From positions 710,774 to 774,773 of the forward strand of contig OY782677.1 in NCBI GenBank assembly GCA_963677975.1: a DNA stretch of 64,000 nucleotides, given 5' to 3'. A program made the position numbers and the translations under genes. Source of the DNA: Bacteroidales bacterium (lineage in GTDB: Bacteria; Bacteroidota; Bacteroidia; Bacteroidales; UBA4417). The notes beneath the pieces are model-generated. The model saw only the letters and a list, made by a program, of their open reading frames with translations. It was not told the origin of the DNA and did not search any database. This document shows, piece by piece, positions 1 through 64,000 of the stretch (the stretch's first letter is position 1; every line of letters starts with the position of its first letter).

Positions 1-451
1 AATTCCCCGTACCTGCCGAAAACGAGCTTATAATCTTATCTTTCCCCAGTGATATGCCGAATTCAGGATACAAATAAAAAGGCGCTGAAACAGCAGGGAT
101 GGAATATCCCATTCCAAACTGAAATCCTCCCGAACGAAAATCAAAACTCCGGATACTGCCATCGTCGAACTTAACTTCGGCTGACGAACGAAGTGTGTTA
201 TACTCAAAAGGGATTAACAAATGATCGGCAAGTACAGCCCTGATCCCGATCCCATATCCGATTCCAGGTTTGGTCCCTGAAGGTTTTTCGGAAATATACT
301 GGCTGTTATACGAGCTGTAGCTGTCCAGAAACCTGGAAAATGACCCGGAGTTTGTTTTGGCAAAAGTTAGAATTGGGTAAATTGAAATTGAATTTTGAGC
401 GGCAGCTCCCAGGCTGAACAGGATAAGGAGAGAGAGTAAATTTTTTTTCAT
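1..451 (-). CDS. Secreted, probable outer-membrane beta-barrel protein (runs off the window start)
   Basis: Not in the ORF track. Hand translation from ATG at 451 gives MKKNLLSLLILFSLGAAAQNSISIYP...GIGYGIGIRAV...GFQFGMGYSIP...LYPEFGISLG, open to base 1. It has a Sec signal peptide ending AAA-Q and alternating amphipathic beta-strand patterns. Confidence 0.7.
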   Translation of the reverse strand, partial: MKKNLLSLLILFSLGAAAQNSISIYPILTFAKTNSGSFSRFLDSYSSYNSQYISEKPSGTKPGIGYGIGIRAVLADHLLIPFEYNTLRSSAEVKFDDGSIRSFDFRSGGFQFGMGYSIPAVSAPFYLYPEFGISLGKDKIISSFSAGTGN

Positions 452-611
452 TTGCAGAAAGGTTAATTACACAAAAACAATTAACAACAATCCGGTGCAA
501 AAGGTTTGATTTTATAAAAAAATCCGGGAACAAGTTTACAAAACCCTCGTTCCCGGACCGTAATATGATAAAAAATAAAGTTAAATCCGGTCAAGCCGGG
601 TGAATGAAGTA

Positions 612-1631
612 TTATATGTATTTTGCAAGTAACTCAATTGCTTCGTCCGAATCTTTCTCCTCGGTTAAATCGAACACAGAAACTGATTTCCCGTCGACCG
701 GAATATTACTGTTTGATGTAACGGCTTCAAGCTGTTGAGCATTCAAACTGTTTAACAGCATTTTGCCGAACGAAAAATCACTGATCTGCATTATGCGTGA
801 AGTATCTGAGAAATCGGAATTGTAACGGATAAGTTCAACCAATGCTTCAACCGGGCCGGCCGACAGGTGAACACCGTTAAGTCCCTGCGAAACTTCATCG
901 AGGCCGAGTTCATCCTTATGGTTGAGCAGTTCGCGGCGTATGCTTCCTTCTGCGGCATTCTGAGGTGCTGTGGAACCTATAAATTCGGTTCGTGCCGAAG
1001 CCCATGATACATCGCCGGAAATAGTCATTACAACTATTGAGCGTCCTGCTGCAGTAAATTGCTCAAGCTGGCGCGGGTGAAAACCATTAACTAGGTAAAC
1101 CTTCTCACTGTCGATTTTTATTTCCATCGAATAGGTGCCGCCAGCTAATTTATCACAGTTTTTATTCTGCCAGAAAAAGTCGAGTGATGTTGCATTAAAA
1201 TCGGGGTACAGCTTCAGAAATTCGATGCCTCCCAGCACTTTAACCTCATCAACTGATTTGCCATATAAAGACTTGAATTTCTCTTTTGCCAATTCCGACA
1301 TGTTCGCAGCGGCATCCGAAGCAATTTTATTAATAACGCCGTAATGCTGGGCAATGATATTGTATTTTTCGAGGTATCCGGCCGATAAAATCTTAACGTT
1401 CCGGATTGTAAATCCAAAAGCTTCAACTTTCCCCAGTACCAGGTTCAAGATTAAATCGAGCTTTATTTTGGGTGATTCAATTGTAATTTCGGGTTTTATA
1501 AAGAATAGAAATTCATTTTTGCCTGCAGTTGAAAGCGGGTTCGAATAAATCTCTTCAAAAAAAACATTTCCGTTTTGGGCCTTCTTTATGCTTTCGGATA
1601 TGGTTGATAACAGGTTATGCTTTGATTCCAT
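612..1631 (-). CDS. Long-form nucleoside-diphosphate-kinase-like protein
   Basis: NDK-like motifs FFIKPE, IGSTAPQNAAEGSIR and NGVHLSAG (cf. NxxHGSD). At 339 aa it is far longer than canonical NDK. A TATCTTTG -7 box lies upstream at 1662-1669 (minus). Confidence 0.65.
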   Translation of the reverse strand: MESKHNLLSTISESIKKAQNGNVFFEEIYSNPLSTAGKNEFLFFIKPEITIESPKIKLDLILNLVLGKVEAFGFTIRNVKILSAGYLEKYNIIAQHYGVINKIASDAAANMSELAKEKFKSLYGKSVDEVKVLGGIEFLKLYPDFNATSLDFFWQNKNCDKLAGGTYSMEIKIDSEKVYLVNGFHPRQLEQFTAAGRSIVVMTISGDVSWASARTEFIGSTAPQNAAEGSIRRELLNHKDELGLDEVSQGLNGVHLSAGPVEALVELIRYNSDFSDTSRIMQISDFSFGKMLLNSLNAQQLEAVTSNSNIPVDGKSVSVFDLTEEKDSDEAIELLAKYI

Positions 1632-1926
1632 ATTTTTTTTTGTGAATTAAAATTTAGTCGGCAAAGATAGAATATAATGGCCATTTGCGCTGCTAATTAT
1701 TTCGGGTTATAGCCGGTCGGTATAAATGTATGTCGCATAAAAAAAATGAAACCGCTATTAGCAAGTTGTATAATCCTTACAGGAAAGGTATTAGAGAGGT
1801 GAATTTCAGATAACAGTTTCTTTCTAAAGTATGTAACTTTGTAATGGTTTTCAGGTTCTATTACACAATTTCGCTCAGAAAAAATAACCACAAACCACAT
1901 AAACAGGAACAATAATTTCTTTATCC

Positions 1927-2193
1927 ATGTCTAACGAAGATAATAACCAGGCACTGTACGAAGTTTTCGAAGGATCAGCCTGGGAAGCCGGCTTGTTGAA
2001 AAGCATCCTCGAAGATAACAGTATCTATACAATACTTACACAAGCCTACTCGCTCCCCTGGAACACCCTCCCCACAAAAGGCTCTGCAGCAAAACTGTTT
2101 GTTGCTCTTGAAAACCTCGGACAAGCCAGGGTAATTGTTGCTGAATTTTACAAGAATATGCAAAAGGGGGATACCGAAGAGCCCGAAGAATAA
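1927..2193 (+). CDS. DUF2007-family putative signal-transducing protein
   Basis: Pattern EVFEGSAWEAGLLKSILEDNSI...KLFV...ARVIV is typical of DUF2007. TAACTTTG box at 1834-1841. Confidence 0.7.
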   Translation: MSNEDNNQALYEVFEGSAWEAGLLKSILEDNSIYTILTQAYSLPWNTLPTKGSAAKLFVALENLGQARVIVAEFYKNMQKGDTEEPEE

Positions 2194-2229
2194 CAAACAC
2201 AGTGAATTCAACAGTTGTCCCGGGTTTGT

Positions 2230-5200
2230 TTACCGCGGGAGTAAGCGGTTTATAAGTTCCATGAGTTCATAGCGGTTGATGGGTTTTGAAATATAAGCAT
2301 TACAACCTGCCTGCAGGCTTATATCCCTGTCTGATTCGTAAGCACTGGCAGTTTGAGCAATAATGGGGAGATCAGGGTGCGATTGCCGGATGATTTTTAT
2401 TGCCTCATACCCTCCCATTCTGGGCATGTTTAAATCCATTAAAATCAAATCTACCGGTGTAGTACTGACAATTTCAGTTACCTCAATACCATCTGCAGCA
2501 TGTAGTACAACCGCACCTCTTTTCAGGAGCATAGATTCCAGCAGTTTGAAATTCATTATTTCATCCTCTGCAACGAGGATTCGCTTATTCAGCAAAAAGT
2601 CATTCTTTAAAACATCAATGCCCCTGTTGGGTTTGTCCCCTGCTTCATTTTCATTATAAGGATGTGTAAAATAAAAAACGGAACCAATTCCAGGTTCGGA
2701 GTCCACCCAGATTTCACCACCGAAAAGATCAACCAGGTCCTTGCAGATACTTAACCCCAATCCGGTGCCACGGTATATTTTATCCATTGATTCTGATACT
2801 CTGGAGAATCGCATAAAGAGCTGGCTGCATTGTTTCTCAGTAAGCCCTATTCCGGTATCCCTGACATGAAATCGCAGAAACTGCTTGCCTTCTTCATCAA
2901 GAAGTTCATAGCCAAAACTCACCGAGCCTTTTTCAGTAAATTTAATTGCATTATCAAGTAAATTGGTGAGAACCTGGGTTAATCGAATAGGGTCGGTATA
3001 TAGGAATATCCCGCGGTGAGCAGGATCACTTTCCAGGGTCAGTGTGATTTCCGTATTTTTTAAAATTATAAGCTTTTTCTGAAAAACATCGTATAACTCG
3101 GATAATTGCTTGTCGATATTGCAGTTAAGTTTACTGAGTTTAAGTTTGCCTGATTCAATGAGTGAAATATTCAGGATATCATCGATCAGGCTCAACAAGG
3201 TATTCCCACTGTTAGAAATGTATTGAGCATATTCGATTTTTTGTTCATTCGTGGTCTCCTGATCAACCAATAAGCTCGAAAACCCAACAATAACATTCAT
3301 GGGAGTGCGGATCTCGTGCGACATATTGGCAAGGAAGGATGATTTCATCTTATCGGATTCTTCCGCTTTTTTCTTTGCAATTTCGAGTTCTGCTGTACGT
3401 TCATGCACAAGTTGCTCGAGGCCGGTGCGGTGTTTTATGAGTTCAATGTTCTGTTCTTCGATAAGCGTTTTCTGTCGTAACACATAATCGCGCTGTGCAA
3501 GGATTTCTTTATTCTGCTGATGGATTTCCGAGGTAATTTCTTTCACTTTTTCGGCCAGTTTCCGCTGGTTGTTCCGCAGGTTGCTTTCGCGAAGTTTGAT
3601 AATCAGTATGATGAGCCCGATTGTAAGGCTAAGCATCAGAGTATAAAACCAGCGTGTTTTCCAGTAGGGAGGTGTAATAACCAGTGTAAGAAGGGTAGGG
3701 GTCTCGTTCCATATCCCGTCAGAGTTGGCTCCTTTAACCTTGAAAAGATATTTCCCGGGAGGCAGGTTTGAGTATTTCACAATATTGCTACCGGAATTGT
3801 TCCACTGATTATCATAGCCCTCAAGTATATATGTGTATTGTGTGTTAACGGAGTTGGAAAAGAGAAAAGAACTGAAGACAAAAGTGACAGAGGATTGATT
3901 ATGGTTCAGGGTGATGACTTCCTTATCAGTAAACGGGAGTTTGAGAGATAATTCGGGATTGTATCTTACTGACTGATCAAAAATCCGGAAATCAATTATC
4001 CTGACTTTTGGGATATAGGATCGTTCTGTAATATCTTCTGGAGTAAAATAGGTTAGCCCGGAAGAGCCACCAAAAAATAAAGTTCCCGAACTTCCTTTGA
4101 AAACAGAGCATTTCGTATATTCAAGCTGTGGCAATCCATTTGTAATATTATAATTTTTAAAGTGCCCGGTTACCGGGTTGAACCTGCTTATCCCAAGGTT
4201 GGTGCTTATCCAGATATTGTGTTTTGAATCTTCACGAATTGCATTAACCTGGTTGCTTGGCAAACCATCCAATTGTGTAAAATGCAAAAATTTTCCTGTT
4301 CGGGTATTCAGCCGGTTCAACCCTCCGTAATAGGTCCCTACCCAAAGTGTGCTGTCGTTACTTTGGTAAAGCGATTCAACAAAAATATCATTCAGCGAAG
4401 TAATATCTGATTTGTTTACTTGGTACCTTGTAAACCTATTGTTTTTTATATCATATTTATTTAACCCGCTCCCCGAAAGAGCTATCCATAAATTATTGTC
4501 ATTATCAACAATCAGATCATTTATCTTGTTACCGGATATGGAGTTGGGGTTGGCAGGGTCATGCTGGTAACGTGTAAACCGGCCTGTCGATTTGTTTAAA
4601 CTACAAAGCCCTTCGTATCCGGTTCCAATCCATAGTATCCCATTTTTGTCCTGAGTAATGGCCTCGACAGAATTATCGCTTATGGATGTATTATTGGAAG
4701 GTTCACACGCAAAATACCTGAATGTGGATGAATTTTTAGGCAGCATATTTAACCCTCCATCAGATGTTCCAATCCATAGATCTTCGTCTCTGTCGACGAA
4801 TAAAATATACACATTATTATCTTTAAGCGATTTATTCCCCTGGTTCGACGGGTACTTATAGAACGTTTCGGTTGTTTTGTTGTACTTCAGAAGCCCATCG
4901 CCTGTGCCGATCCAGATGTCGGGTCCGTTTTCGCAGACAGAGTTAACTTTATTTGTCCTTATATTAGTACTGTCCGAACTATTGATTTTCAGAAGATTAA
5001 AATTGCTTTCAACAAGGATGTTAACCCCATAACTTGTAGTCCCAACCCAGATTAATCCCGTGCGGTCCTCATATAAACATAAGATATCGTTGCCGCTCAG
5101 GCTTCCCGAACTGTTGTCAGTATGAAAATAGTGAGAAGTTTTCCCGGTTTGGGGATCCAGGAGGAATACGCCCCTTGTTTCAGTGCCCATCCAGATGCGG

Positions 5201-6090
5201 TTTTTGGAATCGACCAAAAGGGTTTGCAGGGTATTGTCAGCCTTTAAATTATTGCTTTTTGTCCTGTTAAGGTATGGTGTAAATGTATTGGTGCTAATGT
5301 CGAGGCTGTTCAGCCCGTCGTGCGTGGCTATCCAGATTCTGTTCTCATCCAGTATGTCTTGTTTAATAAACCATATTTCATCGCCCAGGATAGTGGATTT
5401 GTCCCTGGGGTTGTGCTTAAAATGTTTGAAATCACCGGTTTTGTTATCGAAAAGATCGAGCCCGCCCCCATTGGTTCCAACCCAGAGCCTTTGTTTGCTG
5501 TCGAAGAACAGTTCATATACGGTATTGTCCGACAATGAATTTGGGTTGGAAGGGTCATTCCGGTAGGTTCTGAAATTTTTACGCGAAGCATCAAGAACGC
5601 TTATGCCATTATCAGTGCCAATCCAGATGTTCGAATACCGGTCCTCGGTAATTGTGAAGATTTCATCGCAGCAAAAACTATTCGAACTTTTGCAATTGTG
5701 ACTGAATTTTTTAAATTTCCCTGTTTTTTTATCAAAGCAGTTTAACTCGCCTTCAGCAGTGCCAATCCAGATTAGTCCTTTGGAATCGAGGTACAAATAG
5801 TTAATCCATGTATCGGAGATTGAAGTGCTGTCGAATAAATCAGGATAATAAACTTTAAAAGAGTAACCATCGTAACAATTCAACCCCTCCTTGGTTCCAA
5901 GCCAGATGTACCCCTCGTTGTCCTGGATTATCGAAAAAACAGTATTATTTGAAAGGCCATCCTCATTTTTCAACTTGTTGATACGGATGCTTTTTTGACT
6001 AAAACCCTCAACCGGCAACACAAGCAGGCAAATAAAAAACAATACCAGGTATTTGCAGAAATAATTCCGAGTGCGAGGGCAGCGTTTCAT
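2230..6090 (-). CDS. Hybrid sensor histidine kinase/response regulator with periplasmic beta-propeller (Reg_prop) and Y_Y_Y domain
   Basis: Signal peptide, many D..G.IWIGT..GL repeats, YSNLPPGKYLFKVKG, PPYWKT plus TM helix, H-box FLANMSHEIRTP, N/G boxes (NLLDNAIKFT, DTGIG, GTGLGL) and a C-terminal REC domain (VAED, LMDLNMP, KP). No AraC domain. Confidence 0.95.
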   Translation of the reverse strand: MKRCPRTRNYFCKYLVLFFICLLVLPVEGFSQKSIRINKLKNEDGLSNNTVFSIIQDNEGYIWLGTKEGLNCYDGYSFKVYYPDLFDSTSISDTWINYLYLDSKGLIWIGTAEGELNCFDKKTGKFKKFSHNCKSSNSFCCDEIFTITEDRYSNIWIGTDNGISVLDASRKNFRTYRNDPSNPNSLSDNTVYELFFDSKQRLWVGTNGGGLDLFDNKTGDFKHFKHNPRDKSTILGDEIWFIKQDILDENRIWIATHDGLNSLDISTNTFTPYLNRTKSNNLKADNTLQTLLVDSKNRIWMGTETRGVFLLDPQTGKTSHYFHTDNSSGSLSGNDILCLYEDRTGLIWVGTTSYGVNILVESNFNLLKINSSDSTNIRTNKVNSVCENGPDIWIGTGDGLLKYNKTTETFYKYPSNQGNKSLKDNNVYILFVDRDEDLWIGTSDGGLNMLPKNSSTFRYFACEPSNNTSISDNSVEAITQDKNGILWIGTGYEGLCSLNKSTGRFTRYQHDPANPNSISGNKINDLIVDNDNNLWIALSGSGLNKYDIKNNRFTRYQVNKSDITSLNDIFVESLYQSNDSTLWVGTYYGGLNRLNTRTGKFLHFTQLDGLPSNQVNAIREDSKHNIWISTNLGISRFNPVTGHFKNYNITNGLPQLEYTKCSVFKGSSGTLFFGGSSGLTYFTPEDITERSYIPKVRIIDFRIFDQSVRYNPELSLKLPFTDKEVITLNHNQSSVTFVFSSFLFSNSVNTQYTYILEGYDNQWNNSGSNIVKYSNLPPGKYLFKVKGANSDGIWNETPTLLTLVITPPYWKTRWFYTLMLSLTIGLIILIIKLRESNLRNNQRKLAEKVKEITSEIHQQNKEILAQRDYVLRQKTLIEEQNIELIKHRTGLEQLVHERTAELEIAKKKAEESDKMKSSFLANMSHEIRTPMNVIVGFSSLLVDQETTNEQKIEYAQYISNSGNTLLSLIDDILNISLIESGKLKLSKLNCNIDKQLSELYDVFQKKLIILKNTEITLTLESDPAHRGIFLYTDPIRLTQVLTNLLDNAIKFTEKGSVSFGYELLDEEGKQFLRFHVRDTGIGLTEKQCSQLFMRFSRVSESMDKIYRGTGLGLSICKDLVDLFGGEIWVDSEPGIGSVFYFTHPYNENEAGDKPNRGIDVLKNDFLLNKRILVAEDEIMNFKLLESMLLKRGAVVLHAADGIEVTEIVSTTPVDLILMDLNMPRMGGYEAIKIIRQSHPDLPIIAQTASAYESDRDISLQAGCNAYISKPINRYELMELINRLLPR

Positions 6091-6621
6091 AGATAGAGAA
6101 GAAAAATCCGAGATCAGAATACTCTATTTAATACCAAAGTTATTAAATCATTTAATGTTATTGACAAACAGTACAATAAAGTTTAATGCCAGAATCTTTT
6201 AATCCGGTAGATGAAAAGCTATGGTAGAATTCAATATCTGGAATTGATGAAGCACTTTTCATTTACCTGTAGGAAAGTTGGCCTGCTAAGAATTAACAGA
6301 TTAAACATAATTGATCATGCGGTAAGCAAACATTTAAACCTTGTTAAAACTGTGTTTTGTTAACAGTCGTTTAACTGCGTGCTCCGTAAAAACAAGTAAC
6401 TTTGTTGAAATTCCCTGCTTCGCGTTTTCTATAGCGCCAGGGAAGAAATAAAATGAATCAGCTATTATTAATAGAATGGTTTCCTATTGCGATGTAAAAC
6501 GATGATATTGGCCAGGCCCGATACGATGTTTTTAAAGTTTCGGCTTTAAGTCAATAAATTTGATCTTCAAGGGGAAAATATGCCTACAATCCGTATCTAA
6601 ATTGTTTTAAAACAAAAACTC

Positions 6622-7647
6622 ATGAAATACAACCAACTTGGAAAAACCGGAGTACTGGTTTCGGAATTGTGCCTTGGAACTATGACTTTCGGTGGCAAAG
6701 GATACTGGAAAGCCATTGGCGAACTTCCACAGGATGAAGTAAACCAGATTACTAAAACGGCCATCGAAAAGGGTATAAATTTTATCGACACTGCCAATGC
6801 CTATTCCGAGGGATTGTCGGAAATCATGCTGGGGAAAGCACTCAGCAGCCTTGGAATAGCCAGGCCTCAGGTAGTAATTGCTACTAAATTACGCATACGC
6901 ATGGGTAGCGGGGCCAACCAGGTAGGCCTTTCGAGGCTGCATATTGCCGATTCGGTCGACGACAGCCTGAAACGTCTCGGACTTGCGCATATCGACCTGC
7001 TTTATATTCATGGTGTAGATACGCTAACACCACTTGAAGAAACCATGCGCGGCCTCGAGGATGTTGTTCGTTCGGGTAAAGTCCGGTACCTGGGCATAAG
7101 CAACCACCCGGCATGGATGGTGGCAAAAGCAAACGGCATTGCCGATAAAATGGGCTGGACTCAATTTGTAGCCCTGCAAAACTTTTACAGCATTGCCGCA
7201 CGCGATGTGGAGCGCGAACTGGTGCCGCTTGCACTTAGCGAAGGACTTGCCCTTATGCCATGGAGCCCGCTGGCCGGCGGCTTTTTATCAGGTAAATTTA
7301 CCCGCAACAACGAGGTAGCCGGCGGCAGCCGCAGGGATACATTTGATTTCCCGCCGCTAAACAAAGAAAAAGCATACGATATTATTGATGTGCTTTTGCA
7401 GATAGGAGCTGATCACAGCGTTTCGGCAGCACAGGTTGCCCTGGCTTATATCCTTAAAAAGCCTGCTGTAACAAGCATCATTATCGGCGCTAAAAAGCAG
7501 GAACAGTTACTGGATAATATTGCTGCAACCCAACTTGAACTTTCGGCAGAGGAGATGAATAAACTGGATACGATCAGTGCTTTGACGCCCGAATATCCCG
7601 GGTGGATGCTCGAACGGCAGTCGCAGGGCCGTATGCCCCAGGAATAA
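6622..7647 (+). CDS. Aldo/keto reductase
   Basis: LGKTGVLVSELCLGTMTFG, INFIDTANAY, IATK, IDLLYIH, WSPLAGGFLSGK. Confidence 0.95.
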   Translation: MKYNQLGKTGVLVSELCLGTMTFGGKGYWKAIGELPQDEVNQITKTAIEKGINFIDTANAYSEGLSEIMLGKALSSLGIARPQVVIATKLRIRMGSGANQVGLSRLHIADSVDDSLKRLGLAHIDLLYIHGVDTLTPLEETMRGLEDVVRSGKVRYLGISNHPAWMVAKANGIADKMGWTQFVALQNFYSIAARDVERELVPLALSEGLALMPWSPLAGGFLSGKFTRNNEVAGGSRRDTFDFPPLNKEKAYDIIDVLLQIGADHSVSAAQVALAYILKKPAVTSIIIGAKKQEQLLDNIAATQLELSAEEMNKLDTISALTPEYPGWMLERQSQGRMPQE

Positions 7648-7656
7648 AAAGTTGAA

Positions 7657-7922
7657 TTAAAGCTTTTTCCTGTAGCTATTTGCACCGAAAACAATAATTG
7701 TAATAACATCTGCAATCAGCCAGGCAAACAGCAGCATGCAGGCCAGCAGGCTGAAGCTGAAATCGGTATCGAATTGGAATTGCTGCTGTTGGAATTTCCA
7801 TATCCCTTCTTCTTTTACCGTTACCGCTGTTAAATGCAAAGGCAAAACCAGCAGAGGCGAGAGGTCGGATTTTGCATATCCTTTCAGAGCAAACCAGGCG
7901 GGATTCTCGGTCGATGAAATTT
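7657..7922 (-). pseudogene. 5'-truncated gene remnant, resembling the C-terminus of a SnoaL/NTF2-like membrane-anchored protein
   Basis: Open frame KISSTENPAWFALKGYAKSDLSPLLVLPLHLTAVTVKEEGIWKFQQQQFQFD plus a TM helix. It is preceded directly by an in-frame TAA and has no convincing start codon. LTAV..KE.G.WKF...F is the last strand of NTF2-fold proteins. Confidence 0.45.
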
Positions 7923-7946
7923 TTTAACGTTATTGGTTTTCTGGTA

Positions 7947-8114
7947 GTTGCTGAAGGCTTGTTGTAAGTTGCGGAAGGTTTATTGAAACATTCGGAAGGA
8001 TTATTGAAGCCTGCGGAAGTATTTTTTATAGTTGCGGTTTGCTTTACAGGATCAGCGGCAGGGGATATTAAAACTGCAGTTGCTTTTTAGGCAACTGCAG
8101 CAGTGGAATTAATA
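7947..8114. repeat. Degenerate 21-bp tandem array, 8 units
   Basis: Units start at 7947, 7968, 7989, 8010, 8031, 8052, 8073 and 8094, e.g. GTTGCTGAAGGCTTGTTGTAA / GTTGCGGAAGGTTTATTGAAA / CATTCGGAAGGATTATTGAAG / CCTGCGGAAGTATTTTTTATA. The last two units also form the hairpin CTGCAGTTGC-N7-GCAACTGCAG. Confidence 0.7.
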
Positions 8115-8136
8115 AATAAAGCATGCTTTTTACAAA

Positions 8137-8883
8137 TCAGGCCTTCGCGTTTTTAAAAGCCAGTTTTGCTACTTGTTTGTACTGCGGGCTTCCGGCACCA
8201 AAAACGGATTTAATATAGGTTTTTGAGTCCATGGCAATATCAAAAAGCCCGGTTTTAGGGGCATAGAGTATGGCATCGCGCGCGATGCGGGCATTGTTCA
8301 GGGGTGTAACAGCGGCGAGTACGGCTTCGTTTTTTGTAAGCAGGGTGTTGTACGTTTCGCGAAGTGTGCCGACCTGCAGATCGGTTTCATTGGGCGCATA
8401 CGTAGTAATTCCCGCCAGCAGCTGAATCAGTTTGTCGAAATTGTCCAGACGGTTGTTGTAACTCATCTGCGAGGCAGAAATTTCCTTTGTTTCCTTTCCT
8501 GCTGCGGCAAGCGCCGATTTTTGCTCTTCGGTCTTTTTGGGGGTTGCCCTTGTACCCTGGATTTTGCGTACTATAGTTTTTGCATTATCAACAACCTGAG
8601 TGGCGGTGTCGGATGCTTTTAGCGAGTTGAGTATACGTGTAGTTAGTTTGCTGAGTGGTGCAATGGCAACCTCCCTGTCGGCAACAGCATTGCTGTAAGC
8701 GGGAAGCAGGGCATTAATGTCGCGGAGTGCCGATTTGGCCAGGTTCGAAAGTTTTTGCATTTCCACTACCTGTATCGACACTTTGGATGGGTTGTAAGCA
8801 GATCCAAAGCCTGTTGCGGCAGCGATGATTTCATCGAAATTGGCTACATTTCTGGCATTTCCGGTTTCAGAAGTAGTTTTCAT
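8137..8883 (-). CDS. Conserved Bacteroidota hypothetical protein (alpha-helical, 'SETG.A.NVANF' family)
   Basis: 248-aa ORF with the recognisable motifs SETGNARNVANF, YNPS, ISASQMSYNNRLDNF, YAPNE and YIKSVFG..SPQYKQV. Function unknown. Confidence 0.8.
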   Translation of the reverse strand: MKTTSETGNARNVANFDEIIAAATGFGSAYNPSKVSIQVVEMQKLSNLAKSALRDINALLPAYSNAVADREVAIAPLSKLTTRILNSLKASDTATQVVDNAKTIVRKIQGTRATPKKTEEQKSALAAAGKETKEISASQMSYNNRLDNFDKLIQLLAGITTYAPNETDLQVGTLRETYNTLLTKNEAVLAAVTPLNNARIARDAILYAPKTGLFDIAMDSKTYIKSVFGAGSPQYKQVAKLAFKNAKA

Positions 8884-9178
8884 AATAACTGAAGTTTAAT
8901 GAATGAATAAGGTTATGATTTAAAAAACATATTAAAGATAAGTAATTATATAGCGGATTAAAAAAATAATTATTAACAAATTTTAAACCACCAAAAACAT
9001 ACGATGTATTCAGCGCCAGCACTTTATCCTATGTTTACCAATACACATTACCCAATTAATAAATCATATAGTTGCATATTCTTTTTGTACTTTGGTACTC
9101 TTCTTACTATTCAGCATTACCCGAAAAAGATTTCATATAATTAAACGATATTTGCATAAATATCATTAAAAAGCAAGC

Positions 9179-10642
9179 ATGATCACCGGAGAACTAAAAT
9201 CACAAATAGATAAAGTCTGGGAAGCGTTTTGGACCGGGGGGCTTTCAAACCCCCTAACTGTTATTGAACAAATGACCTTTTTGCTTTTTATCCGCAGGCT
9301 GGATGAACTGCAAACACAACGCGAACAAAAGGCAAACCTGCTTAATAAGCCTATCGAAGATCCTATTTATACCGAAGCCGAATACGAATTGCGCTGGAGC
9401 TGGTTCAAGAATATGGACCCGGAGGTAATGCACAAGATGTTTACAAAGAATGATGGCGTATTCGATTTTCTGCGTAATGTAGGCAACCGGAGTGCTGCAT
9501 TCAGCAAGTTTATGAAGGGTGCAACCTTTATGATTCCCACACCGCGTTTGCTAGCCCAGGTGGTTGAAATGCTCTCGAATGTGGATATGCGCGACCGTGA
9601 CACCAAAGGTGATGTCTATGAGTATCTGTTAAGCAAAATTGCTACTGCCGGCCAGAACGGGCAGTTTCGCACGCCCAGGCATATAATCCGCATGATGGTT
9701 GAACTGGTACAACCTACCATCGAAGATGTGATCTGCGACCCAAGTTCAGGTACATGTGGTTTTTTAACGGTTGGCGGTGAATATATCCGTGAGCATTACG
9801 AAAACGAATTGTACAGGGAAGATGTAAAACAGCATTTCCAGAACAGGATGTTTATGGGGATGGAGTTCGACCCTACCATGATCCGCATAGGCGCCATGAA
9901 TATGATACTCCATGGTATCGAAAACCCCCAGCTATACGATGTGGACTCCCTGAGTGAAGCCAACACCGGTTTTACGGATAAAGCTACCCTGGTGCTCTCC
10001 AATCCTCCTTTTAAGGGAAGACTGGACCGTGAAGCCGTGGATGGCAAAATCCTGGCCGTGGTGGATAGCAAGAAAACCGAATTGCTTTTCCTTGCCCTGA
10101 TTTTACGTGGTTTACGGCTTGGCGGGCGTGCAGTGGTGATTGTTCCTGATGGGGTATTATTTGGAAGCAGTAAAGCCCATTTGCAGATACGCAAGGAGAT
10201 TATTGACCGCCAGAGGTTACAGGCTGTTATATCCATGCCCAGTGGTGTGTTTAAGCCCTATGCGGGTGTAAGCACAGCCATATTGCTATTTACCAAAACC
10301 AACAGCGGTGGAACCGACCAGGTATGGTTTTACGATATGAAAGCCGATGGCTATAGCCTGGATGATAAACGCAGCCCTATTGAAGCCAACGATATTCCGG
10401 ATATTATCGAACGATTTAAAAACCTGAATCAGGAAACCAACCGCAGCCGGACCGACAGCAGCTTTATGGTTCCTGTTATCGAAATACGGGATAATAAATA
10501 CGACCTTAGTATTAATCGCTATAAAGAAGTAGTGCATGAAGTAAAAACGTATCAGGATCCTTCGGTTATAATCAGTGAGATTGAAACCCTGGATAAAGAA
10601 CGGGCGGAATTGTTAAACCAATTAAAAACAATGTTGGCATGA
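9179..10642 (+). CDS. hsdM: Type I restriction-modification methyltransferase subunit M (m6A)
   Basis: MITGELKSQIDKVW start, GQFRTPRHII, motif I DPSSGTCGF, motif IV NPPF, IVPDGVLFG, FKPYAGVST. Confidence 0.97.
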   Translation: MITGELKSQIDKVWEAFWTGGLSNPLTVIEQMTFLLFIRRLDELQTQREQKANLLNKPIEDPIYTEAEYELRWSWFKNMDPEVMHKMFTKNDGVFDFLRNVGNRSAAFSKFMKGATFMIPTPRLLAQVVEMLSNVDMRDRDTKGDVYEYLLSKIATAGQNGQFRTPRHIIRMMVELVQPTIEDVICDPSSGTCGFLTVGGEYIREHYENELYREDVKQHFQNRMFMGMEFDPTMIRIGAMNMILHGIENPQLYDVDSLSEANTGFTDKATLVLSNPPFKGRLDREAVDGKILAVVDSKKTELLFLALILRGLRLGGRAVVIVPDGVLFGSSKAHLQIRKEIIDRQRLQAVISMPSGVFKPYAGVSTAILLFTKTNSGGTDQVWFYDMKADGYSLDDKRSPIEANDIPDIIERFKNLNQETNRSRTDSSFMVPVIEIRDNKYDLSINRYKEVVHEVKTYQDPSVIISEIETLDKERAELLNQLKTMLA

Positions 10643-11787
10643 GGTGGGATTTTGTTCGATTAGGTGATTTAGCAACATTCGTAAATGGATTTCCTTTCAA
10701 ACCAAGTGAATGGACAAACGAAGGCATTGAAATAATCCGTATTCAAAATCTAACCAAAAGCTCCTCTGAATCTAACTATTATGATGGTACAATCCCTGAA
10801 AAATACAGAGTAAAGAATGGTGATATTTTAATATCCTGGTCAGCAACTCTTGATGTTTTTGTTTGGGATGGTAGCGATGCCTGGCTAAACCAGCATATCT
10901 TTAAAGTTGTATTTGATAAAACAGATATTGATAAGAAGTTTTTTATTTACCTGATAAAAAATGTTCTGGAAGAAATGCGTCGATCAGTTCATGGAGCTAC
11001 AATGCAACATATAACAAAAGACAGGTTTGATAATTTACAAGTTCCACAGCCCCCACTCCCCATCCAGAAACGCATTGCCGAAATCCTGGACGCAGCCGAT
11101 GCCTTAAAACGCAAAGACCAGGAATTACTTAAAAAATACGATGAATTGGCTCAAGCAATTTTTATTGATATGTTTGGTGATCCGGTGCGTAATGATAAAG
11201 GATGGAAATTGAAGAAAATAAAAAAGATTACTTCATTAATAACCTATGGGTTAACAGTTAGGCCCAAATATTTGGAGCAAGGAATTCCTTTGATATCAGC
11301 TCGTGAATTGCGAGATGGTTTTATTAATTATCATCTTGCACCAAAGATTTCTATTGAAGATTTTAATAGTCTCTCAAATAAATGCAAACCCCAAAAAGGT
11401 GATATTCTTTTCTCGAAAACAGGTTCAATAGGACTTTCGGCAGTTGTAGTAAAAGATATTCATTTTGCGGTAACTCAAAATGCTGCAAGGATAACTTTTG
11501 ATACTTCTTTAATTGACATTCGTTTTATATTTTCCTTATTGAATACTGAAAGTTTTATTAATGCCTGTGTGAGATTAGTAAAAGGAAATGCTGTAAAAGA
11601 TCTTCAATTGGGTGATTTTTCGGAAATTGAGATAATTGTACCACCACTTGACATACAAAAACAGTTTGCATTAAAAATTGAGAAAACAAATCAACTGATT
11701 ATTATATCTAAACAAGTTGAAGATAATTCTAAATTTCTGTTTAATTCCCTTATCCAAAAAGCATTCAATTGTGAACTTATAAATTAA
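10639..11787 (+). CDS. hsdS: Type I restriction-modification specificity subunit S
   Basis: Two AT-rich TRDs separated by the conserved helix PPLPIQKRIAEILD...MFGDP, with C-terminal PPLDIQKQF...SLIQKAF. ATGA overlap with hsdM. Confidence 0.95.
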   Translation: MRWDFVRLGDLATFVNGFPFKPSEWTNEGIEIIRIQNLTKSSSESNYYDGTIPEKYRVKNGDILISWSATLDVFVWDGSDAWLNQHIFKVVFDKTDIDKKFFIYLIKNVLEEMRRSVHGATMQHITKDRFDNLQVPQPPLPIQKRIAEILDAADALKRKDQELLKKYDELAQAIFIDMFGDPVRNDKGWKLKKIKKITSLITYGLTVRPKYLEQGIPLISARELRDGFINYHLAPKISIEDFNSLSNKCKPQKGDILFSKTGSIGLSAVVVKDIHFAVTQNAARITFDTSLIDIRFIFSLLNTESFINACVRLVKGNAVKDLQLGDFSEIEIIVPPLDIQKQFALKIEKTNQLIIISKQVEDNSKFLFNSLIQKAFNCELIN

Positions 11788-11792
11788 TTATT

Positions 11793-12299
11793 ATGAACAT
11801 AGCCCAGACACAAATTGCGTATCATACATTCAACATCAATAACAATAATATAAATTTGAATGTCGTATTTATACAGCAGATTTTAAATACTATATTACAA
11901 GTTAATTTGGAACGCCCACCAATAGCACCTCAAAAAGCATTGTCAGATGCTATAGTTTTTGCCTTTAACGATCACATTCCTGGATTCTCATCAACACGAG
12001 CTGATTTATTATGTCATTTAGGTTTAAATTATCAATATGATGGAATGATAACAATCGGTCAGAATAGAATTGGTATAGAAATTCAGTTCAGGCCCGATTT
12101 CCTAAAAGACATTACCAGGTTTCAAATTGGATTTCACGCAAATAGGTTTCAGGCTATAGTTTATATAGTCAGCATTGATAGAAGAACCATTCAACCAAAC
12201 TCATCTATGCCTCAGTTTGCTTCAGTAAACAGACATATTCAATTATTAAATTGGTTAAACATACCGATAATAGTTATAGGTGTTAATTGTATAGGTTAA
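11793..12299 (+). CDS. Putative BglII/BstYI-like PD-(D/E)xK-fold nuclease inserted in the hsd operon
   Basis: YDG...IGIEIQF...KD..RF...AIVYIV...PIIVIGV matches the D...ExQ variant active site. The gene starts 5 nt after hsdS, and its TAA overlaps the hsdR ATG (TAATG). Confidence 0.55.
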   Translation: MNIAQTQIAYHTFNINNNNINLNVVFIQQILNTILQVNLERPPIAPQKALSDAIVFAFNDHIPGFSSTRADLLCHLGLNYQYDGMITIGQNRIGIEIQFRPDFLKDITRFQIGFHANRFQAIVYIVSIDRRTIQPNSSMPQFASVNRHIQLLNWLNIPIIVIGVNCIG

Positions 12300-15200
12300 T
12301 GAGTAATTTCTCCTTTATACCCTCTAAATGGGCTACGCTCGCCAAAGCTCCTCAGGAAGCCGAAAAGCATGTGTATAATGCACCTCTTTATGCTGCTATG
12401 CTTTGCCGCAAAAGCCTCGAAGAATGGGTACGATGGATATTTGAACATGATGCCGACCTGGTACTGCCTTACGATACTTCACTCAGTTCGTTAATGTACG
12501 ATCAGGGTTTTAAGAATATAGTTGCACCCAGCCAGTTTAACCAGATTAACCTGGTGCGCAAAACAGGCAATGCCGCTGTGCACACCAATGCAAATGTAAA
12601 ACCTCAGGAAGCCTTGCACAGCCTTCACCTTCTGCATGGATTTATCGGCTGGATAGTACAGGTATACAACGAAGAAAAAATTAAGGTTCCTGTTTTCGAT
12701 GAAAACCTTCTTGCCCGGGAACCCGGCAGGGATAAAAGCAAGGAGGAACTTAAAAATCTGGAACAGGCTTACTACCAGCAGCAGGAAGTACTCAAAAAAC
12801 TGCAGGAAGAACTGGCCGGCATTAAAGCCATCAAGGAACAAAATATTTCGTTTGTCCCGCCGCCCCTTGATCCCAACGAGGATTTTACCCGCAAGCTTTA
12901 TATCGATACCCTCTTGCGTGAAGCAGGCTGGGATCCGCAGGGAAACAATGTTGCGGAATTCCCGGTATTCCATATGCCACAGGATCAAGGTACCGGGGGA
13001 AAAGGCTGGGTGGATTATGTGCTTTGGGGTAACAATGGCAAGCCGCTTGCTGTGGTCGAAGCCAAACGAACCCGGCGCGATGCCCGTGTGGGCCAGCACC
13101 AGGCCATGCTTTATGCAGATTGTCTTGAGATTGAATGCGGTCAGAGACCCGTTATATTTTACTCCAACGGATACAAAACCTGGATGTGGGACGATACGGA
13201 TTATGCTCCCCGCCAGGTATATGGATTTTATACAGCCGACGAATTACAGGCGCTTATTCAGCGCAGGACCCTCAAAATTCCACTTTCAGGCAGGCCGGTG
13301 AACCAAGCCATAACCGACAGGCATTACCAGCACGAAGCTATACGTATGGTAAACGAAGCATTGGAGAAAAATCACCGGGAAGCCTTGCTTGTGATGGCTA
13401 CCGGTACGGGTAAAACAAGGGTTTCGGCTTCCATTATCGATTTGCTGAGCAAGGCTAACTGGATTAAACGGGTATTGTTTTTAGCCGACCGCAATGCACT
13501 TATCCACCAGGCAAAGGTAAACCTGAACGATTACCTGCCTCATTTGCCTGCGGTTGATCTTACAAAGGAAAAAGAGGACGAAAGCAGCCGGATTGTTTTC
13601 TCCACCTATCAAACCATTATCAATATGATTGATGGTGAAGTTGACGGGGATAACCGTTTTTATGGGGTCGGGCATTTCGATCTGATTGTTTTTGACGAGA
13701 TACATCGTTCGGTGTACAACAAGTACAAACATATTTTCAAATACTTCGATGGGATCAGGCTCGGGTTAACAGCCACGCCAAAAACCGATACACATAAGGA
13801 TACGTACGAACTCTTCAACCTCGAACCCAACAATCCAACCTACGCGTATGAACTTGAACAGGCGGTAAACGATAAATTCCTTGTTCCGCCCAAAGCTATT
13901 TCTGTGCCCATCAAGTTTCAGCGAAAAGGAATCAAATATGCCGAACTCAGTGATGACGAAAAGCAAGCCTACGAAGAGCAGTTCGCTGATCCTGTTACCG
14001 GTGAATATCCCGACGAAATTGAAGCAGATGCCTTAAATGCCTGGCTGTTTAATTCCGATACGGTGGATAAGGTAATTGCTCATCTGATGCTTTACGGTAT
14101 AAAAGTAGAAGGCGGGGATAAACTGGCAAAGACCATAATTTTTGCCCGTTCGCACCTTCATGCCAAATTCATCGAAGAAAGGTTTAATAAGCAATACCCG
14201 TCTTACAAAGGGGCCTTTTTCAGGGTAATTGACTACCAGGAAGAATACAGGTATGATTTACTGAATAAGTTTAAAATAACCGATAACATGCCCCAGGTTG
14301 CTATATCAGTTGATATGCTGGATACAGGTATTGATGTTCCTGAAGTATGTAACCTTGTCTTTTTCAAACCTGTACGAAGCAGCACCAAATTCTGGCAAAT
14401 GCTTGGCCGGGGCACCCGCCTGTGTAAAAATTTGTTTGGCAAGGATGATGATAAACGGGAGTTCGTGATTTTCGATTTTTGCGAGAATCTTGAATTCTTT
14501 AATGTAAATCCCAAAGGATTTGAAGCCAATAGTTACAAAACCTTAAGCCAGCGCTTGTTTGAACTGCGTTTGCGGCTTGCCTTTGTGTTGTTAAGCCAGG
14601 AAGAAACTGAGTTGAAGGAATACGGACAGGCACTAATAGACCAACTAATAAAACAAACACAGGCTTTAAATACTGATAGTTTTATTGTCCGCCAGCATTG
14701 TGAGGTAGTGGAGAAATACCAGGATCCGAACAGTTGGAATGCGCTCAGCGATTTGGATATACGCGAGTTGTTCACCCACATCGCGCCCCTGATGGCCGAA
14801 ACCGAACAGGATGAAATGGCTAAACGTTTCGATGCGCTGATGCTGGAGTTGCAATTGAGCGTATTAAACGGGGAGAAGAAACAAGCGGGACTGATACAAA
14901 AGGTTGTAAGCACGGCTGCCAAACTTAGCAAAAAAGCAAGCATTCCTTCCGTCGCTCTGAAGATGGATACCATTAAAACCATTCAGGATAAAACCTTCTG
15001 GAAGGCGGCTACAATTCCTGCTATTGAACGTATACGGGTCGATCTGCGTGAACTTATGAAATTCCTCGACTTTGAAACCAGGCCAATGTATTTTACCGAT
15101 TTTGAAGATGAGCTTGAGGGAAACATAAAGGAATTCCAGCTGGTAAAGAATTTTAACGACCTTGATGCGTACAAACGCAAGGTGGAGCAATTCCTGAAAG

Positions 15201-15628
15201 AGCAGGCCAACCATATTACCATTTACAAACTCCGGAATAATGTACCCATCACCAAACCCGAACTGGATGAACTGGAACGCATGCTTTTCCGGCAAGGTTC
15301 AATCGGCACAAAGGAGGAATTTGTAAAAGTTTATGGCGAAAAGCCTTTGGGGAAGTTTGTACGTGAAATAATCGGTATGGATATCAACGCGGCAAAACAG
15401 GCCTTTGGTGAAATCCTGTACAACCAGACGCTTAACTCCGTGCAGATACGATTTATAAATAAGATTATCGACTTCCTGGCTGTGAATGGCATTATTGAAC
15501 CGGATAAGCTTTTTGAGCCCCCGTTTACCGAAGTAAGTTCGGACGGGATGGGGATTTTTGATAAAACCACATCAACCCGGATTATACAGTTGATTGAGAG
15601 GGTGAACAGGAATGCGGAAGTGGCGTAG
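12299..15628 (+). CDS. hsdR: Type I restriction endonuclease subunit R (EcoEI/type IB-like)
   Basis: Nuclease motif VDYVLW...VEAKR, Walker A MATGTGKT, DEIH, GLTATP, MLDTGIDVP, QMLGRGTR and an EcoEI_R_C-like tail. The start is most likely 12299 (MSNFSF) rather than 12287. Confidence 0.96.
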   Translation: MSNFSFIPSKWATLAKAPQEAEKHVYNAPLYAAMLCRKSLEEWVRWIFEHDADLVLPYDTSLSSLMYDQGFKNIVAPSQFNQINLVRKTGNAAVHTNANVKPQEALHSLHLLHGFIGWIVQVYNEEKIKVPVFDENLLAREPGRDKSKEELKNLEQAYYQQQEVLKKLQEELAGIKAIKEQNISFVPPPLDPNEDFTRKLYIDTLLREAGWDPQGNNVAEFPVFHMPQDQGTGGKGWVDYVLWGNNGKPLAVVEAKRTRRDARVGQHQAMLYADCLEIECGQRPVIFYSNGYKTWMWDDTDYAPRQVYGFYTADELQALIQRRTLKIPLSGRPVNQAITDRHYQHEAIRMVNEALEKNHREALLVMATGTGKTRVSASIIDLLSKANWIKRVLFLADRNALIHQAKVNLNDYLPHLPAVDLTKEKEDESSRIVFSTYQTIINMIDGEVDGDNRFYGVGHFDLIVFDEIHRSVYNKYKHIFKYFDGIRLGLTATPKTDTHKDTYELFNLEPNNPTYAYELEQAVNDKFLVPPKAISVPIKFQRKGIKYAELSDDEKQAYEEQFADPVTGEYPDEIEADALNAWLFNSDTVDKVIAHLMLYGIKVEGGDKLAKTIIFARSHLHAKFIEERFNKQYPSYKGAFFRVIDYQEEYRYDLLNKFKITDNMPQVAISVDMLDTGIDVPEVCNLVFFKPVRSSTKFWQMLGRGTRLCKNLFGKDDDKREFVIFDFCENLEFFNVNPKGFEANSYKTLSQRLFELRLRLAFVLLSQEETELKEYGQALIDQLIKQTQALNTDSFIVRQHCEVVEKYQDPNSWNALSDLDIRELFTHIAPLMAETEQDEMAKRFDALMLELQLSVLNGEKKQAGLIQKVVSTAAKLSKKASIPSVALKMDTIKTIQDKTFWKAATIPAIERIRVDLRELMKFLDFETRPMYFTDFEDELEGNIKEFQLVKNFNDLDAYKRKVEQFLKEQANHITIYKLRNNVPITKPELDELERMLFRQGSIGTKEEFVKVYGEKPLGKFVREIIGMDINAAKQAFGEILYNQTLNSVQIRFINKIIDFLAVNGIIEPDKLFEPPFTEVSSDGMGIFDKTTSTRIIQLIERVNRNAEVA

Positions 15629-15679
15629 GATTTTCCGCAAAAATAAATACTATTTTATTCTAAGGTTTAACCTAGTGCA

Positions 15680-16345
15680 ATGAAAATACAAGTCCCTTAT
15701 TTTCTTATTAAGATTGGTCAGCAGAAGTATATTGAAGCTCTTCGCAACCAAGGTCATTTATATCTGAACACAGTAAACTATTTTAAAGGTATAGAAGAAG
15801 CTCAACGGGGTGATGCAAACGAAGGTGTTGGAAGAATAGAACAGGTCAATTGGTTGAAAATTCAGATTGGAGACAAAATAATCGAAATGAAAAAAGACCA
15901 ACCTTTGAATAGGCTTGTTAATGCGCAATTAAGAATAACTAATCCTGAATTACAAGGGAATATTTATTCTATGATTTCAATTTCATCAGATACAACAGCA
16001 AATGAAGCAATCAATGATGAACGCAACTCTATTCTAGGTGATACTTTCCTCATTATAACTAATGTTTCAGAATTCATTAAACGCATTAACAATCAGCTTA
16101 AGATTCTTGGTTTAAAACCCCAATATGGCTATGTATCCTATTACGATCCAAATATACACAATGGTGATTTAAACATATTCCAAAAAGAAATTCGGTTTAA
16201 ACACCAAAGCGAATTCCGGCTATTTATTGAACATCAAATTAATAGTGTATTACAATTCAAAATAGGGACAATTGAAGACATTTCGCGAATATTTCCAATT
16301 AGTGAATTTAAAAATATTAAGTTAATGAGTGGGAAGAAAATCTAA
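15680..16345 (+). CDS. Hypothetical protein, possibly DUF2971/AbiGi-like (ART-like fold)
   Basis: AT-rich 221-aa ORF with motifs GHLYLNTVNYFK, RGDANEG, IYSM, VSYY and FQK..FKHQSEFR. The Q/E-x-E-x-R ending resembles DUF2971/AbiGi. Confidence 0.55.
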   Translation: MKIQVPYFLIKIGQQKYIEALRNQGHLYLNTVNYFKGIEEAQRGDANEGVGRIEQVNWLKIQIGDKIIEMKKDQPLNRLVNAQLRITNPELQGNIYSMISISSDTTANEAINDERNSILGDTFLIITNVSEFIKRINNQLKILGLKPQYGYVSYYDPNIHNGDLNIFQKEIRFKHQSEFRLFIEHQINSVLQFKIGTIEDISRIFPISEFKNIKLMSGKKI

Positions 16346-16596
16346 AATGTTCCAAAACCCAGCTATACAAAAGATTATTTAAATAATTAATTTGTTGGAA
16401 TATACAATTCCAGATCGAATTATGATTTATTACATGAATGAAATAATTATTATTATAGATGTCAAAGTGAAATGGAATTTTTAAAGTCAAGAGGAGTAGA
16501 TGCGAAATTTTTAATGATGACAAAAAGATTTTGAATTATGCGAAAAAACCAAATGAGGTGACAGAAAATAGTACGAATCGATAAATACAGATAGTT

Positions 16597-17601
16597 ATGA
16601 TTGAATTAGCCAATTATTCACAGCTTTATCCATATTTACCAATAGAAATTCTGTTTTTTTTTAATGCAGAATCTAATAATGGGAAACTTGTCCAGAAAGA
16701 AATTTCTATGTTTTGTAATCATTACAAAATAAAATATAAAACACCGGATATTCCTCAACCAAGAATTGTTTCAAAAATTTGTGATATTCTCTGTGAACAC
16801 AACCAATTATCAATTCTAAAGCAATCTGGACCAGATAATCTCGATAGTAGCTATATTTGCTTTATTAAAGATCGTAATTTGATAGAAAATTCATTAGTTC
16901 AAAACATTTTTAACACAAAACTTTCATATATTATTTATGGTTTTAAATACATTTATGCAGATTATAGAAAATTTGTTTTACCAATAGAGTATACAACTAA
17001 TTCGGGTAATAGAACTCTTGGAACTTGTTTTATATACAACCACGGGTTAGCGACTGCAAAACATTGTATTGAAGGCGCAAAAAAAATATCAATACAAGGG
17101 ATTTTTAAAAATGATTTGCAAAATGCAAAATTTGAAATTCATGAAAATGAATTAATGGATTTGTTGTTTATAAGATTTCAAAAGGAGATACCCGATTCTA
17201 TATTATTCAGCGAAAATGCCGAATTACTTGATGAAATAATGACATTGGGGTATCCCAAAATTGCTGGATATCATAATTTTTTAACAGCTGAAAAAGCAAA
17301 TATTTCAGCTAGATTTACAGCAACTGTTGGTCAAATTGCATCAAATGCAAGGGATATTTGGATTCGCGAAAACTTATTACTAATTACTGCAAAGATAAAA
17401 GGGGGTAATAGTGGTGGACCTGTCATAAGCAGGAATGGGTCTGTTATTGGAGTTTCAGTAAATTGTGCTGAAGGAGAAGGGGACTATGATGACCTTGGTT
17501 ATGGAACAGTATTACCTGTTTCATTTTTGGATGAAATCATAAATAATAATGTGAAAAAATATCTTGATATTAGTTCTATTGAATTTATTGATTTTAAATA
17601 G
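16597..17601 (+). CDS. Cytoplasmic trypsin-like serine protease with an uncharacterised N-terminal domain
   Basis: Catalytic triad motifs TAKHC, MDLLF and GGNSGGPV, plus TLGYP. No signal peptide. Confidence 0.85.
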   Translation: MIELANYSQLYPYLPIEILFFFNAESNNGKLVQKEISMFCNHYKIKYKTPDIPQPRIVSKICDILCEHNQLSILKQSGPDNLDSSYICFIKDRNLIENSLVQNIFNTKLSYIIYGFKYIYADYRKFVLPIEYTTNSGNRTLGTCFIYNHGLATAKHCIEGAKKISIQGIFKNDLQNAKFEIHENELMDLLFIRFQKEIPDSILFSENAELLDEIMTLGYPKIAGYHNFLTAEKANISARFTATVGQIASNARDIWIRENLLLITAKIKGGNSGGPVISRNGSVIGVSVNCAEGEGDYDDLGYGTVLPVSFLDEIINNNVKKYLDISSIEFIDFK

Positions 17602-17968
17602 GATAATTGGATAAAGCCAATAATCTAACAATAGTCATTATTGATATCCATCCCCAGGGTAAACTTCAAATAATTTGTGTAGTTCTAAAAGACAAATTGC
17701 CATTTGATTAAATTAAATAATAAGTTATTTTAGCTAATGTAAAAGTTAGTTAAATTTTGGCTAGTCAACTTATTTACTGTTTCATTAGTGCAAATTTCAA
17801 AATCGAATAATGATATCCGATTTTTACTATTATATCCTTAAAGCGCCCTTTTCTGAATATTCCGGCCAAATAGAGCCAGTAAATCCGGACGAAAGTGAGC
17901 CACTAATCCGGTTGAAAGTGAGCCAGTAGGCAAGGAACAATGGTGTGGTAAAAATAGCTTTTTTCTTT

Positions 17969-18697
17969 TTATGTTTTCTTTCTTAATGATTCTCCTTTTA
18001 ATTCAATTCTATGAGCTGAACCTGACAATCTGTCCATTATTGCATCAGCTAAAGTGGGTTCATCCAGATACTGATACCATGATTTTACAGGAAGTTGGGA
18101 TGTGATAATGGTTGCACGTTTTCCATAACGGTCTTCCAGCAGTTGTAACAGGGTGAGTTTAGTATTGTGATCCAATGGAGCCAGCCCAAAGTCATCCAGT
18201 ATTATGAGCGGGATTTTTTCTAATTGATTGAGCAGTTTGATATAAGATCCATCGAGTCTGGCCTGGATCAGCCTTTCAATAAATCTGTTCATTCCCAGGT
18301 AATACACTTTGTAACCTAAGGAACAGGCCTGCCGACCTAAAGCACAAGCCAGATAACTTTTGCCACAACCTGTGGCACCGGTAATCAGTATATTTTCACT
18401 TCGTTGAATGAAGCTGCAATCCGAAAGAGAGAGTAATTCTTCACGTGAGAGGTTGCGGTTAGTTGAGCACTGTATCTGCTCTATAACGGCATCATAGCGG
18501 AGTTTACTCAGTTTAAGATACATCTGAGTTCTTAGGCCAGTGCGGTTTTGACCTTCGGCTTCCACCAATCGGGCAATCAGTTCGTGGGAAGTTGGTTGTT
18601 CGTGCGTAGGAAGTGCGAGGGCTCCCCGGTATGCTTGCGCCATACCATTTAACCTGAGTTGTTCAAGTTGTTCTAAGGTTGCATTTGTGTTAATCAT
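17969..18697 (-). CDS. istB: IS21 helper ATPase IstB
   Basis: GATGCGKSYLACALG, IILDDFG, LEDRY, ITSQLP, ADAIMDRL, ELKGESLR. Confidence 0.96.
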   Translation of the reverse strand: MINTNATLEQLEQLRLNGMAQAYRGALALPTHEQPTSHELIARLVEAEGQNRTGLRTQMYLKLSKLRYDAVIEQIQCSTNRNLSREELLSLSDCSFIQRSENILITGATGCGKSYLACALGRQACSLGYKVYYLGMNRFIERLIQARLDGSYIKLLNQLEKIPLIILDDFGLAPLDHNTKLTLLQLLEDRYGKRATIITSQLPVKSWYQYLDEPTLADAIMDRLSGSAHRIELKGESLRKKT

Positions 18698-18819
18698 AAT
18701 GATTTGGTTTTAAAGAGTGGATAGTGTTGTGAAGTATGCTAACCTTCTTTTCCGCCCCCTTCCTGTGGGCATGTGGGCAGATATAGGAAGGGGAGCGGAG
18801 AAGAAGAGTAATCCGGGAG

Positions 18820-20382
18820 TTAACCGTAAGTTCCGGCTCCCCGCAGGTTATCGTGTTGCGGCAGACTGTAATCAATGGATATTTGCAGCGGTTGTTTGTC
18901 CAGGCATTTTTCAAGGATACTGTTTAGAGTACCATAGGTTACTTTCCCATTGTAGGACAAAGCCCTGGCACATGCTGCTTCAAGCCTGAGCTTTCCATAT
19001 TTGTCGGCTAAGCGTATTATTCCTATGCATGAACGATAAGTTTGTTCTTTAAAGATCTTCTGTTTTAAGACTTCACGGATGGCCGCCACTGTGTTTTCAC
19101 CGATTGTGGTAGATTTCTTCAAAAAATATTCTTCATCCCAGCCTCGCTGTTCTGTATAATGCTTATGGTTGGCAGGCATATGCTCATCAAGGGTTGAATA
19201 AGTATTACTACGGGTATCCCGCCAATGCGAAGCGATACGTTGTTGGTTAAGGTAAATCTCTACGTTTTCAGTATCATAAACCAGGCTTACCTGCTTACCG
19301 ATATATTGATGGGGAACACTGTAAAAATGTTTGTCTTCGCCCAGCATCACATGATAGTTCTTTGCTACTTTGGCTGATCGGGTTGACTTGGGAACGAAAG
19401 CTTCCTGTGGCAATGGTCGCAGCAATGGGTGCTCCAGGCTTATAAATTTATCATATCGACTGTAATCCCGACTCTGATATTTACTGTGATTGAGTTTATC
19501 TGTTTTTTCTAAAAGGGCTTTGTTTAATTCAATCAAAGAGTGAAAGTGCTCGTTACGAAGCGGAGCATATACCCGATAATAAGCTGTGTTAACACTACTT
19601 TCAACCCCGGCTTTATCGCGTGGTTTGGCTACCCGGGTAGCTGTGAGCGTAGTGTTGTAATGTCCGGACCATTGCTGGGCATATTCATCAAACGATGGCT
19701 CATAACGGTTTGCTTTTTTTACAAACTGTTTCATGTTGTCGGTACGTACCATATACGGAACTCCGCCAAAATACTCCAATGCCCTGCCTAGTGCGGCTAT
19801 CAGCCAGGGCCGTTGCTGTGATGGCAATGCTTCAATGTAGGTGTATCCTGAACAGGGCAACCGGCATACCAATACAACAGATTTTATAATTTCACCTGAT
19901 TGTTGATTAACATAGTTAATCGTATCGCCGGCAAAGTCAAACTCCATTAACTCGGCTGGTGGATGGTCAAAGTGCATAACAGCGTTCCTGCTATCCTGAT
20001 ACCGTTTCAGTAAATCACAAAACTGAGAACGGCTATACCCGCCAGGAACTTCTTCTCGGTATTCTTCCCACAATATCTGTTTTGTTGTTTTCTTGTTCTT
20101 TAACTGCTCCGTGAAGTATTTCACCCGCTGTTCAAAGTCAACATATTTGCTGTCTTTATCCGGCTCTGCTTTTACTGAAAGTACAGCTTCTGCAAGATCC
20201 TCATCATTTAACCGTAATAACTCCTTGTAGCTTCTTCCACAATGGTTTATACGAGTTACATACGCGCCCACCGTGTTCCGTGTCACATGCAATATCTCAG
20301 AAATCTGACGATTTGAAGAGCCTTGCTCTTTGAGTTGTAGTAGTCTTTTTATCAATAACATGGGTACAGGTTTATTCGCCAT
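18820..20382 (-). CDS. istA: IS21 transposase IstA
   Basis: N-terminal HTH, LWEEY...YSRSQFC, EFDFAG, TDNMK, PRDKAGVE, HFYSVP, C-terminal HDNLRG. Confidence 0.96.
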   Translation of the reverse strand: MANKPVPMLLIKRLLQLKEQGSSNRQISEILHVTRNTVGAYVTRINHCGRSYKELLRLNDEDLAEAVLSVKAEPDKDSKYVDFEQRVKYFTEQLKNKKTTKQILWEEYREEVPGGYSRSQFCDLLKRYQDSRNAVMHFDHPPAELMEFDFAGDTINYVNQQSGEIIKSVVLVCRLPCSGYTYIEALPSQQRPWLIAALGRALEYFGGVPYMVRTDNMKQFVKKANRYEPSFDEYAQQWSGHYNTTLTATRVAKPRDKAGVESSVNTAYYRVYAPLRNEHFHSLIELNKALLEKTDKLNHSKYQSRDYSRYDKFISLEHPLLRPLPQEAFVPKSTRSAKVAKNYHVMLGEDKHFYSVPHQYIGKQVSLVYDTENVEIYLNQQRIASHWRDTRSNTYSTLDEHMPANHKHYTEQRGWDEEYFLKKSTTIGENTVAAIREVLKQKIFKEQTYRSCIGIIRLADKYGKLRLEAACARALSYNGKVTYGTLNSILEKCLDKQPLQISIDYSLPQHDNLRGAGTYG

Positions 20383-21462
20383 TGTCTAAAGGGGTTTAAC
20401 CTTCAAACTTAAACCATGTTCCTGTACCTCTGGGTGGCTCACTTTGCGCCGGATTGTCAGGTGTTTTTTTGAAAAACAATCCAAAAATGATTCCTGAGTC
20501 TTTTAACGTGTCAAATTAAAGTGTCACGTTTTGCTCCGGATTTGGTGGCTCACTTTGCTCCGGATCGGTGTCACCCTTTCGTCCGGATTTGTGTCACTAT
20601 ATACTCCGGATTATTCACTTTTCAACTGAAATACAGAAAAAGAGTGATGTGCCAATTATTATTAAATTATCAAAAAGTAAATTCCTATTTTATTTTGCAT
20701 TAATCGACAACTTCGAAGCGGAGGGGCCTTTTATTTCTTTAAATGATTTAAAAAAGAATTCACTTATTTTTTCCTCAATCAAATTAAAAAAAAAGAGAAA
20801 TAGTCCTGAAAAGTTCAAATATTAAAGAAATTGCAGATTTAATTTTATATAAAGAAGGAAGCATATATGAAAAGGTTTTTAGTGAAGCTTTTAATCACAC
20901 ATTAGTTGGCAGAATATCGAAGCAAAAAGTTAAAGGAGTAAATTTCTTCAATCCAGAAATAGTTAAAATAATTGAAACAGTGTCAAAAAACGAAAAATCC
21001 GGGGTTTATTCTGCGCGGTTAGCCAAGCTTAATAAGTATACTGACCAATGGGTTGAGAAGGAAGAAGTAACTAATTATTTCCCTGACAACTGGTCTATTC
21101 ATCAATTATTTCATGAGTGTTACTTCGCTTTTAATAATAAGATACAGGTTTCAGACAGGATATACAAATCCCAGTCGATAAGTGGTATAATTGTTAAATT
21201 TGTAATTGATGAAAACGGGAAAATATTAACCTTCTTTCCAGAATTGAACGAAGAGAATAATGATTGCTCATTTAAAATAGTTTATAATTGAAATTAAATG
21301 GTCGGAATTGCAACAAAGAAAAATTTGCGCATCGAAGTGCCAGAAATTGCCTAATGTGTTGAAAGAAGATAACAGGAGAAAGACAGGAATCTGAATACCA
21401 CATTGACACTAATTGTTTAGCATCACATATTCGGTAATCGAAGTAAATAAATAGCAGATGAT

Positions 21463-22233
21463 ATGATAAGCGCTAATACTTTATTCCATTTTACTAGTTC
21501 AATTGAAAATATTCGAAGCATTTTAACAAACAACTTTTCCCCTCGCTACTGTTTAGAAAAGTTAGATTTTGTTGCTGGAGCTGAAATGGAAATTGGGATT
21601 CCAATGGTTTGTTTTTGCGACATTCCTCTATCTCAAGTAACACAGCACATTAACACTTACGGCTCATATGCAATTGGACTGAAAAAGGAATGGGCTCTTG
21701 CAAATGCGATTTCGCCGGTCATATATTTATACACTGAATCAAGAACAAACTATCTGCTTAACCAGTTATTTAAAACTTCAGTGCGCTTCGACCGAATTGA
21801 ACATTTATTAAAGAAACAAAAGACTGATAATGCCACGAAAGAAATTTTTGAACTATTATACCATTGTAAACCCTATAAAGGAAGCATGCGGCGCAAAGGT
21901 ACATTGCTGGAGAACATCACATTTTACAACGAGAGGGAATGGAGATTTGTTCCAAGTCTCGGAGACCTGGAGTTTATCAACCCTAGATTTTGTATTAGTA
22001 AGGATGAGTATGATAACAAAGTACGAAAGGCCGAATTTGATAAGAATTTATCTGGTTTTGTTATCCCATTTACGCCGTCAGATATCAAATACATCATAAT
22101 AAAAAATGAAACTGAAAGGTTGGAAGCTGTTGAATTAATTGAAGTTATTAAAGGAAGTATGTTTGATGCCCGACAATTAAGAGAACTAAGCTCAAAAATT
22201 CTTACTGTTGAGCAAATATTGGAGGATTTCTAA
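21463..22233 (+). CDS. AbiGi-family abortive-infection-associated protein
   Basis: ANTLFHFT...F.PRYCLE, PMVCFCDIPLSQ...H...YGSYAIGLKKEWA...SPVIY, FYNEREWRFVP, F.PSDIKYII. Confidence 0.85.
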   Translation: MISANTLFHFTSSIENIRSILTNNFSPRYCLEKLDFVAGAEMEIGIPMVCFCDIPLSQVTQHINTYGSYAIGLKKEWALANAISPVIYLYTESRTNYLLNQLFKTSVRFDRIEHLLKKQKTDNATKEIFELLYHCKPYKGSMRRKGTLLENITFYNEREWRFVPSLGDLEFINPRFCISKDEYDNKVRKAEFDKNLSGFVIPFTPSDIKYIIIKNETERLEAVELIEVIKGSMFDARQLRELSSKILTVEQILEDF

Positions 22234-22487
22234 ATTCTCTAATTAAGGCTTATAAATAAATTACCCTTCTAAGCGGGGTTGGTTGTGCCTCAAACAACAT
22301 CAAGAACTATTTGAGAAATTCGGTAAGAAAATAATTCCCGCTTCAGATATTGAGTCGACTAACCCTCAACCGGAATCCTTTGATAATCCTAATGATCAAA
22401 TATCTTTTTAGATTGGCATTTAATAACAATTTAAATCAACTTAAGAATAGTGATACAATAGCAATAATGAATATTACTGGTTCTTTA

Positions 22488-23447
22488 TCAATTTTTTCTT
22501 TTAGACAATCTTGATATCGTCAATGCTAAAACTAATGTAATCCATGTAACTCCAAGAAATACTTCAGATATAGCGATAGCTTTTGATAATGTTATGCACG
22601 GAACAATATCACCGTAACCAACTGTTGAAATTGTAACAACTGAAAAATAGAAAAAATCAAAGAAATGAGGAGTTGAAGGGAATCCATCACCCCCAAATGC
22701 ATAATTGTTATATTTCCAAATTGAAGCGTAGATTCCGGAATAAGACAATGTGATAAGTATGTACCCCAAAATAAAAAATATTCCAGAGATTCCTAGGACT
22801 TTAAAATCAGATAAAACAGCCCATCCGGAGAGTGTTAATTTTCTGGTAAAGAGCCCAAATTTCTTACCCAACCAAATGCCAAAAAGCCATAAAATCAAAC
22901 TTAAAATAATTACGATACCCCGCTGTAGGTTTGAGAAACTATATGTATTCATATTGCCAAAAAAAAGAAGCAGGACTACACCCAATAAAAAGACAAATGA
23001 CAAAGAACTTGGTATTTTAATAATTTTATCTGTACCCGTGTTTTTTGTCGAGGTCGCATTTTCAATTATTGATATTGTTGCGCCTAAACAAAAAGCGCTT
23101 ATAAATGAACCAATTATAATCAACCATATGTATTCTTTGAGTGTAAAAGAAAAACTAATTATTGATGGGAGGAAGGTTCCAAAACTAAATCCATAAAATG
23201 AGTCAACAACAAACCATAATAACCATTTATGCCAATTTAACAATGTATATTTATCTAAAAAGAATAAATAAACTATTAAAGCGAAGAAAAATCCAACTAA
23301 TGAACTTTCAATACCAATTCTGCCATTAATAAAATAAGTAATTGGCAATACAAGACAAGTGAAAATGGTAAAACGAATAATTAGTATTAAAATAGCAACC
23401 CAAATTAATCCAATCAGTTGCCTGACTTTATCTATTAATCCAGCCAT
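22488..23447 (-). CDS. Potassium-channel-family membrane protein (Ion_trans_2 pore at C-terminus)
   Basis: Several TM helices followed by FYFSVVTISTVGYGDIVP, which contains the canonical TVGYG filter. Confidence 0.85.
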   Translation of the reverse strand: MAGLIDKVRQLIGLIWVAILILIIRFTIFTCLVLPITYFINGRIGIESSLVGFFFALIVYLFFLDKYTLLNWHKWLLWFVVDSFYGFSFGTFLPSIISFSFTLKEYIWLIIIGSFISAFCLGATISIIENATSTKNTGTDKIIKIPSSLSFVFLLGVVLLLFFGNMNTYSFSNLQRGIVIILSLILWLFGIWLGKKFGLFTRKLTLSGWAVLSDFKVLGISGIFFILGYILITLSYSGIYASIWKYNNYAFGGDGFPSTPHFFDFFYFSVVTISTVGYGDIVPCITLSKAIAISEVFLGVTWITLVLALTISRLSKRKN

Positions 23448-23496
23448 ATGTTAATAAACGATTTGACTATTTGTATTGACAATAATCCGACAATCA

Positions 23497-26400
23497 TTAC
23501 ATATTCCTCCTATACTGCCCTCCCACCTCAAAAAGCGTCTGTGTTATCTGCCCCAGCGAGCAATATTTTGTGGCTTCTATAAGGCTTTCAAAAAGGTTGC
23601 CGTTATGCAGTGCCGAGGTGCGTAAGTTCTGAAGTTTTTCACTGCTTTCGGTTTCCCAGGTGCGGTGCAGGTTGTCGAGCATGTCAATCTGGTATTCCTG
23701 CTCGGATTTTGTAGCGCGTATTACCTGTTTCGGGATAATAGTCGGCGAACCTTTGCTCGAAAGGAAGGTATTTACACCCATAATCGGCAGTTCGCCAGTA
23801 TGTTTCAGGTGTTCATAATACAGCGATTCTTCCTGTATTTTTCCGCGCTGGTACATGGTTTCCATTGCGCCCAGCACATCGCCACGCTCGGTAATGCGGT
23901 CGAATTCGGCAAGCACGGCTTCCTCAACCAGGTGGGTAAGTTCTTCGATAATAAACGATCCCTGTATAGGATTCTGGTTTTTGGTCAGACCGAGTTCGTT
24001 GTTGATAATCATTTGTATGGCGATAGCCCGGCGCACCGATTCCTCGGTAGGAGTGGTGATGGCTTCGTCGTAAGCATTGGTATGCAACGAATTGCAGTTG
24101 TCGTAAACGGCGTACAGGGCCTGCAGGGTGGTGCGTATATCGTTAAAGTCAATTTCCTGTGCATGCAGCGAGCGGCCCGAAGTCTGAATATGATATTTAA
24201 GCATCTGCGAACGGGAATCGGCTTTGTAAAGTCCTTTCATGGCCTTGGCCCATATCAGGCGGGCAACGCGTCCCATCACCGAATATTCGGGATCAATACC
24301 GTTTGAAAAGAAAAACGAAAGGTTGGGTGCAAATTTGTCGATATCCATCCCACGCGAAGCGTAATATTCAACGTATGTAAAGCCGTTGGCCAGTGTAAAT
24401 GCAAGCTGGGTAATCGGATTGGCTCCGGCTTCGGCTATATGGTAACCCGAAATGGACACGGAATAAAAATTCCTGACATTATTTTCGATAAAATACTGCT
24501 GCACATCGCCCATAAGTCGGAGGGCGAAATCGGTGCTGAAAATGCAGGTGTTCTGTGCCTGGTCTTCTTTAAGGATATCAGCCTGCACGGTACCGCGGAC
24601 ATTCGATATGGTTTCGGCTTTTATTTTGTTATAAACATAGTCGGGTAATACCTGGTCGCCGGTAATACCCAGCAGCATGAGTCCCAGCCCGTTGTTACCC
24701 TGGGGTAATTTTCCCTGGTAGGAAGGCCTTTTGGTCCGGTGCTTTCGGTAAATGGCTTTGATTTTCCAGTCGATCTCATCTTCAAGCCTGTTTTTACGGA
24801 TATACAACTCGCATTGCTGGTCGATGGCGGCATTTAAAAAGAAACCGAGCATGGCAGGCGCAGGACCATTGATAGTCATCGAAACGGAAGTAGCCGGGTC
24901 GCAAAGGTTAAAGCCGGAATACAGTTTTTTGGCATCGTCGAGGCAGGCAACCGAAACGCCTGAATTACCTATTTTGCCGTAAATATCGGGCCGCCTGTCG
25001 GGATCGGCACCATATAAAGTTACCGAGTCAAAGGCGGTTGAAAGCCGTTTGGCCGGCATGCCCAGCGAAACATAATGAAAGCGTTTGTTGGTGCGTTCGG
25101 GGCCGCCTTCGCCGGCAAACATTCGGGTAGGGTCCTCGTTTTCGCGTTTGAAAGGATATAACCCTGCGGCATAAGGAAACTCGCCAGGCACGTTTTCGGT
25201 AAGGCACCAGTATAGTATATCACCCAGTCCTTGTATTTAGGCATGGCAATTTTTGGTATGCGCAGGTGCGACATCGATTCGGTATACGTCTGTACCTTTA
25301 CTTCCTTGCCACGGACCTGGTAGCTGTATGTATCCTTTTTCAGATGGCTGACTTTTCGCTGCCAGTCGTCGAGGAGGGTCTGGGATATGGGTGCGAGATG
25401 TTTCTGTGTTTCTTTATAATGCTTTTTGAGTTCCGAAGTAATCGTAGTTTGCGGGTTCTCGGGGGGCGAGGGGTGAGGGGCGAGCAGCGATTCGGGGCTG
25501 TGGTTAAGTTCCTCGATGGCGATATGAAGTCCATAAAGGCGGGTGGCGATGGCAGCCTGATCCGAAGCCCATTTGTTATAATTGCGTATGGTTTCGGATA
25601 TTTCGCTGAGGTAGCGGACACGCCGCGGCGGAATAATGCCTGCGATTTGCTCCATATCGTCCGATACCGTGAAATGTGAATTGTAACCCGCTCTTGTTTT
25701 GGTATTTATTTGTGCAATAAGTTCTTTATAAAGCAGGTTCACGCCATGATCGTTAAACTGCGAAGCCATAGTGGCAAAAACGGGCAGCTTCTCGGGATCG
25801 GTAGTAAACAGCATGCGGTTTCGGGCAAACTGCTTTCGCACATCGCGCAAGGCATCCATAGCTCCGCGTTTGTCCGATTTGTTCAGGGCAACAATATCAG
25901 CATAATCGAGCATATCGATTTTTTCGAGCTGGGTGGCGGCACCGTATTCGGGAGTCATCACATAGAGTGTTACATCGCTATAGTCAACAATTTCGGTATC
26001 CGACTGGCCTATTCCCGAAGTTTCGAGTATAACCAGGTCGAAACCGGCGTTTTTAACAATGCAGAGCGCGTCGGCTATATGTTTCGAAAGTGCCAGGTTG
26101 GCCTGGCGTGTCGCCAGCGAACGCATATATACCCGTGATGTATTAATGGCGTTCATCCGTATGCGGTCGCCGAGCAGGGCGCCGCCAGTTTTTCGTTTCG
26201 AAGGGTCAACGGAAATAATTGCAAGAGTTTTTTCAGGGAAATCGGCCAGGAAACGTCTTACAAGTTCATCCACCAGCGACGACTTTCCTGCTCCGCCTGT
26301 GCCAGTAATTCCAACCACCGGGGTTGTACCCGATGAACAACCATCCCGGAGTTCTGCCAGCAGGTTTTTTACTTCTGCCCTGTGGTTTTCGGCTGCCGAA

Positions 26401-26906
26401 ATCAATTGGGCTATGGCGTGATAATCGCGTTTCTGTATGTCGGATTTGGTTATTTTCAGATTTTTGCCTGTAGGATAATCGGATAATTCGACCACCTCGT
26501 TGATCATTCCCTGCAAACCGAGGTGGCGGCCATCGTCGGGTGAATAAATGCGTGTAATCCCATACGCCTGGAGTTCTTCAATTTCCTCCGGGAGGATAAC
26601 ACCACCTCCGCCCCCGAAAATTTTGATATGTCCGCACCCGCGTTCATTCAGCAGATCATACATGTACTTAAAATACTCCATGTGCCCGCCCTGGTAAGAA
26701 GTAATGGCGACGGCCTGTACATCTTCCTGTATGGCACAATCCACTATTTCCTGCACCTGCCTGTCGTGCCCCAGATGGATCACTTCCACCCCGGTACTTT
26801 GCAGTATCCGGCGCATAATATTGATGGCTGCATCGTGTCCGTCGAAGAGTGATGCCGCGGTAACTATACGGATGGGATTTTTCGGCTTATAAATATTGGT
26901 TTGCAT
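23497..26906 (-). pseudogene. icmF: Fused acyl-CoA mutase/GTPase (IcmF-type methylmalonyl-CoA mutase family) with a 1-nt frameshift
   Basis: The B12-binding motif FDGHDAAINIMRR and MeaB GTPase motif GTGGAGKSS are in ORF 25020-26906. The mutase barrel ([28 protein letters not shown]) is in ORF 23497-25191. Adding one C to CCC at 25223-25225 restores [21 protein letters not shown] (about 1136 aa). This may be a sequencing error. Confidence 0.85.
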
Positions 26907-27103
26907 GGGTGCAATGAATAGCTGATTACAATGATAGCCACAAATATAGAATTTTTTAGATATAATGACCGGGATAGGAATAATAAATTTCCCTGTATGC
27001 CGTTGGACATATTTTTTTGATATGCTGAAAAAAGTCAGTTTGTTACCTTTGTGTTTGGGGGTTTAAAGGAATGAAAACAATAAACCTGCACTATTGTTAT
27101 TCA

Positions 27104-27315
27104 TTTTTGTCCTTTTGTCATGACACAAAAGGACCAAAAAGTCTAGGCTTTATATAAATTTTACACATCTGTACGCCTCGGTAAAGGCACGCAAAACAAG
27201 GCTTGATACCATGGGTGCCATTGCCTTAAAGCAGGTGAAGCTGGTGTTTTGCTACACACATGCCTGCGCGGTTTACCTTCGGCTACATCTGTTGTAAAAT
27301 TTCTACAAGGCCGGT
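27104..27315 (+). ncRNA. Structured non-coding element, copy 1 (hairpin/pseudoknot plus long interrupted stem), possibly Flavo-1-like
   Basis: GTCCTTTTGT-CATGAC-ACAAAAGGAC, then CAAAAA GTCTAG GCTTTATAT. Long stem pairings: AAATTTTACA/TGTAAAATTT, GGTAAA/TTTACC, GCAAAAC/GTTTTGC. Closes with AAGGCCGGT. Confidence 0.55.
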
Positions 27316-27345
27316 CCTTTCAACATAAATTTCTTCATTAAAGAG

Positions 27346-27562
27346 ACCAGCCTTATAGGGTTTTAGTAGTTTTTTAAGGAAGGTTTTTCAGCGTTTGGCC
27401 TCTGTAGGCCATACAGAAGTGAGACATGGTCACTAACTATTTATTGTTCAAATTTTTCAAGTCGAACGGCTTGTATGGCGTGGCAAAAACCTGACGTAGA
27501 AAAACACTAAAACCATATAAAGCCTTGATTTTTGGATACCTTTTCATCAAGGAAAAGGTATT
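27346..27562 (-). ncRNA. Structured non-coding element, copy 2 (same architecture, opposite strand)
   Basis: Minus strand: ATACCTTTTC-CTTGAT-GAAAAGGTAT CCAAAA ATCAAG GCTTTATAT, with loop CTTGAT complementary to ATCAAG. Stems GGTTTTAGT/ACTAAAACC and AGGTTTTT/AAAAACCT. Closes with AAGGCTGGT. Confidence 0.55.
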
Positions 27563-27744
27563 TAAAATTGATAGAATAACCGGATATTTCTTCTGCAATT
27601 AGAATTCAAAAAAGCAAAAAAGCACATATATCAGAAACAGAGCGATAGAAAAAGACAAAAGCATCGAAAAACAATTCTGCTCTGATTTAAAGAGAATCAA
27701 CTATCAGAAAACGAGGGATGTGGAGATGGTTCTGAAGAATACAC

Positions 27745-28593
27745 TTACCTTGCCAGGGCTTCGGCAAGTTTAATTCTCTCCTTTACTTTTATGCCTTTCT
27801 CTGACATTTCGATTGTACAGCTTTCGTAATAAGCATCATGCTCAAAAAAGAGGATATAATTATTGGCGGCAGCCTCTTTCATAAAATCTTCCTTTTCGGT
27901 AAGCGAAATCAGAGGCCGCGTATCGTAACTCATAATGTAAGGCAAGGGCACATGGGCTGAGGTCGGGGTGGTATCGGCCATAAAAACCACGGTGTGTTTG
28001 CCTGTTTTAATAAACGGAATGGCTTGCCCTTCGGTATGCCCGTTAAAAATCCGGACTTCGAAACCGGGAATAAGTTCAAAAGCACCATCGAATAATTTGA
28101 GTTTGCCACTGTCGGCAACAGGCATCATGTTTTCGTGCAAAAACGAAGCTTTTTCGCGGCGGTTTGGACGTGTGGCCCAGTTCCATTGCGGTTTGCTGAG
28201 CCAGTGGGTTGCATTGGGAAATGTAAGTTCCCAGCCGGTATGATCGGAATTGTGTTTAACAGTACCTCCGCAGTGGTCGAAATGCAAATGGGTGAGAAAA
28301 ACATCCGTTATATCCTGTGGCTTAAACCCAACTTCAAGCAACGAACCCAACAGGCTGTACGTACCATTAAGGTAATAGTGTGAAAAGAATTTTTCATCCT
28401 GCTTCCCGCCTATTCCATTGTCGATGAGTATACGGCGGTCGCCGTCGACCACCAGCAGGCAGCGCATGGCCAGGTTGATAAGGTTGTTCTCATCGGCAGG
28501 GTAAACTTTGTTCCACATGGTTTTAGGAACAACACCGAACATGGCTCCGCCATCAAGTTTAAAATTACCGGTATGGATTGGGAATAATTGCAT
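27745..28593 (-). CDS. MBL-fold metallo-hydrolase (YtnP-like)
   Basis: FKLDGGAMFGVVPK..W, THLHFDHCGG (HxHxDH), GHT, FFEHD. Confidence 0.93.
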   Translation of the reverse strand: MQLFPIHTGNFKLDGGAMFGVVPKTMWNKVYPADENNLINLAMRCLLVVDGDRRILIDNGIGGKQDEKFFSHYYLNGTYSLLGSLLEVGFKPQDITDVFLTHLHFDHCGGTVKHNSDHTGWELTFPNATHWLSKPQWNWATRPNRREKASFLHENMMPVADSGKLKLFDGAFELIPGFEVRIFNGHTEGQAIPFIKTGKHTVVFMADTTPTSAHVPLPYIMSYDTRPLISLTEKEDFMKEAAANNYILFFEHDAYYESCTIEMSEKGIKVKERIKLAEALAR

Positions 28594-28879
28594 GTTATTG
28601 AATTATGGGGAGATAAAAATAACAAGAACTTAAGCAGAATGTTGGAATCATCCGAAAGTTTAAAATATGCTTTTTCGGAATTTGCCCCTGTGGACCTCTT
28701 TTTGCATCGAAATACATCTTTTTTTTTATGAGTTTATTGTTCTTATGTCCACATATTATTCGCCTGACTAATAATTAGTTGCGTTGTTAATGTTTAATTT
28801 GCTAAAATTATTTATTAACCGAACGGCTCACTTATGGGAATTTTATATTTAAATTAGTCAGCATCAAAAACCTGCTTTT

Positions 28880-30517
28880 ATGTTAAAAGAAAACTATACG
28901 CGGTTTGTTTGGAACAGTATTGTTGAAAACTGGGACCTGACTGCTTTTACCAATTACGGATCGGCTAGTTATACCTATGGCGACGTAGGACGGACCATTT
29001 ATTATATTCAAAAACTTTTTGGCAAATTAGGAATTAAAAAAGGGGATAAGGTATCGCTGATCGGTAAAAACTGCGCCGAATGGGCCATGGCTTACCAGGC
29101 TATAGTTACGTATGGAGCTGTTGTTGTCCCGATTTTACCCAATTTCACACCAAACGATGTTCAGCATATTATTAATCATTCCGACAGTGTGATGTTGTTT
29201 GCCAACAAATCCAACTGGGATGTGCTGGATGAGGACAATATGCCTAAACTCAAGGCAGTGATCTCGCTCGACGATTTTTCGCCTCTTTATTCGCATGCAA
29301 AACATGCAGCCGATCACATCAACAAGTTTAAAGACCTCCTCTCAAAGGATTTCAGCAAGGAAAAACTGCCCACGCAGATTATCCCCAATACCGACCTGTT
29401 TGCAATTATTTATACCTCGGGAACCACGGGTTTTTCGAAAGGAGTAATGCTTACACATAATAATATTACAGGCAACATGGTGTATTCGCGTACCAATATG
29501 CCATTGATTTCGGGCGACCATATCCTGAGTTTCCTGCCCCTGGCCCATGCATATGGTTGTGCCATCGAGTTTCTTTACCCGTTTACCTGTGGTTGCCATG
29601 TAACCTTCCTGGGTAAAATGCCAACCCCGCAGTTGTTGCTTAAAGCTTTTGCCGAAATACGCCCAAGGCTTATCCTTTCGGTACCGTTGATTATTGAAAA
29701 GATTTTTAAGAAACAGATCAAACCGGTGCTTGAGCAAACCAAAGTCAAGTTCCTTATGAAAATTCCTTTCATGGACAGTGTGATCCTTGGAAAAATAAAG
29801 GCAAAACTCACCGACAGTTTCGGGGGCAATTTCCATGAAATAGTTATAGGTGGAGCGGCAATCAACGAGGAGGTACAGGAGGTTTTCCGGAAAGCCGGGT
29901 TTGCCTTTACAATCGGTTATGGAATGACCGAATGCGGGCCGCTGATCAGTTATGCAGGCTGGAGAGAAAACCGTTTCAATTCGGCCGGTCGCTGTGTCGA
30001 TCAGCTTGAGATGCGTATCGATTCGCCTGACCCTGAGAACGTAGTCGGGGAAATAATGGTGCGGGGCGAAAACGTGATGAAAGGGTATTATAAAAACGAA
30101 AAGGCAACACAGGAAATCCTCGATAAAGACGGTTGGCTGCACACCGGCGACCTTGGGACCATGGATTCGGATGGTTTTCTGTATATCAAAGGCCGGAGCA
30201 AAAGCATGATACTTGGGCCGTCGGGACAAAATATCTACCCCGAGGAAATTGAAGCCCGTATAAATGCATTCCCGCTTGTGCAGGAATCCATTGTGGTCGA
30301 CCGGAAGGAAGGCCTGGTAGCCCTGATCTATCCCGATATGGAAATGGTCGATGCAAAAAAAATGAAGGAACATTCGCTCGAAACCATCATGGCTGCCTAC
30401 TGCAGGCACCTCAATAAGGAGATTCCGAATTATATGCAGGTAGCGCGTTTCCAGATTGTTTCGAGTGAATTTGAGAAAACACCGAAACGAAGCATTAAAC
30501 GTTTCCTGTATACTTAA
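28880..30517 (+). CDS. Long-chain fatty-acid--CoA ligase (AMP-binding)
   Basis: IIYTSGTTGFSKGVMLTH, GYGMTE, GWLHTGDLG, IKGRSK...GQNIYPEEIE. Confidence 0.93.
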   Translation: MLKENYTRFVWNSIVENWDLTAFTNYGSASYTYGDVGRTIYYIQKLFGKLGIKKGDKVSLIGKNCAEWAMAYQAIVTYGAVVVPILPNFTPNDVQHIINHSDSVMLFANKSNWDVLDEDNMPKLKAVISLDDFSPLYSHAKHAADHINKFKDLLSKDFSKEKLPTQIIPNTDLFAIIYTSGTTGFSKGVMLTHNNITGNMVYSRTNMPLISGDHILSFLPLAHAYGCAIEFLYPFTCGCHVTFLGKMPTPQLLLKAFAEIRPRLILSVPLIIEKIFKKQIKPVLEQTKVKFLMKIPFMDSVILGKIKAKLTDSFGGNFHEIVIGGAAINEEVQEVFRKAGFAFTIGYGMTECGPLISYAGWRENRFNSAGRCVDQLEMRIDSPDPENVVGEIMVRGENVMKGYYKNEKATQEILDKDGWLHTGDLGTMDSDGFLYIKGRSKSMILGPSGQNIYPEEIEARINAFPLVQESIVVDRKEGLVALIYPDMEMVDAKKMKEHSLETIMAAYCRHLNKEIPNYMQVARFQIVSSEFEKTPKRSIKRFLYT

Positions 30518-30610
30518 TAAACAGAACAGTTCCCGGCACTGTATTTTAATGAAAAACTCAACTTTTCAGGTGTATATTTGCACCCTGAAAAATCTTCATT
30601 TCTTTCAATT

Positions 30611-32320
30611 ATGCGAAAACCAATACTTGTATATTTACTCCTTTTACTCACCCATCTGGCTATAAGCCAGGAGATAACGCTTAATGGCGGAGGCCAGCCT
30701 TCAGTTGAAACTGTAAATGCTTATCTAGCAGATTCTTCCACCTTTGTACCCACAATATTTACTTCATCGAACCTGCCTATAGTGTTAATTGACACCTATG
30801 GCCAAACCATCCCCGATAGCCCGAAAATACCAGCGGGCCTCAAAATAATCGATAATGGGCCCGGAGTCAGGAATAACCTAACTGATCCGCCTACTTTCGA
30901 TGGCTATTCGGGTATCGAAATCAGGGGCTCGAGTTCACAGATGTTTCCAAAGAAAAGTTATGGAATTGAATCCAGGGATAACCTCGGTGCTTCGCTCGAT
31001 GTATCCCTGCTTGGGATGCCTGCTGAAAATGATTGGATACTAAATGCCAATTATTCGGATAAGTCGTTGCTGCGCAATGTGCTGGCATATCAGGTTTGGC
31101 GGAACATGGGATATTATGCTACAAGGTATAAGTTTATTGAAGTGGTGCTCAACGGGCAGTATATTGGGGTATATATTTTTTCCGAAAAAATAAAACGCGA
31201 TAAAAACCGCCTGGATATAGCCAAACTCAACCCCGATCAAAATTCCGGCGATGTGCTTACAGGCGGTTATGTTTTTAAAATTGATAAAACTACGGGTTCG
31301 GGCGGACCGGGATGGACATCCACTTACCCGCCTTACACTCATCCTTACGGACAGACTATATTTTTCCAGTATGAGTATCCACAGCCGGAAGATATAACCT
31401 TACAGCAAAAAGGGTATATACAGAGTTATGTATATAATTTCGAAACTGCACTGAGCGGTTTCGGTTTTGCCGATACAGCAACCGGGTACCGGAAATATGC
31501 TGTCGAAAACACATTTATAGATTATTTCCTTGTGAACGAAATAAGTAAAAATGTGGATGGTTACCGTATTAGTACCTTTATAAACAAGGAAAGAGAAAGC
31601 AAGGGCGGGAAAATCCGTATGGGACCTGTATGGGATTACGATATCGCCTGGCATAATGCCAATTATTGCGGAGGAGATGGTACTACGGGTTGGGCTTACC
31701 AGTTTCCCTGCTCAAGTGATGGGTACCAGGTTCCCTTCTGGTGGGACCGCCTGCTCCAGGACCCGGCATACCGCAACCATTTGAAATGTCGCTGGCTAAC
31801 CCTCAGGCAAAATATACTGAGCGATGCCTGGTTCGATAATTATATCGACAGCATTTCAGGGCAACTGATGGAAGCACAGCAACGCAACTTTACTACATGG
31901 CCCATACTGGGAATATATGTCTGGCCAAACCCGGCGCCGTTTCCACCAACTTACGAAGCGGAGGTTGCTGCTTTGAAAAGCTGGATACATAACCGCTTGG
32001 CCTGGCTCGATATGTATATAACAGGAGTATGCGATTTCACCCCGGTTAAAGATAAGTCCGATGTTTCAGCTGATTTTCGCATTTATCCGAACCCTGTCGG
32101 CGATATGTTAAATGTCGGGTTTAAAGCAAATGCAAATTCATTTGTACGGATTGAATTGATCAACCAGATGGGATATACACTTTATACCTCAACAAAACAG
32201 GTAAGTTCGCCAACCGAGGTAAATGTGCCTATTGATATGTCATCGTATGCTCCGGGTGTGTACCTTGCCCGCCTGACGATTGATGGTAAATCCTCAAGTA
32301 AAAGGTTTATTAAAAACTAA
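30611..32320 (+). CDS. CotH kinase-family protein with type A T9SS C-terminal sorting domain
   Basis: IEIRGSSSQMFPKKSY, DWILNANYSDKSLLRN, GPVWDYDIAW, and CTD IYPNPV...PGVYLAR...KRFIKN. Start moved to ATG 30611 because the TATATTTG box is at 30573-30580. Confidence 0.9.
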   Translation: MRKPILVYLLLLLTHLAISQEITLNGGGQPSVETVNAYLADSSTFVPTIFTSSNLPIVLIDTYGQTIPDSPKIPAGLKIIDNGPGVRNNLTDPPTFDGYSGIEIRGSSSQMFPKKSYGIESRDNLGASLDVSLLGMPAENDWILNANYSDKSLLRNVLAYQVWRNMGYYATRYKFIEVVLNGQYIGVYIFSEKIKRDKNRLDIAKLNPDQNSGDVLTGGYVFKIDKTTGSGGPGWTSTYPPYTHPYGQTIFFQYEYPQPEDITLQQKGYIQSYVYNFETALSGFGFADTATGYRKYAVENTFIDYFLVNEISKNVDGYRISTFINKERESKGGKIRMGPVWDYDIAWHNANYCGGDGTTGWAYQFPCSSDGYQVPFWWDRLLQDPAYRNHLKCRWLTLRQNILSDAWFDNYIDSISGQLMEAQQRNFTTWPILGIYVWPNPAPFPPTYEAEVAALKSWIHNRLAWLDMYITGVCDFTPVKDKSDVSADFRIYPNPVGDMLNVGFKANANSFVRIELINQMGYTLYTSTKQVSSPTEVNVPIDMSSYAPGVYLARLTIDGKSSSKRFIKN

Positions 32321-32446
32321 GGATCTTCATAACGGTTAAACAGAAAGATCATGAAGTGAAAATTTTCCCACTTCTTCTTTCCCACCTCTCCAATCGTTTG
32401 TCACTAAAATAGCAATCAACCTATATAGCAAACAATTCCAAAAGCC

Positions 32447-32713
32447 ATGGAAAAGACCTACAAATTCTGCCAGAGCTGTGGCATGCCTTTGAAAAAAGAT
32501 GAAAAGGGCGGAGGCACCAATGCCGATGGCTCAAAAAGCCTGAAATTCTGCAGCCTTTGTTACCAGGATGGTAAATTTACCAGTCCCCAAATAACGACCG
32601 CAAAAGAAATGCAAATCCTTGTAAAAGGCAAAATGAAGGAAATGGGTATACCCGGTTTCCTGGCCGGTTTCTTTACCTATGGGATACCGAAACTGGAGAG
32701 GTGGCGGAGTTAA
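32447..32713 (+). CDS. Putative zinc-ribbon domain protein (Zn_ribbon_2)
   Basis: FCQSCGMPL...GTNADGS...FCSLCYQDGKF...IPKLERW. Confidence 0.88.
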   Translation: MEKTYKFCQSCGMPLKKDEKGGGTNADGSKSLKFCSLCYQDGKFTSPQITTAKEMQILVKGKMKEMGIPGFLAGFFTYGIPKLERWRS

Positions 32714-32716
32714 GTT

Positions 32717-32748
32717 GGACAAGGAGACACGGGGACAAGGAGAAGGGG
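32717..32748 (+). repeat. Degenerate 8-bp tandem array (GGACAAGG type)
   Basis: GGACAAGG AGACACGG GGACAAGG AGAAGGGG directly after the stop codon. The same unit occurs in reverse orientation at 61796-61827. Confidence 0.55.
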
Positions 32749-32837
32749 CTGAATTGATAAAGATTATTCCCGGTTTTGGGATAGGATGCTTATAGGATCT
32801 GTTAAATCTTCGGGTCATCACGCTTAACCACTAATTC

Positions 32838-34521
32838 GGGATATTCAGGAATGAATTAAAATATTGATTATCAACATTGTGTGTTGATAACTTTTATATG
32901 AAATTACCCCGAAAAAGGCCAAAAAGGTCTAAATTCGGGGTAATTTACTTTTATTAGGCATGATAAAGGTACAAAAAATCCACGGTTTTGCTGCAGAGTT
33001 CAACTTTCATTCTCCTCAGAGTGAATTTGATCGATATTGGCAGTCATTTTTGAGATCTGAACTTGGGAAAATCTATCAATCGATTCCCTGGAGGGATCTG
33101 ATCAGGGAGTTAAAGATCAGCGTGAGCCGCAAAGGACCAGATCGGAACTTCACGCCTCAAGGGATGCTGGCTCTGATGTTTTTAAAATCCTATGTTAGCT
33201 GTTCCGATCGTAAGCTGATTGAGTATCTGAATGGGAACCTTGATTTCCAGTTGTTTTGTGGGATTTTTCTTGGTACAAAGCGGATAACCAATTTTAAACT
33301 GGTGAGTGAAATTCGGTGTGAGTTATCAGCTAAATTGAGGGTAAAAAGATGTCAAAAGATATTGGCAGCTTACTGGAAGCCTTATATGCGCCACCCCAAT
33401 ATCATGCTGACCGATGCCACATGTTATGAGACATCGATGCGTTACCCTACCAACGTGAAGTTATTGTGGGAGAGTGTTGATTGGAGTTATGGACAAATGA
33501 TGCATCTATGCAAATCCCTCAAGATACGGGTCCCACGTAATAAGTACCTGGAGCAGAGGACAAAATACATGAACTACAGCCGAAGGCGAAAGAAATCACA
33601 TAAAGAGACAAATGTTCGCATACGCAGTTTGCTTTACTTGTTGGACAAGTTGCTGGGACTGCTAAAAGAGATAGAGCAAACTAACCAGGAACGGTTAGAC
33701 ATGCCAAAGAAATATTACCGGCAAATGAGGCTTGTTAAGACCATACTCAACCAACAACAACAGATATTTGAGTCCGGTCAAAGTGTGCCGGACCGGATTG
33801 TGAGTCTATCCAAATCCTATATCCGGCCCATTGTAAGAGGCAAAGAAGTCAAAAGCGTCGAGTTTGGAGCCAAAGTAAACATGATCCAGTTTGATGGGAT
33901 CAATTTCATTGAGCATCTGAGTTTTAATGCATTCCACGAAGGAATACGGCTCAAACAATCTGTTCGCTATGGCAGAGATCTGGTGGGTAAGATCACCCAT
34001 GTAGCGGGGGATGACATTTATGCCACCAATGCCAATCGGACCTGGTGTTCCAAACAGCAAATTTACCATGGGTTTAAAAGAAAGGGACGGGCCGGAAAAT
34101 ATGAAGATCAGCGCATGCTAATGGCTACCGTACTTCGCAAAGCGCGGGCTACCCGAATGGAAGGGAGCTTTGGAACCGAAAAAGAATATTATGGCCTTCA
34201 AAGAATCAAGGCCAGGACCTTGAAAAATGAAATACTCTGGATCTTCTTTGGTATTCATACAGCCAATGCTGTCAGAATCGCTAAACGATCAGCAGCCGAA
34301 AAGAAAATCCCTAAAGTAGCGTAACGAAAATATCAACTGATATTCCCTGATAATCAATACATCAGGCGAATTATTATGCCTTAAGCCCGTAAAATTACAG
34401 GGTTATCAACATAAATTCCCCGAAAATCAACAGCAAGACATCCGATCACAAAGAAAATGGGCAAATACCCTCATTCGGATATTACCCTTTTTATAATTTT
34501 TGCCTTATTCCTGAATATCCC
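32838..34521 (+). mobile_element. Complete IS5-family-like insertion sequence (1684 bp)
   Basis: Perfect 15-bp inverted repeats GGGATATTCAGGAAT (32838) and ATTCCTGAATATCCC (34507-34521). Target duplication TAATTC at 32832-32837 and 34522-34527. Confidence 0.93.
32960..34324 (+). CDS. DDE transposase (IS5-family-like)
   Basis: LMFLKSY..CSDRKLIE (DUF772-like), DATCYETSMRYPTN, RIVS...IRPIVRGKE.K.VEFGAK, GDDIY, MEGSFG.EK. Confidence 0.92.
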   Translation: MIKVQKIHGFAAEFNFHSPQSEFDRYWQSFLRSELGKIYQSIPWRDLIRELKISVSRKGPDRNFTPQGMLALMFLKSYVSCSDRKLIEYLNGNLDFQLFCGIFLGTKRITNFKLVSEIRCELSAKLRVKRCQKILAAYWKPYMRHPNIMLTDATCYETSMRYPTNVKLLWESVDWSYGQMMHLCKSLKIRVPRNKYLEQRTKYMNYSRRRKKSHKETNVRIRSLLYLLDKLLGLLKEIEQTNQERLDMPKKYYRQMRLVKTILNQQQQIFESGQSVPDRIVSLSKSYIRPIVRGKEVKSVEFGAKVNMIQFDGINFIEHLSFNAFHEGIRLKQSVRYGRDLVGKITHVAGDDIYATNANRTWCSKQQIYHGFKRKGRAGKYEDQRMLMATVLRKARATRMEGSFGTEKEYYGLQRIKARTLKNEILWIFFGIHTANAVRIAKRSAAEKKIPKVA

Positions 34522-34537
34522 TAATTCCTGAAAACTG

Positions 34538-34573
34538 AAAAGGACTAATCCGCTTATCGGGTTAGTCCTTTTT
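34538..34573. terminator. Rho-independent terminator, probably bidirectional
   Basis: AAAAGGACTAATCCG-N5-CGGGTTAGTCCTTTTT, just downstream of the minus-strand gene ending at 34592. Confidence 0.8.
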
Positions 34574-34591
34574 AGCTTTTAACAAGCAAGA

Positions 34592-36643
34592 TTATTTTAT
34601 CACCTTAAGCGCTTCGTCCACGGCTTTCAGCATAGGTTCGATGGCAATCGGGTTGCCGACGGCACCCTGCATCCATGCCTGTGGTGTGAGGCGGCCGAGG
34701 GTATACATGCGGTCCACTTCGGAGGCAAAATTCTTTCCTTTTACAAATCCGTCAACCTGGAAATCGATCAGGTGACCTACCGGGTAATTAGGCAGGTACA
34801 ATGGATTATCAATCATGTGCGAATAAATGGCAAGTATAGGTTCGTCCTTGCTACCCAGTACAGGAGCATAATAATTGTTCCAGACTTCTTTGGCCATTGT
34901 GATAACGGCTTCTTTCAACTGGGCGGGAGTTGCATCGGGATTGGCATACATCCATTTCCACACCTTCATATCGAGTAATGAAACACCCATAATCTCGTAA
35001 CACGACCATACAGCATCGAGTGATGCCAGGTTTTCCTTATCCGGGTTGTTATCGTTGATTCCCAACAGGAAAAGATCGCGTTTCTGGAACAGGAATGCAA
35101 GGGCTTCGGTAAACGAAGTGTTCGGCACTCCCTGAAGCATGTAATAATCAATATCATACAGGTCGACAGTTTGTTCCACATTGTGGCCAAACTCGTGCAC
35201 GGCAATGTTGTATCCTTTATAGTTCATTCCTTTCTCGGCAATGCGGGTGCGCAGGCGGGCTTTGTCGCCTTTAAGAAGTGCGCCTGCGGCATGACCTGAG
35301 CCGCGGGCCGGGTCAACCTGGACTTTCGATGCTATGTATGAAGCTCTTTCAGCACTCCAGCCCAGTTTCTTCAGCATATTTGGCATATCCTTTTCGAAGG
35401 CTACGGGTGTGGGATACAATTTCTGCGTTTTAGCGGTAAGATCATCTTCATTGAGGCCGCTGCGTGCCTTAAACCCGTCGTACCATATATCGAAAGGCTC
35501 GAGGTTGCGCCCCAGGCGTTTTTTTATCAGTTCAGCTACTTGCTTGATTTCGGGCGATGTGATTAAGGATGTAAAAAGTTTTTCAACATCCTGCTCGGGA
35601 ATTTCCATGCTCTGCTCGAAAGCGCGCTGGCTATATGTGGGAAGTGCGGGGTAATAGGCATCGGTAGCATGAATTGCTTTGAAATTGTTGAGCAGCATTT
35701 CGTAGCGACGGTCGGGTTCCGGAGTAAAAGTAACGTCCTTACCATCTTTTATAACTTTATTATCAGCAGGATTCCACTGGTAAGCCGCATTGTTGATCAC
35801 CATTTCGGGGATGCTCTGATCTATAATCCGCTTCATGACCGAATAAACCATTTTTTGTTTGTCAAGCCCGTCGGCCTGGCCATAATGCGATTTCAGTTCG
35901 TCGCGCAGTCCCCAGTGGGTGATGAGTTTCATGCCTTCGGGGAAATACGTTTTGCCCGAAGCATCCACCAGTTTGTCCATCATGATGTTATACTCCGAAA
36001 TATACAAATCGGCTTTTGTAAGCGCCTCGTTTACCTGCTGGTTAAGTACAGCCGGTACACGCGAAGTGAAAGCGTCGCCCATGCGTGCATATGCCCAGTC
36101 GCGCCGCGACCATTTCGAACCCAATTCCGTTTTTTCTGACAAGGAATAGAACGGGAAGTTGAGTATGGTTACGAATGCAATTTTATTGGCAAACAGGTCA
36201 TCCGTTAAGTGCGAGGAGGGTGAATACGAAGCAAACATCTCGTCGATAGGTGTAAGTTCATCGCCACTCAGGTCGACCGGAACGCGCAGGTCCATACCCA
36301 TTTTATTAAAATTGCCGTACAAAATCTCGTTGCTGCGTTGCAGTTTCTTAAATAACACATCGAGTTTTGCCGTATCGGCAATAAAATTACCCAGGCAAAA
36401 GGTTGTAAAGGCATCCTGGTCGCCATCCTGTTTTTCCCATAATGAGGCGGCTTGTTTCACGCCCCGCTCAATACGAGGTTTTGCGGTTTCACCAAGGGAA
36501 TCGCCTAATTTTTTCACCACTTTATCGATGGTAGCCTGGCTGATAAAAGCTGATTTTGTTTCCATACCTGTTCCTGAAGGTTTGTTGCATCCTGCTGCCA
36601 GCATAATGACCGGCAAGGCCAGGAAGAGTAATGCTTTTCTCAT
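34592..36643 (-). CDS. Conserved lipoprotein with HExxH zinc-metallopeptidase-like motif
   Basis: Lipobox LAAGC, AVHEFGHNVEQ and a downstream SFTEALAF (third-ligand Glu pattern of gluzincins). Confidence 0.7.
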   Translation of the reverse strand: MRKALLFLALPVIMLAAGCNKPSGTGMETKSAFISQATIDKVVKKLGDSLGETAKPRIERGVKQAASLWEKQDGDQDAFTTFCLGNFIADTAKLDVLFKKLQRSNEILYGNFNKMGMDLRVPVDLSGDELTPIDEMFASYSPSSHLTDDLFANKIAFVTILNFPFYSLSEKTELGSKWSRRDWAYARMGDAFTSRVPAVLNQQVNEALTKADLYISEYNIMMDKLVDASGKTYFPEGMKLITHWGLRDELKSHYGQADGLDKQKMVYSVMKRIIDQSIPEMVINNAAYQWNPADNKVIKDGKDVTFTPEPDRRYEMLLNNFKAIHATDAYYPALPTYSQRAFEQSMEIPEQDVEKLFTSLITSPEIKQVAELIKKRLGRNLEPFDIWYDGFKARSGLNEDDLTAKTQKLYPTPVAFEKDMPNMLKKLGWSAERASYIASKVQVDPARGSGHAAGALLKGDKARLRTRIAEKGMNYKGYNIAVHEFGHNVEQTVDLYDIDYYMLQGVPNTSFTEALAFLFQKRDLFLLGINDNNPDKENLASLDAVWSCYEIMGVSLLDMKVWKWMYANPDATPAQLKEAVITMAKEVWNNYYAPVLGSKDEPILAIYSHMIDNPLYLPNYPVGHLIDFQVDGFVKGKNFASEVDRMYTLGRLTPQAWMQGAVGNPIAIEPMLKAVDEALKVIK

Positions 36644-36744
36644 TTTTAAAAGATTTTAAGGACTGAATACTGGGTCAAAGATAGATTGAATTTTCCTGCC
36701 AATTCCGGCTGGTATACAATAATTTATCTTCTGTAAATTTTAGT

Positions 36745-37290
36745 CTAGTAGTGATTATACTGAACGATCTCATCCAGTGATTTCCTGATTTTGGTGCGCA
36801 ACGGATATCCCTCAACCGCATAACCCACACTTATTACCAATCCAACCGTTTTGTCGGAGGGTATATGGAGCAGTTTCCTGATTTTGTCTTCTTCGAACCA
36901 CCCTATCATACAGGTACCAAGCCCGAGTTCGGTTGCCTTTAGGCAGAAATGACTGGCTGTAATGCCAATATCTATCAAAGGCCATTCCTTTTTCTTAACC
37001 ATCATGGCAAGCCTTGTGATCAGTTTAGCCTTTTCGAGGACAATGATAATGAGCACCGGTGCCTGCAGGGTGAATTTGTTGATGAGTTTTATATCGCTGA
37101 AAGTTGCCTGGGCCAATTCGGTTCGCAGCGGTTCCTGGTCGACAACAATATATTTCCAGGGCTGGGAATTGCTGGCTGAGGGAGCCATGCGGGCCGCCTC
37201 GAGGCATTGGCCTAATTTATCGGGTTCAACCGGAGTATCTGCATAACGGCGCACGCTCTGGCGGGTAAGTATCAGTTTGTTTAAATCCAT
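36745..37290 (-). CDS. Nitroreductase family protein
   Basis: RQSVRRY, ARMAPSASNSQPW, DIGI...LKATELGLGTCMIG. The likely start is ATG 37290. Confidence 0.93.
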   Translation of the reverse strand: MDLNKLILTRQSVRRYADTPVEPDKLGQCLEAARMAPSASNSQPWKYIVVDQEPLRTELAQATFSDIKLINKFTLQAPVLIIIVLEKAKLITRLAMMVKKKEWPLIDIGITASHFCLKATELGLGTCMIGWFEEDKIRKLLHIPSDKTVGLVISVGYAVEGYPLRTKIRKSLDEIVQYNHY

Positions 37291-37495
37291 AAAGAGTAAA
37301 GGAGTTGAGGTTGCAAATATCAGGTACATAATCGGATAATAAAATATTCAATGATGTTTGGCCTGAAAACAGGTCGAGGGATGCTATTATTCATGGTATA
37401 ATTGTAGCCGAACTTTCCTGATCCAGGTAGCCTGACACTCGTATCATTATGAAAAGAGATCTGTTTGGTACTTTATATGCTTTATTAGAGGGAAC

Positions 37496-37534
37496 AAAAA
37501 AATCCGGAACACAACTTGATGTCCGGATTTTTTT
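37496..37534 (-). terminator. Rho-independent terminator
   Basis: AAAAAAATCCGGA-N13-TCCGGATTTTTTT just past the stop at 37556. Confidence 0.75.
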
Positions 37535-37555
37535 GCAAGTATCATTCATTAAAAC

Positions 37556-38233
37556 TTATTCTGTTTTCCTTCGCATGGAAGAACTTATTAATTCTACTTG
37601 CTCTACCGGCGCACTTTTCCCCTGTAGGCTTGATACAACCGGGGAAACAGCATCGGAATCATAAAATATCCGGCCGGTTTCATTTTTGATATATGTATTA
37701 TGCGGATTGCCATGATTATCCAGCATGAAAACAGCCTCATTGAGCCCATTTATCCCTTCTGTACTTATAGTTCCGGAAATAATTGAAATAATTTCAGCCG
37801 AATCACCTGAGCTATCATAGTCACGAGCTATAATAAATAAGGAAAAATCGTTTCCGTTACCTGAAAGGAAACCGCCAACACCTGTTCCCCTACTAAGACC
37901 CTGTAAATAATCGAATTTGATAGTGAGTTTTGAGTTGTCCTGGTCATATAGCTGAAACTTGTAGTCAGCAAATACATGGCCATTGGCATAATCGTTCGGC
38001 ACATTAGATGCTTTAAGTGTTAATGGTGTAGCTTTGTAAATATTTGTCAATACAGGCGGGTTTTTGCCTTTATTTATAGGCATTCCTAAGGCTATTATTT
38101 TGTTAAGCGTCGAGTCGGGGACAATATTTTTTATATCATCGCTCAGGTTAAGAGGCTCATCTTTTTTACACGAAGAGAAGAGTAAGGAGAAAGCGGCAAT
38201 AACAATCAATGGAGCAATCAGAATAGTTCTCAT
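37556..38233 (-). CDS. Hypothetical lipoprotein
   Basis: Lipobox FSSC-KKD. GMPINKG.NPP and GRIFYDSD motifs. 225 aa. Confidence 0.75.
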   Translation of the reverse strand: MRTILIAPLIVIAAFSLLFSSCKKDEPLNLSDDIKNIVPDSTLNKIIALGMPINKGKNPPVLTNIYKATPLTLKASNVPNDYANGHVFADYKFQLYDQDNSKLTIKFDYLQGLSRGTGVGGFLSGNGNDFSLFIIARDYDSSGDSAEIISIISGTISTEGINGLNEAVFMLDNHGNPHNTYIKNETGRIFYDSDAVSPVVSSLQGKSAPVEQVELISSSMRRKTE

Positions 38234-38524
38234 ATAGAATAGGGGTTTAAGATTTATGTAAACAACTCCTTTTGGGATATTTTGTTCGAACCCCCTTCTT
38301 AAAAACCCAATTTACTATTGCAGAACAAATCTGATACTGTTATATTTATAAATTAACCATACATCACCTTATCTGCTGAATAAGAATGTTCATATTCTGT
38401 GAGATACGTTGAGTTTTATACCCGGATAATTTTCTGGTAAGACAGGTTTTTATACGGCCAAATTATCTTTCCGCTATATCGTTCACTTTAACTTCTTTAT
38501 CGTTAAGATGCAAGTATTTCATTT

Positions 38525-39169
38525 TCAGAAATAAAACCCCAGCCTGAAGCCTCCGTCGAGTAAAGTACCCGAATACCCGTAATCGATCCAAAAATTGTTG
38601 TACCAGGTATCGAAACCCTCGTTACGGTTATTATGGCTTATGCGTATTCCGGCACCGGCATACAAATCAATATAAACCTTATCACCGATCAGCCACTGGT
38701 GCCCCAGGTGAAAATTTCCGCCGAATTTGTAAAGTTTCGTATTTATTTCTCCTTCTTTAACTGTGAAATATTCTGTTCCATCTTCAATATAGGAAGTGCT
38801 GTATGTGCGTGTATCGGTTATCGAAAAATACTGGAACATAGCTCCGTACTCAACATAGTACCCGCTGGGTTTCATGCTTTGAGGCTTCAGGAAAACCCTG
38901 TGTTTCAGGTCGAGGCCAAAACCAGTAAGGTTTTTAAATTCATGATCGTACCTCCAGCCACTAACTACAAATACCTGGGGCGATACAATCAGCCACTGGT
39001 TCGAGGATTTCGAAATGCTCAGGTCGATATCGAACCGTAATCCGCCCGAAATGGTGTATTGCGGAACAAAACCGACACCTGTGCGCAAACTATACGCCTC
39101 TATATCCTGAGTAAAACCCGCTGATGAAATTAATGCCGACAGTATAAGGATGCCAATTATTTGTTTCAT
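38525..39169 (-). CDS. Outer-membrane beta-barrel protein
   Basis: Signal peptide, amphipathic strands, IDLYAGAGIR and a C-terminal GFRLGFYF (BAM-type terminal Phe). Confidence 0.75.
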   Translation of the reverse strand: MKQIIGILILSALISSAGFTQDIEAYSLRTGVGFVPQYTISGGLRFDIDLSISKSSNQWLIVSPQVFVVSGWRYDHEFKNLTGFGLDLKHRVFLKPQSMKPSGYYVEYGAMFQYFSITDTRTYSTSYIEDGTEYFTVKEGEINTKLYKFGGNFHLGHQWLIGDKVYIDLYAGAGIRISHNNRNEGFDTWYNNFWIDYGYSGTLLDGGFRLGFYF

Positions 39170-39171
39170 AA

Positions 39172-39918
39172 TTAAGGTATAATGGGAATAGTACTGAGTT
39201 CCTGTAGTCCTGCGGCTGTTTGCCTGTATTGGTGCAATCCATCTTCACCAATCACAATGAGCCTGCCCTGCTGATAAATCACATCCATTGCTGAGATACC
39301 ATAAGTATGGCTTATTTCCACAGGTAGAAGCTTGTTGGCCACATTAATTACCCTCAACCCATTGTCGCATACATAAAGAGTATCGTTATTTATATCCAAA
39401 CCTAAAGGAGTGGTAAGACTCATTGTTTTTACAAGCTGCGGCGAATTCAGATTATTTATATTTATTATCTGCAGTTCATTCGTGCCATTGTTGCAGCGCT
39501 GGTTTGCCGTGTTCAGTGTTACATAGGCATAACCGTCGGCTGCAACCACGGGGTCGCAGGAACGTATATGCTGAAAGTAGGTCAGCTGCTGTGGATTTGC
39601 AGGATCGCTGATACTGAATACAAACATGCCGGTTTCAGTGCCAAGCAGTAAGGAATTGTTATAGGGATATATGGTTTCGGTATATATACCAAGTGATTTA
39701 TCCGAGCGTTTTACAGGATGTTCACCATCGCCAAGGCTGAAGGTATGGAGGGTCGATTGATCAACAGTGTATAGATAGTCACCCGCAATGGTAAACCGGG
39801 CCATTGATCCCCCCTGGCCCGAAACATCACCACCCGAATCGTTTTTTTCGCTCATGGCGCAGGCTGTCATTAACAATGTAATGGCCGACAGCAATATATA
39901 TGTTTTTAACGTTTTCAT
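39172..39918 (-). CDS. LVIVD-repeat (beta-propeller) lipoprotein
   Basis: Lipobox MTAC, GQGGSMARFTI.GDYLYTVD, ETIYP, SCDPVV..DGYAYVTL. The likely start is ATG 39918. Confidence 0.8.
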   Translation of the reverse strand: MKTLKTYILLSAITLLMTACAMSEKNDSGGDVSGQGGSMARFTIAGDYLYTVDQSTLHTFSLGDGEHPVKRSDKSLGIYTETIYPYNNSLLLGTETGMFVFSISDPANPQQLTYFQHIRSCDPVVAADGYAYVTLNTANQRCNNGTNELQIININNLNSPQLVKTMSLTTPLGLDINNDTLYVCDNGLRVINVANKLLPVEISHTYGISAMDVIYQQGRLIVIGEDGLHQYRQTAAGLQELSTIPIIP

Positions 39919-39929
39919 CTCCGGGAAGT

Positions 39930-40442
39930 TTAGCTTTTCTTTTTCCATGCAACAAGAACACCGTTTTGCGGCCTGAACCGCTCAACCATATAGGGTGACC
40001 AGTAGCCATCAGGCGAAGCAATTTCGGGGAAAGCAGCCCTCACCCTTTCGGTAACCTGTATGCTGGCAAAATTGTTGGTAGTTTTTAGTGCAAGCAGGTC
40101 GATGGCATTATCGGCATACAGAATATCGTTCTTCATGGCCATATCAATACATCCATCGATATGAATAAAATACTTGTTTTGTGGCAACGATGGATTGCTG
40201 TTATCGATCACATGAATTCCCTTGTATTTCTCATTTACAAGGATATACTGTTTATAAAGATAAATTTTACCGGTAACCGAGAGTGGCCGGGCCGGTTCTA
40301 TGCGCACTGCATTTTCCATTTCGGATCGTTGCATATATACAGGCGAATAATCCCCGTATGATACCGGGTCGGAGCCGGATAAAACTATTCCTGTACCTAT
40401 ACACAGGAGGGTGAAAAGTATGGCAAAAACCGGGTTTTTCAT
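39930..40442 (-). CDS. Secreted hypothetical protein, partner of the LVIVD-repeat protein
   Basis: Y.PVYM.R, TGKIYLY...VNEKYKGIHVIDNSNP, FIHIDGCIDMAMK..LYADN. Confidence 0.75.
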   Translation of the reverse strand: MKNPVFAILFTLLCIGTGIVLSGSDPVSYGDYSPVYMQRSEMENAVRIEPARPLSVTGKIYLYKQYILVNEKYKGIHVIDNSNPSLPQNKYFIHIDGCIDMAMKNDILYADNAIDLLALKTTNNFASIQVTERVRAAFPEIASPDGYWSPYMVERFRPQNGVLVAWKKKS

Positions 40443-40623
40443 TTTTTCATATTGTTTTAAGGTTATAACCTGGATACCGTTTTATAATTGTTTAAAAGGG
40501 AGAATAGAATTGGTGTTCACAGCAAGCCGGGTTTCCGGCCTGAAAAAACATTGTATATACAATATACACCTCAGTAGCCCTTTACCCTGATGTGATTTGA
40601 GGAAATAAAATTACTCTTTAACA

Positions 40624-40638
40624 GGGATATTCAGGAAT
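40624..40638 (+). repeat. Solo copy of the IS5-like terminal repeat
   Basis: GGGATATTCAGGAAT is identical to 32838-32852. No transposase lies nearby. Confidence 0.6.
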
Positions 40639-40891
40639 TATTATCTGAATTAATGCAAATCAGGAGTTTAAAAGAAAATAGTATGAAAATGCAACAAGAC
40701 ATGACAGACTTATTACACCACTTCGTGGGTTGTGCGCGTTTCCTCCTTCATTTTATACAATCATAGCGACCACCGCGGTAATAAAATCCAATTCCTGATT
40801 CGTATTTTTAAGGGATTCATAATTCGCAAATCAAAATTCGCAAATTAAAAATATCTACCTTCGCAGCCCCAAAAACAAAACATATAAATTT

Positions 40892-41476
40892 ATGAAAGAC
40901 ATCAGTTATGCTTTAGGCTTAAGTATTGCAAGTAATCTGAAAAATTCATGTGTTGAAGCACTTGATATTGCTCATTTTACAAAAGGCCTGAATGCAATCT
41001 TAAACAACGAGGAAATTACTATGACGCCCGATGAGGTGAACCATATACTGAACGAGTTCTTCGAAGGCATGCAGAAAAAAGCCGAAGGCAATAACCTCGA
41101 AGCAGGAAACGCTTTCCTGGCCGAAAATAAGGCCAAAGCCGGGGTTATTGAAACTCCCAGCGGACTGCAGTACACAGTAATTACCGAAGGAAGCGGTGTT
41201 AAAGCCACAGCAAAAAACCAGGTTAAGGTTCATTATACCGGAACCCTGATCGATGGTACCGTATTCGACAGTTCGGTTAGCCGCGGCGAACCGGCTACAT
41301 TCGGGGTGACCCAGGTTATTTCAGGATGGGTAGAGGGATTGCAGCTTATGTCGAAAGGTTCGAAATACAGGTTCTTTATTCCTTCGAACCTCGCATATGG
41401 GGCACAAGGCGCCGGAAAGGCAATTGGTCCTCATGCAGCTTTGATTTTTGATGTGGAATTACTGGAGATATTGTAA
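40892..41476 (+). CDS. FKBP-type peptidyl-prolyl cis-trans isomerase
   Basis: SYALG, FLAENK...TPSGLQY, VKVHYTGTLIDGTVFDSS, VISGWVEGL, LAYG, LIFDVELL. Confidence 0.96.
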   Translation: MKDISYALGLSIASNLKNSCVEALDIAHFTKGLNAILNNEEITMTPDEVNHILNEFFEGMQKKAEGNNLEAGNAFLAENKAKAGVIETPSGLQYTVITEGSGVKATAKNQVKVHYTGTLIDGTVFDSSVSRGEPATFGVTQVISGWVEGLQLMSKGSKYRFFIPSNLAYGAQGAGKAIGPHAALIFDVELLEIL

Positions 41477-41494
41477 TTTAATTCAAGCAAGTAC

Positions 41495-41530
41495 AAAAAC
41501 CGCCCAAAATTAGACTTGAGGCGGTTTTTT
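41495..41530. terminator. Bidirectional Rho-independent terminator
   Basis: AAAAACCGCC...GGCGGTTTTTT between convergent genes. Confidence 0.75.
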
Positions 41531-41575
41531 AATTGCTATGAAGAAAGTAGAATCTGACTTATTTGAATATTAACT

Positions 41576-42637
41576 TTACCAAACCGGGATGAATTTGAAT
41601 GTAAATTCAGCCCTGTAGGTAGGGATTTCATCTTTTGTAACAGTTTGATTAACAGTAAAATATCTGCGTTTATTAATGGCAACTACTTTATCCGATATGG
41701 GGATAATTACCTGTTCCCCATGATTATCGAACCCTATGTAGCTAATGATTTTTAAATCGGCCGGGTTATCCGTTTTCTGGCAACACAATACAATACTGGC
41801 ATCAGCCATCGACTTTGCAAATGTTTTATCGCCATCTAACAATTCTAAAAGAGGTTTTGGGAAATTTTCTCCCTTGCCGGTTACAACACTTTCAATACAT
41901 GCAAATGGGAAAGTTAACCGATCATCATAGTCAATCGTCATGCATTTGTTTTCCAGCTCCAATTGGTTGAGCATAATATAGAAATTTTCCCAGGTTGCCC
42001 TGCCTTTCATCGTTACTATTTCATCCCCACTATGCCAGCTGATTCTAGCCTCGGCAATTGCCATCCATTTAACCGAACAGGGATTGCATCCTTTTTTTAA
42101 TATCTCATCGATCATCGCCTGGAGTTTGCGATCGGTTTCAGCTCCTGATAGTCCAACCAATTCTCTTTGTGCAAGCGCTTTCATCAGGCAATTCAGAAAT
42201 TCTTTGCATAAGGCATCCCCGACCGGGGGCTTGGTATTCGAAAGTTGAGTCGTCCATTGATCAATTGCTTCAATTGCCCTGTTCATTGCTACTTCGGGGT
42301 ATTTATTCCCTACACCCAGGTATTCAGCCCTGGTACCTAATTTCATAAGGCAATCAATATATTCGGTGGTAGGATTGGGCATGCAGAACTGCCCCTGAGG
42401 GCCGGGAATAGGAATGCTGACTGCTAAAGAAATATCTTCCATTACCAGCATTCCGGCATCCTGCATCAATTTGTCAGACTGAGCTTCATTCCCGCTGTTA
42501 GCCTGATTTTCGGCTTCTTTCAACAGGTTTTCGTACTCGGCATCAGAATGAGTACCACATTGTTGCGCAAAAAGGAGTTTGCCCGAAAACAATACTATTG
42601 AAATCAAGACACAGCTTATAATTATGTTTTTCATCAA
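41576..42637 (-). CDS. Secreted cysteine-rich hypothetical protein
   Basis: Signal peptide ending LFA-QQ and many Cys. Lies 15 nt downstream of the OmpA gene, so probably co-transcribed. Confidence 0.7.
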   Translation of the reverse strand: MMKNIIISCVLISIVLFSGKLLFAQQCGTHSDAEYENLLKEAENQANSGNEAQSDKLMQDAGMLVMEDISLAVSIPIPGPQGQFCMPNPTTEYIDCLMKLGTRAEYLGVGNKYPEVAMNRAIEAIDQWTTQLSNTKPPVGDALCKEFLNCLMKALAQRELVGLSGAETDRKLQAMIDEILKKGCNPCSVKWMAIAEARISWHSGDEIVTMKGRATWENFYIMLNQLELENKCMTIDYDDRLTFPFACIESVVTGKGENFPKPLLELLDGDKTFAKSMADASIVLCCQKTDNPADLKIISYIGFDNHGEQVIIPISDKVVAINKRRYFTVNQTVTKDEIPTYRAEFTFKFIPVW

Positions 42638-42652
42638 ATCCGTCCTTATGGA

Positions 42653-43717
42653 TTAAAACTTCACGAATTCAACCCTGCGGTTTTGTGCTTTGCCTTCGGG
42701 AGTATCATTGCCTGCCATAGGTTCGCTCTCGCCCAGACCTTTGCTGGTGAGACGCGAATTTTCAATTCCCAGTTTAACCATTAGATCCATAACTGTTTTG
42801 GCACGGGCTTCCGAAAGCCTGAGGTTCGAAACATCGTCGCCATCGCTGTCGGTATGGCCTTCGACAGAAAATTTCAATTCAGGGTGGTCACTCATCATTT
42901 TGACCACATAATTTATGATTCCCAATGATTCCGGTTTGATAGTGGCTTTGTTAACATCAAACTTAATACCGGTAGTCACGAATTTACCATTGGTAAGGAA
43001 TTTGTCGTAAAGAGGAACGGAGCCTTTGGCTACGCGGACATTTTTAATGAAAGGTTTACTTGTACCGCTTGTGTTATGTGCGGTTAGCATAATTCCCGTT
43101 GGGTTAAAATCGCAATTAGGGATATTAAGCAAACGCGTATCGTCAAGATATCCTTTCAGTGCTCTTTTGTTAAACGAAATAGCTACATGACGCCATCCGG
43201 CTATGGGTTTCAATTCATTCTGACCTGGATACGTATCCCCCATTTGATTGAATTCCAGTCTATTAAAAGTAATTTTTATTGGTTTGGAAGGAGACATAAT
43301 TTTAACCTGATTCTTTACATCATAAAGAAAAAGAAAATATGTGCGGTTATCAGGTTTCTTATCATAGAAATAACAATCAAACTCAACAGTAAATTCGTCG
43401 GGAAGATAATCCTGCGTTCTGTTTTTTAACATTGGAAATATAGCTTCAGGCACATTTGCATTTGTTTTCTGGAAACATACTACCATATCATCACCGAACT
43501 GTGCCATTTCAATTACCCCTTTGGTCATATCCCAACGAGAAGGAAATTCACCATTCTTTTCCCCACTAAAATCATCCTCAAAAATAATTTCAGTACCAGA
43601 AACAAAATCGTATTTCGACCATTGAAGTGAGGGTTCCTGATTTCCAGGGCTGATTTGAGCATAAGATGTTAGGCTTACAGCCAAGAATAGTAGGATGAAA
43701 ATGGAATGTTTTTTCAT
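42653..43717 (-). CDS. OmpA-family protein with lectin-like N-terminal region
   Basis: YDFVSG..IFEDDF...GEFPSRW, W.HVAIS, and a C-terminal OmpA domain IKFDVNKA...VEGHTDSDG...LSEARA...NRRVEF. Confidence 0.9.
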   Translation of the reverse strand: MKKHSIFILLFLAVSLTSYAQISPGNQEPSLQWSKYDFVSGTEIIFEDDFSGEKNGEFPSRWDMTKGVIEMAQFGDDMVVCFQKTNANVPEAIFPMLKNRTQDYLPDEFTVEFDCYFYDKKPDNRTYFLFLYDVKNQVKIMSPSKPIKITFNRLEFNQMGDTYPGQNELKPIAGWRHVAISFNKRALKGYLDDTRLLNIPNCDFNPTGIMLTAHNTSGTSKPFIKNVRVAKGSVPLYDKFLTNGKFVTTGIKFDVNKATIKPESLGIINYVVKMMSDHPELKFSVEGHTDSDGDDVSNLRLSEARAKTVMDLMVKLGIENSRLTSKGLGESEPMAGNDTPEGKAQNRRVEFVKF

Positions 43718-43971
43718 TCGTTGAGAGGGAGTTTAGTTAGTAAAGGGGGAAGAATAAATTATTTAAATATCAGATATACTAATTTCTTATACAAAATTAA
43801 ATATTTTAACATGCAAAACATATAGATACTAAAAATAATCGCATATTAAAATTCTTCCGAAATATCAATTGTTATATACCTGACACTAAAGGTCTTGAAT
43901 TCAAATGGGCGGTGTTACACCATTTGATACTTAATCTCTTCTTTGTACTTTCACGATGCTTGTATAAAAAT

Positions 43972-44015
43972 AAATACCCCGAAATTCGACTTTTTGTGCT
44001 TGTTTCGGGGTATTT
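43972..44015. terminator. Inverted repeat, possible terminator of satP
   Basis: AAATACCCCGAAA-N18-TTTCGGGGTATTT. Confidence 0.55.
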
Positions 44016-44149
44016 CATTGTGCTATTTATCAACACTAGTTATTAATAACAGGCATTATGTTTATTGATGAAAGTTCAGGAAAAATGGCCGGTTTTCCTT
44101 TAAATACTAATGCATGAAGGCTGTATGCAGATACTATAATTAGAACCGT

Positions 44150-44713
44150 CTACCTGATAAGGGGTTCTCCCATTTTAAGAACTGTTTTACCTGCCAGGTC
44201 ATTGATAATAATTGCCGCCATCATATACCATGCCGACATTGCACATACGATCAGCTCAAATCCGGCTATTATATTAAATGCTTCATTGCCGAAATGGCCC
44301 AGATAAAGCAGAATAAAACCAAGAAGCAGAGTGCCTAAAGTTATTGCCATTGCTTTATGAATACGCAACGAAGCCACAAACATGATTGCAGTATAAAGAG
44401 TCCAGGCTACAAGATAAAAGCCGACATCCGTTTTAGATGCCTCATAAATTTTGAACGCGTTCAGCATCCATATAATTCCGAGCCCTATCCAGAATGAACC
44501 ATAGGCAACAAAAGCACTGTAGCCGAAATTATTGCCCATCTTTTGCTCCTGGAAACCGGCTATCATCTGAGCCAGTCCTCCGAAAATAAAACCCATGGCT
44601 ACCACTGGTCCAAGACCGATAAGCCCGAGATTATGAAATTGAAGTAAAAGGGTTGTCATACCAAAGCCAGCCAGCCCAACCACGGCCGGGTTCCCGTTTT
44701 TCTTATCTGTCAT
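44150..44713 (-). CDS. satP: Acetate uptake transporter (SatP/YaaH, GPR1/FUN34 family)
   Basis: GNPAVVGLAGFGMTT, GGLAQ.IAG..E, F.AYGSFW, six TM helices. Confidence 0.88.
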   Translation of the reverse strand: MTDKKNGNPAVVGLAGFGMTTLLLQFHNLGLIGLGPVVAMGFIFGGLAQMIAGFQEQKMGNNFGYSAFVAYGSFWIGLGIIWMLNAFKIYEASKTDVGFYLVAWTLYTAIMFVASLRIHKAMAITLGTLLLGFILLYLGHFGNEAFNIIAGFELIVCAMSAWYMMAAIIINDLAGKTVLKMGEPLIR

Positions 44714-44849
44714 GAGTTCTTGGTGATTAATGTATCGGTAAATTTAGAAAATTTATTTCAAATCAGGAAACCTTTCAGTATCCTCTGCAAAAATCCGATT
44801 TTGTTATAGCTGCTTATTTTTTTTAACTTTGATTATAAATATACACGAT

Positions 44850-45548
44850 ATGAAATTCCCGGGATTTATCGAAGATTTTATATCCTTATTGTATCCAAGG
44901 GTATGCGCTGCCTGCGGCAATTCGCTTTTTAAACATGAAGAAATTATCTGCACGTTCTGCCTATATCATTTGCCAAAGACGAATTACCACCTGATGAAGG
45001 AAAGTCCGCTGGATAAAGTTTTCTGGGGTCGGGCTAGGCTGGCGAATACGGCCGCACTCTATAATTTCCAGAAAAAAAGCAAAGTCCAGCACCTTATTCA
45101 CCAGCTGAAATACAAAGGCCGCATGGACGTTGGTATTCATCTAGGTAAAATTCTTGGCGCCGACCTGCTGAAAGCCGAAGCATTCAGTGATGTAACCAAG
45201 GTGGTTCCAGTGCCTTTGCATCCGGGAAAGCAACGCAAAAGAGGGTATAACCAGAGCGAACAGTTTGCTATTGGACTGGCTCAGGCCATGAATATCGAAA
45301 TGGATGCCACATCCTTTATCAGAACAACGAATACCGAAACCCAGACACGAAAATCGCGTTTCGCACGCTGGGAAAATGTAAAGGAAATCTTCAAGGTTAC
45401 AACTCCTGCAGAACTTGCCAACAGGCATATACTACTGGTTGATGATGTGATAACAACCGGGGCAACCCTCGAATCGGCTGCACATATCCTGCTGAGTATC
45501 GAGGGTGTGAAACTAAGCGTGGCATGCATCGGGTTTGCGAGGGATTAG
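44850..45548 (+). CDS. comF: ComF-family phosphoribosyltransferase-like protein
   Basis: YP..CAAC...ICTFC, LKY, VPVPLH...RGYNQS, LLVDDVITTGATL. The likely start is ATG 44850. Confidence 0.92.
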   Translation: MKFPGFIEDFISLLYPRVCAACGNSLFKHEEIICTFCLYHLPKTNYHLMKESPLDKVFWGRARLANTAALYNFQKKSKVQHLIHQLKYKGRMDVGIHLGKILGADLLKAEAFSDVTKVVPVPLHPGKQRKRGYNQSEQFAIGLAQAMNIEMDATSFIRTTNTETQTRKSRFARWENVKEIFKVTTPAELANRHILLVDDVITTGATLESAAHILLSIEGVKLSVACIGFARD

Positions 45549-45615
45549 GCTCGGTTTGAAGAATCAGGGAGATTTACGTCCCTAATAAAGAAAGCAAATA
45601 AAATGTTTCCCATTG

Positions 45616-45656
45616 AGTCACCCCTCTCCTCAAGGAGAGGGGCCGGGGGTGAGGTC
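45616..45656 (+). repeat. REP-like palindromic repeat, copy 1
   Basis: AGTCACCCCTCTCCTCAAGGAGAGGGGCCGGGGGTGAGGTC, containing the hairpin CCCCTCTCC-N4-GGAGAGGGG. Confidence 0.85.
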
Positions 45657-45671
45657 GACAAAAGATAATTT

Positions 45672-46067
45672 TTAAGTATTTTCGTTCAACCACCGTTCTA
45701 TTTTTTCAAGTACCTTTTCAATCTCATTTTCAATTTCATTATTTGTAACTCTTTCCACTCTTATTCCAAGTTGCTCCAGTTCAAATGTGCGGTTGCTATC
45801 TCTATCTGAGACGTCCTCATTACCATGTATTCCCCCATCAACTTCAATGCATAACCGGGCCTTATGGCAATAAAAGTCAAGAATGAACTTATCAGCAGGA
45901 TGCTGCCGCCTGAATTTATAGCCTTTAAATCTTCTGCCTCGTAATTGAGCCCAGAGTGTCCCCTCCGCTTCAGTCATATTAAGCCGTAATATGCGCGCCT
46001 GTTCCACCAGCTGCCTTGATGCCCCAAACATGACATCAAATTGTATATTTCTTCTGGTATAAACCAT
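45672..46067 (-). CDS. DUF559 (Vsr-like PD-(D/E)xK) endonuclease-domain protein
   Basis: AR.LR..MTEAE..LW..LR...GYKFRRQHP...ILDFYC..ARLCIEVDG.IH......D..R...L...GI.V.R. Confidence 0.93.
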   Translation of the reverse strand: MVYTRRNIQFDVMFGASRQLVEQARILRLNMTEAEGTLWAQLRGRRFKGYKFRRQHPADKFILDFYCHKARLCIEVDGGIHGNEDVSDRDSNRTFELEQLGIRVERVTNNEIENEIEKVLEKIERWLNENT

Positions 46068-46091
46068 ATTAATTAATGAATACTGTTTTTT

Positions 46092-46135
46092 GACCTCACC
46101 CCCCTGCCCCCCCTCTCCTGAAACAGGAGAGGGGG
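46092..46135 (-). repeat. REP-like palindromic repeat, copy 2 (inverted)
   Basis: GACCTCACCCCCC...CCCCTCTCCTG-AAA-CAGGAGAGGGG is a reverse-complement variant of copy 1. Confidence 0.8.
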
Positions 46136-46197
46136 AGGAATTCCTTTTCCAGTCTCTGTTGCCCCAAACTACATTTTATACAAATAACAGGTAATAT

Positions 46198-46238
46198 AGT
46201 CACCCCTCTCCTTCAGGAGAGGGGCCGGGGGAGAGGTC
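46198..46238 (+). repeat. REP-like palindromic repeat, copy 3
   Basis: AGTCACCCCTCTCCTTCAGGAGAGGGGCCGGGGGAGAGGTC differs from copy 1 only in the loop and one tail base. Confidence 0.85.
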
Positions 46239-46243
46239 CCTTA

Positions 46244-48841
46244 TTATAATTTCCCACCCAAAACCGTCGCCTTCTTATACCTCCTCACATTCCCCTGCAT
46301 ATCAAATATTTCAACAAAAACGATATAGCGCCCGATCGGGGCTTTCAGCCTGTCGTTGGTAATACCGTCCCATGAAAATGAGCCCGAAGTCCCGCACAAT
46401 TCGTTACTCACAAGGTTTCGTACTAGGTGGCCGGTGGCATCGTAAATAGTTACAGTAGCATTGTTCCCGCTTGCGCCGAACGAGTATGCAATAGTGAGAT
46501 TATCGTTGTAGCCGTCATTGTCAGGCGAGAATATATCAGGCGAAAGAGTTATTTCATTTTCATCAGCTATCAAAATCCCGAACTGGGAGTTTTTATAAGC
46601 CGGTGTGGCATAGCCCACCGATGCACTAGCCGAATGCCAGTTGGTTTTGTCGCCCGAAGGCCTTTCGGGGCTGATCCGTTCGAGTGAAACCCCATCAACA
46701 TTTGTGAGCAAAGGATATTGCATACCTGCACTGTAGGCAACCAGGTCGATAACATCTCCGCCTTTGGTGGTTATCGCTACTACACCATCTTCGTTGTTCA
46801 TTGCCGGAAATGAAGTCAGATTTATAAATCCCTGTTTATTAGGCGTATAATAATTTTTATTTATCGAAATGCTGTCAGTGGAGAGCGCAAAATAATCTCC
46901 CGGGAGGATAAGGTAAGGCATTTTACTGATTTCGTTGTAATCGGTAATTGCATGGTTTATAGTGTCGTAATTAGCCAACACCAGGTCTTTAAGGTCAATT
47001 ACTTTGGATGAGCGGTTAAGTATTTCAACAAAATCAACACAGCCTTCGGGAGGATCGTACAGCAATTCGTTAATCACAATATCAGTTGCAATGGCCGCCG
47101 ATGGAATTGCAAATCTGGCGGAAGTGCCGGTTAGAAGCTGATTCCCGGCGCAATCGGTAATACGGTTGGTGCTGGTAATTGTATAAAGCGTTCCGGTAAG
47201 CAGGGGCGAAGGCAGGTTGAGAAAAGCCTGTCGGAAATCAGGACTTTGAGCTTTTACCGATAAAGGATTCCCGATCCCGTTATCAATCATATAATTAGAT
47301 CTATCTGATATAAGTGTGCTGTCGCACGATTCGGTAAACCAAACGGTTATATGGGAAGCATCGTCAACGCCAACGCGGCTGATAGAAGGGGCAATAAGAT
47401 CCGGATTCGACGCTTTTACTGAATTTGCTTTGCCCGGGGTTCCTCCATCATTATTATTACAGGCAGTCCAGTTGGATGCATCACCACAGGGATTTAAGGG
47501 ATCGATCAATTCAAGCGACCAGCCGCCGTTCATTTTATAGCTGCTTTGGTACCAGTTGTCGGTATAGCTGACAGTATGTATTATATTCCCTGCGGCATTC
47601 AGCAGGGTAATGGTTCCGCCCGCATTGGTAACGGCAAAACTGCTGAAAGCCAGTACTTGCCCGTAAGGATCCAGTTGGGGTTTTAACCCGTCGTCGCATA
47701 AAATCACATAACCATCAGGCGGAAGGGTAAATTGTGGTAAAATCTTGTCGGAACTGCCAAGTTTAAGTACCCAGTTTTTCAACTCAACCGGGTAAGTACT
47801 CCGGTTGAATAACTCAACATACTCAGCATCAGGCAGATTAACCGGTGGAGACGGATCGGCCATAATTTCGTTGATCAGCACATCATATGATTTTACCTGG
47901 TGCCAGGCGAAAGGCAATTGAGCCACAAACATTGTATTACCGGCCAGGTCTTTTACATTTGAAACAGACAGCGTATACGACTGATCGGACAAAAAATTCT
48001 GGGCAAAAAAGAGGTGGATTATTGCCGGGTTGTTTATGTCCTGGCTTGCCGAAGCCGGTAAAAGCGATCCGGGAGCAACTGAATAGTTGTTTGTACTAGT
48101 TGCTGTTGAAGCAGAAACGGCTTCGCTGAATATAATTGTTAGTTCGTTGGCAGCGATTGCACTAACCGAAACTATAGTAGGCGGAGTATTATCAACAATT
48201 ATAGGGCCGGCATAAAAGTCATCAAAATAAAATTTCGTGCTGTTGCTGCTGGTAAATTTGCAGTAAACACCCGAGTAGCTTCCACCGGTATAAGTATTAT
48301 CGGCACCCGAAGCCTGCAGCAGGTAGTTGTTTCCCCCGACCTGGTCGGCATATACTTTCCAGTTTCCGCCTGTAGTGCGCACCACTTTCACTTTTATAGC
48401 AAAAGCAGCAGCAATAAAACCATCTGTTCCCCGGCAAACCACGGTATGTGTATTCCCCGACTGTCGCACCAGTTCAATGGCATCATTCGAACCCGCTTCG
48501 CCAAGTTTTATATAATATCCATTAAGCGGACCTTTTAAATCCTGCTGGTCGGACGAGATATAAACACGCACAAAATTGTTATCCGAAGGAGCGAACCCCA
48601 GTTTTACCCAGCAGCTCCATTCCATTTCCGATGAAGAAACAATGGGTACCGCCAGGGCCGTAGTTGCATCGCCTGTAGCATTAAGCTGCAGCTGAAAGGA
48701 AGTATTTACCTTGAAGGCTCCTGCATCTCCCGTCCAGGTTGGATTCGAGGTAAAATCACCATCCGAAAAGCTTTCGGTAAACTGGGGAAAAGAAACTTTA
48801 CGGATCAAAAGGAGGATGATTAAAAAGAGAATTTTTCGCAT
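46244..48841 (-). CDS. Lamin-tail-domain surface protein with type B T9SS (CHU_C) sorting domain
   Basis: Two LTD motifs (INEIMADP...EYVELFN and INELLYDP...FVEILN), Ig-like segments and C-terminal FSPDNDGYND...WDG...GRYIV. The likely start is ATG 48841. Confidence 0.88.
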   Translation of the reverse strand: MRKILFLIILLLIRKVSFPQFTESFSDGDFTSNPTWTGDAGAFKVNTSFQLQLNATGDATTALAVPIVSSSEMEWSCWVKLGFAPSDNNFVRVYISSDQQDLKGPLNGYYIKLGEAGSNDAIELVRQSGNTHTVVCRGTDGFIAAAFAIKVKVVRTTGGNWKVYADQVGGNNYLLQASGADNTYTGGSYSGVYCKFTSSNSTKFYFDDFYAGPIIVDNTPPTIVSVSAIAANELTIIFSEAVSASTATSTNNYSVAPGSLLPASASQDINNPAIIHLFFAQNFLSDQSYTLSVSNVKDLAGNTMFVAQLPFAWHQVKSYDVLINEIMADPSPPVNLPDAEYVELFNRSTYPVELKNWVLKLGSSDKILPQFTLPPDGYVILCDDGLKPQLDPYGQVLAFSSFAVTNAGGTITLLNAAGNIIHTVSYTDNWYQSSYKMNGGWSLELIDPLNPCGDASNWTACNNNDGGTPGKANSVKASNPDLIAPSISRVGVDDASHITVWFTESCDSTLISDRSNYMIDNGIGNPLSVKAQSPDFRQAFLNLPSPLLTGTLYTITSTNRITDCAGNQLLTGTSARFAIPSAAIATDIVINELLYDPPEGCVDFVEILNRSSKVIDLKDLVLANYDTINHAITDYNEISKMPYLILPGDYFALSTDSISINKNYYTPNKQGFINLTSFPAMNNEDGVVAITTKGGDVIDLVAYSAGMQYPLLTNVDGVSLERISPERPSGDKTNWHSASASVGYATPAYKNSQFGILIADENEITLSPDIFSPDNDGYNDNLTIAYSFGASGNNATVTIYDATGHLVRNLVSNELCGTSGSFSWDGITNDRLKAPIGRYIVFVEIFDMQGNVRRYKKATVLGGKL

Positions 48842-49004
48842 AATACAGAGTATTAACTTCCGTCTAGGGGAAAAGTAGTATTTTTGCACTCCTGATATTA
48901 AAACCTTGTAAAGATACAAAATTGCCTCCCCCGAAGCAAGTATCGTATTCATAATCAAATGATAGCAGCGTTTTTTTTAGGAATAACAAATAATTCAAAC
49001 ACAT

Positions 49005-50009
49005 ATGAAAATTGCAATTGTTGGTGCTACCGGGCTTGTAGGAAGCGTAATGCTGAAAGTACTCGAAGAAGCACGTTATATCCCTTTTGATAAAATCAGT
49101 GAAATTATCCCGGTTGCTTCCGAAAAATCGATAGGCAAAGATTTGTTTTTCAATAATATGCCGCGTAAAATCGTGAGCATTACCGATGCTATTGCCATGA
49201 AACCGGATATTGCCATCTTCTCGGCGGGTGCTTCTGTTTCAAAAACCTATGCACCGCTTTTTGCTGCAGCCGGAACATTCGTAATCGATAACAGTTCAGC
49301 CTGGCGCATGGACGACAACATTCCCCTGGTTGTGCCCGAAATCAACGCGCATTTACTGAACCAAAAAACCAAAATTATTGCCAACCCGAATTGCAGCACC
49401 ATTCAGATGGTACTTGCCCTTTCGCAGTTGCATAAACATTTCCAGATTAAAAGACTTGTGGTTTCTACCTATCAGTCCGTTTCCGGAACGGGTCAGAAAG
49501 CCGTTGAGCAGATGATGAACGAACGCAACGGAACCCGCACAAATATGGTTTACCCGCACCCTATCGATATGAACCTGTTCCCTCATGGCGGCACTTTCGA
49601 AAGTAACGGGTACACTACCGAGGAAACAAAACTGCTGAACGAAACACGCAAAATACTGGGCGACAACTCGATAAGGGTAACGGCTACCGTGGTTCGCGTT
49701 CCTGTAACCGGCGGACATTCGGAATCGGTGAATGTGGAATTCGAAAAAGAATTCGAGATGGAATGGATCAACAAACTGCTGTCGACTACCAAAGGTATTG
49801 TGGTGCAGGATGATCCTGAAAAATCCATTTATCCCATGCCGAAATACGCCGAAGGCCGCGACGAAGTGTTTGTTGGCCGCATCCGGCGCGACGAATCGCA
49901 GCCCAACAGCATCAACCTCTGGGTTGTTGCCGATAACCTCCGCAAAGGAGCAGCTACCAATGCAGTGCAGATAGCAGCATACCTCCTGCAGAATGAGCTG
50001 GTAGGTTAA
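49005..50009 (+). CDS. asd: Aspartate-semialdehyde dehydrogenase
   Basis: VGATGLVG, IDNSSAWRM, IANPNCST, STYQSVSG, RVPV.GGHSE, DNLRKGAATNAVQ. Confidence 0.97.
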   Translation: MKIAIVGATGLVGSVMLKVLEEARYIPFDKISEIIPVASEKSIGKDLFFNNMPRKIVSITDAIAMKPDIAIFSAGASVSKTYAPLFAAAGTFVIDNSSAWRMDDNIPLVVPEINAHLLNQKTKIIANPNCSTIQMVLALSQLHKHFQIKRLVVSTYQSVSGTGQKAVEQMMNERNGTRTNMVYPHPIDMNLFPHGGTFESNGYTTEETKLLNETRKILGDNSIRVTATVVRVPVTGGHSESVNVEFEKEFEMEWINKLLSTTKGIVVQDDPEKSIYPMPKYAEGRDEVFVGRIRRDESQPNSINLWVVADNLRKGAATNAVQIAAYLLQNELVG

Positions 50010-50034
50010 TTCTTTATTCCCAGCCTCCGCCTCC

Positions 50035-50964
50035 ATGCGAGTTTACCGCCAGATTTCCGAATTTACTTCCCACTGCCGTCCTGTGGCTACAGTGGGTGTT
50101 TTCGATGGCGTGCATCTCGGCCACCTGGAAATCATCAGCCGGCTTATAGCTACTGCAAAGGAAAAACACTGCGAATCGGTTGTAATTACTTTCGATCCTC
50201 ACCCCCGTCTTGTTTTGGCGCATCATGCCGAAATAAAACTTCTGCAAACCCTCGACGAAAAACTGCAGCGTTTTGAAATTGCCGGTGTGGATGTGGTTCT
50301 GATTATCCCTTTCGACCGCGAATTCTCAAAAATCACGCCTTCCGATTTTATCAAAAACGTGCTGGTTGGAAGCCTGCACGTTAGCCATGTAATTACGGGC
50401 TACGATCATTTCTTTGGTCAGAACCGGCAGGGCGATTTCGATATGCTCAGCAATATGGGCCGGGAGTTTGATTTTACAGTCGACGAATTGCCCATGGTTT
50501 CAGTTTCGAGCAGCACTGTAAGTTCTTCATCGGTGCGGCGTGCCTTGCTTGATGGCGATGTTGCCCTGGCAGCTGCAATGCTCGGTTATCCCTATCCCAT
50601 CACCGGGGAAGTGGTTACCGGTAATAAAATTGGCCGCAATATCGGCTACCCGACTGCCAACCTCAAACCCGGCAATACCCACAAGCTGATTCCCGGACAG
50701 GGCGTTTATGCAACTACGGTAAAAATTGACGGAGAAACGTTCAAAGCCATGACCAATATTGGTTACAGGCCTACTATCGATGCTGATCACCTGACCATAG
50801 AAGTGAATATTTTTGATTTTGACCGTGATATTTATTCACGTGAAATTACTTTATCGTTTATTGAACGTATCCGCAACGAAAAGCGTTTTGCCAGCCTGGG
50901 CGATCTGCAACTTCAGCTGGCAAATGATAAAATTACATCCGCAAAATTGTTGGAAAAGCTTTAA
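50035..50964 (+). CDS. ribF: Bifunctional riboflavin kinase/FAD synthetase
   Basis: GVFDGVHLGH, TFDPHP, GYDHFFG, SSS.VR, GR.IGYPTAN, NIGYRPT. Confidence 0.97.
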   Translation: MRVYRQISEFTSHCRPVATVGVFDGVHLGHLEIISRLIATAKEKHCESVVITFDPHPRLVLAHHAEIKLLQTLDEKLQRFEIAGVDVVLIIPFDREFSKITPSDFIKNVLVGSLHVSHVITGYDHFFGQNRQGDFDMLSNMGREFDFTVDELPMVSVSSSTVSSSSVRRALLDGDVALAAAMLGYPYPITGEVVTGNKIGRNIGYPTANLKPGNTHKLIPGQGVYATTVKIDGETFKAMTNIGYRPTIDADHLTIEVNIFDFDRDIYSREITLSFIERIRNEKRFASLGDLQLQLANDKITSAKLLEKL

Positions 50965-50965
50965 T

Positions 50966-51436
50966 TTACTTCGTTTTCATCACCACTATCCCGATTTCCT
51001 CAATTCCTTCCGTCTGGATTTTGGGAATCATATTTTCGAAAGTGAACTTGCATTTGCCCTTATCGGCCATATTTATACCTTTCCAGAGAACAAGCCGCGA
51101 TTCCGTTTTAGCCGTTTCCGGGTCTAATATCAGTTTGCCTTTTTCACGAACCGGAACGGTTACTTCGCGCATACGCTCTTCGCCCGAAGGAGTGGTCATA
51201 ATTACATAAAAAGGAAGTTCATCGTATTGAAACGATTCCGAACAGCGCACCACAATGCTGATATCACAGATCATGGCTTCTTTTTCAACCGGTATCTCAA
51301 ATTGCCGGATATCGAAGCGGTCCCAGGTCGAATTTTTTATCTTCTGGTAACTCTCATACACCGGCCCGCGGTCGCACGAGAAAAAAGCAACCGATAAAAT
51401 CAGGGAAGCTATAATGCCAACTTTCTTAATATTCAT
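50966..51436 (-). CDS. gldH: Gliding-motility lipoprotein GldH family
   Basis: Lipobox FFSC-D, VYESYQ...W....FEI, Y..L...MTTPSG, and C-terminal EGIEEIGI. Confidence 0.7.
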   Translation of the reverse strand: MNIKKVGIIASLILSVAFFSCDRGPVYESYQKIKNSTWDRFDIRQFEIPVEKEAMICDISIVVRCSESFQYDELPFYVIMTTPSGEERMREVTVPVREKGKLILDPETAKTESRLVLWKGINMADKGKCKFTFENMIPKIQTEGIEEIGIVVMKTK

Positions 51437-51505
51437 CTTTCTTCTGGTATTAAAAGTTCAAAAGTCACAGTCCAGGTTTCAGCGCTTGATTATATCGGCC
51501 TTCAT

Positions 51506-51577
51506 TTACAAATTACCACATTTTCAAATAGCCTCATTAACTCATTGCAGAATTGTCGAATTGCCGAATCGCCGAAT
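51506..51577. repeat. Degenerate 8-bp tandem array, 9 units
   Basis: TTACAAAT TACCACAT TTTCAAAT AGCCTCAT TAACTCAT TGCAGAAT TGTCGAAT TGCCGAAT CGCCGAAT, directly downstream of the mnmA stop. Confidence 0.65.
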
Positions 51578-51583
51578 CGCCCG

Positions 51584-52648
51584 TCACCCAATCACCCCGC
51601 TCCCGAAACAAATCCGCGAATCCATATCGTAAACTACACCAAACTGCCCTGCAGCAATTCCCGAAACCGGCACCGACGATTGAATAACGTAGTTTTCACC
51701 TGATTTCTTCAGAATTCCCTTTGTAAAATCGGGTGTATGCCGGATTTTGAATGTAACTTCATGTTCTGCTGTTTCTTCAGGCCATGGATTGCCGCTTATA
51801 AAGTGAAAATCAAGAAGGCTGATTACTTCACCGTATTGCGATTCCGGGTCGTAGCCGTTGGAAACAAAAATTGTGTTCTCGGCTGAATCCTTTTTCACCA
51901 CGAACCATGGACCACCACCCAGGTTTAAGCCTTTGCGCTGCCCGATGGTATGGAACCAGTATCCTTTATGTTTGCCAAGTATTTTGCCGGTTTCCAGTTC
52001 AACGATTTTACCCTCTTTTTCGCCAATGTATTTCCTCAGAAAATCCACGTAATTCACTTTGCCGAGGAAACAGATTCCCTGGCTGTCGCGGCGGTGGGCG
52101 CTTGGCATATTCTGCCTGTGGGCAATGGCCCTGACTTCGCTTTTCACCAGGTTCCCAACCGGGAACATAAGTTTGCTAACCTGTGGATACGTGATCTGTG
52201 CAAGGAAATCAGTCTGGTCCTTCACCGGATCTTTGGCTGTTGCAAGCCATGTTTTACCATTTTCAAAAACCGTATTGGCATAATGACCTGTGGAAATCTT
52301 GTCGAAATCCTTACCCCAGTATTTTTCGAATTCACCGAACTTTATGAGGCGGTTGCACATTACATCCGGGTTGGGTGTAAGCCCCTTTCTTACGGCATCA
52401 AGTGCATAAGCCATAACGTTGTCCCAGTATTCCTTGTGCAGGGGAACCACTTCCATCCTGAGCCCGTAATATTTGGCAAGCCATGTAGTAAGTTCGATAT
52501 CTTCTTCCGATGAACAATCAAGGAATCCTTCATCGTCCTTCATGCCGATACGGATGTAAAAGATCACCGGTTCGTGACCCTGCTCTTTAAGCAGGTGCAA
52601 CATAACCGAACTGTCGACGCCACCCGAAACAAGTGCTGCAATATTCAA
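51584..52648 (-). CDS. mnmA: tRNA 2-thiouridine(34) synthase
   Basis: [51 protein letters not shown]. Confidence 0.97.
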
Positions 52649-52831
52649 TGGATGTTATTTTTGAGGATGCAAAAATACACTTTTCGGAGCTTTCGCCTGC
52701 ATACAAACCCGCTTTTTGGTAATTTCGGGACAGTTTCAGGTTACAACTTGTTAAATAGTACATTTGTATGGAAGTATTACTGATTTGAAACTTTACCTTG
52801 CCAACCCGTTACCGATAAATTCCCGGATAGC

Positions 52832-54556
52832 ATGAGCCGAAAAACACTTCTCCTGTTCAGCCTGTTGCTGATTCCTGCTTTGCAAACTTCTTTTGCACAA
52901 CAGCTTAAGCATCAACCGGCCGTTCCGGCACCAAAACAGATTGTATGGCAGCAGCTGGAGCAAACCATGTTCGTCCATTTCGATCCTGCAACCTGGCAAG
53001 GCACATCCGCCGATAATCATTCAACACCGCTCAGCAGGATCAATCCAGATAAACTGGATGTAAACCAATGGATTGATGTGGCCGAATCGTGGGGTGCTAA
53101 AATGATTATGTATGTAGCCAAGCATGCAGGGGGTTTTTGCTGGTGGCAGACCGAAACCACCCCATACAGCATTAAAAACACATCTTACAAAAACGGCAAA
53201 GGCGATGTGCTGGCCGATTTGTCGGCAGCCTGCGTAAAGAGAGGAATGAAACTCGGGATCTATATTTCACCCAGCGACGAATCCTTTGGCGCTTACCCAG
53301 GCGGTGGAGGACGCACCAAAGACTCCGCCAGGCAGGAAGAATACAACCAGGTTCTTCGCAGGCAATGGGAGGAAGTTCTTTCGCGGACACCGGGAATTTC
53401 TGAAATCTGGTTCGATGGCAGCGTGGTTGTCCCGCTCGAAGATATTATAAAGAAATATGCACCCGATGCCATTGTCTTCCAGGGGCCGTTTGCTGATATC
53501 CGCTGGGTGGGCAATGAGCGGGGATTTGCCCCTTATCCTGCATGGAACAGCGTGAAAGTCAGCGATGCCCGTTCAGGTACGGCCACTGCTGCACACGGCG
53601 ATCCCGACGGCGAAGTGTGGATGCCTGCCGAAGTAGATGTAACCCTTAAAAACCACGACTGGTTCTGGAGCCCCGCCAATTACAGTAAACTCCGCTCCCC
53701 CGGCGAACTGATCGATATTTATTACAATTCGGTAGGCCACGGCTGCCAGTTGCTGCTTAATTCGGCTCCCGATACAACCGGGCTTATTCCGCCGGAAGAT
53801 GTTGCCCTTTACAAACAGTTTGGTGCCGAAATCACCCGACGGTTCGGGAAAAGCATTTCCGAAACATCCGGTAAAGGAAATGTTGTTGAGCTTAATTTCG
53901 ATTTTCCAACCCTGGTGGATCATGTTATTTTACAGGAGGATATCGCTTTCGGCGAACGTGTCAGGCATTATGTAATTGAAGGCAATGTAGGTGGCAACTG
54001 GTTTAAGGTGTCGTCAGGCATATCGGTTGGATACAAGCGAATCGATCAGTTTAAACCAGTCACGGTGAGCAAGTTAAGATTCCGCTGTACCGAAAGCAAC
54101 CTGCCTCCGGTAATCAAACGGTTTGCTGCATTTTATGTTAACGACACAAAAGATCACAATACTATAGTATCCGATCGCGACGATTATGGCACCCCATGGG
54201 TAAAAGGTGAACAAAAAGCCAGCAATGAGCTGAGTGCCGGTAAACTCGATAGCTTAGTATTTGCAAACGGCGTTTACGAAGCCGATATTTCGCCTTTTAT
54301 TCCTTTGCCCGGCCAGTACGAAATTGCTGTTCGCAACACAAAAACCAACAAAAGTATTACTCCCGCTAATGTTGTGCTTTTGCTTTATTCGCAGGAAACG
54401 CCGGGTCTTGTAAGTATTAAGGATAACGGAATCTGTTCTGTAAGCATTTCCGCCTATCCGACAAGAGAAAGGGGATCGATAAAACTAAAAATAAATCTTC
54501 CCGATACAATCAAACCCGCTGATCTGGAACTGTTTATCCGTGAAATCCGGTTTTAA
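52832..54556 (+). CDS. Alpha-L-fucosidase (GH29) with C-terminal accessory domains
   Basis: Signal peptide, MFVHF, AKHAGGFCWW, GIYISP, EIWFDG (nucleophile Asp), RWVGNERG, W.PAEVD, YYNSVG...LLLN. Confidence 0.9.
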   Translation: MSRKTLLLFSLLLIPALQTSFAQQLKHQPAVPAPKQIVWQQLEQTMFVHFDPATWQGTSADNHSTPLSRINPDKLDVNQWIDVAESWGAKMIMYVAKHAGGFCWWQTETTPYSIKNTSYKNGKGDVLADLSAACVKRGMKLGIYISPSDESFGAYPGGGGRTKDSARQEEYNQVLRRQWEEVLSRTPGISEIWFDGSVVVPLEDIIKKYAPDAIVFQGPFADIRWVGNERGFAPYPAWNSVKVSDARSGTATAAHGDPDGEVWMPAEVDVTLKNHDWFWSPANYSKLRSPGELIDIYYNSVGHGCQLLLNSAPDTTGLIPPEDVALYKQFGAEITRRFGKSISETSGKGNVVELNFDFPTLVDHVILQEDIAFGERVRHYVIEGNVGGNWFKVSSGISVGYKRIDQFKPVTVSKLRFRCTESNLPPVIKRFAAFYVNDTKDHNTIVSDRDDYGTPWVKGEQKASNELSAGKLDSLVFANGVYEADISPFIPLPGQYEIAVRNTKTNKSITPANVVLLLYSQETPGLVSIKDNGICSVSISAYPTRERGSIKLKINLPDTIKPADLELFIREIRF

Positions 54557-54668
54557 ACTGGAAACCTTGCTAATAACTAATCAACTGATTTTTGGAGCAT
54601 CATCATTATATGAGAATTGCTTTTCGGTGAAAACCGCTGTAATTTTATAGAACTGTAACACCTGCAAA

Positions 54669-56207
54669 ATGAGGATCGCCGGCATCCGTACCCTGAAATT
54701 CCTGTTGGCAGCCATGTTGTTGTTTCCCCGCTTTGTTAATTGCCAGTCGTATTCAAATCAAGATAAGTCCATGAAAGAGCCTGATACCTTGCAAAACCGC
54801 CAGCCGGCAGTTGCCGGGCAGTTTTATCCTTCCAATCCGATTGAGTTGGAACAGGAATTGAAAATGTACTTTGCAAAAGCGCCTTTACCTGGAGGAGAAG
54901 GGGATGTTGTGGCTATTGTTTCGCCGCATGCCGGTTATGTTTTTTCGGGCGAAGTTGCGGCCGCCGCTTTCAGCCAGGTTGACAGGGAAAAACAATACAA
55001 AACCATATTCCTGATCGGGAGCAGCCACCGGAATGCATTTGCCGGCGGTTCCGTATACAGCATCGGCAACTATATAACCCCGCTCGGAATTACAGAAACC
55101 GACTTCGCGACAGCGCAGAAACTGGTTTCCGAAAACAGCGTCTTATCCTTCGATCCCCGGTATCACTCAGGCGAACACAGCATCGAAGTGCAGGTTCCTT
55201 TCCTCCAGTATTGGTTGAAACCCGGTTTCAAAATTGTCCCCATACTGCTTGGAACGCAGGATCCCGCAACCTGTGAAAAAATCGCGAAGGTGCTCATGCC
55301 CTGGTTTACAGCGGAAAACCTGTTTATAATCAGTACCGATTTTTCGCATTATCCTGCTTATAACGAAGCCGTTATAACTGACAAACAAATTTCCGATGCC
55401 ATTTTAACCAACCAGCCGGATGTTTTTGTAAAGGCTGTGAGGAGTTGTGCCGAAAAGAAAATTGATAACCTTTCCACCGGATGTTGTTCCTGGCCTGCAG
55501 TTATAACTCTGATGTATCTCACACAAAACAGGGCCGATATCTCATACAGGCAGATTATGTATAAAAATTCAGGCGATTCGAAGTACGGCGAAACCGACAG
55601 GGTTGTGGGTTATAATGCAATAAGCGTTCTGCAGGAAAAAAGAACCAACATGATTCTCACTGAGCAGGAAAAACGACAAATACTTGAGATTGCACGTAAT
55701 ACAATTGAAGCTTATTTAAAAGATTACCGAATTCCGGCCCTGGATACAAATTCATTACTTCCGGCTCTTAAAAATAAGGCCGGCGCTTTTGTTACCCTAA
55801 AAAATTCCGGTCAACTCCGGGGTTGTATCGGATATTTTGAGGCAGATAATGCTCTTTACAGCATCGTGCAGAAAATGGCTGTAGCTTCCTCAACGGAGGA
55901 CAATCGCTTTGCCCCGGTAACATCAAGCGAACTGGCTGAGATCGATATTGAGATTTCGGTACTCACACCTATGAAAAAGATCAGCGATGCGAACACGATC
56001 AGGCTGGGAACCGATGGAATATATATTAAGAAGGGTTACCGGAGCGGAACGTTCCTGCCCCAGGTTGCTACCGACACCGGCTGGAGCCTCGAAGAATTCC
56101 TTGGTCACTGTGCACGCGACAAAGCTGGTATTGGCTGGGATGGATGGAAAGATAAAGATACCGAACTGTATATTTACCAGGCATTTGTATTTGGCGAAAA
56201 GGAATAG
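54669..56207 (+). CDS. amrB: Fused AmmeMemoRadiSam system proteins B (Memo-like) and A (AMMECR1)
   Basis: R.PAVAGQFYP, PHAGYVFSG, EHSIEVQVPF and STDFSHY, followed by GAFVTL...LRGCIG, D.RF.PV and TFLPQVA. Confidence 0.92.
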   Translation: MRIAGIRTLKFLLAAMLLFPRFVNCQSYSNQDKSMKEPDTLQNRQPAVAGQFYPSNPIELEQELKMYFAKAPLPGGEGDVVAIVSPHAGYVFSGEVAAAAFSQVDREKQYKTIFLIGSSHRNAFAGGSVYSIGNYITPLGITETDFATAQKLVSENSVLSFDPRYHSGEHSIEVQVPFLQYWLKPGFKIVPILLGTQDPATCEKIAKVLMPWFTAENLFIISTDFSHYPAYNEAVITDKQISDAILTNQPDVFVKAVRSCAEKKIDNLSTGCCSWPAVITLMYLTQNRADISYRQIMYKNSGDSKYGETDRVVGYNAISVLQEKRTNMILTEQEKRQILEIARNTIEAYLKDYRIPALDTNSLLPALKNKAGAFVTLKNSGQLRGCIGYFEADNALYSIVQKMAVASSTEDNRFAPVTSSELAEIDIEISVLTPMKKISDANTIRLGTDGIYIKKGYRSGTFLPQVATDTGWSLEEFLGHCARDKAGIGWDGWKDKDTELYIYQAFVFGEKE

Positions 56208-56697
56208 GTTAATGCAAATCTCAATGTTTAATAGGCCGGTGCTCCTGGTTGTCAGGCCTGTTTTTGGTGTTCTGTATTTCCACGAAAGGATTTTCACCTC
56301 CGGAACCGGAACTAATACAAGTCATCATACCGAAATTAGAGTCTGACTTTTTGAACCGTTTGGGGTTCTCTGTCACTTTTGCAAGGTGAAATACTGATGT
56401 TTTTTGTGGTTGAGCCGGTTTTTGATATATACAGTCTGAATGAAAATCAACATTTTTTCATTGCAACAAAAGATAAAAAACTCAGTATTTCAGGAGCGTA
56501 TATTGCGAATTATTTCAGCCATTACAGGCTGATTCCATGGTCCGGAACGGGATTCCGATCTGACAATTTCTATTCTTCACTATTTCTATAACAATATTGA
56601 TGTTTAGCCTATTAGCCGATAATATTTCACTCAGGCGAAACAATTTTTGATTTTTTTATTTATATTTGAGCAATCAACAGTCTCAAATCCCAGTCTT

Positions 56698-57432
56698 ATG
56701 AAGAAAATCTCATTTTCACTCATGATCATGTTGTTTTCCATTATCACATTTGGCCAGCAACAGTCAGTTTTTAACCAGTTTCCACCATTTCCCACCACAA
56801 AAAGTCCGGAAGCGGTCGATAACTTTATCCAGCAGCTGGATGCCCTGAAATCAACTATTAAGGAGAAAGTTGATATGATGACTGCCGAAAATAATGCAGC
56901 CGCTTCGTCCATTAAACCCAGTATGGATCCCGCGTCGTACCAGACGGCTTCAAGTGTAACCGATATTATGGCTTTGCAGAAAGCAAATGAAGAAATGATG
57001 GCGCATCAGCAAATGCTGGCAGATGCCCAGAAAAAATATGAGTCAAAACGTGATAGTATTGAAAAAGCGTACCTGAAGGATATGGAGGCTTTCCTAAAAG
57101 TGCTTAACGAATACCGCAATAAGTGCATAGGAGAAGGCAAAGATCCGTCATGCGGCCAGTTAAGGAAGTCAGTCAATGAAAAAAGCGATCCTATCCTGAA
57201 CAAATATTACTTCGGGCCTAATGCGAAATATGTCGGCCTTATCAACTATTGGAAAAAAGTGATGCCTGAATTATACAAATACACAGTAATTGATGGCCAG
57301 GTGTCAGCAGAAAAAAGCCTTGGATTCAAATATCCCCACAAAGAGGACCTGGCTATGTATAGTATGGCAAACGATTGTATTAATACAATTAAGAGTGTCT
57401 TCACAATCGAAGGAATACTCTGGCCCTTATAA
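56698..57432 (+). CDS. Secreted alpha-helical hypothetical protein
   Basis: Signal peptide MKKISFSLMIMLFSIITFG-QQ, coiled-coil-like segments and a CxxxxxxxxC pair. The likely start is ATG 56698. Confidence 0.7.
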   Translation: MKKISFSLMIMLFSIITFGQQQSVFNQFPPFPTTKSPEAVDNFIQQLDALKSTIKEKVDMMTAENNAAASSIKPSMDPASYQTASSVTDIMALQKANEEMMAHQQMLADAQKKYESKRDSIEKAYLKDMEAFLKVLNEYRNKCIGEGKDPSCGQLRKSVNEKSDPILNKYYFGPNAKYVGLINYWKKVMPELYKYTVIDGQVSAEKSLGFKYPHKEDLAMYSMANDCINTIKSVFTIEGILWPL

Positions 57433-57564
57433 ACCTGCAAAAGCATAAACATTTTCAGGCATTATTGGGTAGTGCAAAAATTGAATTATTCCGTCAGAAC
57501 ATGATTTGAAATACCTAATTCTATAATCCGGCTTACTTTAAACAATACAAAAAGCAGAATTTTT

Positions 57565-58413
57565 ATGAAAACTCTAAACTGTTTATGGATTTTAGGGCTA
57601 TTATTAATGCATAGTCCAGGTGCAAATGCCCAGGGTACCGACGCCGAAGGTTGCAATGACCACCCTATGTTCAACCGAATGAAGAATTTCCACATTGGCG
57701 AATGTACTCTCAAGGAGTTTGATGCATTTATGTTCCCCGTTCAAAACTCAACCGCCGAAAACTGCAAGAAACAAAGTGTGGAAGGGAAATACTATTACAT
57801 TAATTATCAATTGGATGAAGGTGTGCAGGAGCCGTCAGCCCTCCAGATTTTCAGGAACTTCGAAAACGCGCTTACCCAGATCAAGGCTACCATTGTGGCA
57901 AAAGTGGTCGAAAATATGAATTCCAGCAGTTTTATTACCGGCAAGGTTACAAGAGCCAATATGGAAACATGGATATACATAACCGCAACTGGTTATGACT
58001 ACCAGGTAACAATTGTTGAGAAACAACTGATGGAACAGGTAATTCAGGCAAGTGAAATGTTAACTGCTTTGAATAATTCGGGGTTTATTGCCCTCAATAT
58101 TTTATTTGATACAGGTAAATCAACTATCAAATCAGAATCACAGGGTATTATCGACCAGGTTTTCGATCTTCTTAAAACCAATCCAACCATTAAAGTTAGT
58201 ATTGAAGGCCACACCGATAATGTAGGAACTCCTGAAAGTAACAAAACGCTGTCCGAAGCCCGTGCAAAAGCAGTTGTTGATGCTATGGTTGCCAAAGGCA
58301 TCGACAAATCCCGACTGCTTTCCAAAGGCTGGGGTCAGGACAAACCTATTGCCGATAATCGCACCGAGGAAGGCCGTGCCAAAAACCGCAGGGTCGAAAT
58401 TGTTAAACTTTAA
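57565..58413 (+). CDS. OmpA-family protein
   Basis: D.EGC.DHPMF.R N-terminal domain, SALQIFRNF, and OmpA domain ILFDTGKS...IEGHTDNVG...NRRVEI. Confidence 0.92.
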   Translation: MKTLNCLWILGLLLMHSPGANAQGTDAEGCNDHPMFNRMKNFHIGECTLKEFDAFMFPVQNSTAENCKKQSVEGKYYYINYQLDEGVQEPSALQIFRNFENALTQIKATIVAKVVENMNSSSFITGKVTRANMETWIYITATGYDYQVTIVEKQLMEQVIQASEMLTALNNSGFIALNILFDTGKSTIKSESQGIIDQVFDLLKTNPTIKVSIEGHTDNVGTPESNKTLSEARAKAVVDAMVAKGIDKSRLLSKGWGQDKPIADNRTEEGRAKNRRVEIVKL

Positions 58414-58419
58414 CCCTGC

Positions 58420-59421
58420 ATGAAGGCATTCTTGGCATTATTTATAGGGTTTGTTTTGTGCAGCAATTTTGTTTATCCCCAGGACGAAACTCAGTATTTA
58501 AAAGACTATCCTGGAAAAGCTCACTACAAATATGTTCCGGCAGCAACTGCAGGCGCATATTCACCTACAGTTTCTGCAGCTGAAGAGGCCGTTGTTAATG
58601 CTAAACTTGATGCCATCTACAGGTTTTTTCTTACAAATCCGGCATTTTCGTCGCCAAAAGGTCTCGAGCTTTTCTTTAAAACAAGGTTTTCGTACAACAA
58701 CGATCAGGTAAAGCAATATCCTGTTTTAAAATACGAAATGGATATTCAAATGTATCCCTGGATCAGTAATAATGGTAAACCGACATGGGAATGTTCCTTG
58801 TGCAATGTAAGTTTTGAAGTATATGTCAACCGCCCCGATAAAGTTTTTGAGGGGCGGTCAATATCAGGAGGAGAAGATCCGACTGACGAAAATGGTTATA
58901 CCATCTCGGTTGAACCGGTGATAATAGGCGAAAAGGACGGATGCAAGATCTATTCAAACGGGACAATTGTTGTTTCATCAGGCGAAAAAGCTGTTTTTGT
59001 TCCGGTCACAGTAAAGGAATACGACCTGGCGTTGATACGGAGTTTTGAGAAAAAAAACAAAGAACATCCCGAAGAACAAGCATCAGGCAATATGTTTATT
59101 TCCAGGATAAAGGAGGAAATGGCAACCTGGTCCGGAACCGAACTCAATTCGGCCGCTTTTACTGGTGACAAAATTGGGGCTTGTCCTTATCGCCTTGAAT
59201 ATGACCAGGTAAAACCTTTGGTGAAGTTAAATCCCGGTTTGTTCGACAAAACCAAACCCAGAACAGCAGCACAGTTAATTATCATTTATAGTTATTATGT
59301 TGCTGCGGGCGACCAATCTCAGCCATTCCCTTTCGAAGAAGGAAATTCTTACAGTCAGCTCCGTTTGGTTGAACTCATGAAAACCATCAATTTTGAAGAA
59401 ATGAAAAAAGTACTGGATTAA
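58420..59421 (+). CDS. Secreted hypothetical protein
   Basis: Signal peptide and 333-aa ORF 6 nt after the OmpA gene. C-terminal LVKLNP..FDKTKPRTAAQLI motif. Confidence 0.72.
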   Translation: MKAFLALFIGFVLCSNFVYPQDETQYLKDYPGKAHYKYVPAATAGAYSPTVSAAEEAVVNAKLDAIYRFFLTNPAFSSPKGLELFFKTRFSYNNDQVKQYPVLKYEMDIQMYPWISNNGKPTWECSLCNVSFEVYVNRPDKVFEGRSISGGEDPTDENGYTISVEPVIIGEKDGCKIYSNGTIVVSSGEKAVFVPVTVKEYDLALIRSFEKKNKEHPEEQASGNMFISRIKEEMATWSGTELNSAAFTGDKIGACPYRLEYDQVKPLVKLNPGLFDKTKPRTAAQLIIIYSYYVAAGDQSQPFPFEEGNSYSQLRLVELMKTINFEEMKKVLD

Positions 59422-59800
59422 AATTAGCAGGATTCATGCCAGCAAAAACTCAACTTAACTCGGATTAAACTAATGGTAAATTTTGGGATATTGAAAAATA
59501 AGCAAACGGGATATTCGGTTTTCAATCATCAGTCGATCAGGAATTGCGGATTTACAGGGTTTGTAAAATTACTGACACTGTTCTTCCCTCTGTTAATATG
59601 CAGTGTTTTAGTATTCCTGACGAATAATATTTTAATTTGATTTTCCGGCAGTCAATAAATGCTTTTCTTTGGCTCACCGCTATTGTGCTGTGTCCGGGAA
59701 GTGATGAAAGTGTCTTATTTCCGACCAGATTAAAGGACTACATTCCAACAAATTCCCGGTTTTATCGTTGTATATTCAAACTCTAATAGGAAACAAATAG

Positions 59801-60607
59801 ATGAAGATTGTAGAGGCTCTCATACTTACATTAATACTCATGCTTGCTTTGGCCTGCTTTTCGGATGCAAAAGCCTCTCCGGAACAAGTGGTTTTTACCG
59901 GCAGAACTTCGGATAGCACCGAAACTAACAAGGTCGATGAATATCACATACTGAATCTTCAGATTCGCGACAATAAAATCGACAAACTGGAAGCCCTCGC
60001 CCAGTTAACCAAGATTCTGCAATATTCGAAACAGATGTATTATGAGCAAAGTAACGGCGATACACTGGTTAAGCCCTGGATATTTCCCTTGCAGAATTAT
60101 AATTACCTGTCAATCGGCGGCCGTAATGGCAGCGGTTATATAGTTTCGCATTTCGACTATTTCGATATGACCACAACAGGTGGACATCCGGCACAGGACA
60201 TTTTCATAAAAGATAAAAATCAGGACACCAAAGACGATATTACATTGAAACCAGTCAGTGTACTGTCAGTTACATCGGGAATAGTGCTCGATACTGAAAA
60301 CTGCTGGACATCTGACAGCATATGGAAGGGAGGGAAATACATCCATATTTATGATCCAGTTTCCAAAAGCATTTTCTATTATGCTCACAACGATTCGGTC
60401 ATGGTTAAAGCCGGCGATATTGTTAAACAAGGTGATTCAATTGCTTTTGTTGGTCGTACCGGGTTAAGAGCCTATGCGAAAAGATCACCTACACACCTGC
60501 ATTTTGCCCAGCTTAAACTTGACGAAACCGGGTATCCGCGCCCGGTAAATCCGTATAAAGCTCTTGTTAAATCAAAAAGCATTTATATTACTCCCCCTAA
60601 ACATTAA
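59801..60607 (+). CDS. M23-family metallopeptidase
   Basis: GHPAQDIF (HxxxD), YYAHND...VKAGD.VK.GD.I..VGRTG, PTHLHF (HxH), VNPY. Confidence 0.88.
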   Translation: MKIVEALILTLILMLALACFSDAKASPEQVVFTGRTSDSTETNKVDEYHILNLQIRDNKIDKLEALAQLTKILQYSKQMYYEQSNGDTLVKPWIFPLQNYNYLSIGGRNGSGYIVSHFDYFDMTTTGGHPAQDIFIKDKNQDTKDDITLKPVSVLSVTSGIVLDTENCWTSDSIWKGGKYIHIYDPVSKSIFYYAHNDSVMVKAGDIVKQGDSIAFVGRTGLRAYAKRSPTHLHFAQLKLDETGYPRPVNPYKALVKSKSIYITPPKH

Positions 60608-60815
60608 ATTCCACTGACGTCTAATTATTCTAACAGATTTCGTCGGGGCATTTTAAAAAAGGGGCGGAAAAAGGATATATTTGAAGGATGGAACCTGCTT
60701 ACGGATTGTTTCGCCGGCTAATATGGGTAATCCGGGAACAAAAAACTGCATTTCGCCGTTTTAGGCTTTTCAACGGGTTTTTAGAAAAGTACTTTTACGA
60801 AAAAAACAGAAAGAT

Positions 60816-61730
60816 ATGCAAACAATTTTAGGATCAGGGGGTATTATTGCCAATCATCTAGCAAAAGCACTACCCCAATATACTGAAAACACTCGCCTGG
60901 TAAGCCGTAACCCGAAAGCCGTAACAGGGAAAGAAGAACTCTTTTCAGCCGATCTTACCTCCGCTGATCAGGTAATGAAAGCCGTAAAAGGGTCTGCTGT
61001 TGTTTACCTCACAGCCGGATTGCAGTACAATATTAAAACCTGGCAGCAACAATGGCCGGGCCTGATGCAGAATGTTATCCATGCCTGTCAGGAAAATGGT
61101 TCGAAACTGGTCTTTTTCGACAATGTTTATATGTATGGAAAAGTTACCGGACCAATGACGGAACAAACACCTTTTAACCCATGCAGCAAAAAAGGAGAAA
61201 TTAGAGCCCAAATAGCCACAATGATATTAGACGAAGTTGCAAAAGGCTCATTAACGGCCTTAATAGCACGCGCAGCCGATTTTTACGGGCCCGAAACCTT
61301 TAACAGTTTCCTTCACATGATGGTTTTCGAAAACCTGAAGAAAGGAAAAAGTGCCCAGTTGTTGATCAGCAAAAAACTGAAACACTCATTTACTTACACA
61401 CCTGATGCCGGGAAAGCTACTGCTCTCCTGGGGAATACGCCTTCAGCCTTTAATAAGACCTGGCACCTCCCAACTGATATGAATGTTCTTACCGGCTCTG
61501 AAATGGTTGAAATAGCAGCCAGGGAATTAAATATAAAACCTAAAATAACCGTTCTGCCCCGTATTATGGTTCAAATCGCAGGTTTGTTCAATCCCATTAT
61601 AAAGGAAAGCGTTGAAATGCTTTATCAATATGATTCTGAATATATTTTCGATTCAGGTAAATTTGATAAGGCGTTCAGCTTCGATAAGGTACTCTATCCC
61701 GAGGGAATACGCAATTCGGTGAAGCCATAG
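60816..61730 (+). CDS. NAD-dependent epimerase/dehydratase family protein
   Basis: TILGSGG.I, VFFDNVYMYG, KKG.IRA, RAADFYG, FTYTPDA. Confidence 0.9.
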   Translation: MQTILGSGGIIANHLAKALPQYTENTRLVSRNPKAVTGKEELFSADLTSADQVMKAVKGSAVVYLTAGLQYNIKTWQQQWPGLMQNVIHACQENGSKLVFFDNVYMYGKVTGPMTEQTPFNPCSKKGEIRAQIATMILDEVAKGSLTALIARAADFYGPETFNSFLHMMVFENLKKGKSAQLLISKKLKHSFTYTPDAGKATALLGNTPSAFNKTWHLPTDMNVLTGSEMVEIAARELNIKPKITVLPRIMVQIAGLFNPIIKESVEMLYQYDSEYIFDSGKFDKAFSFDKVLYPEGIRNSVKP

Positions 61731-61882
61731 TTACAAATTCCAGTTCACAGTGATTTTGTTCAAAGTCAAAATTGCAATTCAGAAACCTCCATTCACCTTG
61801 TCCCCCGCTCAACTTGTCTCCCTGTCTCTGGTTAAGACGCTTGCCAGTCATCCTAATTGAACAGGGTACTGAAAAGTACAAC

Positions 61883-62845
61883 CTAAATGAGCCCCAATTC
61901 CATTTTTAACCGTATAGCCCGAAGCATATCCTTAGTCATGCTTTCGAGGTTCCAGCCTGGGGTCCAGCCCCACTCAGCTCGAGCGCAGGAATCATCCATA
62001 CTGTTGGGCCACGAATTGGCTATGCCTTGTTTCATCGGATCTACGTTGTAATCCATAACGAAACCGGGGATGTGTTTGCGTATTTCGGCTGCAATAATCT
62101 CCGGGTCGAAACTCATGGCCGTAACATTGAACGAGTTGCGGTGAATAAGTTTTACCGGATCTGCTTCCATCAGGTTGATGGCTGCATCGAGGGCATCAGG
62201 CATATACATCATATCAAGGAAAGTTCCTGCTCCCAGCGGACAGGTATATTTACCGGTTTTGACGGCTTCATAGTAAATCTCAACGGCATAATCGGTTGTG
62301 CCGCCACCTGGTAGGGTTACATTTGAAATAATCCCCGGGAAACGGACCGATCGGGTATCAACCCCGAATTTTTTGTAATAATAATCGCTTAACAGTTCGC
62401 CGGTTACTTTGGTAATGCCATACATGGTTTGAGGACGTTGAATAGTATCCTGCGGCGTATGGTCGAGCGGGGTGCTAGGCCCGAATGAGCCAATCGAACT
62501 CGGTGTAAAAAGGGCACACCCGAACTCCCGGGCTACCTCGAGGCAGTTCATTAATCCGTTAACGCCAATATGCCAGGCCATCAGAGGCTTGGTTTCCCCA
62601 ACAGCCGAGAGTATAGCCGCCAGGTTATAAATAGTATCAATCTGATATTTTTTAACAAGGTCAGAAATTTCCTGCACCTGCGTAACGTCCACATATTCGG
62701 CCGGGCCCGATTCAAGAAGTTCGCCTGTGGGTTCCGGTCGAAAATAGCCGGCAACCACATGGCTGTTTCCATATATTTTCCTGAGTTTCATGGTTAGCTC
62801 CGAACCTATCTGGCCTACTGCCCCGATAACGAGAATATTCTTCAT
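61883..62845 (-). CDS. L-threonine 3-dehydrogenase (SDR/epimerase type)
   Basis: IGAVGQIGSEL, LAAILSA.GE, PSSI..FG, P.TMYGITK, PGGGTTDYAV, MMYMPD. Divergent from kbl. The likely start is ATG 62845. Confidence 0.88.
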   Translation of the reverse strand: MKNILVIGAVGQIGSELTMKLRKIYGNSHVVAGYFRPEPTGELLESGPAEYVDVTQVQEISDLVKKYQIDTIYNLAAILSAVGETKPLMAWHIGVNGLMNCLEVAREFGCALFTPSSIGSFGPSTPLDHTPQDTIQRPQTMYGITKVTGELLSDYYYKKFGVDTRSVRFPGIISNVTLPGGGTTDYAVEIYYEAVKTGKYTCPLGAGTFLDMMYMPDALDAAINLMEADPVKLIHRNSFNVTAMSFDPEIIAAEIRKHIPGFVMDYNVDPMKQGIANSWPNSMDDSCARAEWGWTPGWNLESMTKDMLRAIRLKMELGLI

Positions 62846-63078
62846 GCAAAAACTTTGTTTGTTGTTAAACGATTCACAGATTGCCGCAAAATTAAACAAA
62901 TTTGCTTACCTCGGCCCTTATTTAAAGGGTTAGACTATATATTTTTAGTATATTGACATTCAGACAAATACAACACAAAATTAAGTAATTTACGGATTCA
63001 GAACCCTTGAGTTGCGAAACTGTTCCGAATTAGAGGCTGAATTAGTCAAATTTCCTTTTTGGCAGGCCAATATTTTTT

Positions 63079-63086
63079 ACCTTTGC
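63079..63086 (+). promoter_or_regulatory. Bacteroidota sigma-A -7 box (TAnnTTTG) upstream of kbl
   Basis: TACCTTTG about 50 nt before the kbl ATG. The divergent TAATTTTG for tdh is at 62887-62894 (minus). Confidence 0.6.
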
Positions 63087-63134
63087 CCGCAATTGCTAAC
63101 AAATATTTACCACTTTTAATAGAAGAAGGAAACT

Positions 63135-64000
63135 ATGTACGAAAAATTCCAGGAACACCTTAAGAAAGAACTGGCAGCAATAAAAGAAGCGGGACTTTAT
63201 AAGACCGAGAGAGTCATACTGTCGCCACAGGGGGTTGAGATAACAACTGAAAACGGTAAAAGAGTACTCAACTTTTGTGCGAACAATTACCTTGGATTGA
63301 GCAACGATCCACGTGTTATGGCTGCGGCAAACTACACTTTTTTCAGGTATGGCTATGGAATGTCATCAGTAAGATTTATTTGCGGAACTCAAAAAGTACA
63401 TAAAGATCTTGAAAAAAAGATCAGCGAATTCCTAGGTACCGATGATACTATTCTTTTTTCTTCGGCTTTTGATGCCAACGGTGGCGTTTTTGAACCCTTA
63501 CTGGGCGAGCAGGATGCAATTATTTCCGACGAGTTGAACCATGCCTCAATTATCGATGGGGTAAGGCTTTGTAAAGCACAGCGTTTTCGTTACAAAAACA
63601 ACGATATGGAAGACCTGGAAGAAGTATTGCAGGATGCAGGCGAAGCCCGGTTTAAACTGATCGTTACTGATGGCGTTTTTTCAATGGATGGCATTGTTGC
63701 CCGCATTGATAAAATATGTGACCTGGCTAAGAAATACAATGCAATGGTTATGGTCGACGATTCACATGCAACTGGGTTTATGGGTGCAACAGGCCGCGGC
63801 ACACCCGAACACTGTCATGTGCAGGATCGTGTTGATATTATATCAACAACTTTCGGGAAAGCATTGGGCGGAGCATCCGGTGGATGTATTTCAGGGCGTA
63901 AAGAAATAATTGATATGCTCAGGCAGCGTTCGCGCCCCTATTTGTTCTCAAATACTTTGGCGCCGGCTATAACCGGAGCTACACTTGAAGTACTTAATAT
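63135..64000 (+). CDS. kbl: Glycine C-acetyltransferase (2-amino-3-ketobutyrate CoA ligase), runs off the window end
   Basis: Not in the ORF track. ATG 63135 gives [13 protein letters not shown]...[12 protein letters not shown]...[10 protein letters not shown]...[11 protein letters not shown]...DGVFSMDG...DDSHATG...[12 protein letters not shown]. Confidence 0.96.

What the first reader, a model, noticed from the sequence alone, without database searches (positions are those of the whole stretch)
11793..12299. Lys/Glu-depleted BglII-like nuclease gene in the 'prrC slot' of a type I R-M operon
Seen: a 168-aa gene is wedged between hsdS and hsdR (5-nt gap upstream, TAATG overlap downstream). It has a D...ExQF nuclease-like motif and no methyltransferase of its own. 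Although AT-rich, it encodes only 2 Lys and 2 Glu (one Glu is the putative catalytic residue) against 19 Asn and many Gln/Ile, while the neighbouring hsdS is Lys-rich. Known: prrC, a tRNA-Lys anticodon nuclease, occupies this position in EcoprrI as a back-up effector, and BglII/BstYI use the ExQ variant. Inference: this may be a back-up effector coupled to the R-M complex. Its composition may keep it translatable when tRNA-Lys/Glu pools are destroyed during infection, or shield it from Lys/Glu-directed modification.
Basis: partly seen in the sequence, partly recalled or inferred. Interest (0 to 1): 0.78.

Follow-up and report, generated by a model that had tools for sequence, protein, structure and literature searches.

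The report
Miniature solitary BamHI/BglII-type nuclease gene
A small gene wedged inside a type I restriction operon encodes a stripped-down relative of the classic DNA cutters BamHI and BglII that has no methylase of its own; it belongs to a rare, unnamed, lysine-poor family that more often sits next to exported protease genes, so it looks like a passenger nuclease and not a built-in part of the restriction enzyme.

Summary
A 168-aa ORF (11793..12299) lies 5 nt after hsdS and overlaps hsdR by TAATG. It has 2 Lys and 2 Glu, the 16th lowest K+E of 3818 genome ORFs. The BglII call is right: the AlphaFold model (pLDDT 95) matches BglII, BstYI, OkrAI and BamHI at Z 14-17 (next Z 6.4). D83, E96 and Q98 are invariant, and a profile comparison aligns them with the active-site motif of canonical family members.

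The family is rare (0 of 400 other phylum genomes). Context is readable in 13 of 15 loci: 5 follow hsdS directly and 8 sit directly before TPR or TPR-CHAT genes. The hsdS-linked copies form one clade. Low Glu is not conserved (family mean 6.8%). Low Lys is (3.1%, against 8.3% in canonical relatives). Canonical relatives have an adjacent methylase in 13 of 14 loci; this family has none apart from HsdM.

Best reading: a solitary, miniaturised BamHI/BglII-type endonuclease carried as cargo in the known hsdS-hsdR slot. PrrC-like coupling is unshown. The scan has noted such slot cargo before on other DNA, but not this family.

The parts
9179..10642 (+). hsdM (487 aa)
   Evidence: Pfam N6_Mtase 1.9e-61 and HsdM_N 2.8e-16. 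82% identical to the HsdM of locus L003. GC 45.6%.
10639..11787 (+). hsdS (382 aa), low-GC, Lys-rich
   Evidence: Pfam Methylase_S 2.5e-35, two stretches. GC 33.0%, K 9.4%. Only about 31% identical to the HsdS of L003 and L014.
11793..12299 (+). X: 168-aa solitary miniature BamHI/BglII-fold endonuclease gene (the finding)
   Evidence: ORF. 25 homologues at 40-68% identity. AF2 pLDDT 95.2. VIA Z 16.6 BglII, 16.4 BstYI, 15.5 OkrAI, 14.3 BamHI, next 6.4. Foldseek ranks 1-16 are all these four enzymes. hhalign to canonical PF09195 proteins 93.6%. GC 32.0%.
12039..12110 (+). Catalytic core motif D83-G84...E96-I-Q98-F-R-P-D-F-L-K105-D106
   Evidence: D83, E96, R100, P101 and F110 are invariant in 51 sequences; Q98 is invariant in the core family and E in the wider family. 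The motif lies on the beta-hairpin E84-88/E91-97 of the model. hhalign aligns RIGIEIQF with RIALEIEW of canonical members. The D-x12-E-x-(Q/E) spacing equals that of OkrAI D86/E99/E101 (PMC3025578 passages).
12299..15628 (+). hsdR (1109 aa from the ATG at 12299)
   Evidence: Pfam DUF4145, HSDR_N, ResIII, Helicase_C, EcoEI_R_C. 75% identical to the HsdR of L003 and L004. GC 45.0%.
15680..17601 (+). Low-GC pair downstream of hsdR: orf221 (15680..16345, no family) and a trypsin-like protease (16597..17601). Part of the same island; no link to X shown.
   Evidence: Pfam Trypsin_2 5e-12. PADLOC RT-Protease_XI 5.5e-16 and PDC-M35A 9e-12. orf221 has no hit in Pfam, NCBIfam or PADLOC. GC 31% and 29%.
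17969..20382 (-). IS21-type istB/istA bordering the island
   Evidence: Pfam IstB_IS21 9e-63; rve + Mu-transpos_C_2.

Best explanation
X is a solitary, miniaturised member of the BamHI/BglII/BstYI/OkrAI lineage of PD-(D/E)xK type II restriction endonucleases. Its active site (D83, E96, Q98) is intact.

It is carried as a passenger gene in the cargo slot between hsdS and hsdR of a Bacteroidota type I R-M operon. It was probably acquired together with the low-GC hsdS. It is most likely transcribed with the operon, given gaps of 5 nt and -1 nt.

It most likely acts on its own as a Mg2+-dependent, probably homodimeric, DNA endonuclease that adds a second cutting activity to the island. It would not be a subunit or a PrrC-like latent partner of the type I enzyme.

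It has no cognate methylase. Self-protection must therefore come from something else: dependence on a modification, a very rare target, or methylation by another enzyme. This is not known.

The extreme K+E poverty of this copy has two layers: a Lys poverty shared by the whole family and a Glu loss specific to its lineage.

Shown: the gene, the fold, conservation of the motif, purifying selection, the gene contexts and the composition. Inferred: nuclease activity, dimer formation, independence from HsdMSR and a defence role.
For: - Fold: AF2 pLDDT 95.2, pTM 0.91. VIA-align gives Z 16.6 (rmsd 2.6, 150 aligned) to BglII, 16.4 to BstYI, 15.5 to OkrAI and 14.3 to BamHI; the next best is 6.4. All Foldseek ranks 1-16 are these four enzymes, E 6e-6 to 1.4e-3.
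- Homology: 17 of 25 family members hit Pfam Endonuc-BglII, best E 3.8e-8. hhalign against 11 canonical PF09195 proteins gives 93.6%, E 2e-7, and puts E96/Q98 on their E-x-E/Q. In the Atlas, 21 of 30 feature hits of homologue P0008 are BamHI/BglII clusters.
- Active site: D83 and E96 are invariant in 51 sequences. Position 98 is Q in the core family and E in the wider family, the BglII and BamHI variants.
- Working gene: dN/dS is 0.19-0.36 in 8 of 9 pairs.
- Solitary: HMMER over 1.84 billion representatives of all lengths found 53 hits. None is a convincing fusion.
- No methylase: none was found among the ORFs scanned in the 8 TPR/CHAT-linked loci. By contrast, 13 of 14 canonical PF09195 loci have an adjacent DNA methylase.
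- The slot is a general cargo site. Upstream of homologous hsdR in 16 other genomes lie AbiEii/AbiEi (2), Fic, KwaB-like, DUF433 and unknown genes. HsdS directly abuts hsdR in 1. This agrees with passages of PMC11411939 and of preprint 10.1101/2024.01.29.577857.
- Not tied to type I: 8 of 13 readable loci are TPR/TPR-CHAT-linked.
- Horizontal origin: X is a discrete AT-rich block. In the window, hsdS+X are at 32-33% GC between hsdM and hsdR at 45%. In L013, X is at 32% between genes at 51% and 44%.
Against:
- The window protein itself gets no Pfam hit even at E<=10, and PF09195 does not ring in this genome. Of 7 relatives scanned singly, 6 hit PF09195, all at 16.7-25.3 bits, below the 26-bit cut-off.
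- Within its clade, X always lies directly after hsdS and ahead of any other cargo: 4 of 4 distinct loci, across X identities of 31-46%. Pure passenger status does not predict this. It leaves room for a functional tie to HsdS or for site-specific insertion.
- The TPR-CHAT neighbourhoods consist of exported proteases (papain-like, caspase-like), a CAP-domain protein and an amidase, and are not recognisable defence islands. A defence role is therefore weaker for most of the family.
- A sequence-specific cutter without a methylase should be toxic, and how that is avoided is unexplained.
- The family-wide Lys poverty against an AT-rich background is not explained by this reading.
Confidence: 0.55

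Rival explanations
1. One reading: X is a latent back-up effector held in check by the type I complex, as PrrC is by EcoprrI. It would be unleashed when phage anti-restriction disables the complex. Its Lys-poor make-up would keep it translatable or unmodifiable during infection.
For: - The position matches that of prrC, with tight coupling to hsdS and hsdR.
- All hsdS-linked copies form one clade (support 95/85) and always sit directly after hsdS, although HsdS (about 31% identity) and X (31-46%) have diverged widely.
- Lys poverty is conserved in the core family, at 3.1% against 8.3% in canonical relatives and 8-17% in AT-rich ExE relatives.
Against: - 8 of 13 readable loci have no hsd genes at all.
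- In 3 of the 4 distinct hsd loci, other cargo separates X from hsdR.
- Glu depletion is not conserved.
- No PrrC/RloC-type AAA_13 gene was found in the genome.
- The fold is a DNA restriction nuclease, not an anticodon nuclease.
- The same slot holds many unrelated genes.
Confidence: 0.12
2. X is a selfish, homing-like or recombination-initiating endonuclease gene. It would insert at, or cut near, conserved junctions of modular and fast-diversifying genes: the 3' end of hsdS in one clade and the 5' side of TPR-CHAT genes in the others.
For: - It is a discrete AT-rich block (GC3 0.20-0.26) whatever the GC of its neighbours (GC3 0.30-0.57), with sharp boundaries.
- Its position relative to the host gene is clade-specific and exact, with gaps of 0-14 nt to hsdS and 1-14 nt to TPR-CHAT in the loci measured.
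- Its distribution is very patchy: 0 of 400 other phylum genomes, and no close copy of the operon in 40 relatives.
- It has no methylase.
Against: - There is one copy per genome in 5 of 5 genomes, although other CHAT genes are present.
- No empty-site allele, flanking repeat or duplicated junction was found.
- No silent hsdS cassettes exist in this genome.
- dN/dS of 0.2-0.36 shows steady purifying selection, not the decay cycle typical of homing genes.
- To my recollection, no BamHI-fold homing endonuclease is known.
Confidence: 0.15
3. X is a true type II-like restriction enzyme whose self-protection is supplied in trans. The source would be the M2S1 methylase of its own operon in the hsdS-linked clade, or an unlinked methylase elsewhere. 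hsdS and X would then travel and diverge together.
For: - hsdS and X share the same low GC and lie between conserved hsdM (82% identity to L003) and hsdR (75%). Both hsdS and X are themselves highly diverged, at about 31% and 31-39%.
- The active site is intact.
Against: - The CHAT-linked majority has no methylase among the ORFs scanned.
- By established knowledge, type I targets are bipartite and asymmetric, whereas BamHI-type dimers read palindromes.
- Nothing tested here links X's specificity to HsdS.
Confidence: 0.1
4. X no longer cuts. It would be a DNA-binding or regulatory protein built on a nuclease fold.
For: It has no methylase yet is apparently tolerated. It is small and lacks the last 40 or so residues of BglII: the model's residues 4-168 align to BglII residues 1-180 of 223.
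Against: D83, E96 and Q/E98 are invariant across 51 sequences down to about 20% identity, along with R100, P101 and K105/D106.
Confidence: 0.05

Closest known systems
BglII, BstYI, OkrAI and BamHI (type IIP restriction endonucleases; PDB 1d2i, 1sdo, 3odh, 1bam)
   Same: Same fold over nearly the whole protein: Z 14.3-16.6, 149-158 residues aligned. Same catalytic layout, D...E-x-Q as in BglII/BstYI (residue numbers recalled). The D-x12-E spacing equals that of OkrAI D86/E99 (PMC3025578 passages). The wider family carries the rare BamHI-type E-x-E.
   Different: - Shorter than any of them: 168 aa against OkrAI's 194, which that paper calls a minimal BamHI.
- Only 10-15% identical.
- No adjacent methylase, whereas 13 of 14 canonical PF09195 loci in the same phylum have one.
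- Lys-poor: 3.1% against 8.3%.
- The window copy is below Pfam detection.
- Recognition site and activity are unknown.
PrrC in the EcoprrI locus (anticodon nuclease between hsdS and hsdR)
   Same: Same slot in a type I operon. This rests on recalled gene order and on the Payne preprint legend, which calls PrrC almost exclusively type I-embedded.
   Different: The fold and target are unrelated (an ABC-type ATPase and tRNA-Lys nuclease, against a DNA restriction fold). Most of X's family lies outside hsd operons. No evidence of latency or of binding to the complex.
TgvAB of Vibrio cholerae VPI-2, and RloF of Campylobacter: nucleases embedded in type I operons (PMC11411939)
   Same: A second, independent DNA-targeting nuclease nested in a type I operon. 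One relative of X (L006) is followed by a TgvAB-like pair, GmrSD_N/DUF7834 plus GmrSD_N/GmrSD_C.
   Different: TgvAB are GmrSD-family type IV enzymes of 490-640 aa with shown anti-phage activity (passages). X is a 168-aa BamHI-fold protein with nothing shown.
'Guilt-by-embedding' candidates (Payne et al. preprint 10.1101/2024.01.29.577857)
   Same: X fits the definition: an unknown gene nested in a type I RM system. The preprint counts 3,231 embedded families in BREX, DISARM and RM systems (passage).
   Different: No PADLOC v2 model matches X or its 24 relatives at a meaningful E-value. The main text does not mention BglII or BamHI. Its supplements could not be read, so X may already be listed there.

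Membership tests
BamHI/BglII/BstYI/OkrAI-type restriction endonuclease fold (Pfam PF09195 Endonuc-BglII / PF02923 BamHI) | Three-dimensional fold of the family over the whole domain | tested here: met
   VIA Z 16.6, 16.4, 15.5 and 14.3 to the four solved members, next hit 6.4. Foldseek prob 1.00, TMq 0.57-0.70. The model has pLDDT 95.2.
BamHI/BglII/BstYI/OkrAI-type restriction endonuclease fold (Pfam PF09195 Endonuc-BglII / PF02923 BamHI) | Catalytic D ... E-x-(Q/E) on the beta-hairpin | tested here: met
   D83 and E96 are invariant in 51 sequences. Position 98 is Q (core) or E (wider family). hhalign places E96/Q98 on the E-x-E/Q of canonical members.
BamHI/BglII/BstYI/OkrAI-type restriction endonuclease fold (Pfam PF09195 Endonuc-BglII / PF02923 BamHI) | Score over Pfam's curated cut-off for PF09195 (26 bits) | tested here: not met
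   The window protein has no hit at E<=10, and the genome has no match. 17 of 25 relatives hit. Six of the 7 scanned singly hit, at 16.7-25.3 bits.
Type II restriction-modification system | Cognate DNA methyltransferase encoded next to the nuclease | tested here: not met
   Only HsdM is present in the hsd loci, and no methylase was found among the ORFs scanned in the 8 TPR/CHAT-linked loci. Canonical PF09195 loci have one in 13 of 14.
Type II restriction-modification system | Sequence-specific Mg2+-dependent cleavage as a homodimer | not testable with these tools
PrrC-like R-M-coupled back-up effector | Gene embedded between hsdS and hsdR | tested here: met
   True for the window. Also true of L003 and L004, though there other cargo lies between X and hsdR.
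PrrC-like R-M-coupled back-up effector | Family found (almost) only inside type I loci | tested here: not met
   5 of 13 readable loci are hsd-linked and 8 of 13 are TPR/TPR-CHAT-linked.
PrrC-like R-M-coupled back-up effector | Physical masking by the R-M complex and release by a phage trigger | not testable with these tools
This needs pull-downs and phage assays.
Free-standing homing endonuclease gene | Presence/absence polymorphism at one site, with the cleavage target in the empty allele | tested here: inconclusive
   No empty allele was found in 40 relatives or in 4 public runs. There are no flanking repeats. There is one copy per genome in 5 of 5.
Embedded defence candidate ('guilt by embedding') | Unknown gene nested within a multi-gene defence system, recurrently | tested here: met
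   4 distinct type I operons carry it directly after hsdS. Anti-phage activity is untested.

The most novel reading that the evidence does not exclude
The core family is a previously unrecognised class of methylase-less mini-restriction enzymes, and its conserved Lys poverty is itself adaptive. Lys is 3.1% in genes of about 30% GC, where relatives and neighbours have 7-17%. The composition could keep the enzyme makeable or unmodifiable when Lys-directed attack (tRNA-Lys cleavage, Lys modification or Lys-specific proteolysis) shuts down other proteins. The enzyme would be functionally tied to the gene it always touches: HsdS in one clade, an exported TPR-CHAT protease in the others. It could serve as a latent last-line nuclease, or as a break-maker that drives diversification of these modular genes.
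Probability: 0.1. Interest if true: 0.8.

Novelty: new variant of a known kind. Interest (0 to 1): 0.45.

Why it matters
If X cuts DNA, it would be the smallest BamHI/BglII-type enzyme found so far and the first of that lineage seen to persist without a partner methylase. How such an enzyme spares its host (modification dependence, a rare target or latency) is a question a simple biochemical test can answer.

The finding also adds one more unnamed family to the genes nested in type I operons. It gives a warning for 'guilt by embedding': the same family mostly lives beside exported TPR-CHAT and caspase-like protease genes, so embedding in a restriction operon does not by itself show coupling to it.

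The Lys-poor composition, kept across the family against AT bias, remains unexplained.

Tried and rejected
- **Sequence search of the PDB.** Profiles A1 and A3 found nothing relevant (best E 1.5 and 1, unrelated proteins).
- **Family libraries.** NCBIfam and PADLOC gave nothing for X. PADLOC on all 25 members gave only three single hits at E of about 0.03-0.04.
- **Phage and plasmid origin.** No relative in viral contigs (24 pattern matches, none confirmed). No tblastn match of P0001 in plasmids or phages, nor of P0041 in plasmids. BFVD fold search gave 0 matches at E<=0.001 and TMq of 0.49 or less.
- **Wider taxon sampling.** Profile A1 gave 0 of 400 other phylum genomes. Profile A2 gave one marginal hit, E 0.0087, with an internal stop. 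The representatives' sources carry no useful names.
- **Empty-site or variant alleles.** The 6.45-kb operon has only short 64-93% matches, in 8 of 40 relatives. Contigs of 4 public runs match the window with no differences across X, and in three of them a contig covers all or part of X. A few low-depth 'joints' (depth 2-29, sides 23-43 letters, at 85% likeness) probably come from other organisms' hsd genes and were not used.
- **Expression.** No RNA holder is listed among the 9 runs.
- **Flanking repeats.** Only short AT-rich matches.
- **Promoter and terminator scans.** At shuffle level: 32 against 31.3, and 7 against 7.6. The scans are not suited to Bacteroidota.
- **Silent hsdS cassettes.** None by tblastn at E<=1e-4.
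- **PrrC/RloC-type gene (PF13166).** Not found in the genome.
- **ESM Atlas.** It does not hold the window protein, so homologue P0008 was used instead.
- **Literature.** Five searches gave no paper on a solitary or hsd-embedded BamHI/BglII-like protein, judging from listings and abstracts only. Six papers hold PF09195, Endonuc-BglII, BglII-like or BamHI-like as words. bioRxiv supplements, which may list embedded families, are closed.
Full report
**1. The observation**

The ORF 11793..12299 (+) is real: 168 aa with an ATG start. hsdS stops at 11787, leaving 5 nt. The TAA stop of the ORF overlaps the ATG of hsdR at 12299, giving TAATG.

The flanking genes are a complete type I set by Pfam:
- HsdM: N6_Mtase and HsdM_N.
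- HsdS: Methylase_S, two stretches.
- HsdR: DUF4145, HSDR_N, ResIII, Helicase_C and EcoEI_R_C.

The protein has 2 Lys, 2 Glu, 19 Asn, 14 Gln and 27 Ile, while HsdS has 9.4% Lys. I built a crude whole-genome set of 3818 non-overlapping ORFs of 120 aa or more; this is not a gene caller. Only 16 of them have so little K+E. The other 15 are 9 giant proteins, 3 small ORFs of 66-70% GC that look spurious, and 3 other small ORFs. The ORF is the lowest of 169 ORFs below 35% GC, whose mean K+E is 15.1%.

**2. What the protein is**

Direct scans of the window protein against Pfam, NCBIfam and PADLOC gave nothing. A word-indexed search of 5.8 billion proteins found 25 homologues of 160-175 aa at 40-68% identity, plus one fragment that I left out of the alignment.

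The alignment shows an invariant block: D83-G84 ... E96-I-Q98-F-R-P-D-F-L-K105-D106. Seventeen of the 25 members hit Pfam Endonuc-BglII (PF09195), best E 3.8e-8. Of seven scanned singly, six hit, at 16.7-25.3 bits. That is below the 26-bit cut-off, and the hits cover the C-terminal half that holds E-x-Q.

An exhaustive HMMER pass over 1.84 billion representatives found only 53 proteins at E<=1e-3, 33 of them at E<=1e-10. They include a wider set of 175-200-aa proteins whose motif is E-I-E-F-R-P-N, that is E-x-E. Across 51 aligned sequences D83, E96, R100, P101 and F110 are invariant.

With that alignment AlphaFold2 gave pLDDT 95.2 and pTM 0.91.
- VIA-align against 48,161 PDB representatives: BglII Z 16.6 (rmsd 2.6, 150 residues), BstYI 16.4, OkrAI 15.5, BamHI 14.3, then a drop to 6.4.
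- Foldseek: ranks 1-16 are those four enzymes only.

I took 11 canonical PF09195 proteins from genomes of the same phylum. A profile-profile comparison with them gave 93.6% probability, E 2e-7. It aligns RIGIEIQF of X with RIALEIEW of the canonical proteins.

Passages of the OkrAI paper (PMC3025578) give the active sites as OkrAI E71/D86/E99/E101 and BamHI E77/D94/E111/E113. They say that a Glu at the last position is almost unique to BamHI-type enzymes. X has the OkrAI spacing, D-x12-E. That BglII and BstYI use Gln at that position is my recollection of the structural papers, not a call.

The wider family even spans both the BglII (Q) and BamHI (E) variants. At 168 aa X is smaller than OkrAI (194 aa), which that paper calls a minimal BamHI. 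The model aligns to BglII residues 1-180 of 223.

**3. A working gene**

Nei-Gojobori dN/dS is 0.19-0.36 in eight of nine pairs. The ninth is a near-identical pair with too few changes, at 0.93.

**4. Where the family lives**

- It is rare. Profile A1 found it in 0 of 400 other genomes sampled from the phylum.
- Pattern scans confirmed 4 loci in 185,579 species genomes and 10 in the metagenome collection.
- It was not found in viral contigs, phages or plasmids.
- There is one copy per genome in 5 of 5 genomes.

Fifteen loci are known, counting the window. In two of them the contig is cut: L009, whose X protein is identical to that of L010, and L015. The other 13 fall into two classes.

(a) Directly after hsdS (5 loci, 4 distinct):
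- the window;
- L003;
- L004, whose X protein is identical to that of L014;
- L014;
- L006.

For L004 and L006 the short upstream stubs translate to HsdS C-termini. What follows X differs in each:
- nothing, in the window;
- a 530-aa unknown plus an 863-aa PLD protein, in L003;
- OGG-like, an unknown 172-aa protein, UDG-like and Bro-N, in L004;
- a TgvAB-like pair of GmrSD proteins, in L006.

(b) Directly before a TPR or TPR-CHAT gene, with a gap of 1-14 nt in the loci measured (8 loci: L001, L002, L007, L008, L010-L013).
- The CHAT domain was confirmed in 5 of them.
- TPR only was seen in the 2 loci where the contig cuts the gene.
- L008 is assigned only because its N-terminus is identical to that of L010.

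These loci lie among WD40-caspase, caspase, papain-like, CAP and amidase genes. The large proteins have signal-peptide-like N-termini, judged by eye. No DNA methylase was found among the ORFs scanned there.

A maximum-likelihood tree puts all the hsdS-linked copies in one clade of 8 rows, with support 95/85. The clade also holds P0002 and P0003, whose context I could not see, and it is nested among the CHAT-linked clades.

By contrast, canonical PF09195 genes occur in 26 of 400 genomes. They have an adjacent DNA methylase (MT-A70, N6_N4, D12 or C5) in 13 of the 14 loci scanned. One further locus holds a broken gene and was not scanned.

**5. The slot**

Homologues of this HsdR's N-terminal 300 residues occur in 16 of 400 other genomes. 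Within the 1.5-kb flanks, the gene directly upstream of hsdR is:
- AbiEii with AbiEi, in 2 genomes;
- Fic (scanned in 1; two more have the same-looking 361-aa ORF);
- KwaB-like;
- DUF433;
- a SocA/Fic pair on the other strand;
- unknown genes;
- HsdS itself, in only 1 genome.

This matches what is in print. TgvAB and RloF are nested in type I operons (PMC11411939, passages). The 'guilt-by-embedding' preprint counts 3,231 embedded families in BREX, DISARM and RM systems (10.1101/2024.01.29.577857, passages). Earlier notes of this scan describe other cargo in the same slot on other DNA. None holds a look-alike of X.

**6. Composition and origin**

hsdS and X form one low-GC block (33% and 32%) between hsdM and hsdR at 45%, with sharp edges. 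HsdM and HsdR are 82% and 75% identical to those of L003. HsdS is about 31% identical and X 39%. The variable cassette of this operon family is therefore hsdS plus X plus any cargo. Elsewhere too X is a discrete AT-rich gene: in L013 it is at 32% GC between genes at 51% and 44%.

Glu poverty is not a family trait. Homologues carry 5-19 Glu, a mean of 6.8%. Most of the lost acidic positions are already A, Q or G in the two closest relatives.

Lys poverty is a family trait. The mean is 3.1% (range 0.6-5.3%), which only 3.9% of this genome's ORFs reach. Canonical PF09195 proteins of the phylum have 8.3%, and the AT-rich members of the E-x-E relatives have 8-17%. I have no tested explanation for this. 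The genome has no PrrC/RloC-type AAA_13 gene.

**7. Reading**

The best-supported view is a solitary, miniaturised BamHI/BglII-type endonuclease with an intact active site. It rides as cargo in a known hot slot of a type I operon, within a small defence island. The island also holds a trypsin-like protease candidate, an IS21 element and an AbiGi-like gene. X most likely cuts DNA on its own.

Two points argue for something more:
- its constant place directly after hsdS across a deep clade;
- its equally constant place before TPR-CHAT genes in the other clades.

A plain passenger does not predict either.

Several things argue against those readings:
- 8 of 13 loci have no hsd genes;
- other cargo separates X from hsdR in 3 of the 4 distinct hsd loci;
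- there is a single copy per genome;
- no empty sites or flanking repeats were found;
- no silent hsdS cassettes exist;
- purifying selection is steady.

How a methylase-less cutter is tolerated is open. No RNA runs were listed.

**8. Verdict**

The family is unnamed, falls below Pfam's threshold, and is absent from PADLOC v2. I did not find it in five literature searches (listings and abstracts only). Supplements of the embedding preprint were not readable and may list it.

It is a new variant of a known kind: a BamHI/BglII-fold nuclease without a methylase, embedded as cargo. Interest is moderate.

Noticed in passing
window 15680-17601: Directly after hsdR lies a very low-GC pair (31% and 29%). 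One gene is a 221-aa protein with no hit in Pfam, NCBIfam or PADLOC. The other is a 334-aa trypsin-like protease that hits PADLOC RT-Protease_XI (5.5e-16) and candidate PDC-M35A (9e-12). This may be a second embedded or adjacent defence candidate.
   Followed up: partly
window 17969-22233: An IS21-type istB/istA pair (17969-20382, minus strand) is followed by an AbiGi-like gene (21463-22233, Pfam 3e-36). With the type I operon they outline a small defence island of about 8-22 kb. No partner AbiGii gene was looked for.
   Followed up: partly
L001, L002, L007, L008, L010-L013 (X at e.g. L013:8001-8507, TPR-CHAT at L013:8522-12301): In freshwater Bacteroidota (Crocinitomicaceae MAGs and lake-type metagenome contigs) X is always the gene directly before a 1100-1260-aa TPR-CHAT protein with a signal-peptide-like N-terminus. 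These lie inside arrays of WD40-caspase, caspase and papain-like genes. What a cytoplasmic-looking nuclease does beside exported proteases is unexplained.
   Followed up: partly
core X family (alignment A1), e.g. window 11793-12299: Lys is kept low across the whole core family (mean 3.1%, as few as 1 Lys in 169 aa) although the genes are about 29-32% GC. Canonical BglII-family proteins of the phylum have 8.3%, and AT-rich E-x-E relatives 8-17%. One of the few Lys, K105, is invariant.
   Followed up: partly
L003:569-12666: A Chitinophagaceae MAG carries, upstream of the same type I operon, a WYL-WCX regulator, an 839-aa N6_Mtase fused to a GHKL ATPase, and a 388-aa unknown. Between X and hsdR it has a 530-aa unknown plus an 863-aa PLD-domain protein. 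This may be a further multi-gene defence unit.
   Followed up: no
L004:902-3713: In a Bacteroidales MAG the slot after X holds an OGG-like glycosylase, a 172-aa unknown, a UDG-superfamily protein and a Bro-N protein, ahead of hsdR. DNA-glycosylase cargo inside a restriction operon is reminiscent of base-excision restriction, but was not examined.
   Followed up: no
L006:699-4080: After X comes a pair of GmrSD-type proteins (490 aa GmrSD_N+DUF7834; 639 aa GmrSD_N+GmrSD_C). Its architecture resembles the two-protein TgvAB system described in Vibrio cholerae (PMC11411939).
   Followed up: partly
L054 (G359:C1:1211832-1215329): Two canonical PF09195 (BglII-family) genes of 197 and 213 aa lie back to back next to one D12-class adenine methylase.
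   Followed up: no
window 8137-8883 (minus strand): A 248-aa ORF just upstream of hsdM has no convincing family. Its only hits are weak: Ligase_CoA at E 0.019 and PADLOC LmuB at E 0.006.
   Followed up: no
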